Shown here: piece by piece, positions 1 to 64,000 of the stretch | Numbering within the stretch: position 1 is the stretch's first letter | Layout: each line of letters begins with the position of its first letter | DNA from: Albugo candida | Lineage: Eukaryota | DNA: 64,000 nucleotides | Direction: 5' to 3' | Assembly (NCBI GenBank): GCA_040437565.1 | Contig: JBDOQK010000001.1 | Coordinates: forward strand, 558,001 to 622,000 | Position numbers and translations under genes: made by a program | The notes under the pieces: model-generated | Seen by the model: only the letters and a program-made list of their open reading frames with translations | Database searches by the model: none | What the model was told of the DNA's origin: nothing

Positions 1-1038
1 ACGCAGGTGGGGCTTCCGTTGCTGGACACGTGACGATTGTGTACGTGACGTACTCCTCGTCGTCGTCGTTCCGGCCCATGGCGATGGGAAGGGATTCTTC
101 AGTTCCGATTTAAATTTGATTAATCAGAATGACAGCCGTTGGCTGGCAGAGAGCCAATCGGGCCAGAGGAGCTTGTTGGAAGGCAGCTCTGGGATGTGTG
201 GTAAAAGTGAGAATACTTTAATCCCTTGAAATCCTAGCGATAGCGCGTGGCGCTCTACAGATACTCTCTACTGTTACTCTGTGTGTCGTGAGCGCTCGCT
301 GTGTACTTCTTCCCATCCGCGTGTATTCATACTGGCTGATTCTGGTCTGGTTGGTAATGATATGCAATAAGCTGACAACTGGTAGGACCAGGTTGAAGTG
401 GAGATGACGTCGCCGTCATGTCAGCTGGTAATGCGTGTTCGTTATCCGCAACGACCTGCCCACCCAATCGAAAATTGAAGAAAAAGCTTCTTCGATAATA
501 TTTCTACATCCAAGTTGGTAAACACGTGTTAGGCACCTGGTACACAAGTGTGGTTTCTCCACCAAGTCTCCATCAGGAACAAAATAAACACCAAGAAATA
601 TAATCATCTTATTTTTTCAATTATGAAATACGAGCAACTAATTCTCATTACGCTAGTAATTATGAAGCATGTTACAGCTATAGCTACCAGTTTCTCACGT
701 GGTAGCACTCCCTTCGCAATTCATTGCTTTATTTCACCATTAATGTAATTACGTTCCCTATTATACTCCTTTATCATAACGTTCGATCAGCATATTTTGA
801 TGAATGCTTCGTCAGTAATCCAATTCTTCTTCAACGGCGTCTTTGTTACCTTCTTCTAGTGCACCTATGTTTGTTTCTGCTCTGTATTTGCTCTGAAATA
901 TCATTCTATTGCACTATTGCTAGACTATCGCTGATTGACGCTTCTTTTAGACAAGCTATCTACACAGGACGATTGTATATCGTCAAGGATTTCATAACGC
1001 TGTTAACCTGGTTCTTGAAGTACCTTCCTTATCCTATC

Positions 1039-1246
1039 TGTTCAACACGGGCTAAGAGCTAGATGGAAAACTGAGAGCTTAATTTATTTGAGAATGTGAT
1101 CCCAGTTATCGCTGTCCGTTACCTTCGACCTCTTCTGCGTCAGTTTCTTCGAACCACTCCCAATGGTCGCGTCTTTCACCCATCAGTCGCATCCTGTCAT
1201 GTCAGCACTCGCTCCCTTTCAAGTCAGTAGTCTCCCTGATTTAACA
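1039..1246 (-). repeat. Copia 3' LTR (~208 bp)
   Basis: On the minus strand it reads TGTTAAATCAGG...CCCGTGTTGAACA (TG...CA). It is preceded by the purine-rich GGAAGGAT (PPT) and aligns with the LTR at 2147-2333. Confidence 0.85.
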
Positions 1247-1958
1247 ATCCTTCCGGGTGGAAATCTTACCCACTCAGCATTACAATTCCGCGTAGTTCGC
1301 AGAATCGTGGCGCTGGGAGGACCTTGGTCATGATGTCCGCACGCATACTATTGGACTCGCCGTACTGTACCTTGATTACCTTCTTCTCGAGATCCTTAAC
1401 AAACCTGTACCGCACTTCAATATACTTGACTCGATCAGACGTGTCCTCACTCTTGATCTGAGCTATCGCTGCTTGATTGGCGAAGTGAAGTATTGACCTC
1501 GTTTTGATCAGAACGCCGATCTCTTTTAAGTAGCTCCATTATGCCGACCATATCAGCGGCAGTTTCTGAAGCTGCCACATACTCAGCCTCCATTGTGGAT
1601 AGAGTCACGCATTTCTGTTTCTTGCATAGCCAGCCCAGAATCATGCCGCCCACCATCAACACGCCACCGCTCACCGATTTGCGGTTAGTCTTGTCCCCTG
1701 CGTAATCAAAGTCGCTGAAAGCTTCGACTAGCACACTTTCTCCTTTCATCGCAGATGGGTCACCGCTCATCAAGAACTTGAACTGCTCGTACTTGGCTAT
1801 CTTCTTAATCAAGCGCCAATCACCTTCTCTCGGTGCATGCGAACGTCGGGTCGCTCGGTGTACTGCAAACGCTATATCGGGCTTGTACACCGGGCTATCC
1901 ATAGGAGACGACCCATCGACTGGAACATCTGCACAGTCGGTCTCTATGGTGTGCCGCT
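1247..1958 (-). mobile_element. Ty1/Copia pol 3' fragment (end of RT plus RNase H), degenerate
   Basis: ORF 1447-1989 contains PDIAFAV, AFSDFDYAGDKTNRKSVSG and KQKCVTLSTMEAEYVA (Copia RNase H). After frameshifts it continues to MRADIMTK, then the PPT and LTR. Confidence 0.92.
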
Positions 1959-2081
1959 GGGTCCGTGCCCAGCTCAGTCGGTTAAGCACTTAAGCGCACT
2001 GACCCCCTGCCAGAGGTCGTTGATTCGATCCCCGGCAGTGTGGTCAGCGGTTTGAGCCCACACAAGCAAAAGATTGGAAAA
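1959..2081 (+). mobile_element. tRNA-derived SINE-like element, copy 1 (may extend to ~2146)
   Basis: A-box-like AGCTCAGTCGGTTA, variable-loop AGGTC and B-box-like GATTCGATCCC. It interrupts the Copia RT, and a second copy lies at 4964-5087 on the minus strand. Confidence 0.7.
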
Positions 2082-2146
2082 TATCTGCCTCTTTAGATTT
2101 TGAAGTCAGACTTGATGATATTCACACGGTTGGGGGATCAGGATAG

Positions 2147-2333
2147 TGTTAAACCAGAGCGACTGCTGGCAGGAAAGTATGGGACTGCTGCGTGAAAGAC
2201 GCGAACATTTGGGAGTGGTAAGAAGAAACCGACGCAGAAAAGATTTAAGGTAATGGATAGCGATAGCTAAGACCACACTCTAATATACATCAAGTTCTCA
2301 ATTTTCTATTCAACTCTCATCCCGTGTTGAACA
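2147..2333 (+). repeat. Copia 5' LTR (~187 bp)
   Basis: TGTTAAACC...CCCGTGTTGAACA, immediately followed by a PBS; similar to the reverse complement of 1039-1246. Confidence 0.88.
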
Positions 2334-2345
2334 GGTTATGAGCCC
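2334..2345 (+). other. Primer-binding site (Copia half-tRNA-iMet type)
   Basis: GGTTATGAGCCC directly after the terminal CA of the LTR, resembling the GGTTATGGGCCC PBS typical of Copia elements. Confidence 0.75.
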
Positions 2346-4963
2346 AAAACGCATCGAATCCACCCCCTCTCAGTTCACCCTGGCACGCGACGTCACCTAG
2401 ACGAACGTGAACGCACTGAACGTGATTACTGACCCGTCAAGATGCGAGAGGAGGCGCGATTGGTTTCGGTTACCTCCGAGGCCCGAGATGGAGCGAGGCA
2501 AGCATCTTACGTGAGAACTGAGCGCATGGAACGACTTGAAGGACTCCTCGAGGGGATGGCGTAGTAGCAAGCCCAACTCATGGCAAATCAGCTTACAATG
2601 CAAGTTCAGCTGAGCCGTTGGGCTGAAGCTAAGCCCACGCCACCCTCCGAGCACTCGTTCAGCGGTTCAAGTGCGTTCACGAACTTCATTCGAGCGCGCG
2701 ACCGTAGCATGAGAAGAGGATCACTTGACGAGCCAATGCCAACCGTCGCACCCACTGCACCCCCGCGCATGCCGCTGCCTAACCAGCCGCCGCAACAAAG
2801 GAAACAACCAGCCTCAGCGCAGCATTGCGTGCAACCGGAAGGTCATGGACTGAAAATACAGAAGCCTCGGGACTTGGACTGGCTCGGTTTCGCTAAGTTC
2901 TCAGGAAAAGAGACTTACTTAGGGGTGGGTGTGGGGAATACGTTTCTACAGTGACTTGGCGCGGCGCAACTAATAAGTGGAGGCGAATGGCCGAAAGACT
3001 TCAGGATTATCGCGCTAAGTGGAAAGCTGGAAGGCTAGGATCTGAGTAATTGTGAAAAGATGCTGCTCGTATGGACGGCGGTATCAAACAATCTGGAGCA
3101 CGTCATGAACAGTATGTTGATTCTATACATGATACCGATCCCATCGATAAAAGGGATCGAATGGATGACGATCGAGAAGGATCGCAGCGGGACATGGCCC
3201 TAGCGCTATCAGTTTTTGGCGTACGTGGTAGAGCGGTCGGGTAACTCGGAACAGAGTGTACTGGAATATTAGTGCAAGTCAGCTTCCGCGCACAATCATA
3301 TTGCAATGTTGACTAGGCTAAACTACCAGAGAGCTGACTATCTGGCGCAAGCCGCCGAATTGGTTGAATTCGCGATTGACATAGAAGTCAGCACTAGCAA
3401 GCAAAGAAACGAAGGCGGTCGCGCTGAACGCTCAGGTAATGGACAAGGCGGTTGGTATACCAGCGATGGGCGAGTGGACCAAGGTGGGCGTGAGGAGCCT
3501 ACGTCGCAAGAGTTGAGATCTCCGACTCATGAACATGTTATGGCTGCGGTGAAGCCGGGAACATTCAAGCTAATTGCCCCAAGAAAACGAGTGGTGCCAT
3601 CTCGGCATCTAGAAGAGTCGCAATGGCCGTTGGTGCCGGTACTTGTGCTGGCTCTACTTCGTGGATTTTAAATTGCGGGTCGAGCGTGCACCTCGTATAG
3701 GATTCGAGGATGCTGAAGAACGCAGTGGAATGTGATCATACGTGTCACGCGGCGACTAACACTATGGTCAGAGTGACTAAGGTTGGATCAGCTGAGCAGA
3801 GAACAGTTATCGATGGACAAGAGGTCATGGTCGACCTATCTGAAGTTCATTATCCAGAAAACCTATCTGACATCATCATCAGCTATGGTGTATTGGAAGA
3901 GCGCGGGTTTATCTCGAGAGACACGGCAACCACAACTACGTGGTGCGTCAAGCGGACAAGATGAAGATCTTTGAAGTCTTTCGCCGCAACAACGTTCTAA
4001 AAGTGCGAATTAACAAAAGATGAACGAGCTCTAGAGGTCAGTTTGGCCGTGCAACAAGTTTACGACAGGGTTGATGAAGCCGTACAGAGACAGCACTTCT
4101 AGAACTCCACCAGAAAAGGGACCGATGACAACGAAGTATAGGCGTGGTTACAGGTACCTGATCAATTTCGTTGAAGAACAAGGTTGAGGCGACAGAAAAT
4201 TTGGAACACTTTCACTCTACTTTGAGAAGTGATTTCATTGTCGCGTCCATGTGTTTCGGATAGATGGCGGTAAAGAGTACGCCATTGGAACCCGTTTTGC
4301 AATTTAGCAGGTGTGAGACGCCAAGTTAGTGAAGCCGAGAACCAGGCTTCAAACGGGAAGGCTGAAAGAATGCATAGGACAACACTCAACATGGCGAGGT
4401 GCATGTTGTTTGCGAGTGGTCTAACGCTGTACTTTTGGAGCGATGCCATTGAGTACGCGGCGTATGTTTTAAATCAGAGCTCGTGCAGCAACAATACGAA
4501 ACGCATATCACCGATCGAGATTTTGACGGGTACGGTACCGAACTTAGCGGATGTGATGACTTTCGGCAGTACTTGCTCGGTGTTCTGAAACCCCGTCAAT
4601 AAAGCGTGGAATCCAAGATCACAGATCGGAACGATATTCGGCAAAAATGATGAAACCAAGGGTTTCAGGGTTTACCTACCAAAGGAGAGAATTGTTATCA
4701 CAACGCAGAACGTTCGAAACGTTGAGACGACTAACAGTGATCAGAATGCGCAGTTGCAGTTGCAGGTGCAGCTGGAGCGTGAAGACCCTAATCGGCGAAG
4801 CGCTGTACATGAGCTGGACGAGCTCGCTAAGCGGAAGGAGCCGGAGACAGATCTGCCACAACGNNNNNNNNNNNNNNNNNNNNNNNNNNNNNNNNNNNNN
4901 NNNNNNNNNNNNNNNNNNNNNNNNNNNNNNNNNNNNNNNNNNNNNNNNNNNNNNNNNNNNNNN

Positions 4964-5087
4964 TTTCCAAGCTTATTGCTTGGGTGGGCTCAAACCGCTG
5001 CCCACACTGCCTGGGATCGAACTAACGACCTCCGGCAGGGGGTCCGTGCGCTCAAGTGCTTAACCGACTGAACTGGGTACGGACCCC
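4964..5087 (-). mobile_element. tRNA-derived SINE-like element, copy 2 (3' end lost in gap)
   Basis: Reverse complement reads GGGTCCGTACCCAGTTCAGTCGGTTAAGC...AGGTCGTTAGTTCGATCCC...GCCCACCCAAGC and aligns with 1959-2081. Confidence 0.7.
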
Positions 5088-6994
5088 TATCAGCTATGGT
5101 GTATTGGAAGAGCGCGGGGTTCATCTCGAGAGAGACGGCAACCACAGCTACGTGGTGCGTCAAGCGGACAAGATGAAGATCTTTGAAGTCTTTCGCCGCA
5201 ACAACGTTCTAAAAGTGCGAATCAACAAAAGATGAACGAGTTCTAGAGGTCAGTTTGGCCGTGCAACAAGTTTACGACAGGGTTGATGAAGCCGTAACAG
5301 AGACAGCACTTCTAGAACTCTCATCAGAAAAGGGACCGATGACACCTAAGGATAGGCGTGGTTACAGGTACCTGATCAATTTCGTTGAAGAACAAGGTTG
5401 AGGCGACATAAAATTTCGAACACTTTCTACTTTACTTTGTGAAGTGATTTCATTGTCGCGTCCATGTGTTTTGGATAGATGGCGGTAAAGAGTACGCCAA
5501 TGGAACCCGTTTTGCAATTTAGCAGGTGTGAGACGCCAAGTTAGTAAAGCCTAGAACCAGGCTTCAAACGGGAAGGCTGAAAGAATGCATAGGACAACAC
5601 TCAACATGGCGAGGTGCATGTTGTTTGCGAGTGGTCTAACGCTGTACTTTTGGGTCGATGCCATTGAGTGCGCGGCGTATGTTTTGAATCGAAGCTCGTG
5701 CAGCACCAATACGAAACGCATTTCCCCGATCGAGATTTTGACGGGTACGGTAACGAACTTAGTGGATGTGGTGACTTTCGGCAGTACTTGCTCGGTGTTC
5801 AGAAACCCCGTCAATAAAGCGTGGAAGCCAAGATCACAGATCGGAACGATACTCGGCAAAAATGATGAAACCAAGGGTTTCAGGGTCTACCTACAAAAGG
5901 AGAGAATTGTTATCACAACGCAGAACGTTCGAAACGTTGAGACGACTAACAGTGATCAGAATGCGCAGTTGCAGTTGCAGGTGCAGCTGGAGCGTGAAGA
6001 CCCTAATCGGTAAAGCGCTGTACATGAGCTGGACGAGCTCGCTAAGCGGAAGGAGCCGGAGACAGATCTGCCACAACGATAGAAGATCAGCAAAGTCAAT
6101 GATTAGCTCCGCTAAGGCGAAAAAGATCTCAATGGTGGTTGAAGACACATCGAACCCAATCGAATCTGACAGCGATGTTGAACTACTGCCCGTCGAAAAC
6201 GAGACGCTTAATCATATGCGAACGCGCAACCTGGGCTCCAAGCACGTACCCGTAAACCCGGAGAGTGCAGTATTGCTCAAGTACTTAAAGAGTTACCGCG
6301 ATGCGGTAAAAGACCCGCGGTGGACCAGTGGGAAGAGGCACTGCGAACGGAAATAGAGGCATTGGAGCACAATGACACGTGAGATGTGGTAAAGTTTCCC
6401 AGTGACGCCAAGTTATTTCATAGTAAGTGGGTGTATAAGCTTAAGATGCACGCCCACGGTACTGTCAAGAGGTACAAAGCGAGGCTAGTCGCACGTGGCG
6501 ATGAACAATTGTGTGGCGTCGATTGTACATACACGTTCTCGGCCGTGACGGAGATGATATCTGGCAAGGTAATTCTCGCGGTGGCAAGAACCTGAGGAGT
6601 GCCTGCGCATCACGGCGATGTGCCAAGTGCTTACCTTAAAGCTGACAAGGAAGAAGATTTGGAGATATTACTTCACATTCCGTAGGAAAGGACATTGACG
6701 CCGAATTAATGAAAAAGTTCGGCGTGAAGTATAAGAGAAAGCTCGCTTTGAGCCTCAAGAAGGCTTGTACGGCCTGAAACAATCAGTCAGGTTGTGGAAC
6801 CTGATGCTCCATGACATATTGAAGTCACTCATTTTCAGCCAGAGCTACACGGACAGCTGCTTATACATTAGAGAGGATGTCAAGGGCAACACACTCGTGG
6901 GTATATACGTGGATGATGTACTAGCTACGGCTACCAGTGTACAGAAGGTCGACAAGTTTTCTGATGACATGAAGGTTGTTGAGCTAGAAGATCT
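5088..6994 (+). mobile_element. Second Ty1/Copia copy (integrase and RT), pseudogenised and truncated
   Basis: 5088-6078 is a slightly diverged copy of 3877-4863. RT motifs KWVYKLK...RYKARLVARG, YGLKQS and VGIYVDDVL follow; the RT is cut off at VVELEDL. Confidence 0.92.
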
Positions 6995-7559
6995 CACTTC
7001 TCAATTTGCCGGCGACTACGAACCCGCCAATTTAGTACAAAACAACTGGAAAAACTACTTTTTTGAACTCTTTCCTCTCGAAAACAATGGTCCAAGTCGA
7101 CATATCGACACAACCAAGGGTGCTATCGTCCACTTGTAGTGACATGGCAGCCCTCATGAGTCACCCTGTTTTGAGTGATTACATGATTGTTGATGAGTCA
7201 TCACCCCTGTCTGATGACGTGGAAAGTACCCCCACCCCCAGTGTGACGGTACAGGGCAATACCGGTACTACCGGCGTCGAATGTGGTACCGGTGGTACAT
7301 GTGGTACCGGTGGTACATGCGGTACCGTCGTTGCCTCGTCACAGGGTGACTCAAAGGCAACTGCAAGTGTGGACGACACTAAAAGTCCCACTTTGGCTGA
7401 CCTCATAAAGTCACAGGAGTCCTTGCGTAAGGACCAGGCTAGAGCTCGGGCGAAATTTCGCGTGGAGCTCGCAAAACCGAAAGCCTCGGATATCGAGGCT
7501 ATACTGCAGCTATATGCTGATGGGGAGCACCCGGACTGGTCTGTTTCGTCTGCGAAATT
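6995..7559 (+). mobile_element. Probable 5' end of a non-LTR (L1-like) retrotransposon: 5' UTR plus ORF1 N-terminus
   Basis: Starts where the Copia RT is broken, at an INR+FPR-like motif (TCACTTCTCAATTTGC). An open frame runs from ATG 7087 to the gap, with an 18-bp tandem repeat encoding CGTGGT. The LINE identity is inferred; no RT is visible. Confidence 0.45.
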
Positions 7560-8822
7560 NNNNNNNNNNNNNNNNNNNNNNNNNNNNNNNNNNNNNNNNN
7601 NNNNNNNNNNNNNNNNNNNNNNNNNNNNNNNNNNNNNNNNNNNNNNNNNNNNNNNNNNNTTATATGTATATATGTTATTTAAGATAGCCTAGGCAGCTAG
7701 AGAAGTCAGTTAGTCTAATTCTAGTGATATAGACACCTTCAACTGAGCTAGTGTACAAGATTGTAAATATCCGTATCCTTTAGAGATTATATGGAATGAC
7801 ATTCACAGCTTCGACCTAGAATACGACGTTGGTTGAACTCGAAGTGATCGGCAAGGCATCATTTCAGAAAAGGCATCATTTCAGAAAAGGAAAAATTACG
7901 GCTCTTGATTGGAGCGTTCCATGACAGCTGACTCATCATATTGGCAACACCTTGATTAGAAGTATTTCAAGAGCATTACGAGGGGAAATATAGCCCTTAG
8001 AAGCTACGATGTGGGTGATGAACCATGCCTCGACCGCCGGACTGTCGAAATCGTCATTCGTTTTGCTCATGATTGTATTCCTCATCTCTCATATTGATTG
8101 ATTGCAGTTGAAACATTCCGAGTCTCGTTCAATTATATTGAACAGCCCATACTGTCCGCCACTCTGATTGATCGACACGGTGAGGTCAAAGGTTGGAAGG
8201 CATTCATTATATTTCGTTCAGATTCAAACCATTGTCCACGGAAGGCAAATACATGAATTTTATTCTTCTTTTTGTCACTTTGATACAGAGAAAGAAATGT
8301 GATGACTGTACTTCAAAGAGATGCAACCACATTGTGACTCATGTGCTCTTCCGATTGCATTTGAACCACTGTGGATGCTGGCAAGGTCCTAACAGTACAC
8401 TTCAAAAAATGGTCGGTTGTGCGCTAAAACTAACAGATTTGCTGAAGCTCCTCATTCGACTCGCAGTCGCTTCAGGATGCCACACTCCGACTCGGGAAGG
8501 TCTTTTTAATGATCCACATGACGACACTCGCTGACCTCCAAAATTTGATGGTGCGGCCATGAGTCTGCCAGAAAGCCAACGCGTTGCCATAATTGCCAAA
8601 CAAAAGCGACGTACGACTCGTGCTAGCAGTGTGACGGAAGCTCTCCACACGTCCACAATACTCATCATTTATAGCAAGAAGGAAGTAAGTATGGTGTACT
8701 AGCACAGCAAATGAGAATTGAAAATGCGAAATCCCGTTGGCTGATGCATACATGACGCCTCATACCACAGGCGGCGCACTCATAACGTTCAACTTTCGTC
8801 TTATATTAAACGATTCACCTAA

Positions 8823-10037
8823 GGGTGTGACTATTGCTACAGACGTTTTGACTAATGCCACATGTCTGATTGGCTAATTTGTTTACCAGTAATGTGATTG
8901 GTCGATAAGGTAGCTATAATACTGTTTCAACGCAAGATATGTTTCAAAAGAGCAATAACGTTCTCTAGATGGAAAATCTGATACAAACAAAAGTCGATGA
9001 CTGTTCGTAAAATACCATTGTGAACTTAAAGTGAAAGGATAACATGGTCCTCTTATTAATCTCTGCACCTTTGATTCGGGTCTTCCTAAAAAAACGCCAA
9101 TACAACTTCTTCTGAAGTTGTGCATTTGTTACTGCAAGTCTTCAAGTTGCTTAACTGACTCTACAGCAGCATATTTCAAATTCCTTCTAAAAAAGCTCAC
9201 CTGTCGCCACTCACATGAGAAACATGGGCTGTTTACTCACCGTATTTCGACAGACAAGGTCAAGTAGTATATCAAAAATTGCGGGAAATTGGATCGGTAT
9301 TGCCACATGCGCATCGAGAAGGTGATCATTTAGATTTCGCAGAAACTCGAGAAACTAGCACACGACGAAATGACCTTTTGGTGCGAGGAGACAGAATGAT
9401 GAAGTCCTGGTAATGCATCTTTAAACGGCATGAAAATTGAGTTTAAGAACGCGAAATTCCCATTCTCTTCTTTACATAAAATTTACAGATTCGACTTTAC
9501 AGACCTAAGCTGAGAATGCTTACTGATATCAATCAGCAACCAGTTTTCTGATGGCGCTTCGTCGCGAAGCAACTTTGGCGTGATGCCTAGGCTATCTTGA
9601 ATAACAAATATACGTTTGGGAATGTTTTATACGACTATTTGAGTATTTTGTACGAATAAGAAAAGAAATGACATCTACGTGAGCATATTCAGCTCCGGTA
9701 TTATTCTNNNNNNNNNNNNNNNNNNNNNNNNNNNNNNNNNNNNNNNNNNNNNNNNNNNNNNNNNNNNNNNNNNNNNNNNNNNNNNNNNNNNNNNNNNNNN
9801 NNNNNNNAGTATTTTGTACGAATAAGAAAAGAAATGACATCTACGTGAGCATATTCAGCTCCGGTATTATTCTATTTATTTTGACCTCATTAAATGGAGA
9901 AGTTTTATAATACAACTTACGTTGAAGCAGCAAAATAGCTACCTTATCGACCAATCATATTAATAGTATACACATCATCCAATCAGTGGTTTTAAGCTTT
10001 GGCATTGGTCAAAACGTTTGTGGTGTTAGTCAAACCC
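8823..10037. mobile_element. Non-autonomous DNA transposon with ~130-bp imperfect TIRs
   Basis: 8823-8950 (GGGTGTGACTA...GATTGGTCGATAAGGTAGCTA...TTCAACG) matches the reverse complement of ~9905-10037 (ending TAGTCAAACCC). No transposase recognised and no clear TSD. Confidence 0.75.
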
Positions 10038-10283
10038 AATGAAATTTGGTGCCGCCTATCAGCTGCAGGATATTATCTACAACTGACAATGCAAACCATT
10101 TATCTGGTACCTGCTTCACACCTGACAATTTGGATGTTCCCATCTGGATAGAATCTCATAGTTTGCTATACCGGCAAAAATCTTCACAGTTTATCGAAGC
10201 GCTACTTGCAATGTGGCCCAACAGTTCTTTCCTTTTTCAATAAGCCGGGAAAACGCTTAGATGTATACAGTAATTTATCCCTA

Positions 10284-12104
10284 TTCTTTAGCGATTCGGT
10301 ATAGCCACACCCCTAACTTAACTGAGAATACCGTCACCGTTACACCCCCTAAATATCCTAAATAAATGGGAACCGGTATCACTAACCCCCTAAAGTAAAA
10401 TTAAAATTAGATAACCTTTATCACCATACTCCCTTGATTGAATTACAGATTTGTTTTCTTAATTTTGGGGTGTGGACATGTGCGCCTGTTGTGACCTTCT
10501 TGTTTGCAGGCTCCGCATCTTCGTTTTGGCAGTTCATGCCCCTCCCTCTCAATGTACTCAAATGCGGACAGATCTCGTTAAATACTCGTTGATCTCCTTT
10601 CGGCCGTCCACGTGAGGCCAATGTGGCAGGATCAATTACTTCAGGACTTGGAATAGATGCAAGGCAATTGAGATCCTGCTCAAAAAGCGCTGTCTATGTG
10701 GAGGCAAGACCGAAAAACGCTCTTACAGTTTTTTTATAATGTCCGAAAAGCTTGTATTTTACTAATGAGGCATTGCAAGATACAGTGTGGGATGTACAGG
10801 CTTGTGAAGCCAGCAGTGCTCATGAAATTGAGCTTCATGCAAGATTGAACCCATCTTTTGCATATCTTTGATGGCATGAGAGAAAGGTAATTCTCAAGTG
10901 CTCGTGAATATTTTAGTGCACTTTTCATTGTTCTCCATCGATAGTGCCTTTTGGTACTGCTTGAAGACCTGCAGAAAACAAAGTATGGTCAGTGCATATC
11001 TTGCCAGNNNNNNNNNNNNNNNNNNNNNNNNNNNNNNNNNNNNNNNNNNNNNNNNNNNNNNNNNNNNNNNNNNNNNNNNNNNNNNNNNNNNNNNNNNNNN
11101 NNNNNNNCCCCGAAGAAAAATCATTGTGTATCGAGATGCAAGGCTTAGGTGCAATCAAGAGGTGAATTACTTGACCCGATGAGGGGTCCCGATCAAGCTC
11201 ATGCCTAACGGCATATTCCTCTTGTGTGTCCAGCAATGCTTCAAGAGGGCTACGACCAAAGACAAATTCTGCTCGTTCGCGTTTTCAACATTGTAAATGT
11301 CTTGCCCGGTGGCAAGAAAAGCAGAATCAGACCGCTTCCTCGTACTTAAAATTAACCAAGGAGGTGCTCCATTTTTTTTGAGGTCCAAAATTGGCTGCCT
11401 CTGCACCTGTTTCAATAACCGGGCTTCTGGAATGCCGAAACATTTTCTGCTGCCTCATGATTGTGATTTGCAACGACCTCACTCACTCGCGAGGTCGACG
11501 ATTCATAGCTGAGAACTTGCACCGGACGAAATAGTTGGCAGCAATATTTCATTCAATTGTATATTCAAAAGCCTTAAAGAAGCTGCTGCCATTCTTTCAG
11601 AATTTTTATTCAGTCAGCGCTGAATGGTGACTAACCATGGACACATTAGCGGCCACGTTGATGTTTGGCGGATCCTCGTGCCCTTGTTTCTGTACCTACC
11701 ACCATGGACGCAAGAAAGCCACACCTTCCTAGTATTTCCGTACTTGTCAGCCTTTGTGTGGGGTTTTTTTGTGGAATAGCTTGCCACGCAAAGGTTTGTA
11801 TTGCCTCTTCTGCAATCTCATAGGTCGCATTGGTGTGTTCCGGTGGTGGAGCAAATGGCATAGTGAGAACAGTGTATTCACGTTAGCGCACGTATAGCAA
11901 TGTATGCAGGTGTATAGTGAGTTGGATAGTCAGGGTGTGTGGCCATACCAGATTCCTTGATTAGGGGGTGTGGCGATACCGATTCCCATTTATTTAGCGA
12001 ATCTGGTGGTACCGGTTCTCATTTTTTAGGATATTAGGGGGGTGTAACGATACCGGTGTTCTCATTTAAGTTAGGGTGTGTGGCTATACCGAATCCCTAA
12101 AGAA
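10284..12104 (-). mobile_element. MULE (Mutator-like) element with long TIRs and a degenerate transposase
   Basis: TIRs TTCTTTAGCGATTCGGTATAGCCACACCCCTAACTTAA... and ...TTAAGTTAGGGTGTGTGGCTATACCGAATCCCTAAAGAA. The minus strand gives a FAR1-like start MPFAPPPEHTNATYEIAEEAIQTFA (11861), RGRPKG, and a C-terminal CGACKQEGHNRRTC knuckle (~10480-10520). Confidence 0.85.
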
Positions 12105-12109
12105 ATTAC

Positions 12110-13700
12110 GGGAGTCGATATTCAACCCCCACACTCAATAAGTTGATGGCAATCGTGGCCTCTGATTGGTTTGAATAGATGCAACGGAATAAATACAATA
12201 AGGTCACAATGAACAGCCTTGCACCAACACCCCAACTTGCTTACTCTTTCATGAAAAAGGCGAAGGCAACAATTGATGATCATGCACTACAACTCTATGT
12301 TGTTGTTATCAAACGCAAAAAAAGGATAGGCAATAGGGAAGATGTAGAAGTGAAAATTTTGATGCTTGCCTGCTTTGAATCGAACCCCCCCCCCTCCAGT
12401 GATGGGTGTAGGTACTCGCCAACGTGTTTTTTTTAGTCGCAGTACTGGATGTGCATTCAAGGCCAGCATGTGGAAACAAAAATCTGGTCAATGGCAAGTG
12501 CAAATTGACAATGGAGAACACAGTCATGCTCCCTATACTCACCAGTCTGTGCATCCAATAGGGAGCGCCTTCACAAATAAAAGCCGGTAATTAATCTCGA
12601 TGATGGGTCCTTGCGAGTGTGTAGAGTTAGTCTAATAGGCTCTGAATCAGCCCGTTGCCGAGAAAAAGGCAAAAAACGATTCTGGTGTGACATCTGGCCT
12701 TATTGTCACTTCACTCCGCCAAAACAACAATGTTATAGCCATAGCTCAAGATATTCACAACTTGCATCGTGAAGAACGCAACAGGATGCTGGCAGGCTGA
12801 TCTTTACTAATAGCTTTATTAGATGGTCTTGCTCCCGGTGACTACTTCTCTCAGTTTTATGGTCTGCAGCGGCTAACTCCCCTGCTGATTATCTCACCTT
12901 CTGCAAAGGAGATTTGCAACAAGTACAGTGCTGGTCGTGTCTGGTATTGATGCTACCTACAAAACCAACAGATATAGACTCCCCCTCCTCCATTTTTTTT
13001 TATTGGCATCACAGCAACAATTATCATCTTCACATTCGCATACTGCTTTATGAAGAACGAAACCTTGGCAGACTACTTATGGGCAATGCGTCATGTTAGA
13101 ATGGCTCTCCAAGGATATGGCCTACAGCATGCAGTACTCACCTTTTTCACTGGTCGAGAGCTTGCGCTGATGAGCGCGCTTTCAGAGACATTTTCTAATG
13201 CATTTTTCTTGCTTTGTCGCTGGTATATCAGGAAAAACACTCTTGCCAAGCAAATGACAGCATTTCAAATCTCAGAAGCCTGGNNNNNNNNNNNNNNNNN
13301 NNNNNNNNNNNNNNNNNNNNNNNNNNNNNNNNNNNNNNNNNNNNNNNNNNNNNNNNNNNNNNNNNNNNNNNNNNNNNNNNNNNCTTGCCAAGCAAATGAC
13401 AGCATTTCAAATCTCAGAAGCCTGGCAAGAATTCAATCAAAGCTGGAGCTAACATGTTGCCGCCATATCCATTGCCGATTTTCAGACCCAACTTTCAGAA
13501 ATGCATGCCACCTTCCGTGCGAGATTCGATGAGCTACCGTGAAAGAACTTGGCTGGTTTACAAGTAGCGGTTTGTTGCTGCTTCTCTGCATAATAACCGT
13601 CATTATGGGCATGTAACAACATCCCGGGTGGAGTGCCCCCATGCTATCCTCAAAAAATGGATCTTCGTGCTGACAGGTAAGCTGTATTGTATGCTGATTA
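12110..13700 (+). mobile_element. MULE transposase pseudogene
   Basis: FAR1-type TGCAFKA...W...HSH; DATYKTNRYRLPL; FAYCFMKNETLADYLWAM; TGRELALMSAL; LCRWYI; HYGHVTTSRVECPHAILK, spread over several frames. Confidence 0.88.
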
Positions 13701-13849
13701 AACTGGCAAGAGTCATATGTATCTAAAGTTTCATTCATTGCAGGGGACCTAGTTTTAGTGGGTTCAGCAGCTCGCCATCATCCGGCACAAAAAGTGACTT
13801 TTGCGAACCCAAATTAAACATCACAGTGGGATATTGGAAATGTTCATTA

Positions 13850-15640
13850 CGACCATTCGAATATCCTCAAGGTTTGAATACAGTTGCGGACAACTTGAAT
13901 TCAGATAATTTGTGGGAAAGTTGGGAGACGAGAATCAAGAAACATCATAATAGATAATATATAGTTTACATTATGATCAGCCTACTCAGCGTGTTTTAGA
14001 AGGTGTAGCAGGTCGAAATTTCACTTAAGATACCAATCGTGAAGGCATTCTCTGGAATCGAGTCGACAACAATTCAGAATTACGGTCCAAAATATGCCAA
14101 ATAGAACCAAGAGAAAAGATTTGGTCATCATGTGAAGCATATGTAGAGTTCCTCTAAAAATCTTTTTTGCTCTTCGGATAGTGCTTGTCGTCGCCTGCTG
14201 ATTGAGAATTATTTACAAGAACTGTGGCACCGTGACGTCGAACCCGAGGGAAATTGTTGACAAATCCAGGTATATTCGGGACGGTGTCATGGACTCTCTC
14301 TAGCTCCGAGACCGACTAAAAGACACCGGGTTCCATTCAAATTTCCCTTGCGTCGGGAGAAAAAGACCTTCGCTCAACCCATTTAAGTACGACAGAAATG
14401 ACGGAAGCGATCAAGCACATGCGAAGCAGTTTCTCCTCAGGTATGGATGGACTACCAGCTGGATTTTATCAGCTTGATGCGGAATCATTTGGGCAGTTTA
14501 TGATGATCGTGTTCATATATTAGCTAGATTAAGTAATCTTACATCGATTACGAAGCCACTCGGGAATCACTTTCTACCAAAAAAGATCACGAGGTGATCC
14601 AGGCAACTATAGACCGATTGCACTGCTTTGCGCTGATTTGAAAGTACTCAAAAAGTATTGGCGCATCGTGGGGAAAAGCGTATGCGACTTTTATCGAATT
14701 CAAGAAAGCTTATGACCACGTGAATTGAACGTCATGTCTCATTTTTTGGAAAAAATGGGCGTTGAGAAAACGCCCATCGACTGGGTTTTTCCTTTGTACA
14801 AAAAACAAAGGCGCATTTTTGGTGAATATGGAAATATAATACCGCCTACTTCACCACAACGTGGAGTTNNNNNNNNNNNNNNNNNNNNNNNNNNNNNNNN
14901 NNNNNNNNNNNNNNNNNNNNNNNNNNNNNNNNNNNNNNNNNNNNNNNNNNNNNNNNNNNNNNNNNNNNTTGTACAAAAAACAAAGGCGCATTTTTGGTGA
15001 ATATGGAAATATAATACCGCCTACTTCACCACAACGTGGAGTTGAATAAGGTGATCCGCTATCAGCATTATGTTTTCTGATGACGATCGAGCACTTGAGG
15101 AATTTACTTCGTCAGCATGAAGAACATGGAATTTAGATCACTGACACCACGTTCGCTACTAGAGTATTTATTTCTGACGATTCTACATTGCTGTCCGAAA
15201 CACCGAATGATGCTTTGCCGCAACTCGAACTTGTTCAAGTCTACTGCAATAGATTTGGTCCAAACCTTAACTTGAGATAATTATCCTTGGTCTCGTTTGA
15301 TCGGACTATGCCGTGTCCGCAAGTCCCCAAAGAAGGTGACCACTTGATCAAGAAACATCGGGAGACTGCTGGCCGGCCACAACGGAAGAGGACTTTCTTG
15401 GCGGGGCTTAGACAAGAGTTCATGCGGATGGATGTCGCTCACTTGCAAGTTCTGTGTTCGACGCAGGTACTGACGCAGTTTTTCCTGACAGGGAAGACCC
15501 TAGACGGTTCGAAATACGCCAGAGCATACGTCTTCGTCGTTTCTTTGTGGCTGGAGGGCAACTTTGAGCTGTTCGTGGATATTATTCAGCGCAAAATGAG
15601 AAATTTCCAAATTGACATCTCGAAAATCATTCCTTGAGTC
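13850..15640 (+). mobile_element. LINE (L1/Tx1-like) ORF2 reverse-transcriptase remnant
   Basis: EAIKHMRSSFSSGMDGLPAGFYQ (~14400-14470), GDPGNYRPIALLCADLK (~14590-14645), RGVE*GDPLSALCF (~15035-15080) and a degenerate xDDSTL motif (~15175). Confidence 0.85.
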
Positions 15641-15699
15641 GTTGAATGTGCATAGTTGTAAATTCTTATTTGTTGAAGCTGTCGGGACACATCGTACTG

Positions 15700-17720
15700 T
15701 GCAAGATTATCAACAATATTAGGTATAATATATTTCACAGCAGGAAAGAAGGTTGTTCACGCTAGTGGGCATGTATTGCTTGAGCATGTGGTTAGAACTT
15801 CCACCGTGCGAGTTTGCTGTATGGCTGAGATGCGCCAAACGGTCAGTCCAAGCAGTAACAAATATTTCGTTGTAGGGAATCCAGGTTTTCATATGATATT
15901 TATGATTGCACTGTCTGCACGTATTTCACAAATCTTCCATACTTCATCAAAGGAGCCTTCTGTTTTTTGCATGTATGATGCTACACAACATTCCTCCACA
16001 AAGTCTATTCATTCTTTTGAAATATGCTTTGCATTATTTCACTATGCTTTCAATATGCCATACACATAATAGAATCTGGGAAGTTGAGAAGTGTTCTTGA
16101 ATTCCTGAAATTAGCGCCATCTAGCGATCAACGACAAAACTCTGACTGCCTGATAACTGACAGAAAAGTGGCACTAATCAATGACATGGCAATTTTTTAA
16201 GTGGGTTTCCTCATTTTCTTTTTGTTTGGCATGTCAATTAGGATATCTCGGAAACTGCAAAAGAGAATTTCTAACTACGGATGCTTGGATTTACTTCACT
16301 GCCAATTGGAACGCTATTGTTCACTGTGATCCGTGGGCTACTTACAAAACCCAATATGAGGAATTCCATGAAAAGTGTATCACGTATCTGCGCGAAACTT
16401 GGCTACCGTGGAAAGAACACTTCATGGACTTGGAATTATTTTCATCGCGGACAGACCACCTCCTCTCGAGCTGAGGGTGCAAATTCATGCTTCAAAAAAT
16501 ATATCCATAAGTCGACAGGTGACCTTCAACAGGTGGTGAGCCAACTTAACATTGCTATTCAAACCAGGTTGATGCAATCCGAGCTGGCGAGGCAGCAAAC
16601 CAGCTAAAAATCCACAAATACCAGAATACCCTTCTTCAGCTTCTTGGGTGTGTGGTGTCCAGCTTCGACATCGAAAAGGTATGATACTTTGTTGTAATAG
16701 TTCATAAAATGACAAAGTTTCACATCTGTGCCCTTCATCCATTTTCCTACATTTTCACCCAGTTGGAGGCAGTAAAAGCATGACAGAAATCTGGGAAATT
16801 ATTCACCAAACTTTGCCCTTGTGCAGAACCTGTCACACTTGGCTTGCCTTGCCAGCATACTCTGCAAGCAAAAGTAAACGCCAACGATTATCTGGCCATA
16901 GATGACATGCATTCATTTTGGATCTCGGTGAAAAGAAGTCCGTAGAATTATATGTAAAGAGATATCTTTTGTTGGGAGAACAAACACTTTGAGCTCCATG
17001 AGCTGTATAATAGTGCTGCTCCCCATGCACAAGCTCGTTTGCATTTAGTAGTTGGGGATGGCTGATCAGGGCATTCTGTTACCACTTTCCGTCAGAACGC
17101 GTGGGAGACCTGCACAAAAGCAGTCTGTAAAATCAAATAAGCGTGATCTATCAGCCTTTGAATACCATCAACCTAAAAAAGGAAAAAGAAATGCCTAGCT
17201 TGTGGCAAGAGGGGGCATAAAAAAAGAACGTGTGACAGGTATGTAGGGCGTCAGTTTGGAATGGTATTGTTTGATTCAACTACTTACTTTCTATGTTGTT
17301 ATTCCAGAATTCAACAAGCAATCCAGCTAATGACAAAATTTGTTGAGGAGAAGAACAGGGACTTGGCTGCAGAGGTGAGTGATTTCAATCAAAGAAGTTT
17401 AGTTGTCAAAGCCGGTAACTGATCAAGGATAATAATTTCATATTGTGTTAATAATTTCCTGCTGTGTTCTTTCAGACCAAAAAGTACGATGTTATGGAGG
17501 AGAATGGAGACCTACGCGAAGCTATACAACCATTGCTGGACGAGAGCATGTAGTTAAATGATCAGACAATGGTGTCATTTTTGCGTACCTACACGCCTGA
17601 ACCAACAGCACTAATCAAGTGGACGGTAATTCCTGTGACATTTTTACACCTACTACGTTTGTGAAGCTGCTCCAGGGACGAATATTGATGGGGGTGCACC
17701 ACCAGCTCATGTGTTTCGAG
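15700..17720 (+). mobile_element. MULE transposase pseudogene with a spliced 3' extension (Ulp1-like)
   Basis: YLRETWLPWKEHF, GQTTSSRAEGANSCFKKYI, RTRGRP, RDLSAFEY and CLACGKRGHKKRTC. Two GT-AG introns (17239-17307 and 17375-17475) continue the frame. Confidence 0.78.
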
Positions 17721-18594
17721 CCAATATATGCTGCGTAAACTGCAGACTTTACAGAAAGCTTACTTAGAATCAGTAAAGCCTGCAAATTGATAAAAGGCAA
17801 TTTTGGCTGAATTTTTTTCTTCTCTGAAACGCCTGCCTACCACGCTACTTTTACTTTACTTGAATAAGTTCAGTTTTTCTTATGGTGTTGCTGCCACCAG
17901 CTAGAAGTGGACTTGAGAGCAGGCGGTACGAAGGTAGGGGGTATGTTTGTAATTGGGGATAGATAGACTCCTTAATTTACCTAACTGACGGTACGAAATT
18001 GCTGACGATGAAGCTCCTGTGTTAGGTTTAGCATCGTGCCGACATGATTGTCATTGTTTCTAAGGATCGACGGTTTCGTTCTTGAGCACCTATTGCAGTG
18101 CAGTGAAAGAAAGATCTCCAGAAGAATCTTCTAGGTCGCTTCTTCAGCTACTACATGCCTAGGTTTTAAGATTGATTCCACTTTTCATTTTACCCCCTGT
18201 GTTGTAGAGTTCTCCCTCTGCGGGTCATTCACGTTTACAAATATTTTGTGTGTCCGCAGCAATTCCCTTTTTTTAGATTATATTTATTTTTAATTTAGAT
18301 TACGTCATGCCTACTTGAATTATTACTCCGTATCATGATTATGTTACTGTAGATGCTTACGGATACGAAAAGCTCTCTAGATAAGACGAGAACCAATGAC
18401 GCTTACGATCCGGAATTAGTATTTCTTCTACGGTTGATTTCAATCGGTGAAAGTGGAATATTACAAAGCATCGAGTTAAAATTCTGATTGGCCACAATAT
18501 TGCAGAAGCTTTCGAATGGCGAAAGTGAGAGTAATCAGGTCAGTCAGAATGGATAGGCAATGACAATAAGGCTTTGAAATGTTGTGCTTCAATC

Positions 18595-18760
18595 TTACCT
18601 TGTATCGTATGTCCTTCCTAAGTCGCACTTTATGTAGTATCGCAGATTTTTGGTAGAACTCTTTACAGCCAACGCATAGCCTTCAATGAATGCAAATTCT
18701 TGTACAGCTTTGTTTTTCAAATGTGTTGTAGGTTTGGTGTACTGGTGGGGGAAGGATATT
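18595..18760 (-). mobile_element. MULE N-terminal (FAR1-like) fragment
   Basis: VQEFAFIEGYALAVKSS...YYIKCDLGRTY, which resembles the N-terminus of oomycete MULE transposases. Confidence 0.55.
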
Positions 18761-18779
18761 GCATCGAAGACTCTTGCAT

Positions 18780-20214
18780 GAAAGCGGAATCGTTCATGTA
18801 CCTGGATCAAGAGTTGCAGGACATTTTTGATCAGAATGTATAAAAAGGAACGTGATCCATGTGCTGGTTTAGTCAACGCGTCTATATGTGAAGAAATTGC
18901 GAGATGTGGACATGAGTGCTATCAATACCTTCAAAAGGTGGAAGCGTTTCTCTCATCCCCCTTCCCTACGAAATACCCGACCGATAAAAAAAGATTGATT
19001 GTCTAGTGTCCAGAGTTTTTCGAGCATTGTGAAGCCAAATTTATCAAAGCAAATGAAGTTGAAAATGCTCTAAAAGAACGTTTTACTTTTTCGATGCTGA
19101 ATGTGCTAACTAAGGCCTGTGGGATATGCTAATTCGATATCCGATCGAAGAAACGGCAACTCTTCTGAGTATGGCTGTTCAAGTTAATATAAAATCAAAC
19201 AGACAAGCCCACTACGACACATACAAAGCGGCCAAACTTTTGCTTCGGGTGAACGAAGTTTTGATTCGAAAGAAGAAGAAAAAGGATCGAGGGGGGAATT
19301 AGCCACAACCAAGGTGGAACTGGTCTGAAAAATGTAAAAATGCACTTGTCCATGTTTAAAGATATGCCGTTTCTATTTGCATATGCCGTGGCCAATTCAT
19401 TGGTGCGATTTTTAGCCACAGATCGTTTGTTGAATGTCTATCCGATATCACAAGTGCTCGATTTTACATTTTTAAACAGTCGCATTCAAAGTGTTGTATC
19501 ATCGATCAGCATTTGTCTGATTCTCTACCAGTACCGATCACTACTTTTACCAGTTGGTTCTTTGGCATTGTACAAGAAAATACCAAGGAACGAAGGAAGT
19601 GTCACACTTTACGCAAATCACTTATTGAAAGAACTCGACCACGACTCATACGCTTTTGAATCAGTAATGGCTATTTATGACGCAATAGGGCGGAGCGAAA
19701 TCCAATGAACCGTTCGTTTCGACTATAAAAGATACGCGCAAACGTTTCAATTGCAGCCAGTGGGTTTTACAAAGCTACCAAGCAATGATTTGAAGCTGAT
19801 TACTGCGTTAATTTGTGTCGCTGGTGCTCTTGTTGGCTTACATGCACTGGGATATGTTCATAGGAATATCCGCTGGCTAAATCTTTTGTTTTTGGAGACG
19901 ATTCCTACATTCTAGCTGATTTTGAAAACGCAGGTCGCAATTGTGATCAGATGCCGAATGAATTGTTAGAATCGCGAGTACTCGACCCCTTCGTGAAGTC
20001 TGTTGATTATGGGCATGTATATCGCTCTTGTCATGATATGTATCAGTTTGGTCGACTGACTGTTGATACCAGCAATCCATCGCTAGCGCAATTACGGATG
20101 AATCTACAGAGTGATAATGTTGAAGAAAGATATACAGTGGAAGGAGCGCTGAGTTTTCCTTTAAACTTGCAGATAAGAGTGCATGATGATCGTCTGAATG
20201 CAATAGAGCAATGA
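18780..20214 (+). pseudogene. Crinkler (CRN)-type REase plus kinase-like domain pseudogene
   Basis: KRPNFCF (RPDF-like, ~19226), MFKDMPFLFAYA, LQPVG, ALVGLHALGYVHRNIRWLN (~19825-19882) and HDMYQFGRL. In-frame stops (e.g. 19706-19708) and frameshifts; no LFLAK header seen. Confidence 0.65.
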
Positions 20215-21979
20215 TTCCGATCGCATCGTAAATCGCGGATGAGCCTTCAGTAATATTTTGGTTCAAAGTCCGGAAAAGTGCAGGAAACAGGTCAGGTCGT
20301 TTATCGAGTCATTTGAACTTGCGTCCTTTATTTTTGCTTCGCATAATCTGTGATTATTGTCTTCTATGACTTTAAGCTTTTTTCTTAGCACCTTTGTGCT
20401 TGTTTCTCTGAAGTTGGAGTGTACTATCTCATTCCGGTGTCTGAATGCATGAATGCTGCTATTGTGGTGATCGTCACAGAAAACTTTCCGTAAAAAGTGA
20501 CATAAGACGACGCTTGCGTGACTGAATGTTTATATGGGGTTCTATCGCTCAAAGGATCTGGCTCGGACAAAGCACATCGCTTCATTGCTTCATTTACTTG
20601 AACTAAAGCGTTTCCACATAGCTTTTTCCTCTTTGCGCTTCCAATCTGAGACTCGATTCAATAAGACCATTACTCTACCCGGAGCGTTTAGCTGCAGGAA
20701 GGACTAGTAAGTAGTCCGCAGAATATTGGCACCAAAATGTAGACGCACTTCCAGCAAAGTGTTATCCGTTGTATCCAGTCATGTGTCACCATCTACAAGT
20801 ATCATCAACTTCCATGCTGGAATTTATCGACATTAAATACATCTAAGTAGTAAACACGACGGCATCAACACTACTGTTCCAGATTGAGCGTTTTGGCTTG
20901 TTCTCAACTTAGTTCGTTTTTGCGCGACGCATTTGGTGAACACGGCATTCCACATCACCCTTTAGTGTCGACAGGAAGATTATGCTCATTAAATCTGTAT
21001 ATTAGATAAGGTTATATCAGTAGCAAGACACATCTAGTCGAAAAAACGGATTGATGCGCCAGAGGCATTTGTAGCCAGCGGAAAACACGTTGCAGAAGCC
21101 GATCAAAATATCGCGAACACCAGGTCTCTGCTCAGGATATAATGTTTTACCTCGATTCGTATACGTCTTCGTTCATGACGAAATGCTCAGGGAGAGTCTG
21201 AACGTTACAAGAGTGCTACAAGGGTCGCAATAAACCATCAGTCTATAATTCGGCAAAGCTGGGTTTGAAGGCACAAAAACCTGTTAAAGAGCAACGGACT
21301 ATGTATAGAAGCAAGAAACTAAGAAGAAATACGGACGCTAATGGCTCAGCCAGTCTTTCGATATCTATGATGCTAGATTCGTACATATGTAAAGTTTCGG
21401 AAGCACGTGCAGATGAAGATTAAGAAGAAGATTTGCATGCAACGAAGAAGCAAAGTGTGCATGGGATGCTATTATGATAGAACCCAATATGTCTCAAAGT
21501 TTATATAGCACATTTGCGCATTTTCGTAGAATCATCAATTGTCAGACTTCAAGAAGCCAGATACGATTCAGCTGCCAATCCTGAATATAGTTCTTTGAAT
21601 AAATGCCAAATTAGATCTGGACCAGAGGTATTTCGGTGGGCCTATTGAATGCGCAAGTGCCTGTTGATTTTATAAGTAGCTACGATGTCTGGAAAGTGAC
21701 GAATGCGATTACTACCGGCATCTTACACATGAGTAGCCGCAAAATGTTGGTTCGAATGCTATGCCAGAAAAGCAAGCTGGTAACACATATACCCAATGTG
21801 ACTGATGAGAAACACAGCACAGCAAGCCATGTAAATAGAGCAAGTTGCTCGGTCATTATCAATCGCCGGCATCACATTCCTAAATTTCACTTCAATTTGT
21901 TCATGCGTGACCCAAAAAGATGACACTGAAGCAGAAGTTGTAAACGAGTCAAACCATCATGTCGTGTCATTTCTCGTTA

Positions 21980-24900
21980 TCATCTTGTTCGTGCTTTTCC
22001 CAATGTTTTGTTCGTCTCACTATGCATCAGATACTCGAAACCAGTGAATGAGACAACAAATTCACTGACTGCTTGGGTAGCGATCAATGAAGTCAAAAAC
22101 TCTCGTTTTTCCGGTGGAGACCCAGCTAAGTAACTGGCTTCATCAAAGAATATCATTTGAGCGTTTGATCGTTCGTCCTTCCATACAAATCGATGATATC
22201 CAAAATCTCTGATGAGATCGAGCACAGTTACTTGAAATAATGCTCGAATCGCATATTCTGGGAAAACAGATAGCCTCGCGGGGAACTGATGCGCGAATAT
22301 GTGATCGCTTTTTGTAACGCTGGGTTTTAGCTGCTCATATAATCCTTTCCTTAAGCTTTTTATTGTGGAACTGGGGAGTTTTAGAATAGAGGTAGCCCCG
22401 TGCCCTACTGCGCGGCCTATGTCCAAATCGATTATCAGTATGTCTTCCGCCAGTAAATCTCTCATCATAGCATCGTCGAGCCAGCTTTTATTCACACCGA
22501 AAATAAACGGTGTTGGGCATTCGAGGTATTGCAACATTCGACGAGGCAACACTGGAACATAAATATGAGGCCATAAGAGTGGATAAATAAGTGCTTTTGC
22601 AATTTCAGCCGCTTTGAAAAGTACTGAAAAATATGACGATATGAACAATACTCGAGATTCCAAAAGAATTGCAGAGAAGACGAGTATCAATGTGGATATA
22701 TCAAGTAGATCAAATAGCGGTCGCACTGAATAATCCAATGAAGGAATGACTGATAATGGCGATGATTTAGGTAAGGACGATAGAACTTTTGGCTGGCTTG
22801 AGAAACTCTTCATGTATCTTGTCACATGCATTTGTTTCTCGTTTTCAACGCGCATAGATCTGGCAAGTTTTGCTACCAACTTCGGATCTAGCTCATGAGA
22901 TACTTTTTCTCTATTCTTGTGCTCGACGGAGGCTAGATTTGACTCTTTTGATGATTTTGTTGTCTTAAGAACGTCTCTTTCAACAACAACTTCGAAAGCC
23001 TCGGTGATGCGTTCACGCAATGTGTCGACGAGTGGGAATTTTGACGTAATACAAATTCCGTATGGAACCCAATGACATTTGCTAATCCCGTTCCTGCAAA
23101 TAGACGCCGAAGATTGTTTGTGCATCACCAGGCATGCCGCATTCAGTGCGGTCGATGAGCTACTATCACCCACCCTGAAGTTGTATGCAATCGGTGAGGG
23201 ACGAGATTCTCCTGTGCTCAGGACATCGAAGGGATCTCTCGACCAAGGTACTAGGAAGCTTTCAAACATCTTATCCAAAGCGTGCACCTCAGGAGTGTCC
23301 GCCCTGTGATGTTGAACGATTTGCATTTGAAATTTGGTGGTGTGTTGCTGGTCGATGAGATCCTCTATCGCCTCAAATGTCATTATTCCAGTGATTGGAT
23401 CAATTTCCTGCCCGGAGCCAAGTCCACTTGGTTCATAAATCTTGCAGTTGAATCGAGACATTTCTGCTGGCCAGGTGTGTGCACGAAGTCCATAATCGAG
23501 CAAAAGCGTTGCTAGGCGCTGGAAATCATCCATTGAAGAAGCATCTGAAGTAGAAGGAGGAACTTTATGATACAAGGAGAATTCAGCATATGCACGGCTG
23601 GTAAGGAATCTATGGTATAGCTCGAGATGTTTTGTCCCAAACCTCTCCATTATCGAGTCCTGCTCTTGTTGCAGCTTTGCATACGTCCTAGTTAGAGAGC
23701 GTTCAAGTCCTTGCATCTCTAAATCCCCTTTATAGTACTTTTGCACAATATATCGTACAAGACCACGACAATGATAGTCCACTTGTTCTTTATTTTCGTT
23801 TTCCTTTCCTCGACTTCGCATCAAAGAAGCATATCGACGATATGCCGGTTTGAATTCATACTCGATATCGAGCCATAAAGCAATTTCTCGATGATAGTGA
23901 TGTGGAAAAAGAAATATCCAGAAAAAGTTGGCAAAGCGATGATTCATCAAAATGTCTTCCAAATAAATCACTTCTCTGGGTACTCGTTTAAGCATGTCAG
24001 TGTACAACTCTGTCTGTCGAAACTTCGGAAAAGTCTTCATCAAGTAATGCTTCACTCTCGTGACAACAACATCAAAAGCATGCAGCGCATCTTCACCACC
24101 GGCGGCAATGTTGCGCTTCATGCGGCGCAGGAGATCAGAAGTCACGAATTCGGCACCGATGTGAAATTGTGCGTTTTTGGCTAAATATTTTTGCGCAATT
24201 TTGACGCCATACGTACGCAGCAATAAAACATCATCTTTACCGAACGGTTGGAAGACAGACATTTCCAGACTGCGAGGAGTGGCTGTTGGAAGTCGCCGGA
24301 GTGATTTTTGCGTTTCTAAATAGTTGACCCGGAGAGTGCACCAAAAATGGCGATACTCGTGGAATGAACACAAAAAAAATAGTTTGCTTTGATGTGTTGG
24401 GTTTGAAAATGAAGCAGCGTAATATCGCATCATTTGCGGATTGCTGACAATTTCTTCGATGGAGATCAACTTCATAGGTGTATCATTGTACGACGTGGTT
24501 ACTCCGGCTGACGGATGCATTCCAAACGGAAATCGTTTATTCATGATATTGCTTTGATACTGTTCTTGCATCCATTTTGCTAAAGCAGGTATGGAACTTG
24601 GTGCTGATGGAGCCAAGCTGGCAACTGTAACGATACGACCTTTACCTTGGATCGAGTTCAATTTCAGCTCCTTAGGTGCACAAATAACTTTATCTTCGGA
24701 ATGCCGAGATAGCTTATTGCTTTCATTTGCTGAGCCATTATCATTCCATGGGGAGCTGGGGGTCGGATTAAAAAGTAAATTCCGAGCCTTCAATTTCATA
24801 TGCTGAGCCCATCGGTAACGCGCATGTTCTTGTTTGACCTTGTCTTCTTCTTTTTTTATACTTGTCATCTCAATGCTTTGTTCATGTTCTTGATGTTTCA

Positions 24901-25618
24901 ATCTCAAAGCATTTGATAACTCATCAAATGATAGCTCCCGTTCCGGCTCAAATTGCTCTGTTTCGCGTAACATTTGTTCAGAAATCGTGCTACGACGAAA
25001 TGTACTTCGCGGCGCTGAAAAGGAAAAAGAGTATGCAGAATTGTCGGATCGTCGACTTCGAGCAAAGTCATCAGAATCGGTATAGATCAATGTGTTTCTT
25101 GTACTTGCAATGCTATCCCTAATGACCTCTTCGGGCGACACCATTCCGTCTGCCGGAATCGGTGGATTAGGATTCAGACAACTTGAAGATTCTGATTCAT
25201 TATTTGTGCGACTCGATCGTTTCATACTTTCTATAAAGTAGTCGGCGGCATCAAAGGTATCCTTGGCATTGACCTTTCCATCAGACCTGAAAACTTTTTC
25301 CGATAGTATGACATTATTATTCCGCCCATTTTGTTCGTAAAGTGTGGTAGCAGAGACAGAGCGGGTCGGCGCCGGTGGAATCATGTAAAAGCTTGATTTT
25401 GTATTATTGGTATACAATTTGTGATGTAGTTCATCTGATATTTGCGTTGTGTCGGCACATGTGTTGAGCTTGTTTATGCTTCTGGATTCCTGGTGGTTTG
25501 TTATCGCTTCATTCTGCAGAAAGTGGTCGTGTGACACGGATCGTGAGCGATACTGCAATCTACTCTCTTCGGTGTCGTGTAACAAATCAGACTCTGATAG
25601 CGAAGTATCCTTTTCCAT
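21980..25618 (-). CDS. Tandem RGS-RGS-DENN domain protein (1212 aa, single ORF)
   Basis: RGS-like IEEIVSNPQMMRYY...LFFLCSFHEYR...IAQKYL...FPKFRQTELY and LEDILMNHRFANFF...IALWLDIE...YHRFLTSRAY. DENN motifs ICITSKFP, ILLESRVLFIS, YPLLWPHIYVPVLP, YLECPTPFIFGV and a dDENN-like end. Confidence 0.85.
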   Translation of the reverse strand: MEKDTSLSESDLLHDTEESRLQYRSRSVSHDHFLQNEAITNHQESRSINKLNTCADTTQISDELHHKLYTNNTKSSFYMIPPAPTRSVSATTLYEQNGRNNNVILSEKVFRSDGKVNAKDTFDAADYFIESMKRSSRTNNESESSSCLNPNPPIPADGMVSPEEVIRDSIASTRNTLIYTDSDDFARSRRSDNSAYSFSFSAPRSTFRRSTISEQMLRETEQFEPERELSFDELSNALRLKHQEHEQSIEMTSIKKEEDKVKQEHARYRWAQHMKLKARNLLFNPTPSSPWNDNGSANESNKLSRHSEDKVICAPKELKLNSIQGKGRIVTVASLAPSAPSSIPALAKWMQEQYQSNIMNKRFPFGMHPSAGVTTSYNDTPMKLISIEEIVSNPQMMRYYAASFSNPTHQSKLFFLCSFHEYRHFWCTLRVNYLETQKSLRRLPTATPRSLEMSVFQPFGKDDVLLLRTYGVKIAQKYLAKNAQFHIGAEFVTSDLLRRMKRNIAAGGEDALHAFDVVVTRVKHYLMKTFPKFRQTELYTDMLKRVPREVIYLEDILMNHRFANFFWIFLFPHHYHREIALWLDIEYEFKPAYRRYASLMRSRGKENENKEQVDYHCRGLVRYIVQKYYKGDLEMQGLERSLTRTYAKLQQEQDSIMERFGTKHLELYHRFLTSRAYAEFSLYHKVPPSTSDASSMDDFQRLATLLLDYGLRAHTWPAEMSRFNCKIYEPSGLGSGQEIDPITGIMTFEAIEDLIDQQHTTKFQMQIVQHHRADTPEVHALDKMFESFLVPWSRDPFDVLSTGESRPSPIAYNFRVGDSSSSTALNAACLVMHKQSSASICRNGISKCHWVPYGICITSKFPLVDTLRERITEAFEVVVERDVLKTTKSSKESNLASVEHKNREKVSHELDPKLVAKLARSMRVENEKQMHVTRYMKSFSSQPKVLSSLPKSSPLSVIPSLDYSVRPLFDLLDISTLILVFSAILLESRVLFISSYFSVLFKAAEIAKALIYPLLWPHIYVPVLPRRMLQYLECPTPFIFGVNKSWLDDAMMRDLLAEDILIIDLDIGRAVGHGATSILKLPSSTIKSLRKGLYEQLKPSVTKSDHIFAHQFPARLSVFPEYAIRALFQVTVLDLIRDFGYHRFVWKDERSNAQMIFFDEASYLAGSPPEKREFLTSLIATQAVSEFVVSFTGFEYLMHSETNKTLGKARTR

Positions 25619-25671
25619 TTAGTGCGAATAACTGCGAATCAACCGGTAGAAATGCCGTTCTTCGATTAAAT

Positions 25672-27572
25672 TTAGGAAACATCTGATTTGACAAAATGAA
25701 TCGGAGGTCGCTGATAACTGGTTTTGAACAGCACTCCAAAAGGCTGCCGCTTTATGTGTTCGCGCAAATTACATCGCTTCACTTGCATCTCTTCCAAGCG
25801 TTCCGCTGCTACCAATTCTTCAGCTTGTGCATCTCGCAACGCATTTTCAAGCTCTGATTTTTTATTTCCTACCGCGGGTGAAGAAATCTGGTGGCATAAC
25901 TTTTTGCACTTTGCTTTTACTTCAAAAAGCTGGCGCTCACTGAGTTCTACAATTCGGGTTTGGGTGCGCTCAATCACTAGTATGAAAACTATTCAGTATA
26001 AGCTGATGCTTGTTGAGACTGAAATCTTACCTCGTAAGCAGTATTCGCACCCCTGCTCTTGCTTCGTCTTCCGACAACTTTGTTGATGAAGAAAGTGGAC
26101 TGCGACCTTCTCGCATTCAGGTTCCTCACAGCGAACACCGTCGGAGTGATGCTTGATGTGTTGGTTAATCTCTCCACAGTCTAGAAGACATTTTTCTGGA
26201 TTTGAAATGCAAAAGGATGCATCTGCTATTGAAAATCCGATTCTAAGGTATTCCGCGAGTTTTTTCTTCTTGATGTTTTTCGAGTCATTCAAGATTTCTC
26301 TGATCCAGTCCACTTCTTCTTTTGGAATAAAAACTTTTTCATCGGCTTCGGTGTCAGTTGTGAGAATATCATGTATTTTCAGTTTTTTTTTGCTTGGGTT
26401 TCCATCTGTATCATCAGAGATACAGTTTTCCACATTGACATGAGCCGATCCATGATGAATGAGCGGTAATGTATGATAATCAAATTGAATTCTCCGACAC
26501 ACTCCCTTCCAATCTTCCAGTGCATCGATATAGTATTTTAGATGCTTTTGCACATTCTGCAAATAATTTGTCGCCTGCTGCTTTCGTAAACTTACATTAG
26601 GATCCGTATTCGAGTAATCACGATTCAGTTTTTCAAGAGCTCGTTTTTCTTTTGCCATTTGATACTTTAACCCCACAATCCAAATTTGTTGTCGTCGAAT
26701 CATTACTGTGTGACAGACGTGATGTGAGGCATAGTAGAGAAAAATCCGGCTCAGTTGGACGAACCTGGAGCACAAAATGAACAATTTCTAGCATTAGTGC
26801 ACTGATTAATATGAGAATAAACTTGATTGATGAAACAGCATTGATTGTTTTCAGCACAGAGTTGCTTCTTTTGAAAGTGATCGTAGTGCATCGTGAGAGA
26901 TTGGCACATCGGGTGCTTTTCATGTGTTTGAAAAGAATTACAAAAGCGTGCATCTTCTACTTTACAAGCATCAAAAATACGATCATTCAAATCTTTCTCT
27001 CTTTCTGCGCTACTTTGATTGGATTGGAGCAGTTCACTAATCGTCGGCCACCGGTTGAATGCAGCAGACTTTGTGATAGAAAGCGTCTGTGGTGCTGGAA
27101 CGCAAGATGATTCTTCTTCAGAAAGCGATCCACCTGGTTCATTGATCGTAACTTCATTTGAATTCATACTTTCATTTTCCTTTCCTATTGTCGTTTGTGA
27201 GCTTTCTTGAACGGCTTCATGTTCTCGATCATCACTCTCAACCTTGGCCGATTCCGTGACAGAATTCTCATTTACGACCTGTGGAGTAGAATCAATCAAA
27301 ATCTCGGCATGTTTGTCGCTGTGCGCTTCCGTGAAAAGATGTGGATATCGCAGGTACAATATTTTGAAAGGGAGATACTTAATACCTGCTGCCGCACTCC
27401 CTTTCCAATCTATCAAATGGTCTTGTCCAAAGCCTCTAGAGTGCCAAAGTATGGTACACGATGAGCACAAATGTTTCGTTCCACGTGGATCACATATGAT
27501 ACATCGAAAGAACCATTCTTTAACGCCACACCAATCGCAAATTGAGTGAGAAAGCGATTTAGTGTTGGGCAT
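25672..27572 (-). CDS. B-box-like plus two TAZ-like zinc-finger protein (3 exons)
   Basis: N-terminal CDWC...CIIC...LCSSC...H...H; two Cys/His clusters (HINQCTNARNCSFC and HQQSC...CEYC). GT-AG introns at ~26764-26706 and ~26030-25978 join the ORFs in frame. Confidence 0.65.
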
Positions 27573-27774
27573 CGTCGCTTTTGATGCCGACAGTATGACG
27601 GTATTGGTACCGTAACCCACATAATACACGTGAAAAGAAATGTGGCTGATAGTAAAACGGAAAAAAGCTGCTCATAAAACAAAAGGAAAATAAATGCTTT
27701 TATTTCTTAGACAGCGTCCAAGAAGCCTACGGAAATAGCCACAATTCTCGTCGCCTGGCCTCTCAAATATTGCA

Positions 27775-28311
<537 letters not shown>

Positions 28312-28804
28312 TTAATTTTATTCAAAATTAAGATGTTACACCTCTTGAATATGATCCAAATTACATATCTGAGCAAAAAGCTGCTGTTTGGAAACTGCTC
28401 CTTCTTTCTTAGGAACAAAAGACGCGTAACGCGTTTCACTCGTTCTGAAGTCAGCAAGAAGATAAAAACTATGCGAGCCAGAAGGAGTAGCATCACTATA
28501 CTGAAATGTCTCGTCTACATGCTTTTTACAGAAAGGCCTCAGTGCGGCAGTGTTTGAGAAAGTACATGCACGAAAGTGGCGACATCTTTTAACGTACTCA
28601 CACGACCGTCATTCACACTTGCGTATGTGTCACTCGTTGTATGTTTACATCGCATAGTCGTTTACCATACAGAATCGTATAATCAGCTCTATTCTGCATC
28701 TGTAAAAAAGTGCATATTGCAGTTCTAGTACAATCCACCTGATCTATAAATATTGTTGCCATAAACGAGACATTTTAACACATTTTCTATTCTAAATCAC
28801 GACG

Positions 28805-30312
28805 ATGGGCGGACGGCATTCTCGTTTACAAAATGCGGCCGTGGCACCAAACGGTTCAAGTCATAACGCTGTGAGTAAAAAGTTTCCATCCATACCTCAT
28901 TCAGCCGCATTGCATTCTTCTCTTTGTGCAAGCAGTAGCAGCGCGAGTAGCCCAGCCGCTTCTGCCGTACGTCCAAAAGCACCAATCTCCCAATCGCTAC
29001 GTGAGCGAAGTTACGTCAGGAAAAACTCCATCAGATCAAGCAATACGCGTCGAGATGTGTTTAGCGTATTCGCCGACCATGGTGTCGTATTGAATCGATT
29101 CGAAAAAAGCTCCAATTCGTTCAGGTGACTCCTCAAGTAGATGTGGCGATGTTGATAGGGATGATGAGCTGCGTGTTTCGTCGTCTCATAGCATGTCCGA
29201 CGCTACGACGTCCTCGGAGGTATCGGAAGCCTCCTGCTATCAAACCCGGCTTGACCATGAACAATGTGTTGAGGAGTTAAATTTCAAGTATGGAATCGCA
29301 TCCGATAAAGGATTACGCTTACAAAATGAAGACCGGACGGCGTACCACACCAAAGATATCGCCGGTGAATTAGTCGCATACTTTGGNNNNNNNNNNNNNN
29401 NNNNNNNNNNNNNNNNNNNNNNNNNNNNNNNNNNNNNNNNNNNNNNNNNNNNNNNNNNNNNNNNNNNNNNNNNNNNNNNNNNNNNNACAAAATGAAGACC
29501 GGACGGCGTACCACACCAAAGATATCGCCGGTGAATTAGTCGCATACTTTGGGCTGTATGATGGACACGGTGGTGCCCAAGTTTGCGATTATCTAGAGCA
29601 GAATTTGCACGCAATAATCTTTGATCAAATAGCAACGACGGGACGTATTACTGACGCGATCATTAAAGCATATGCATCAACTGATGAATCTATCTTCCAA
29701 CAAGAGGTACAACACGGGTCCACTGCTGTTTCTGTCATCATCCGGGGCTCTGAATTGTTTCTGAGTTCTTTGGGCGATTCACGAGTTGTTTTATGTCATG
29801 ACGGTAAGGCCATCAATGTGTTCACGCCTCATACACCAAAACTATCGAGTGAGTATGAAAGAATATGTGCAGCAAAAGGATCGGTGATCCAAGACCGTAT
29901 CTTCGGTGTCCTGGGAGTTTCTCGCGCTTTCGGTGACAATGATTTTAAGACATCAAGGGGTCGTTACAAAGACCGCTTTAACGGAGATATCGTGTCAGGC
30001 TCACCAGACGTCACCAGCTTGCATATCGACCGTACGATGAGATTTATACTTGTAGGATGTGACGGTTTGTTTGATATTTTGACATCCCAACAAATCGTAG
30101 ATTTTGTTTGTATGAAATCCAATTGCGCTGATGTTCAACAAATTGCCCAAGATCTCGTCGCGTATGCAATATCGGCTGGATCTACGGATAACGTGAGTGT
30201 TATTCTCATTTATTTTGGCGGTGTTGATTCTTCGTCAAGCCATTCCCAGCAAAACTGCATCAAAGTATTTATTGAGAATGCGAATCCAGATCTCCAAAGT
30301 AACTCAATATAA
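28805..30312 (+). CDS. Protein phosphatase 2C (PPM family)
   Basis: NEDR, YFGLYDGHGG, GSTAV, LGDSRVV, LGVSRAFGD, GCDGLFD, GSTDNVSV. Probable intron ~29125-29158; the gap at 29387-29486 has duplicated flanks. Confidence 0.92.
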
Positions 30313-30344
30313 GAATTTCGTTCGAGTGCGTCGATGGAGGCGCG

Positions 30345-32309
30345 TTATGTTACGAGTACATCGAGTTGTCCATCTTGTTTCACTAGATCGCGCCTTCGCT
30401 TGCGGTCATTCATCCGATCTTTTTTCTCTTTCACAGATAGTCCAGTGTCCCGCTTTGGTAGTGGCAAGTGAGTGCGACGCGTGCATTGACTCAGTAAAGG
30501 GTGAATTTTACTCCATTTTATTGTTCTGAGACATGTATCACTGCCCTTTACAATGAGATTTTTCTCAATTAGAAGGTGTTCCAATGTCGGTGAATGATGA
30601 TGCAATTGTTCTACCGCACGTAATGGATCTATGTCAAAATGATTCATTTCATTCAACCAGCTTTCTAGTATCGCACTTTTGATTTTGTGAAACTCATAAA
30701 GCGCCAAGATTTCGTCATACAAGTGGGATAATGCCAACGGTGAATAATCAAAGTTGATACCATTAAAGCGGCAGTCGTGCAATACCAACGGATGATCCGG
30801 TGCTATTGCATACTGTGGTTTTCGAGGGTACAGATCAATGTTGAGCATTTTTTTAACGATCGAAGGCTCCTCACGACCCTGTCCAATTAGAAATAATATC
30901 GATACCATACATCGAACTTGATGCCATAAGAATGCATTTCCATGAATCTGCAAAATGTGTCAGAAAAATGTGAGAATGTAGCACAAAAGGTGTTTACCTC
31001 AATATAATACATTTGATAGTATGGCTTTTTGGCAACAGTCTCGTCAGAAAGCTTGATTTGAAAAGACCGAACAACACGGTTGAATGTCTGGCAATTCGTA
31101 TCAATGCGACAGAAATTTCGAAAGTCGTGTGGACCTTCAAAGGCAGTTGCAGCATCGCGCATTTTTTCAATGTCCAAATCCTTTCGCATAAAGAAGTAGC
31201 GATAGGATCGACCTCTGTCACAATTAAATCTCGCGCTGAAATTGGTTGGAGCATTCACAACGGAGTAAACGCGAATATCGGACGGAAGTGTACGATTTAA
31301 TGAGGCCGCGTAATCAACTTCTGTGATGTTCCTAATACGTCCATCTCGAGTCTTCACACGGACTTGGCCACCCGAAAGTACTTGATTCAGTGAGGCAACA
31401 TCCAGTAATTCAGCATCGATCGGTACGTTAGAACGCACTTTAATTCCAATTACTTGACCAAACGCACTCACACCTTTGTCAGTTCGTCCGCAACGGCTGT
31501 AGCAACAGTCATCAATGCTAGTAATCAGTTTTGTCCGCTGCATGGTCTCAAACAGGTATTTCTCTACAGTCTCCTACTGGACGATTAGCAAGTGTCAAAG
31601 ACGCTCTCAGAGTGAGAAACGAAACAAAACCTCGATATGATCTTGACGGGCATAGCCACAATAGCGCTCTCCGATATATAGGAATTTGATAGCGACCATG
31701 CGTTGCCGATAATTTCCCATGNNNNNNNNNNNNNNNNNNNNNNNNNNNNNNNNNNNNNNNNNNNNNNNNNNNNNNNNNNNNNNNNNNNNNNNNNNNNNNN
31801 NNNNNNNNNNNNNNNNNNNNNGTCCGCTGCATGGTCTCAAACAGGTATTTCTCTACAGTCTCCTACTGGACGATTAGCAAGTGTCAAAGACGCTCTCAGA
31901 GTGAGAAACGAAACAAAACCTCGATATGATCTTGACGGGCATAGCCACAATAGCGCTCTCCGATATATAGGAATTTGATAGCGACCATGCGTTGCCGATA
32001 ATTTCCCATGCAAAATTTTCTTTCATCCCTTTTCGCAATTGTTTTCTTTTTATCTTTCGCTTCTAAAATATTCTTAATGGATTGCGAGATGATTTCTACG
32101 TTTGATAGACCAAATTACATAGAGTCATAGCCATGGATACAAACCGTACCAGTTCCAACATGCTTATGAAGCTCATGGATAACAGCAATCAGATTGGAAC
32201 GAGTCAATTGCTGATCGAAACTGCTCAGCAAGTCTGACAGCTGTATCGTGCTTTCGTTTGCTATCATGGCCAGTAATTTATTGTGGTGTGGTGTACATGA
32301 AATTTCCAT
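30345..32309 (-). CDS. PUS3: tRNA pseudouridine(38/39) synthase, TruA family, multi-exon
   Basis: RMVAIKFLYIG, YSRCGRTDKGVSAFGQV, FSARF, FEGPHDFRNFC, GNAFLWHQVRCM. Start is at 32309 or 32267; part of the gene is duplicated around the gap at 31722-31821. Confidence 0.9.
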
Positions 32310-32312
32310 CCT

Positions 32313-33608
32313 TCATGGCAAGAATGCTCGAATGCTTTCATACAGATACTCTGACGGATACCGCCCGATATTCTCCAGTCTGGATGGTTCGATATCGTAC
32401 GAAGGATGCATTGCCTCAAAGTACAGCTGACATGCGGTCTTGTACTTTCCACATTGTGATGCTTTAGTGATCGAAATGATCTTGTCTTTTTCCAGGTTTT
32501 TGGCATGTAATTGTGTTTGTAGTGTCATGGAATCCCAGTGCTTGAACGGGCATCCATGATACTGCCCGTTTTTCGGAGGCGCGGAATCGCAAAGCTGCTG
32601 ACAGTTGTACGGTTCGAAATCCTTACGTCCTCCTTCCAAACCATAACTATGACGGATGCTGTAAGCACAGCGTTTTTGAAATTCGACTTCCGAGATTTTT
32701 TTTGTAAACTCGTTTTTCCAGAAGCGTAAGTTTTCGTCGACTTTGAATCCAAGGCTTTTTAGAAAAAGGCGATATTGTAGCCGACCATTATATTTCAAGT
32801 GATGATTTTCACGAAGTTTATTGTGAAGATGCTGCATGCAAAGCGGGTAATGTCGTAAAGCAACGTGATCGATAGTATCAAGGGTCAGGTAGAACGGAGG
32901 GCCAGCACGTGCTTTCTGGTTTGTTGTCGAAGATATTTTTGAGCCGTAGTAGGAGGAAAACTTGTCGAAGATGAAAGCGAGTCTTTGTATTTCTTGCTGA
33001 TGTACCGCTAAGGCTTTCTTCAACACCTTCATCTGAAATACGAAAGTACTCCGAAAATGATAGCTGATCATGTAGATCAAATCTCTTTCGGGAAGGATGC
33101 AAAATCCATTTCGAATCATAACCCGACGATCTCGAATGAGTTCATTACACTCTGTGAACGGGACCAAAAACAGCCTCGTCGTATTGAGATCTTCCTTGCT
33201 GATATTCGCCTGCATCCACTCACTTTCAAAATGCGTCAAACTATCAAAGGTGATGGTAGTATAAGATACTCCAAAAATACGGCGCAACACTTGGAGGCAG
33301 TCTTCCCGACAAATTCGCATTTTAAATAGTTTTGTTTCGGTATCAATAAACCATTCAGTCCAGTCGCTAACGCAGGCGGCCACTCTGAGAATATAATGTG
33401 AATACGAATCCTTTGCCGCGTTCTGCATGACTTGGTGAGCGTCTTGGGACACATGCTTCATACATTCTTCATAACAGTGTTCCTTCAAACATTGACGCTC
33501 GTCGACTTGATGAATTGCAAGAAGTACCTCGAGTCTACAAAGGCCATAACATTCAAATTCTTCCAATGTGAATGGCTTCTTTGGTGGATTCGGATAAAAT
33601 TGCTGCAT
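32313..33608 (-). CDS. PRIM2: DNA primase large subunit (Fe-S cluster domain)
   Basis: DSYSHYILR, YPLCMQHLH, HHLKYNGRLQY, YSIRHSYGLEG, YNC, HGCPFKH and TAC (four Fe-S cysteines). First ATG at 33608. Confidence 0.88.
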   Translation of the reverse strand: MQQFYPNPPKKPFTLEEFECYGLCRLEVLLAIHQVDERQCLKEHCYEECMKHVSQDAHQVMQNAAKDSYSHYILRVAACVSDWTEWFIDTETKLFKMRICREDCLQVLRRIFGVSYTTITFDSLTHFESEWMQANISKEDLNTTRLFLVPFTECNELIRDRRVMIRNGFCILPERDLIYMISYHFRSTFVFQMKVLKKALAVHQQEIQRLAFIFDKFSSYYGSKISSTTNQKARAGPPFYLTLDTIDHVALRHYPLCMQHLHNKLRENHHLKYNGRLQYRLFLKSLGFKVDENLRFWKNEFTKKISEVEFQKRCAYSIRHSYGLEGGRKDFEPYNCQQLCDSAPPKNGQYHGCPFKHWDSMTLQTQLHAKNLEKDKIISITKASQCGKYKTACQLYFEAMHPSYDIEPSRLENIGRYPSEYLYESIRAFLP

Positions 33609-33670
33609 TCTATAGTCGCACAATCACTGGTTATAAGTTGTATCGCAGGTAGATTTCGTGGTGTTTCGAT

Positions 33671-35199
33671 ATGAGCTCATCCGAGCTTTTATTCGCCTTT
33701 GTGATACTTGCCGATATATTATTTTCTGGTATTATTTTTGGATGGGGACCACTGCTTTTAATTCTCATCGAAGAGCGACAATATGGCGAATTCTGCGGAG
33801 ACTCTCACGAGGCGAATAAGATATGTCAAGCTCAAGAAAATCGACTTAATTTGATATTTGCATTAGCTTCTACTGCTATGAATGCTGCTGCGCTTCCTAC
33901 TGGATTACTCCTGGATCGGTTCAGGCCAACCATACTGATAACATGTGCCGCTGTTATGGAGATTACTGGGCTTTTTCTGTTCGCATTTGCCGATTCTAAA
34001 ACATTTGACCTCTTTGTTCCCGCTTATGTTCTTTTAGCAGCGGGAGGGTGTATAACGATGATGACTTCATTCCCAGCTAGCTTTGGAGCAAAACATCATC
34101 AAACAGCAGCTCTTGCTGCTATCAGCTGCTCCTATGATGCAAGTAGCGCGATCTTCCTTCTCGCGTACGCGATACACGAGACTTTTGGTGTCACCAAACG
34201 AAATCTTTTTCTATCTCATGCGATCCTGGGGATTTTCGTGTATGGAGCTCTAATCATCTTGTGGCGAATCAATGAGCAAGTATTGTATAGGAAAATACCT
34301 CCACCGGAGTCACGTAACACCACAGTAAAGAAAGTCTCTGTGGGAGTCCTGGTGGATAAATCTATGTATTCTCCGCTGAGCAAAAAGGATGTTAAACGGT
34401 TGGGAGAGCAATCGTGTGTCCAATATGGAAGCCTGAATGCCCAGAATATCACAACTCTACACAACGAAAACAAGCTTCAACAATATCACGCTGGAGGAGT
34501 AGCCCGAGTATCCAAGTGGGATTTGCTGAATTACAATTAAGGATCAATTGTGCACATTTGAATTTGTCTACATTCTCATTCTTGCGTCATTCCACATGTT
34601 ACGAACCACTTTATTTATCGGCACAGCCAACAAGCTACTCGAGGTTGGCTTTCGTTGCACAGGGAGCACTAGATGCATAGACTCATACTTTTGTTGTTTT
34701 TTAGAACTATGGCGATGTGAAACAAGGGCATTTTTATACAAAAGTATTTGGTTTTGTGCTACCATTAGGATTTGTATTTGTTCCAGTAATTGATCGCGTT
34801 GTGGAAGGAAAGGGCTTAGTGTATGCTCTAAAGTTCATCAGTACGTTGGGACTGCTTTACAACGTGCTCAGCTTCGTACCCGTTTTACCGCTCCAACTTG
34901 TCACGTGTGTACTCTTTACAGCTTTTCGTGCGTTCGTGTACGCTGTTATATCGGCCTTTGTGACCAAAACATTTGGACTAAGCAACCTCGGAGCTATTAT
35001 GGGCATCATCTATTCATTCGGATCCATTACAAGTTTTCTTGAATACCCTGCGTTAGCAATTTCGAATTCGTATTTGGACGGCGATTTGAATGTGGTGAAT
35101 GGACTTTCATTACTCCTTGCAATTTCTCTTTGCCCCCTCACACAAATGTACGAGCGGCATCACCGATTTCGCCAGCAAAAACACTGTCAATGGAGTTGA
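33671..35199 (+). CDS. MFS transporter, SLC43/LAT3/FMP42-like, about 3 exons
   Basis: LFSGIIFGWGPL, CQAQENRLNLIF, GLLLDRF, SYDASS, TFGLSNLG and many hydrophobic helices in ORFs 33671-34540 and 34717-35199. Confidence 0.85.
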
Positions 35200-35278
35200 A
35201 ATACACAAAGAACAGCCTGACGAAGTACAAGTATCAAGTTCATAGTATGGAAAATCTGTTTGGAATATATTTTTGATA

Positions 35279-36550
35279 TCAATGAGCGATACCAAACGAT
35301 TTCGTACTCGGCAAAATTTTCTTCTCAGACGAAAATGAAGTGAATGAAGCTTTCCGCTCTCGAATGACGCGAGCTTCGGGAGGGATTACATTCTGTGTGG
35401 TCGTGTGGGTCGACCGGTTTCTCGATACATAAGTATTTTTCAAATCGTGAAGCTTCTTGGTCGCTTCTACAATTTGCCTCGACTCCAAGGCAGTTTGCAC
35501 ATTCCGATTCCGCTGAAGTAAGCGTTTGGAATCTACAGCGCGTTGATTCAAATGCTCTGTCCGTTTCGCCTCAATTCGTTTACAAAGCGCTTGCAGCTCT
35601 GCTTGGTGTTGTTGGCGTAACTTTGCTTCTTTTTTCGAATGGCCCGTATGGCAATCACCGCCCAGTTTGGTCCGCTCGTACTGCTCCATACCGTCGACAA
35701 ATTGCTTGATTTTCTGAGCTTCCGCATACTTTTTCTGTTGTGCTAATCGATATTGGCGACGACGCCAATCGATCAATTCCTTGGAGAATTTTGGTGTTCG
35801 TTCTGCAGAGTCTTGCGTCAATTTTTCACGTAAATCGCTCAATTCCAAAGCGTGTTTCTGACTCATTTGCTGCGTATACTTGGCCGCCATTCGATCATAT
35901 TGCTCCAAGTATTGATCCCAAGCTTGATTGAAATCATGAAATTGCAAATTGTGTGCGATTTGAACATCTTGACGTTCCGCCATTTGCTTTGCTTTCAGCG
36001 CTTTTGTTTGCCGTTTGAATTCTTGCGTGCGTAAAACTTGTAATTGCGTATCAGCGCGTTGTGCCTCCAAGTAATTGCCCTCTTGCTCGCATTTGAGACG
36101 ATACTCTTCCAAAATGCTGATAAATTCGCCAACTTTAGTACTATCTCCAAGTGGGTCAGAAGCATGCTCAAGGTCTTCTGAAGTCGACGTATTCGTATCA
36201 AAGACCGTCGTGAGACTTTTAGTGTGTGAGTGCAGTACCGATAGAAAAGTGTCAAACGAGACGTGATGTTGCCCATTACAAGCAGCATCGAATGCAGCCA
36301 TATGTTCTATGAGGAGAATCGGTCAAGGGCTTTGACACTGAGACACGATATTAAAAATCAAACCGTTGGCTGTATCGCTTCTGATCTGACCAAGTATTAC
36401 TGGTAGATGCGTTACTGCAATTTTGCCACTGGCATTCTCATCATACATATCAAACACCGCTACAGATCGAATAAGCTTTGTGATGAAAGCAGAGAAGCGT
36501 GAATTTTTACCTCGTAGTGCAAGCATTTCATCAGTGTCTGGGGCGCTCAT
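35279..36550 (-). CDS. EF-hand plus long coiled-coil protein, multi-exon
   Basis: AVFDMYDENASGKI (EF-hand) and VSFDTFL, followed by a coiled coil containing LEEYRLKCEQEGNYLEA and QKKYAEAQKIK. Confidence 0.7.
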
Positions 36551-36674
36551 CTGCTTCTATGAGACCAATGTGCTCACGTTGTACAAAATGGTAATCGACT
36601 TTTTCTGCATTGAAATCTGAAAATACCACTCGAAATAACCAAAATTAAGAATAGATGTGAGCATTGCGTATCGG

Positions 36675-39420
<2,746 letters not shown>

Positions 39421-39848
39421 CAATATATAGTAATCTCACCTGCGGAGCTGTTCACAACAGANNNNNNNNNNNNNNNNNNNNNNNNNNNNNNNNNNNNNNN
39501 NNNNNNNNNNNNNNNNNNNNNNNNNNNNNNNNNNNNNNNNNNNNNNNNNNNNNNNNNNNNNTGAAGCATTTTCAGCAATCGATTTTTTCTTCGTTTTCTT
39601 CTTCCTTCGCTTTTTATTTGCAGCTGTCGGATTCTGTGAGAAAAATCGCATCAATATATAGTAATCTCACCTGCGGAGCTGTTCACAACAGACGATTTTT
39701 CACGTGTCAAAGCGTTAAAGTTTTGGTGATTGGTGTCCATTTCTATGCTTTTTGATACAGACCCAGTCTTTGGACAAATTGCAAAAGTAGTATATTGAGA
39801 ATTCTAATTACTTATATAATCATCTAAGCATTATGGATTGCAGTTGAA

Positions 39849-41054
39849 TTATGTGTCGATGCCGAGATGCTTGAGATATTTGAATCGGATGTCATGAGAT
39901 GAGCGTGCGCGTGCTGAAACTTTGACATGAACGTCGTTTGGGATGAAAATCAAGGAATTTATATTTGTTTTTGCCATCTCCATAGTGTCAATTTGTACAG
40001 ATTTCTGTTGCATCGTGATGTTGGGTTGGTCAGCTTCGTCAGATACTCCAGAGTCGCTTATTGTAGCTTCTTTGCTCTCAATGTCATCGTCGTTACCGGG
40101 AGTATCATCGGCTGAGATGGTCTTGTCGGATACTTCGAGCTCCATTTCTTCATATAACGATTCCAAATTGCGTTCGACCATTGAGACAAATTCTTCGCGA
40201 GTGTGCCAGATGCAATTTCGTTGATGTTTTGTATATTCCTTGTGAATCGGAATATAAAAAAGTTCAGCTTCGTGATTAAATCGGACACTAGCTTTCGCTT
40301 GTTCTAAATGATTGCAGTCTGATGTGGTAGATTTCTGCTTGTGAGATGTAATGTGACCATCATCAATGTCAGATTGTGTGTCGATGGGAGTTATCTCATT
40401 CAAAACACACGAAGCATGACGCTTTTTGTCTTCTTTCGAACTATTCCGATTTTCTTTTTTGCCGTTTGAACTATACCAATTTACAAATAAGTCCAAAATC
40501 GACTTATCTCGACTTCTGTCCTTCTCCACGTCGTTCAGAGTCACTTTAAGACCTTTTTTTCGTTGCATCGATCGTTTTGATGATCTTTCAAGTTCTCGAC
40601 GAGTTGGGTTGATTCCCAATTGACTCCAGTATTGATGACGGATAGTCATGCCGTCACGACCAATTTTTGGGATAGAACCAAAAGATGATTCAAAATGTCT
40701 CAAACTGAGAGGATCTTTTCTCTCGGGAATTCGTTTCTGAGATCTTCGACGCTTTTTCTCTTCTTCAAGAACCGAATCATCCACAGGACAAACTCGTAGT
40801 TTTGGCATCGGTTTTAATTGATAAATTAGCGCACTTTCGTTCAATTTGTCACCCATTACTTCTGAATCATCCCTTTTTGCTGTATTTTTGTAATCATCAT
40901 CATGTTCGATGGCGTCATCCAAATAGCGACGAGATGTTGGGGTATCGCTGAATCGCCGCACACGAATTCCCTTTCCGCCGTTCCTTATTGAAATACTGGT
41001 GGCGCACAGCGTGCCTTGATTTCTCTCCAACGAGAGCTCTGCGAATGAATTCAT
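39849..41054 (-). CDS. Hypothetical protein (401 aa)
   Basis: Long ATG-initiated ORF in a gene-dense region; contains SVRFNHEAELFYIP...IWHTREEF; no domain recognised. Confidence 0.75.
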   Translation of the reverse strand: MNSFAELSLERNQGTLCATSISIRNGGKGIRVRRFSDTPTSRRYLDDAIEHDDDYKNTAKRDDSEVMGDKLNESALIYQLKPMPKLRVCPVDDSVLEEEKKRRRSQKRIPERKDPLSLRHFESSFGSIPKIGRDGMTIRHQYWSQLGINPTRRELERSSKRSMQRKKGLKVTLNDVEKDRSRDKSILDLFVNWYSSNGKKENRNSSKEDKKRHASCVLNEITPIDTQSDIDDGHITSHKQKSTTSDCNHLEQAKASVRFNHEAELFYIPIHKEYTKHQRNCIWHTREEFVSMVERNLESLYEEMELEVSDKTISADDTPGNDDDIESKEATISDSGVSDEADQPNITMQQKSVQIDTMEMAKTNINSLIFIPNDVHVKVSARARSSHDIRFKYLKHLGIDT

Positions 41055-41420
41055 TCTTACCGAGTTGGAAGTCAGAAGGATGAGCGATTTTGAAGTTTGA
41101 GCTCAAACTCAAATCGTGAGAGAGTGACCGATTTTGCGTTGCACCGTACACTTCAAAATAGGATTTCCTTATGATTATCAGAGATCGTTTAGTAATGATC
41201 TCTCTCTTGCATGCTTGACTAGACTATTATATTCATGACATCACACTTATATACAAACCTGGTCGAATCCAATCACAAAAGGAGCTCAAAAACGCGCACA
41301 GTTGTGCAACATGAGGCGCATGATTGACACATAAGGTTTCCTAGTACTGAGACAAAGTTGTGTTGCACACTTGGAATTAGAATCAGCCATATTGTAACTG
41401 ACTCTATTAATAGCCTCTAA

Positions 41421-41469
41421 TGGCCCAGTAAATGCATCTTAGTGGCCCATATAACTGCTAGATGGCCCA
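41421..41469 (+). promoter_or_regulatory. Triple TGGCCCA motif upstream of PDX1
   Basis: TGGCCCA at 41421, 41443 and 41463. Confidence 0.5.
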
Positions 41470-41534
41470 GTGTCCCACCTAAAAAACCTCAAAAACAAGG
41501 TGTTTACACACTGGTTGCTGCACGATAAAGTGAT

Positions 41535-41548
41535 TCACTTCTTGATTC
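41535..41548 (+). promoter_or_regulatory. INR+FPR-like core promoter of PDX1
   Basis: TCACTTCTTGATTC fits the oomycete YCAYTY-NNN-WTTY pattern, about 30 bp before the ATG. Confidence 0.5.
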
Positions 41549-41564
41549 TTATACAATCGTAAAC

Positions 41565-42491
41565 ATGCAATCGAATGCGCAGACCAACGGCACTTGCTCA
41601 GAAGGAACCTTTGCTGTGAAGGCAGGCCTTGCCAAAATGCTGAAAGGTGGTGTCATCATGGACGTTACGAATGCAGAACAAGCGCGTATTGCCGAACAAG
41701 CCGGAGCTGTTGCAGTCATGGCCCTCGAGCGTATCCCGGCTGATATCCGTGTAGACGGTGGCGTGGCACGAATGAGTGATCCTCAAATGATCGAACAGAT
41801 AAAAAAAGCGGTCACTATTCCAGTAATGGCTAAAGTACGAATTGGACACTTTGTTGAAGCACAAATATTAGAGGCTTTGGAGATTGATTACATTGACGAA
41901 AGTGAGGTGCTTACAATGGCCGATGAAGAAAACCACATCAATAAACATAACTACAAAGTTCCTTTTGTATGTGGATGTCGAAATTTGGGGGAAGCTCTGC
42001 GTCGTATCGCCGAAGGAGCATCTATGCTCCGAACTAAAGGGGAAGCTGGCACAGGAAATATTGTCGAAGCTGTACGTCATGCGCGATCCGTTCAGCGTGA
42101 GATCAAAAGATTGAGTAGTATGGATGAGGACGAGCTGTTTGTGGCTGCCAAGGAAATGCAAGCGCCTTACAATTTAGTTAAAGAAGTCGCCAAGACTGGA
42201 CGTTTGCCTGTTGTCAATTTCGCTGCTGGTGGTGTCGCAACTCCAGCAGATGCAGCTCTGATGATGCAACTTGGAATGGATGGTGTTTTTGTTGGGTCAG
42301 GAATCTTCAAATCAGGTGATCCAGCGAAACGCGCTCGTGCAATGGTACAAGCTGTGACTCACTTTAAAGACGTAAAGCTTTTGAAAAATATAAGCACGGA
42401 TCTGGGAGAAGCTATGGTAGGTGTACAGGATCTGAAGCACTCAAATGTGAATTTCCGAGATCGGGAGGGGAAGCTTCATGGTGCCTGGTGA
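41565..42491 (+). CDS. PDX1: Pyridoxal 5'-phosphate synthase subunit (SNZ/Pdx1)
   Basis: [68 protein letters not shown]. Confidence 0.98.
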
Positions 42492-42520
42492 TTCAGTGTA
42501 CAAATGTCAACGTCCGACCC

Positions 42521-45500
42521 CTATCGAGCATAGGATAATTCATCAGAATAAAGCAACTTGATGCGCAAATCGCTCATTATGAACCTCGAAAACTTAGTTT
42601 TTCGGTGTCTTCTCTGCTCGTAGAAGAGCAACAACGTGCGCCAGATCTTGAATCTCTTGCTTCGCTGCGTTATATTCCTTTTCTTCTGAAACAATTCGGT
42701 CAACAAGTGCATCACGCAACTCCACAAATCGCTTTCTGCACGCCGAATTTGCTGCCCTGTGCACATGCAGCAATTGTAATCTATAAAGCNNNNNNNNNNN
42801 NNNNNNNNNNNNNNNNNNNNNNNNNNNNNNNNNNNNNNNNNNNNNNNNNNNNNNNNNNNNNNNNNNNNNNNNNNNNNNNNNNNNNNNNNTTTTCGGTGTC
42901 TTCTCTGCTCGTAGAAGAGCAACAACGTGCGCCAGATCTTGAATCTCTTGCTTCGCTGCGTTATATTCCTTTTCTTCTGAAACAATTCGGTCAACAAGTG
43001 CATCACGCAACTCCACAAATCGCTTTCTGCACGCCGAATTTGCTGCCCTGTGCACATGCAGCAATTGTAATCTATAAAGCCATCAAAAGGGATGCTTACG
43101 TAAGTATCCCGCCATCGATTTGACTTGTCATCGCTTGAACGTGTTTTTTCTTTTCAATCAAATTGCGTTTTCGACGCATCCAATGCTCAAGACGGCTTGC
43201 TAGTTCCTCAATAGATAACAATCTTTTCCCGCACGCTCTGTCTGAGCTTTTGATGTCTTCTGTCCGACACTTGGAGCTCATCTCGTTCCCAATTTCACGC
43301 ATTTTCGGCTCCGGTACCGATTTCAGCTGAGAATGATTGTGAGAAATCTTTTGCGTCTGAAGTGCCATGTCATGCTGCCCAAAAAGCAGATCGAATGGCT
43401 TTCTCGGACGCGGTCGTGCCCGTGGAAACACGTTCAGCTCGTGAAACTCGCCGCGAGTCTCTGTAAACTCATTATCTCGAAGAAGAAGAGGTTTTTTCCG
43501 ACCAAATTGCTTCTCGCTGTCATACAAACTCTTTTGCGCCATCGCAAAAGGCAATAATGGGAAAATAGGAGCATTGGGCCGTTCTCGTGCACGCAATGTC
43601 TTACTTCTCCACTGTCGTGCGATACAAGCGACTTTTCTCCAAACTCGCATCGATTCAGCCGCTTGCACCATCTCCAAAGTTTGGAGTCTTTGTTCCTGTA
43701 ATCCTGTTGCTGCAAGAAACCAAAGACGAAGACCTTGACGGATAAAGTACTGATGACGAAACTCGAGAGCCGCATGGTATCGTGCTCGCTCTTCCATCTT
43801 CATTGATATGTGCGTTTTCCAGGTCAGGAAAATCTTACGCTGTAGAGAGATTTTCCAATGCAATAATGAGAGTTGCAGTTGCTTTCTACAGCGAATGCGT
43901 TGTTCCCGCTTGTAATTCCATTCTGTAAAGTATCGAAGGAGAAGTGTTCGTCTTTCATGGAGCTTAGCACGCTGATACATGTCAGATTTTTGACGCACTT
44001 TGACAAGGTAGATCTTCCATGCGGTAAGGAAGCGGTATGCCAAACGTTGCTCACATCTGCCTCGGATGTACGCTGCAATATGACGAGTACATAATCGATG
44101 AATTGCATGTTCCTTCCAGTTGAGAAAATAATGTTCTCTTTTTTGTATCATTTTTTTTGCCTCGTGATCTCTCGCACGCTGTGCGAAAGCTTCCATAAGC
44201 ATTTTTTGATCTCGACACCACTTTGACCATGCAGTAATGGTTTTCCATAATAAAGTGTGCTCGTAATGCTCAATAGCATCGTCAAGTTTTCTCTTGACGA
44301 TCTGCACTTGCATGTGATATATCACAAAACCGGAATACCAAATGCGTTTGAGTAGAGCTTTTTGGTTGGCACTTTTGATGGTTCCTTCAATCTCGGTGTT
44401 TCTCTTCCGATGGAGTGTGAATGTTTTCCAGGCAAGAAAGAGCGAACGCTGCAGCTTTTCTGTCGTTTTAAGCTTAAAATTGCGAATATTCTGATGCAAA
44501 TTTTCTTTGTTTTGTTTGAACCCAGTGAAACCACTGGAAAGTAGACAAAAGTATCGAAAACGTCTACTTTTTCGTCGAAAGGTATCCTTCTTCCTTCCCT
44601 CAGCAGTGTACATTTTCAGAGAATTCCAGACGAGAAGAAGAAGACGAGAATTCTTCGCATGCATAATCACTCTTGTTGCTATTCTTTGACGAAATGTGCG
44701 TCTCCAATCAGTCAAGTGACCACGCAATATCGCGTCATGTCTTACTTGAGCAGTCGACTTTTCGTGCGATTTGAGACGGGAAAGGTATCGCCAATGTCCA
44801 AACACTTCATGAAGTACCCTAGCTTTAGCCTGTTCGGTTATAAGGCTTCCATTTGTTCGAGCGTTTGCATCAATATGTATCCTATCTCGTAGACAGCGAA
44901 ATGTATGATACATCAGGGCCTTTGTACTCCACCTATGACACAATATAAGCTTCTCTATCAGACCAAAAGAAGCTTTAACGTACCTTTCAAATATATTTTT
45001 CATTCGATTTCTACGCAATTGACGAGAGAATTTGCAGTACTGTATGTGCTTTTTCAGACTGTGGATCGCGCGCTTTGTGAGCTTATAATACTGAAATTTG
45101 AAAGCCTGTCGATCAGCTACTGCTTCAGTATGAACACGATCACGCCAAAATTTCCACACTCTCCAAGTATCTCGCTGTCGCCGTGCGTGTATGACATTTC
45201 GATACTTTCTCCTATTTATCGCATTTTCAGTGTATCTTTTCCAGATCTATCATTGTGATTTATGCCTTTGCAAAAACCAATTTCCAAATGAAATGTATTT
45301 TTTTACGTAAAACGATTGCTTTTGGATGTAATCTGCATAACTGAGTACAATCACACGCAGAGTCACGCAAATAAATTCTCTGAGTCGATTCTCTGCGCAA
45401 TTTTTTCCCGTTGTGCCCAAAGCGGAGCTTCTATTTCGATGTAATAACTGTCTGCCGGTATCGCTCTTATTGAACTTCTATTAAAGGAGGAGAATGTTAC

Positions 45501-46054
45501 CACTTCTAATTGATTCGAAACTATCGCTTATACCGAATGCTCGCGACACTTTGCACGCCATTGATGGAACACATATCGCTGCCAGNNNNNNNNNNNNNNN
45601 NNNNNNNNNNNNNNNNNNNNNNNNNNNNNNNNNNNNNNNNNNNNNNNNNNNNNNNNNNNNNNNNNNNNNNNNNNNNNNNNNNNNNCTCTGAGTCGATTCT
45701 CTGCGCAATTTTTTCCCGTTGTGCCCAAAGCGGAGCTTCTATTTCGATGTAATAACTGTCTGCCGGTATAGCTCTTATTAAACTTCTATTAAAGGAGGAG
45801 AATGTTACCACTTCTAATTGATTCAAAACTATCGCTTATACCGAATGCTCGCGACACTTTGCACGCCATTGATGGAACACATATCGCTGCCAGAATCGCA
45901 CACCAATGCGACAGGCTGCAATGATTTGCTAGACTATTGTCAGTATGCTCATATCGCGAGATGTTTCACTTTACATTCTTTCTACTTTGGTATCGTCTAT
46001 GCGAATCTCTCCATGCAAGAAAAGCTCGAGCCAGTTCAGATCGACGCGAGTCAT
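42521..46054 (-). CDS. SFI1-like repeat (centrin-binding-type) helical protein, multi-exon
   Basis: Repeated L..F..W units (LHEVFGHWR, LFLAWK, KTITAWSKW, RFLTAWK, RYFTEWN, KIFLTWK) in ORF 43096-45159. The 5' exons (MTRVDLNW..., start ~46054) and 3' exon are inferred. Confidence 0.65.
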
Positions 46055-46167
46055 CCATATTTGGCTGATGTCATGAGATTGGTCAATAAGTACGTCTGAT
46101 ACACCAATTATATGCGAGGCACACTGAAATGCCGCATGCAACACAATAGGAAGCGACCGAAAGAAAG

Positions 46168-47325
46168 ATGAAATCGGAGCGTCAAGTCTCCAATTTGGTA
46201 TTCAAATGGCACGATATGGATGGTAAAACGTACTTTCATAATTACGTTACTTGTGAAACAATTGGAAGAGGTCGTTTTGGTAAAGTCAAAAGGTGTTATC
46301 AAATGTATGACAATAGAATCAAAAGCGACAGAAAAGTGCAAAATGTGGATGAAGACATCTTATCATATTCCTTGCGAAAAATAAGACTTTATGAGTTATC
46401 ATTCACTTATAGAAAAAGATCAAAGAGTTTTAATTTTGTCGACGGATTAGCGCGAGAAACTCGACTTTTTGCGGCTAAAATCATATCAAAACGGCTTCTG
46501 AGACGAATGAAAACATATCAATGGAATGAAGAGTTGAAACAAATGACTACAAGATCGGCGCTGGATGATTTATATAGAGAAATACAGCTCATGCGGCAAT
46601 TTAATCACGAAAATGTCGTGAGTTTGAATGACGTACTAGATGACCGGGGAGAAGATAAAATATATTTTATCACGGAATATATGAAAAACGGTGAATGCAT
46701 GCGATTTGACAGCGTCAGACGAAGATTTACATCTCCAATCACCAAAACCGTTCTACCAGAGACTTTGGCTCGTCGACATATCTCGGATATTCTTCACGGC
46801 ATCAGGTATCTCCATAACATGGATGTTGCTCATCGTGACCTAAAGGTTAGAATCACCTTTACAAGGTGCGATGATTGCTAACGTAACCACTGTTGTCACG
46901 TATAGCCACACAACATCCTCCTCGATAGCTCTTTCCGATGCCGAATTACTGACTTTGGATGCGCCATCTACAAGCCTGAAGAAGGAGCTTTGGTCTCCGA
47001 CACATGCGGAACTTATCACTTTTTTTCTCCTGAATGTTGCTCAGGAGATCCCTATGATCCATTTCTAGGCGATATGTGGGCAGTCGGGATTATATTATAC
47101 ATATTCGTGTATGGGAAGCTTCCTTTCGAGGCAGAACACACTGGCATTTTATTTGAAAAGATAACACAGCATGAAGTCACCATCAATCCATGTAGCCTGT
47201 CAGTTCTTGGTGTTGATTTTCTCACAAAGTTGATTGAGAAGGATCCATCCAAGCGAATGTCAGCAACTCAAGCTCTCTGTCACCCTTGGATATCAAAGTG
47301 TGCTCACGACGCCGCAAATGCTTAG
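46168..47325 (+). CDS. CaMKK/GRIK-like Ser/Thr protein kinase
   Basis: IGRGRFGKVK, AAKIISK, HRDLK|PHNIL (intron ~46845-46904), TDFG, TCGTYHFFSPE, DMWAVG. Confidence 0.88.
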
Positions 47326-47506
47326 AAAGTCGGCATAAATTCTGGTTTTCAACCGCATTTGCTCTCAAATGCCGCTATTTTCTCTTTGGATTGGCGTCCT
47401 GTCGTTGTAATTGTCTGTTTATATCAAAAGATAACTTATCGGATGAAAATTATACGCTCTCCTGACACAATAGGTCGAGTAGACTCGGGAGAATAGGCTG
47501 AGCAGA

Positions 47507-48966
47507 ATGAATGGTAGAGATACATATGATGTAAATGAGCTGGAGACTTTGGCATTTCGAAAAGGAGAGGTGGGAATACTCCGCTACTTCAAAGGTATGG
47601 TACCCGGAATGATCAGTTGATGGTCCTGACATAAAGCGTCTTGGAAAGAATCGCCCATGCGAGCGCATTTGGCTATCAAAACACTCGCAAATCGCATTTG
47701 GATGGAAAATGGGGATGCCTCGAGACTGTATCAATTAGAAATAGAAAGTATATCGGTTTATGCTCAAAGACTGCTTTGGAACGCGCTAGTTTTGTATAAA
47801 CAGCAACTGCGTCAATCCTCACCAATTTTACGAGCAATTGAAAAATTGGCTGAGGCGTATGTTGAGATTCCGTCAAAGGCGCATGGAAATGTTGACAATG
47901 TATGCGAATGGCTGGCGTACACAATGCTGCCAGGCTTACAAATTCAGGATCGCAAGGAGTTTGAAACTGAAATGAGTCGATACGTTGGTGTGTTTTCAGA
48001 GAGAACAAATGCGGCCATCAAGCGAGAAGAAGGGTTCAAAGGTACAGTTGACATGCAACGTAAGCGTCAAAAAGTTGAGACTGATGAGCAGCTGAAACCC
48101 ACGGTGACACTCAGTGAGGATGTACTAAAGGCGGCTTTGGTATTGGAAAAAAAAGCTCCCAAAATCAGTGATCCAGGCTGGTGTAAAAGTGTCCTTGCGT
48201 TATTAGAAAGCACCATCAACCCAGCCAAGTCCACCCACGACGAAAGCGCGATTTTACTTTCCCAGCTTTCCAATCGCTTGCAGCTGTCATCACGTAGCGA
48301 TGATGTAATTTGTACCATTTTGAATGCTATGATCGAACAACGGTGGAATTCTCGCTATGTGGGCATCATTTTGGCCGAGATTGTGGTTCCAAAGCTGGAA
48401 ATGGCTACCACATTGATCTCCCATAGTCTTTATCAGGCCCTCTTGGCTGTCTCAAATGCATTTGTAGACAAGACCGTTCTGTTCTTGATCGTTCCTTTGA
48501 TGCACACAAAGCGGAAGTTTGGATCATCCCAGGGCGAGATCATCTTGCGAGTTATCCGAAGAGGGATACCCGATAGCAAATTGGACGAGTTGATGAGCGC
48601 ATTATTGACTGCCGATGAAAATCAACTACCAGTAATGGAAAATGAACATAAAGTCGCGGTGATCCAGCATATTCTGGATCGAGCTTTGGAATTAAAGACT
48701 ACAACACTCTCCGACATTGTCTCACAATTTGATAAAGTAACAAAACAATTTCCTCGAATGTGCACATCAATGCGATTTAATAGTTTGATTTTTCGCTTCA
48801 TCAAAGTATATCCAGCAGAGGTATGTGATCAAATGATTTTGGACTGAAGACTGACGATTGGGTGCAGGCGTCGTCACATATTCTTAGACTACGAGCTATC
48901 AGTGCTCGATTAAACACTATAATGACGAAATCCATCAATGGAGCCATCAAATCTTTATCGGACTAA
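47507..48966 (+). CDS. FANCE-like protein (Fanconi anemia group E C-terminal domain), 3 exons
   Basis: Helical-repeat C-terminus VVPKL...ISHSLYQAL...LIVPLM...GSSQGEII...TSMRFNSLIFRFIKVY...LNTIMTKS resembles the FA_FANCE domain. Introns at ~47595-47636 and ~48821-48867 keep the frame. Confidence 0.6.
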
Positions 48967-49234
48967 TTGAATGGATCGCGAGCAAGCACATGCAAGGGAA
49001 TAACAGAAACGAGACAAGGAGAGTCTAATAAGATACGAGCTAACATTGTGAAAGCCATAAAACTCAGGGTGAATCGATGGAACGGACCAAATGTTGGTGG
49101 TATTTATATATCTTTAATTGCGGTCGTATCGCGTTCGGTGTAAATGAATTCGAACCGACACATTTTTTCCAAAAGGAGAAACTGCTTCATATACCTCATC
49201 AGCGTTGTATAATAGCGTAATTGAAGAGGGTGTC

Positions 49235-50949
49235 ATGACTGATCCAGATGTCCAGGTCGAGGCTCTGGTCTCTGAAACAAGTTTGGAGTATCAATTAGCA
49301 TTTTTCTGCTCCCTATTTCTCATTCTTTTGATGGTTGCAATCATCGGAAGTAATTATGTCACGCACATATTGCGTTGGCATTTTTTACCAGAGGCAGGGG
49401 CTACGATCGGTATTGGAATCATCGCAAGCATTCTGTGCCTACTAAAAAGTGGTTCTATTGCTACTTCTTTGATGGCGTTTGACCCCAATTTCTTCTTTGT
49501 TGGCTTACTCCCACCCATCATTTTCAACTCCGGATACACTATGAAACGAAGATATTTCTTCGAGAACATTACACCCATTTTGACGTACTCCATCTTGGGC
49601 ACTTTAACGATGAGCCTTGTTACTGGCGTTCTCTTGTACAGTGTTGGTCGATTGGGATGGGTCACTAAATTATCGCTTGCAGAGAGTCTGACATTTGGGT
49701 CATTGATAAGCGCCACTGACACAGTGTCTATCCTCGCGGTCTTCCAAGAACTACACGTGGATCCAAGACTTTTCTATATGGTATTTGGAGAGAGCTCTTT
49801 GAATGACGCAGTTGCCATTTGTTTATTTACGACATTTTCAAAATTTATTGGCTACTCGTATTCCTTTACTCCGATGTTGTTCGCGATATTTGAGTTTGGT
49901 TTGGTATTTGTTGGATCGACACTGATTGGCGTCGCTTTTGGCATGCTTCCGGCGCTTTTATTCAAGTTTTCTAATCTCAAGTCATGCTTAATGCATGAAG
50001 TCGGCGTCTATGTCATGTTTGTTTATTTGCCATTCACTATTGCTCAGATTTTGGAAATGTCGGGTGTTGTTGCCATTATATTTGCTGGTATAGCAATGAA
50101 GCATTACGCTTCGCCGAATTTATCAAAAGAAGCACAAGAAATGTATGGAATTTATATTTCACGGCATTCCTTAATGCGCCTGACTGTGTTTATAGTTGCG
50201 CACGCGTTTTCCAAACAATTGCGTATCTCGCAGAGACCGCTGTTTTTCTCAGTAAGTGAATTGTTCCTTTTTATCTTTCATCATTCATGACGGAATTGTG
50301 CGTTTAGATTTGGGTTTATCGGTCTTTGCACTGCAAAACGGATACAATATCATTTTTATCACATTCACTGCATTATTTTGCTTGATAGCTCGAGCGTGTA
50401 ATGTGTATCCACTGACAGCACTTTTGAACAAGCGAAAAGGAGTAGCAGAGATTACTCGGAATCAGCAACACATGATTTGGTATAGTGGGCTACGAGGTGC
50501 AGTTGCGTTCGCATTGGCAAAGTCCTTCCCCGGGGAAAAACGAAATGAGATCATCGCTACGACCATGATCATTATCTTATTATCTATATTCGTGATGGGA
50601 GGAGGAACCGTATCGATGCTCAACTTCTTGAAGATTCCCCGCTTGACGGTACGATAGCTTTCCAACGACGTGGATATTGCTTTTAATGTATTGGAATGTG
50701 TAGCCCGAAGAGGAATTAGCATTGGACCAAACTGTGAAGCCTTACCAAAACATGCGCTTACTCCAATTCGATAACAAATATCTCATTCCCTTTGTGACGA
50801 ATTTATGTGAATCAGCTGACGGAACAAAAGGAAATGCAGTACAAAAGCACGGTCGAAGTAAGAGCTTCGCAAGTGAGAAAAACGATATCGACAACGGGGA
50901 AGAAGACGATGTTATTGAGATTGTGAAGCGTGAAGTTCGATTTAGCTGA
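49235..50949 (+). CDS. Na+/H+ exchanger (CPA1/NHE, NHE6-8/NHX-like), multi-exon
   Basis: FDPNFFFVGLLPPIIFNSGY, FGSLISATDTVS, VFGESSLNDAVAI, WYSGLRGAVAFALA. Confidence 0.93.
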
Positions 50950-50999
50950 TGTGTAGACTCTTTGTAAGGAAGGAGACGACGTGAATTTTATCGTACCCC

Positions 51000-53300
51000 T
51001 CTGTCTACATTGCTTGTTCTGACGTCTAGGAGTAGAATATATCTTGTCAAGGATGCGATTTACCATGCAAAGCGCCTTCGTGATAGCTATCTGTTTCTCA
51101 TTTGCAAGCCTGACATATGGTGAATTCACGACTGGAATCATTATAGCAAAAAATAGGTATTGCTAGGCCTAGACATTCTTCATGAAGAGGAAATATCATG
51201 ACTAGATCAGAGAGTAGTGAATATTCCACTTGAAAATCGCTCTTTCTTGAAAGATCTTCGATGTGATCGTCCCATTCTTTCTCAAGTGCTCAATACGACA
51301 GCTTACAATCGATAGCTAAATGGCAGTCACGCCGTGCTGTGCCAACTGTGCAGTTACTTTACGGTGCAGCAAAATACGAATAGTGTGCCTTTCTCTATCG
51401 TTCGCGATCTCAGAATACGCGAATCTCTTTGGAACAATCGAAGAAAAAATGCAATAAGCATAATTGCAGCATCTGTGAGATTCACCGCTCTTTCCATTAA
51501 CATAACGCTGCAAGAACACAATTGTTAGCTTATGCACTAGCTTCGAAGCCCACATACATGAATCGAATTCAGTTGTAGAGATCGTGGCGATGCACGGCTA
51601 CCGCTGATTTTACCATTAAGAGCAATGAATAGATATTCGAGGCTGTTAGAGGAAATATCTGAAGGTAACTAGTCATTGCGCCAGAATTGTATCAGCTTGT
51701 GTGCTATGGCGCAGATTGAGAAGTTAGACAACGCGCGTTTGGAGGAAGGTGCTCAAGATTGCGCCGATCGCGCATCTCACTGTCTTATGAACAAGCAATT
51801 TATCTCTAGTAAGGAGGGAGACTGAGAAGGAAAAGTGTCTGATCAGCTTGAGTTGAATCCTCAACTGCGGTGCTATGATTAAGGAGCGCGTCGACTAATT
51901 GGAAGAACAAGCTTCAGCTTTGTGGCCGAGCACAGCTCTTATTTCTGACTATTCTTCTATTATGTTAAGGTACTTGACTACGTGAGTAAAACGGATTTGC
52001 TGAATAGATGTATTTCATTCTGCATGCCGCACATGTTGGTCATGAGATCACAGTTAGGCTTTCTACCTGTAGCTTGATGCCTTAATGATATTTTCTGTGA
52101 CAGTCCGAGATTGTGGCCAAGAAGTCTTTATCCTGATCTAGATGATTGGATTCAGAGAGGTTTGCTTCACATCTTTGTAAAATATGCATTCCTGGAATGC
52201 TGAGGTTGTAATCGACGAAGGTGATGGTGATCATGAGTTACAAATAGCATGTTCGCGTTTTAAGAGACTCATAAGTTGGTAGTTTTGGAGTAGTACGCTT
52301 TCGCAGCAACTAATACCGCTGTTCAATATTTTACTGACATTTACAAAGTTTTGAATGCTACTCAAATGTTTGGTATACTTACTCCGTACAAACATCCGCA
52401 TGCGTGAAGAGCGAGAAAGAGGCTTTCTCTACACCATAATCGTACACTTTGAGCATACAAATTCTGGTTATAGAAGAACATAGACCTTAGTTTTATAAGA
52501 GATTGCGTTTGCTTTGCTACTTTTCATTCTCATCGTTAAGCTTGATACAACTCTGTGTCAAAACGAGGCCGCATTACTGACACAAAACAGATCTGCTCTC
52601 ATTCTGCTCTCTACTAGCGTATACTTGCCTCATGCTAATCATCCATCCCTGATAGAATTTAGAACGGGTAAAAACACAGGTCAGCAGATAAATTGCACCC
52701 CGCCTCCTTGGTGAATTCATGGCTATGCTGAAAACGTCAATGCCAGTGATCTCCTGCTGGCAGAGGTCAATTCCCGCAATTTGCTTTGTGACTGGTATAA
52801 GATATTTCGACATTGTGTACACGTTTTCTCCGTTCCTATACTCCTTATTTTCTTTACTTGTAAGACAACAAGTAGCGACTTGCAAGTGAATGAAAGCGGC
52901 TCAGAGCTTAATCGATCTGCGAGCATCTTGAAATCGCAGATGGAGTGTCGGAGGTTCTGCCAGCAGTAACATAATTCGCCGGGTCCGTCCTGTGATACTA
53001 AATCTAGCTTGAAAAAGTTGATATCTAGCCGGGTCTCGCATGATGCTATCTATATCCATGGCATTTACTTGAAGCGTTCTTTCTACATTCGTGGGCGTGA
53101 ATCAGTCAGCAGTAGACAGTAGTATACTTTGTACCATGTCAACTAGAACGACAGTCTCAGAACTCGAGCCGAAAGAGGCGATCTGAAAATTAGGTACGTG
53201 TCTCTCGATTAGCACTCAAGCTCATACTAACCTCGCGAAGATCCTCAGATTCTCTTGCTGTAATTGATAAGTGATGTTGCGACAGCAGAACCATTATCAT
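51000..53300 (-). CDS. Possible highly spliced hypothetical gene
   Basis: Short open stretches bounded by GT/AG sites on the minus strand (e.g. RLDINFFKLDLV...MLADRLSSEP at ~52850-53035); no domain recognised. Confidence 0.3.
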
Positions 53301-54752
53301 TTTTGGAGAATCCTTGCTCACTCTATGCACAGTTGTCATCGCAGAAAATGTGCTTTTTAGTATTTAGGTACTGCTATTTCCGAGACTAAACTGCCTAATA
53401 CTATATCCAACGTCACAGTCTATTGCATATATGTGATGGTGTACTACGATTGCACGGCTACATCTCCCTCTATCTTGGGGATATCACACCGACGCTCATC
53501 TTGCGTACAGCTATTCTATAAAGAACAATAAGATGTGAATATTCAGAATGCATCGAAATTCTCAGTGTATGTCATCAAGTGGATAACTACAACCGTATCG
53601 ATCACAGACACACCTCAGATGTGTCAATATAATAACAATGCGACTGAGAGGATGATCAAGCTGTATTCGGTACTCAGCTATTGGCCTATTCAGGTTGTGC
53701 ATACTACTTTCTCCTCAATGCCGAAATGCCGAAGAACAAGACACTGAGCTTGCAAGAATATATGTATTGACGACCAATAATTAGTATCGAGTGGACGATC
53801 CTCTACTGCCTTATCAACCACAGTATTCTCAAAGCAATATATGAAGCTGAGAATTAATCGTTGGTGCAATCGAAAACGGTACGTCATCGCGCTGGACCTT
53901 TGAAGTAGTTCGCAATACAATTTATACAACAAGTAAGTTCTATCAACTCCTTTTGAATGGAAATGCCGGAGTATTGGGAAACACAAGAACAAGAGCGACG
54001 TGCTGACTCACAAAGTGAGGGAAATATTTGAACAACATTACCTGCGTGATGTAAATCCGTACGAAGTTGTGTTCATGCTTTGACACAGAAGGCAAAAGAA
54101 ATTTTCACACAGACTTGACAATGTGCGTGCACCGAATGATTATAGGTATGCATCTAACATTGTCGAGCAAAGTACAAGCCGGTTATCCGTGAAATTCTGA
54201 CAATGAGCTAGATTTATCGCCAGTATGAGATTTCCGTGAATATATTTTACTCTGTCAGGGAAATACACACAAGACAGAGAATAGCACTAAGACTTGAATG
54301 AAAATTATAGAATGAACTCACAAGGAGTTGAGATACGACGCATATATTCCAGTGTGTACACCAGCTAAGCTAATCAGATGTAACTTGGGATCTGCGAGTT
54401 TGAAGAAAGCAGACCGATCAATGACTTGCGGTGGACCTTCAGCTATTTCCTTTTAAGAAATGATCACCTGATTTCAATTAGTTTTAGCAATCCTTCAGTT
54501 CATGGCGTTGTCAATTCGGAGAGTAGTGGATCTCTGTATAATAAAGATAACAGGATTGAATAACAAATCTGCGCGTTTATGGGTTGTTGTAACCGAAAGG
54601 CGAAAAGGTAAAAAATGGAAGTTTGCCGTGAGATTTGGATGATCATTGAAAAGAACTGATAGATTGGACAACAAGAATGCACTAGATTACATTCGACGTA
54701 CTAAAACTTGTGAATCAAGACGTCGTCTTCTACCTCAGATCGACAGAGATAT

Positions 54753-56166
54753 TTAGTCTACTGCCGAATACTTCTTGATCAAAGCATGTAACGATTCACC
54801 AAAGCTTTCCAGTGAGAAGTTGTCTTCTACTCTTTTCCTTCCGTTTTGTCCCATTGTCTGCACCTCTTTCCGATTACTAGGATCGCAAATAAACGCCATC
54901 GAATTTGCAAACGCTTCAGGCGTGCTGTCGCATAAAAATCCAGTAACCTTATCGCGAATTGTTTCCAATGGACCTCCATTATTGACAGCGATGACAGGAG
55001 TCCCACAAGCCATTGCCTCAACTGGAACAATTCCAAAGTGTTCGTAGCTCGGAGTATAAAGTACAGCCCGACATGTTGACAGCAGCCTGATTTTATCGTT
55101 GTTTGACACGGAAGTCATGAATTCAACATGCTCTCCCAGCGCATGCGTCACAATCTCTTGCCTCAGCTCGGATAGATGCTCAATATTTTCCTGATTTAGA
55201 GGATCGTATCCTCCAGCGATGATGAGTTTTACAAGCTTGAATGACTCGGGCTGTAGCTTGTTGCGAAGACATACTAGCGCTTTGATGGCCACTACGAGAT
55301 TTTTTTTCCGTTCAAATCGATTCAAGGACACAAATTCAAGTGCGTTAATATTCGATGTGAGCGTTTTCGCCTTTTCATACGACTTCAAATCAACCGGAGG
55401 GTACAAAATCTCCAAGTGACGGTTTTGAAGGCGTCTGAAGGTTTCCTTGAACACAGACTTTGTGTACCCGCTGTTTACTGCGAGAATATCTGAGCATACT
55501 GCACATAAATGAATCAGTGAAAGTAGCGTTTAATGGAGTGTAAGATTCCTTACTTGTTGTTACTTCCTCGATGAAATCTAGCGGGAGACGATAGAAACGT
55601 TTCAGTAAGCTTTTCTCACCGAGTTTGACAAGCAATTGGTCAGGATAGTGCCCGTAAAATAAGACCGGGAGGTCGAGATATCGTAAGAATGGAATTGGTA
55701 CTGATATCTGATCGACTATATAGACATGAATTTCACGATGAAATCCTCGAGCAAAAATCACCAGTGACACATAAAGAACACGGAGGATAGCACAAGCAGC
55801 ATAAAATCTTCCACCCAGTATTGTTCGTGGTAGCCAGTCACCATAGACATGCACACAATCCGCCAGTGGTCCTTCTCCACGAGTTTCTTCAAAGCAGTGT
55901 GACTTATCATGATGTGAAGTGAATATACTGACGCGACAGCCATTTTTCTGTAAGGAAATAGCTGCGTTCACAATGAGATTTTCGGCTCCGCCAATGCCAA
56001 AATCTGGATGCAGAAAACCAACATGTAGTTCCCGAATTTTCTTCTTATATTTTGGCACTCGAACAAACTTTTTGTACAATCCGATGACAAATGCCCGAGC
56101 AACTAGTGTAATGAAGAGAAGACTCAAAAGAGCCAATGCGGCAAAAGATGATAAGAGAAATGGCAT
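54753..56166 (-). CDS. ALG2: Alpha-1,3/1,6-mannosyltransferase (GT4), 2 exons
   Basis: FLHPDFGIGGAE, SHHDKSHCFEET, FYGHYPDQLL, SLNRFERKKN, YTPSYEHFGIVPVEAM, NNGGPLET. Confidence 0.95.
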
Positions 56167-56592
56167 AATGAGCGGGTGGCGTGAGAAGACCGCTTTATGT
56201 CCAATCGCTTGCACAGCCTCCCTTTATATCGCCAACGAAATCTCGACTTATGCCCCACGCTCTCGGATTCTTCAGAGCGCTACGTGCTCTACAGTCTAAT
56301 GACATTGCAATCAACTCCTCGATATAACTCATGCGCACAAGCGGATGTGTGCATTTGCACTTGTGAAATGCAAGCGTTAAAATGACATATACACCGCTGT
56401 ATTGCATGATTGGAAGAAGATCCGAAAGGCGGAATAGATAGGATGAAAACGTCAATATCACAAGTGGTGATATATTTCTGATTGAGCACTTGCACATGAT
56501 GACTGATGTGTCTTACTCGGCAGAAACCGTTGTTCCACTACAGATTTTGATATACTTGAAAACTTCGTAGGGACGAACGCTCACTGGTTGTG

Positions 56593-57653
56593 CTAGCCCG
56601 ATGTTTGTGATTGCGCGTTGAAGTCAGTTCCGTTTGATTCTGCATGACCACACATATCGCCATACATGGCTTGATTTGGATCTCTTTCCTTTTTGTGCTG
56701 TACTTTGAGTCTTTTGCGCCCTACTTGGAACCCGTTCATTCCTTTGATCGCAGCATCAGCAGATGGAGGGTTGTCGTAGCTAACGAATCCTGTCATGTTC
56801 ATGTGAAAAGAAACCCAAACTGTAACAAAAACCATGTACCACGTACCAAATCCACGACTTCGACCTGTTTCTTTTTCGACCATAATGCGTGCGCTGATCA
56901 CGTTCCCATAAGTCGCGAAATAGTTGAACAAATCTTGGTTCGTCATATCATTTGGAATATGAAAAACAAACAAATTGCATCCAGGAGGTCCTAATACCAC
57001 ATACTCGTATGATGAGCATGAAAGCACGCAAAAATTGTCTTGGTTCCCACCTTGACCGCTTTCGGTTGTTTGGATGGGTGGTCCCGGCCCTGCGATTTGA
57101 GGAGCAAAACCTATCAAAGCTTTGTGAGAATCCGAGCATGTGCCAGCGTCATATACCGTAATGCTGAGGGAATGAGTACATGTAGGCAGCTGCCCCATAC
57201 GGCGCCGGATATGCGATAGACTGCGCATAGTGGGGAGGAAACCCGTACGCTATAGGTCATAGTTATTGATGAGAATCTTCTTTGAAACCGATACTAGCGA
57301 CGATACCTTGTCCAGCAGGAGCGATATGCTGCTGTTGATTCTGTTGAAAAGCGTTTTGGCCAGCAAAGTTTGGTTGTTGGAAAGCATTTTCCATTTGTGA
57401 TTGCTCATTTTCTTGTGAGGAAGATAATGTTGCAGGACTAGCACACCGCTCTTGAATAGAATTGAATCGCTTTAAACCAATTGTGTGAAACTTACCGTTC
57501 CCAAGTGGACTCCCCTGTGACACTATTGTAGTAGTATTTACGACCATTTGGTGCATCGTGTTCCGACCATTGCGAAATCTCTGAGGTATTTGCCGGAGAA
57601 GATGGACCGCTTTCGGCATCAACATGCTCTGTAGAACCACTTAATTCAGCCAT
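56593..57653 (-). CDS. WW domain plus CELF/Bruno-type C-terminal RRM protein, multi-exon
   Basis: Exon 1 reads MAELSG...QWSEHDAPNGRKYYYNSVTGESTWER (WW). C-terminal GPPGCNLFVFHIP...GRSRGFG|FVSYD...MNGFQVGRKRLKVQHK (CELF RRM3-like). Confidence 0.85.
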
Positions 57654-57782
57654 GAACAACAAAAGTTTTCCGTGTCAGTTCAAATCGAGACACTTTGTCG
57701 TGTACTTTATGGACGTAACGAGTAATGAATTTGTTGTTAGGGTCACAGTTTATAAAATGAATTCTTTAGCAGGAACACACCA

Positions 57783-59800
57783 CGCAAAAATGTAATATAA
57801 GCAATGAAAAATATTAGGACGCACAAATGCAAAGTGGAAACTCAAACGCAAATCGGGAACCAAATTGTTCCAATCTTGCCACGAAAATATCGACTTTTTC
57901 TCAGTATACTTGAACCAGACCGAGTCGAGGAGAATGACATTAAAGTACGCATTAGGTTCGTAACGGATAAGTACGAGATGGATACTGTAGCTCGGATCCA
58001 GATAGAATGATGAATGCAAATAATAGATCGAAGTAGAAGAGTTTCACGAGCACCTGATAATTTATTTTTCACAGCTTGAGCAAGAGAGGATGATAGACAA
58101 GATGCATCCAGGACAGCTATTTAGTAGGCAAGTCTTGCGTGCGATAGGCGTCGCTATCCTCTCCGGCGGTACCCAGCGCTTTTGAAAGTGGGATGGCGAA
58201 GTAATAAAATTCGAAAAACGTAGTGTGATAGATATTCGCCGTAGAAAATTCCATTCTAATGCCGGAATACTGCTTATTGACGAGGTGATGCTGTAAATGG
58301 TTGGGGAGAGATTTTATTGCATGATTTGAAGAATTGGCGGTAGAGGTTTAGATTTCAGTAATGAGAAAGACCCCAACAATATGCGTGCGTAGAGAAAGCG
58401 TAATCAGTCGATAACTTGCATGTATTCTGCGTATCGTTATTGAGATGAGTTGTAAAACGCCGCGGAAGGTTTTTCCGATAAGCCGTTGAGTTGAAAGGAA
58501 CTCATCCTCGTTTAGGAATGTGGAAAACGACAGGTGCAAGCAATTTGATGAGGTAAAACGCACTCTCCGTAGGATAGAGGTTTGTATGAAAACTACAGGG
58601 CGAACAGATACCCCTACAATATTAAGCCCACAGGGACTCATGCTGTTCAATAGCAAAGACGCCTACGCCTTGCCGTTTCCTTCTTCACATATGTAAAGTC
58701 GCACTGTGAAACCAATCGCTGAAGAGTCAGTGTGATGAAAAAGCTCCATAAGCAGAGATTCGATGGGTCTATAAATTGATACAGGGTAGTACGAATTCAT
58801 GGTTGTACAATTTTGTATTAAAGCGCTGAAAGAGCAGCTGAAACAAAATTTGTTCTAACGAGTAGAGCGAAATAGATATTACTGAGATCAATCCTGGCGC
58901 CGGAGGTTGAAGAAGATGCATGCAAACAACACTAACAAGATTGAATTTGCAAAGGAATATAAAAAATGCTGGTGCTGCTGCGCGCATTTACAAGACCATA
59001 CATGGCCAAAACAATAGTAGCCCGAAAGCAGATCAATCAAGCGCTTACTTGTCTGTCGCGATGAATGCATCCTCGATGATCTTTTAGTCGATTTTGCAGA
59101 TGCTGTAGCGACCCAGAAAAGCAAAGCACTCGTTTTCGCAAGCGCAACCGAACAGTAGTCGTCGTACATTTATTGGGAGAACTCTTTTGCTACCGACATA
59201 TCCATCAAATGCAAGAAGATCAATGCGAATCATCAAGAATGCGATTTCTGGCATTGAACCTGTACAAACCAGCAGGAGAGCAGAGAGTGATCTCATGCAA
59301 AGCGAAACCAATGCAGAAGACGCGACCATTATAGGGTCCTGGAATTCACAGCGTTTACTTTTTCCGTTAAAAGGAGTCGGTGTATGGTAGCAGTGGACAA
59401 TCAAGACTAGTCATACAACTGTCGGACCTGAGGTGATCAACTGCAACATAAGATTTGCCAAATTGTACACGGATGACAAGCTGCTTATCGCCTTAACGAT
59501 CTTGGAACACTTTACCGACGATCGTTCCAACTGATGATACTACTTTTCACCGATTTGATTGGCAAAGGCTTGGTGCTGAGCATAGAAGGTGTAGGTACGT
59601 CTTGTCGGACGTGCACTCGTAAATATAAATCTGACCATGAGCGATAAAGTTTCCACTTGATCCAATGCTCTCATTTATTATTACCGGGTGCCGCCATCGT
59701 ATATAAATTGAGCAATGATTCGACGTCATTAGCATACGAGGAATAGTTGAGCTGAAGCTAGTCATTTATCCATCGCAAAAGTAATCTTGTCCACACAGTG
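57783..59800 (+). CDS. Possible highly spliced hypothetical gene
   Basis: Short plus-strand ORFs (57804-58010 and 59187-59390) with plausible splice sites, divergent from the WW-RRM gene; no homology recognised. Confidence 0.25.
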
Positions 59801-60004
59801 TGCTGTGCATAAGATTCTCATTAAATCGCTAAAGAGGGTGACTCATGGTGATCAATGTACTGATACATGAAGCCGCCGTGACTTGCTACCGTATTCAACA
59901 AAAACATCATTTCTCCACATAATAAATTGCTTAATTGTCGTAAAGTTTGCATTTGCTGAACGCTAACTGTGATCACTTATCGATTTCAAATCAAAATAAT
60001 TTCG

Positions 60005-62730
60005 ATGGTTATTGATAACGAAGCTCTATCCCTAAAGTCTGTCGCTATGGTAAATGAGTCTTCGTCGACACTACCGATGTCAGCACTCAACCATCCTGAG
60101 ATGCACGCGAGCTCGCATGACGAGAATACAAAACAAACAATACCGCACGAGATGATAATTTTGCCACACTCGAATGAGAATAAAACATCGTCACCGTAAG
60201 TTGTGAGATTGTGCCCTCTTTTTTCGCAACAAGAATTAACGTGTTTACTCACGACCGCAGCGTGATGACAGCGGTCGAAAGTGATTTGAAAGCGGGTCAG
60301 TCACCCATTCCTGACATGAAGGAATCAAACATAAGAGATGAGATTGATCCCCAGTCTGGAAGACATATCTCTATTTCAATTGAAAATGATAAAGGAGAAA
60401 AGTCTCCACCCAGAGACGAAAAGATCGAAACACCCAAATATGAAAAAGAAGCCACAAATGAATGTCCGGATACAAGCGAAAGAAGAGAACTGATGAGCGA
60501 AACGAACGAGAATAAACATATCAAAAAAATTAACGCTTTACGAAGAAATAAAAAAGAAGTATCAAAACCAAAACAGTCCAACAAAAGTACAAAGATCACT
60601 GGAGGTAAGGCGAATTCAGGAAGAGCTGAAAAGAAAAAACAGGAGGCAATTCCTTCTACCAAATCAACAAGGAAGGGAAAACGTGGTCCGAAAAAACAAA
60701 AAGAATTATCGCACGCACCTCCACCACATAAATTGATCCTCAATAAAGTGCGGGCTCAGGTAAGCAAATTACTATCGAAAACATGAGGAACAAAGCAAGT
60801 CCTAAATATCTGTATGTGAGGTGCGACAATTGACGTATCATCAGCATTTTGTGCAGGCGTATGAGTCAGAAGGATGGAATCGAAAAAATGGCGAGCGATT
60901 GAAACCTTACGAAAGCTTACTGGAAGCGAAACAAAAAGTTGTGGCTGGCAAACGGTCGATTATCCATTTATTGGGAGCCCTTCGTGATCTTCATAAACAT
61001 GATCGGCAATTTGATTACCTCGCTCCTGAGTACTCACATCTGTTGAGAAGTTCGTCAACCGATGGCCAAACACCAATACACGAAGAAAATCGCCATCAGT
61101 ATGTAATCTACTGTTCACGATGCAATAGTACAAATACAATACCGGAGAACGATATCATCATATGCGATTCCGAAGGGTGTAATCGAGCTTATCACCAAAA
61201 ATGCCAGAATCCACCGGTAGCGACAAGCGATATTCCCCTCGGTGACGCACTTTGGTACTGCGAAATTTGTGAAGCTCTGTTCAAATCTTTGAAATGCATA
61301 AACACAGCTTTCGGAACGGCCTACGAAACTATCGATGAGGTAGGTAGAAAGTGGATGCTTGCAAATTGTAATTGAAGCTCATTGGACCCGATTTTGAAGG
61401 TGTTTCCCGAGCTGAAGGGTGGAGAAGTGGAAGCTCTGCAAAAACAAAGCACTAATCCACAAAAAAGTCAAACAGCTTGTTCTTGGCTGGATGTGTTACG
61501 GGGTACAAACGATTCGCGTGATGATGAGTCAGCTGATGAAGATTTTACCCCAAAAATTGATAAAGGAGACAATTCTGGGGACTCTCCAACCAATTCAGAA
61601 TCCGATCATACCTACAGCCACAAGACAATAAAACATTCTGAAATAAGTGACGATGAAATTGCATTTCTTTCCAGAGAAAACGTCATTAATACAAATCGGT
61701 GCGTGTTGAAAGTACTGGTCGTACACGGAGTGCATACTGATCAGTGTTGATACGATAGTCGATCACTTCGATCGTCGGTCGCAGAAGACCAGAACCACCA
61801 TGAAATCCCCAAAATTACCTCCGACCACAATTCTATTGCTCATCTAGAACCAGCTCGCTATTTAGGCCAAGTTGCATCCTCCAATTATGTTCCTCGAGTT
61901 AGTGCTCATTTGATGAAGTCTGAAGCTCCTTCTTTCTATTATAAGGATGGAATTCCAATGAAAGAGACCAATAGGACCCCTCGTTACCCGTCTGTATATG
62001 AGAATTCCGGGCCATCGAATGCAAGCACAGCTTTTCACCCGTGAGGAATCATACAATGATCAATGTTCTTCTTCTCACATGTGTACTCTTCATTTGTAGC
62101 CAAATTGTGCTCAAAAGCGCTGTAGCGGCAAATCCAACTAATCAGGAATATCGACCGAATAATCATGCACCCTCTCCATACTCCATAGGCGATGTAGTTA
62201 CACGAGCGGCTTCACATGTCCCAGTGGCTACCTCACCGACTGATCTTGTGGGAACAGAAATTATCAAAGTCACAACTCTACACAAGGCAAAAGTCTTCGG
62301 GCTTGTGGTCGATTGCATGTGGAAAGTCAAATACGATGATGCTACAGAAGAATTTCTCACTTGGAATGAGTTGCAATGTGCTATCACCAAAGCCAGAGAG
62401 CAGACTACAAACAATATACAAGGTGTCCGCGTGCCGCAAACGCAAGATTTTCCGCTATCAAACTCTGTCGCTGTAAAGGGGAAGCGCAAACGTTCAGCTG
62501 TGAATTATCGCCAGCTCAATTCACTTTTATTTGCTGACAAGGCCGATAGCGACGATGAACCTCGCGAAAGCATCCCAAAGTCATCTTCCTCTCCAAACAG
62601 ACCGTATGAGACATTAAATTCTCAACCTTCCGCTTCGGCACGCGAACCGAAGCAGGTACAAAGAAGACGAGGACGGCGAGCGGTGAATTATCGTGTGATG
62701 CACGAAGGAACTACTCCAGCGGAAGACTAA
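60005..62730 (+). CDS. PHD-finger protein, PRH/HAT3.1-like, with a Tudor-like segment, multi-exon
   Basis: CSRC...NDIIICDSEGCNRAYHQKCQNPP...WYCEIC (PHD), preceded by QHFVQAYESEGW...LKP; later WKVKYDDATEE and two R..VNYR motifs. Confidence 0.8.
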
Positions 62731-63097
62731 ACATATGGAATGGTAGAATATTGTGGATGAAAAGCGCACATAATACAATGTTGTTTGCCTGTTATTACTG
62801 TGACAATAGTTGCGGTAGTAGAAACTACCAATAATTGCCATAATCTGCAAGAAGCGTCTGTTGATAGGATTGAAAAAGTCAAACAGTAGAGAAAAGCTTA
62901 ACGGATACACCCGCTCTTTCGCATTTAGTAACGACACTTTTGAGTGCATGAAAGTGATTGAGAATTGCAAACGTAGGTAGTGTACTATCGAGACGGAGGA
63001 AAGTACGATCGAAAGCGGTAAACTATCTGCGAGAAGAAACAGCGTTACAACCTTTTTGCGCCAACAGAATACTGCTGATTGCATCAATTCGAACGAA

Positions 63098-64000
63098 ATG
63101 CGTCGTTCTGATACGAGATCGAGGACCGAAACGAACGCCCCAGCCTGTCATTTTCTATCAATGCAAGCGGAAGGAGATATCAAATTCAATGTCAGAGACA
63201 ACAGGCAAAGAACTTTATTCGAACACTTGAGGGAAGCATCCTGTGAATCAAATGATCTTTCTACACGCAGTTTGACCTTTCAGCGAATTGATAGAGTTTG
63301 TAGGATCATAACGCAACAACTACCGAAATTAGGATTTCATGATACAATATGTGAAATAGCACTCCGAACAACGCTCTTGGATTTTGCAAAACATCAAAAA
63401 CAAATGCAGAATTTCTCGCTGGAAATCGTCTTTTTTTCGCTGATTCGTTCGGTGTGTGAATTCCATTTCAGAGAGTCCATGACATTTTGCCTTCCCTCTC
63501 ATGAAGAAATTTGGCGTCGCCAGAACGTGGTGAACCAAATGCAGAGAGAGCGATACAAATTTGAATGGCCAGTTTTTGAGATGGCACAATTTGAGTTTGG
63601 AAATGCTCGTTCTGGAACTTGTTTTAACAACGTCTGTGTTTTGATCAATTTGCCGAGAGTGCCATTGGACAGCAACGCTGACATGATCGAATTCTTATCA
63701 AGCTACCTATTTGCAATGATATCTGATCCTATCCAAATTGCAATTTCTTCAATGAGTGCGACTGGAAGGGCGAAGAAATGTGCATTTTTGGAATTCGAGA
63801 ATCATGAAATTGCTCGGCTGGTTGCTTCAGCTGTCAATCGACTCCAATGGGGAGAAAGCTCGTCGGATGTCATTCATTCAGAGCTATTTCGCCATTATCA
63901 AGTCAAGCCCAATCATTCTATAAAGAAAGGCCACGTGCCTCGGCCATTACAGCAGCACATGCTTTCAAGAAGAATGCATGTCTCCAAACAAAATATAAGA
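63098..64000 (+). CDS. RRM-like domain protein, truncated by the window end
   Basis: The frame is open from ~62981 to the window end (first ATG 63098; absent from the ORF track). It contains VCVLINLP (RNP2-like) and KKCAFLEFENHEIA (RNP1-like). Confidence 0.6.
   Translation, partial: MRRSDTRSRTETNAPACHFLSMQAEGDIKFNVRDNRQRTLFEHLREASCESNDLSTRSLTFQRIDRVCRIITQQLPKLGFHDTICEIALRTTLLDFAKHQKQMQNFSLEIVFFSLIRSVCEFHFRESMTFCLPSHEEIWRRQNVVNQMQRERYKFEWPVFEMAQFEFGNARSGTCFNNVCVLINLPRVPLDSNADMIEFLSSYLFAMISDPIQIAISSMSATGRAKKCAFLEFENHEIARLVASAVNRLQWGESSSDVIHSELFRHYQVKPNHSIKKGHVPRPLQQHMLSRRMHVSKQNIR

Follow-up and report, generated by a model that had tools for sequence, protein, structure and literature searches.

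The locus considered here raises the question of what a protein combining two consecutive RGS-like domains with a DENN module does in the oomycete Albugo candida, and whether, as the preliminary description proposed, it couples the state of a heterotrimeric G-alpha to Rab-driven traffic. The protein is encoded by a 1212-aa minus-strand ORF, which proves to be real: when the window (the whole stretch of 64,000 nucleotides that was analyzed) is shuffled 20 times, the longest frame free of stops reaches 222 aa. An in-frame TAA lies immediately 5' of its ATG, and one contig of run X1, which we presumed to be RNA and which is spliced in a neighboring gene, spans the ORF with no joint within it; one X1 contig covers both this gene and the gene upstream. 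Five of the six base differences within the ORF are synonymous, among the 40 differences listed from a total of 104. A fusion with the upstream gene was considered and rejected, because the upstream gene is read in a different frame, which terminates about 55 bases short of the ATG, and the TAA abuts that ATG. The gene and the parts of its product, from the N- to the C-terminus, are as follows:

21980..25618, minus strand: RGS-RGS-DENN gene, single exon, 1212 aa, clade A of the family, based on ORF evidence
24473..25618, minus strand: N-terminal region of about 380 aa, with few order-promoting residues and no Pfam family
24767..24826, minus strand: basic, Trp-containing conserved motif, aa 265-284, net charge +5
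24536..24589, minus strand: second short conserved motif, ahead of RGS1, aa 344-361
23984..24472, minus strand: RGS-homology domain 1 (RGS1), aa 383-545, Pfam RGS E 0.0013, SNX13-RGS profile match
23564..23971, minus strand: RGS-homology domain 2 (RGS2), aa 550-685, Pfam RGS E 0.011, model positions 2-117
22979..23398, minus strand: uDENN/longin subdomain, divergent, about aa 741-880, placed by transfer from the paralog P0149
22319..22756, minus strand: core DENN subdomain, about aa 955-1100, from Pfam DENN and the DENND1B alignment
22034..22318, minus strand: dDENN subdomain, about aa 1101-1195, from Pfam dDENN

The DENN module recognized in the preliminary description is recovered by a PF02141 match over aa 850-1066 (E 2e-32). 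The single sequence aligns with the DENND1B and DENND1A chains at E 3e-17 and 4e-17, respectively, and the family profile at E 3e-32; the alignment takes in the core DENN and dDENN subdomains, and the motifs common to both sides are invariant in the RGS-RGS-DENN family. E987, P1013, W1016, H1018, P1022, P1025, C1034, P1035, P1037, and G1041 are identical in all 69 full-length rows. The Pfam dDENN match in the protein itself (aa 1158-1188, E 1e-3) is below its cut-off; the domain is detected in 17 of 17 orthologs at E<=0.01 (best 1.9e-7), and Q1182, a Gln that aligns with DENND1B/1A, is kept in 67 of the 69 full-length rows. The uDENN has no direct Pfam match in the 1212-aa protein, and the sub-threshold match of P0149 (E 0.0036) maps to aa 780-831, a region across which the clade A and clade B profiles align with a probability of 99. 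From this family membership the DENN module is predicted to be a Rab nucleotide-exchange factor. DENND1A and DENND1B are GEFs for Rab35; they differ from the Albugo protein in being devoid of RGS domains, their longin part is too divergent for a direct match, and their Rab substrate is not transferable. A transmembrane anchor was also considered and rejected: the sole hydrophobic peak (aa 968-986) lies inside the core DENN stretch that is aligned to the soluble DENND1B.

The two RGS-like domains lie within the bounds first assigned to them (385-545 and 550-685). The full protein scores 22.5 bits against the Pfam RGS model, below the cut-off of 23.9; a profile search restricted to this region, which the preliminary description had put forward for aa 380-690, yields a match of 28.9 bits in two stretches for residues 380-700, above that cut-off, and the Pfam model is recovered at E<=0.01 in 13 of 17 orthologs. 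When the family profile is compared with solved structures, the best match of RGS1 is the SNX13-RGS domain (7wf6, E 1e-6), followed by RGS4 (0.0025), and seven RGS chains besides SNX13-RGS are matched at E<=0.01. The SNX13 match may reflect common divergence and a common long insertion, rather than a common function. All leads from a structure-atlas feature search with the tandem fell below 0.9 (best 0.79). Compared with P. infestans, the repeats are conserved at 67% and 70%, as against 58% for the DENN core, and 14 polar residues in RGS1 and 11 in RGS2 are near-invariant, suggesting that some surface of the repeats is under selection; a comparison with Saprolegnia and Aphanomyces gives the repeats no such lead over the DENN (40-47% vs 44-50%). 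The near-invariant polar residues include E388, E389, R398, K412, E421, R423, K473, K477, D516, K523, and R534 in RGS1, and H573, H576, E578, K590, R594, E666, and R670 in RGS2. The spacing between RGS1 and RGS2 is 5-6 residues in 77 of 123 complete proteins, and across clades A, B, and D the repeats align like with like, i.e., first with first and second with second, at probabilities of 81-98, as opposed to 0.2-78 crosswise. This close spacing and position-specific alignment fit a tandem inherited as a single unit.

The N-terminal region, which had been described as disordered, is indeed poor in order-promoting residues (fraction 0.19-0.27, vs 0.28-0.40 downstream), though two short conserved motifs lie within it. 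A266, R269, W270, Q272, L276, and K277 near aa 266-278, and W349, Y354, and N357 near aa 349-357, are invariant in all 17 clade A rows compared. The basic Trp motif (aa 265-284) is a candidate for a helix that might bind a membrane or a partner. Compact paralogs such as P0049 and P0051 lack the N-terminal region of about 380 aa.

Within the Albugo candida genome, the tandem occurs at at least four of the 12 DENN loci. Two of the homolog searches scored 8000 candidates, with one of these two giving 120 listed matches out of 763; RGS1, RGS2, and DENN were found in this order in 123 of 225 retrieved proteins, and the RGS-to-DENN order is fixed in all 123 complete proteins. The carriers with an organism name are all oomycetes, and a single-sequence search of 1.84 billion representatives returned 10 matches, five of them without an organism name. 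The family looks lineage-restricted and old in oomycetes. In comparison with Peronosporales orthologs, its least conserved segment in the structured region is the linker between RGS2 and the longin subdomain, at 33-35%, while the repeats reach 58-70%. In a tree of the core DENN (37 rows, 140 columns), clades A (99/99), C (99/98), and B (94/86) are recovered; a constraint that unites every RGS-bearing row is not rejected (p-AU 0.29), which gives no positive support for a single origin, and the deep nodes are unreliable because several partial frames from the same genome are long-branched.

The architecture, which the preliminary description did not know from animals, fungi, or plants, is auto-annotated as an RGS + DENN pair in many oomycete proteomes and already forms a row, labeled '/RGS//DENN/', in a supplementary figure by de Mendoza et al. 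(2014; PMC3971589) that deals with RGS architectures. The row has the same domain pair and order as the RGS-RGS-DENN family, but in the figure text, in which the species cells are unreadable, it is a bare label without tandem, clades, residues, or function, and the main text of that paper has no occurrence of DENN. Since the survey covers P. infestans, and the P. infestans protein PITG_13819 carries PF00615 and PF02141, this family is probably what the row is based on. Hence, the domain pair is already catalogued, whereas the tandem, the clades, and the residue losses described below are absent from the 2014 row as it stands in the figure text. We found no functional study of the family in the literature searched on oomycete RGS, G-alpha, and DENN/Rab, none of the papers listed there deals with it, and the main texts of PMC6033456, PMC3521125, and PMC2705460 contain no mention of an RGS-DENN protein.

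The question of a G-alpha link turns on the residues by which an RGS domain acts as a GAP, which in RGS4 include Asn88, Asn128, and Asp163 (in the available text of a review, PMC8252600), with a double alanine change of the Glu87-Asn88 dyad abolishing GAP activity (likewise from the available text of PMC10794492). In profile alignments, which are weak (the RGS4 stretches score 6 and 15 bits), RGS1 keeps none of the three contacts and RGS2 only Asp163, as a Glu. The Glu87/Asn88 positions are occupied by Ser411/Lys412 in RGS1 and by Arg577/Glu578 in RGS2, and the dyad is therefore absent. Among the 41 clade A rows, the Asn88 column of RGS1 holds 37 K, one R, and three gaps; among the 30 clade B rows, it holds 28 R and two gaps. 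The Asn88 column of RGS2 is E in all 41 clade A rows. Glu-Asn is absent from both repeats in 34 of 34 clade D rows, and none of clades A, B, C, or D has an Asn at position 88. At the Asn128 position RGS1 has Gly488, in a column with 24 G, 16 N, and one gap among the 41 clade A rows, and the corresponding loop of RGS2 is gapped in all 41 of them. RGS1 is also without equivalents of Asp163 and Arg167, with K528 and K532 in their place when the alignment is anchored on F533. In RGS2, mapped through RGS4 and RGS12 alignments and column counts, the conservative Glu666 and Arg670 occupy these two positions (36/41 and 39/41 clade A rows), and clade D RGS1 has Glu at 163 (34/34), Arg at 167 (31/34), and Ser at 128 (23/34), so that a part of the G-alpha face survives. 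Elsewhere in the genome Glu-Asn is kept in two repeats of a four-RGS protein (C44) and in one on C7. Thus, the alignments indicate a loss of contact residues in both repeats, neither of which would be a G-alpha GAP, and the early suspicion that the divergent repeats might be mere scaffolds pointed in the right direction, in that the GAP contacts are largely gone.

Other RGS domains of this kind offer precedents for a different partner. Both tandem RGS domains of D-AKAP2 are needed for binding Rab4 and Rab11, with no G-alpha binding shown in the accessible part of that report (PMC2781703). D-AKAP2/AKAP10 likewise has two consecutive RGS domains, but it lacks a DENN module and instead has PKA- and PDZ-binding motifs, whereas the 1212-aa protein ends in the DENN; as AKAP10/D-AKAP2 is absent from the homolog-search matches listed, the parallel is one of analogy and not of homology. 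According to the available text of a preprint (PMC13596360), the SNX13 and SNX14 RGS domains bind GTP-state Rab5 and Rab11, and SNX13 was initially reported as a G-alpha-s GAP. Among SNX13, SNX14, and SNX25 it is SNX13 that provides the best solved match of RGS1; however, these SNX-RGS proteins have one RGS domain in a membrane-anchored PXA-RGS-PX arrangement without DENN, and Pfam finds only DENN, RGS, and dDENN in the 1212-aa protein, with no PXA, PX, or PXC.

Given that most of the GAP residues are absent from both repeats, we consider it more likely that the tandem docks the protein on traffic membranes than that it links it to G-protein signaling. By analogy with the above precedents, we propose that the protein is a soluble regulator of membrane traffic from an old oomycete family, which an upstream Rab-GTP would recruit to an endosomal or secretory membrane via the RGS tandem, and whose DENN would then activate the next Rab at that membrane, constituting a one-chain Rab cascade. 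This is the reading we favor, though we rate it as somewhat short of probable. In line with it, the GAP contacts map badly, the RGS domains of SNX13/14 and D-AKAP2 bind Rabs, and the DENN partner is itself a Rab regulator.

The rivals differ in what the tandem, or the DENN, would do. The tandem might be an effector of G-alpha without GAP activity, binding the activated form through a non-canonical face and relieving an autoinhibition of the DENN GEF, with the consequence that G-protein signaling would drive Rab activation. GRK2-type RH domains, which bind G-alpha without efficient GAP activity, speak for this, as do the single full G-alpha locus of the genome (matching the one of P. infestans and the small repertoire anticipated earlier) and the partial survival of the canonical face in RGS2 and clade D RGS1. 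A further precedent is furnished by RH-RhoGEFs (p115RhoGEF, PDZ-RhoGEF), where an RGS-homology domain likewise precedes a small-GTPase GEF and autoinhibits it (as stated in the available text of PMC6767298); nevertheless, they have a single RH, a DH-PH catalytic module, and a Rho target, are holozoan in the portion of PMC3971589 consulted, and gave no sequence match to the RGS-RGS-DENN protein. Set against such an effector role are the charged residues at the Asn88 position of both repeats (K412, E578), the fact that at least four paralogs would have to share one G-alpha while Ras-family loci are many (80 match pieces), and the absence of the identifiers of three P. sojae family members (PHYSODRAFT_510279, _255860, and _255868) from 65 published PsGPA1 co-IP candidates. 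The last point carries little weight, as RGS-annotated proteins likewise failed to turn up in that list, in which the sequence cells are cut. We regard this role as rather unlikely; the coupling to G-alpha state first proposed for the locus finds no positive support, and the nearest precedents bind Rabs. Similarly doubtful is that the tandem binds no GTPase at all and acts as a scaffold or intramolecular clamp, packing on the longin/DENN, dimerizing, or binding a coat, cargo, or kinase. The missing GAP contacts, the RGS domains without GAP activity turned scaffolds that are noted in the available text of PMC3971589, and the constant RGS-to-DENN order would agree with this, but the poorly conserved RGS2-longin linker speaks against a fixed clamp, and the best-studied non-GAP precedents, SNX13/14 and D-AKAP2, bind GTPases in the texts cited above.

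Two further alternatives appear highly improbable. The view that one of the repeats does work as a G-alpha GAP by means of substitute residues, so that the protein would combine this activity with that of a Rab GEF, could draw on the Pfam RGS match, Glu666 and Arg670 of RGS2, and the Asn found by some clade A members in the Asn128 column of RGS1, where the 1212-aa protein has G. It must contend with a dyad present in neither repeat of any clade examined and whose loss kills the GAP activity of RGS4, an RGS2 wholly devoid of the Asn128 loop, and other RGS proteins of the genome that retain Glu-Asn. We give just as little credence to the DENN being a GAP of the Avl9 type or binding Rab/Arf passively, by which the protein would turn traffic off and not on. 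In the available part of a preprint (bioRxiv 10.64898/2026.01.05.697756), certain monomeric DENN proteins act as Arf-GAPs and not as Rab-GEFs, the core DENN of P0149 has a faint Avl9 match (E 0.0049), and the uDENN is divergent; yet the core motifs common with DENND1B are invariant, the dDENN Gln aligns with DENND1B/1A, and, as read from the alignment, no Arg common to clades A and B occupies a loop position in the longin region, the only Arg in both clades, R870, being placed by that alignment in the helix that follows the final strand and not in an inter-strand loop. Avl9-type DENN GAPs have a conserved arginine finger in the longin loop that joins strands 4 and 5.

Put together, the statement that the four paralog groups of this family are old, that a GAP-dead RGS tandem reads an activated GTPase, and that the fused DENN loads a Rab can be offered only tentatively and is, as a whole, rather unlikely, with a Rab the likelier GTPase to be read than G-alpha. 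If it is a Rab, the family would embody an RGS-based Rab cascade. The family also lends itself to a direct test of a question raised in the available text of a 2026 preprint (PMC13596360), namely whether non-canonical RGS domains generally serve to bind Rabs. If the tandem instead binds the single G-alpha, it would be a direct G-alpha-to-Rab-GEF effector, the Rab counterpart of the RH-RhoGEFs, of a kind that we found described in no organism in the literature searched, and would supply a missing effector linking receptor signaling to vesicle traffic. The single oomycete G-alpha controls zoospore behavior and has few known effectors, and polarized secretion in oomycetes underlies hyphal growth and infection. 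The RGS-RGS-DENN family makes up at least one third of the DENN loci of the genome and has been retained across oomycetes as far apart as Albugo, Saprolegnia, and Aphanomyces; it is likely to be a part of core oomycete traffic control.

The RGS-RGS-DENN gene is a single ORF of 1212 aa on the minus strand (window 21980-25618), compared with at most 222 stop-free codons in 20 shuffles of the window. Albugo laibachii supplies its closest named match (83% identity; among the matches listed, best 120 of 763), which places the source among the white-rust oomycetes. Five of the six base differences inside the ORF are synonymous (among those listed, 40 of 104). A 6008-base contig from sequencing run X1, presumed RNA, spans the ORF without a joint; because this contig splices out two CT..AC introns of the upstream gene, both retained in the unspliced run X9, the ORF is very likely a single exon. 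The upstream gene, whose frame stops ~55 bases ahead of the RGS-RGS-DENN ATG in a different reading frame, shows a faint TAZ zinc finger match (E 0.026). Window positions 19650-20130, where depth rises and base differences are numerous in each of the four runs compared, the DNA-like one among them, are probably a repeat or mobile-element fragment.

Neighbors of the RGS-RGS-DENN gene (window coordinates)
25672-27572, minus strand: upstream gene, three exons, Cys/His-rich; introns ~25977-26030 and 26706-26764 spliced in runs X1 and X4
27775-28218, minus strand: ubiquitin-conjugating enzyme, 147 aa (UQ_con, E 7e-52)

Profile matches identify the product as a DENN family member carrying predicted RGS-homology domains. 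Pfam recovers DENN (aa 850-1066, E 2e-32) and dDENN (aa 1158-1188, E 1e-3, below the family cut-off), while the longin part, lacking a direct domain match, was positioned via the paralogous protein P0149. On the full protein the Pfam RGS score is 22.5 bits, in two stretches, against a cut-off of 23.9; aa 380-700 alone reach 28.9 bits, above that cut-off, with each half also matching separately, and 13 of 17 orthologues have an RGS match at E<=0.01. A 74-row family profile retrieved, among solved chains, DENND1B and DENND1A first, then SNX13-RGS (E 1e-6), and seven further RGS chains at E<=0.01. The layout of the preliminary description, two consecutive RGS-like domains (~aa 385-545 and 550-685; here RGS1, aa 383-545, and RGS2, aa 550-685) and a DENN module, is borne out together with its domain limits, and the observation of a tandem RGS and DENN protein is confirmed.

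Of 225 stored proteins, 123 have RGS1-RGS2-DENN in order, the others being RGS2-DENN (16), RGS1-RGS2 (12), RGS2 alone (1), or DENN alone (73). The family comprises four paralogue groups: clade A, that of the gene under study, has orthologues in Albugo (two paralogues), Pythium-like genera, Phytophthora, downy mildews, and Saprolegniales (among the matches listed, best 120 of 763); clade B, including P. infestans PITG_13819 (at least 38 matches, by profile search), and clade D (62 matches, found from a paralogue in the Albugo genome) equal it in taxonomic span; and clade C has two proteins. Among the matches listed, all named proteins with an RGS match are oomycete, and animal, fungal, and ichthyosporean matches cover the DENN part alone; on these searches, which scored a capped number of candidates, the fusion is likely, though not proven, to be confined to oomycetes. 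At least four of the 12 DENN loci of the Albugo genome bear the tandem:

Tandem-bearing DENN loci
The gene under study
C7:609.6-612 kb
C12:517-520 kb
C67:154-157 kb

On C12, ~2 kb separate the clade B gene from a Rab-family gene upstream of it (L041/L065, G000:C12:514100-514900, plus strand), an adjacency seen in one genome and probably due to chance. Across clades, first repeats align with first and second with second, and 5-6 residues separate them in 77 of the 123 complete proteins; this pattern fits derivation from one ancestral tandem, though on the DENN tree one fusion event is neither rejected (p-AU 0.29) nor demonstrated. Identity to P. infestans is 67% and 70% in the repeats versus 58% in the core DENN, which argues that both repeats are under selection; against Saprolegniales, their conservation about equals that of DENN.

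The critical contacts of RGS4 with G-alpha are reviewed as Asn128, Asn88, and Asp163 (PMC8252600), and RGS4 with alanine at both Glu87 and Asn88 no longer acts as a GAP (PMC10794492). We transferred these positions via RGS4, RGS12, and SNX13 alignments and counted the columns; the weak RGS4 matches (6 and 15 bits) leave room for an offset at individual positions, although the Phe/Trp motifs that anchor them stand out clearly. RGS1 has S411-K412 at the Glu87-Asn88 site (Asn88 column: K37, R1, gap 3 in 41 clade A rows; R28, gap 2 in 30 clade B rows), G488 at Asn128 (G24, N16, gap 1 in 41 clade A rows), and K528 and K532 at Asp163 and Arg167. RGS2 has R577-E578 at the dyad (E in 41/41 clade A rows) and a gap at the Asn128 loop (41/41), and retains E666 and R670 at Asp163 and Arg167 (36/41 and 39/41). 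Clade D lacks the dyad in both repeats, its RGS1 retaining Glu163, Arg167, and mostly Ser128. No Glu-Asn pattern occurs in the frames encoding the four family proteins (L020 has two matches, both antisense); as a control, the pattern is present at RGS loci elsewhere in the genome, on C44 (two repeats), C7 (one), and a small contig (one). Since dyad and Asn128 are missing, we do not assign the protein to the canonical RGS GAP class, and G-alpha GAP activity of the tandem is unlikely.

Other RGS loci of the Albugo genome
L005-L008, G000:C44:152400-154300, plus strand: four-RGS protein, 747-aa frame, Glu-Asn motif in two of four RGS domains
L016, G000:C52:59878-63225, minus strand: long frame, RGS domain joined to a C-terminal region

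The C44 protein is the best candidate in the genome for a true G-alpha GAP. From its motif, we take the L016 C-terminal region to be Rap-GAP-like; 'RGS//Rap_GAP' is also a row in a 2014 figure (PMC3971589). At L013 (G000:C9) and L014 (G000:C28), RGS domains precede protein-kinase frames, a GRK-like layout. Runs of N between duplicated sequence at L004 (G000:C19), L041 (G000:C12), L048, and L053, in the G-alpha gene and others, are assembly artefacts; the database protein P0004 has comparable internal duplications. G-alpha and RGS fragments at L002 (G000:C913), L003 (G000:C1489), L011, and L018, on contigs below 1 kb and unlike the main loci, possibly represent contaminating eukaryote DNA.

The preliminary description proposed that the fusion could link G-alpha state to Rab-driven trafficking, a reading that is partly supported; its architecture stands, but with the dyad missing in both repeats a true G-alpha GAP is highly improbable, even with the acidic and Arg positions kept in RGS2. 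The tandem might instead bind G-alpha without GAP activity, in the manner of RH-RhoGEFs, which we consider doubtful, as we do a readout of the single G-alpha. One full G-alpha locus is present in the genome, two further fragments on tiny contigs looking foreign. The identifiers of the three P. sojae family members are not among the 65 published PsGPA1 co-IP candidates (PMC7010300), an absence that weighs little since the list, whose sequence cells are incomplete, showed no RGS-annotated protein either. Precedents point to Rabs: both tandem RGS domains of D-AKAP2 are required for Rab4 and Rab11 binding, with no G-alpha interaction shown (PMC2781703), and the RGS domains of SNX13, the best solved match of RGS1, and SNX14 bind Rab5-GTP and Rab11-GTP, SNX13 reaching Rab5 endosomes only with its RGS domain (preprint PMC13596360). 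The RGS-RGS-DENN protein is not assigned to D-AKAP2 or the SNX-RGS proteins, but may work like either. With these two precedents and a predicted Rab regulator fused behind the tandem, the simplest reading, offered tentatively, is a Rab cascade in which the tandem would bind an upstream Rab-GTP and the DENN module would load a downstream Rab. A scaffold or clamp that binds no GTPase seems rather unlikely, and Avl9-type GAP activity of the DENN module very remote.

Both Pfam families are already tagged on many members in databases, and de Mendoza et al., 2014 (PMC3971589) include a '/RGS//DENN/' row, which may cover non-oomycete lineages, in a supplementary figure of RGS architectures. Our literature searches found no study of the family, some possibly relevant papers lying outside their coverage; the combination of domains has been catalogued but not characterised. 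Within the literature searched, the new points are the tandem, the division of the family into four groups of paralogues, a GAP face that has been lost, and a model, amenable to testing, in which the tandem may act as a Rab effector.
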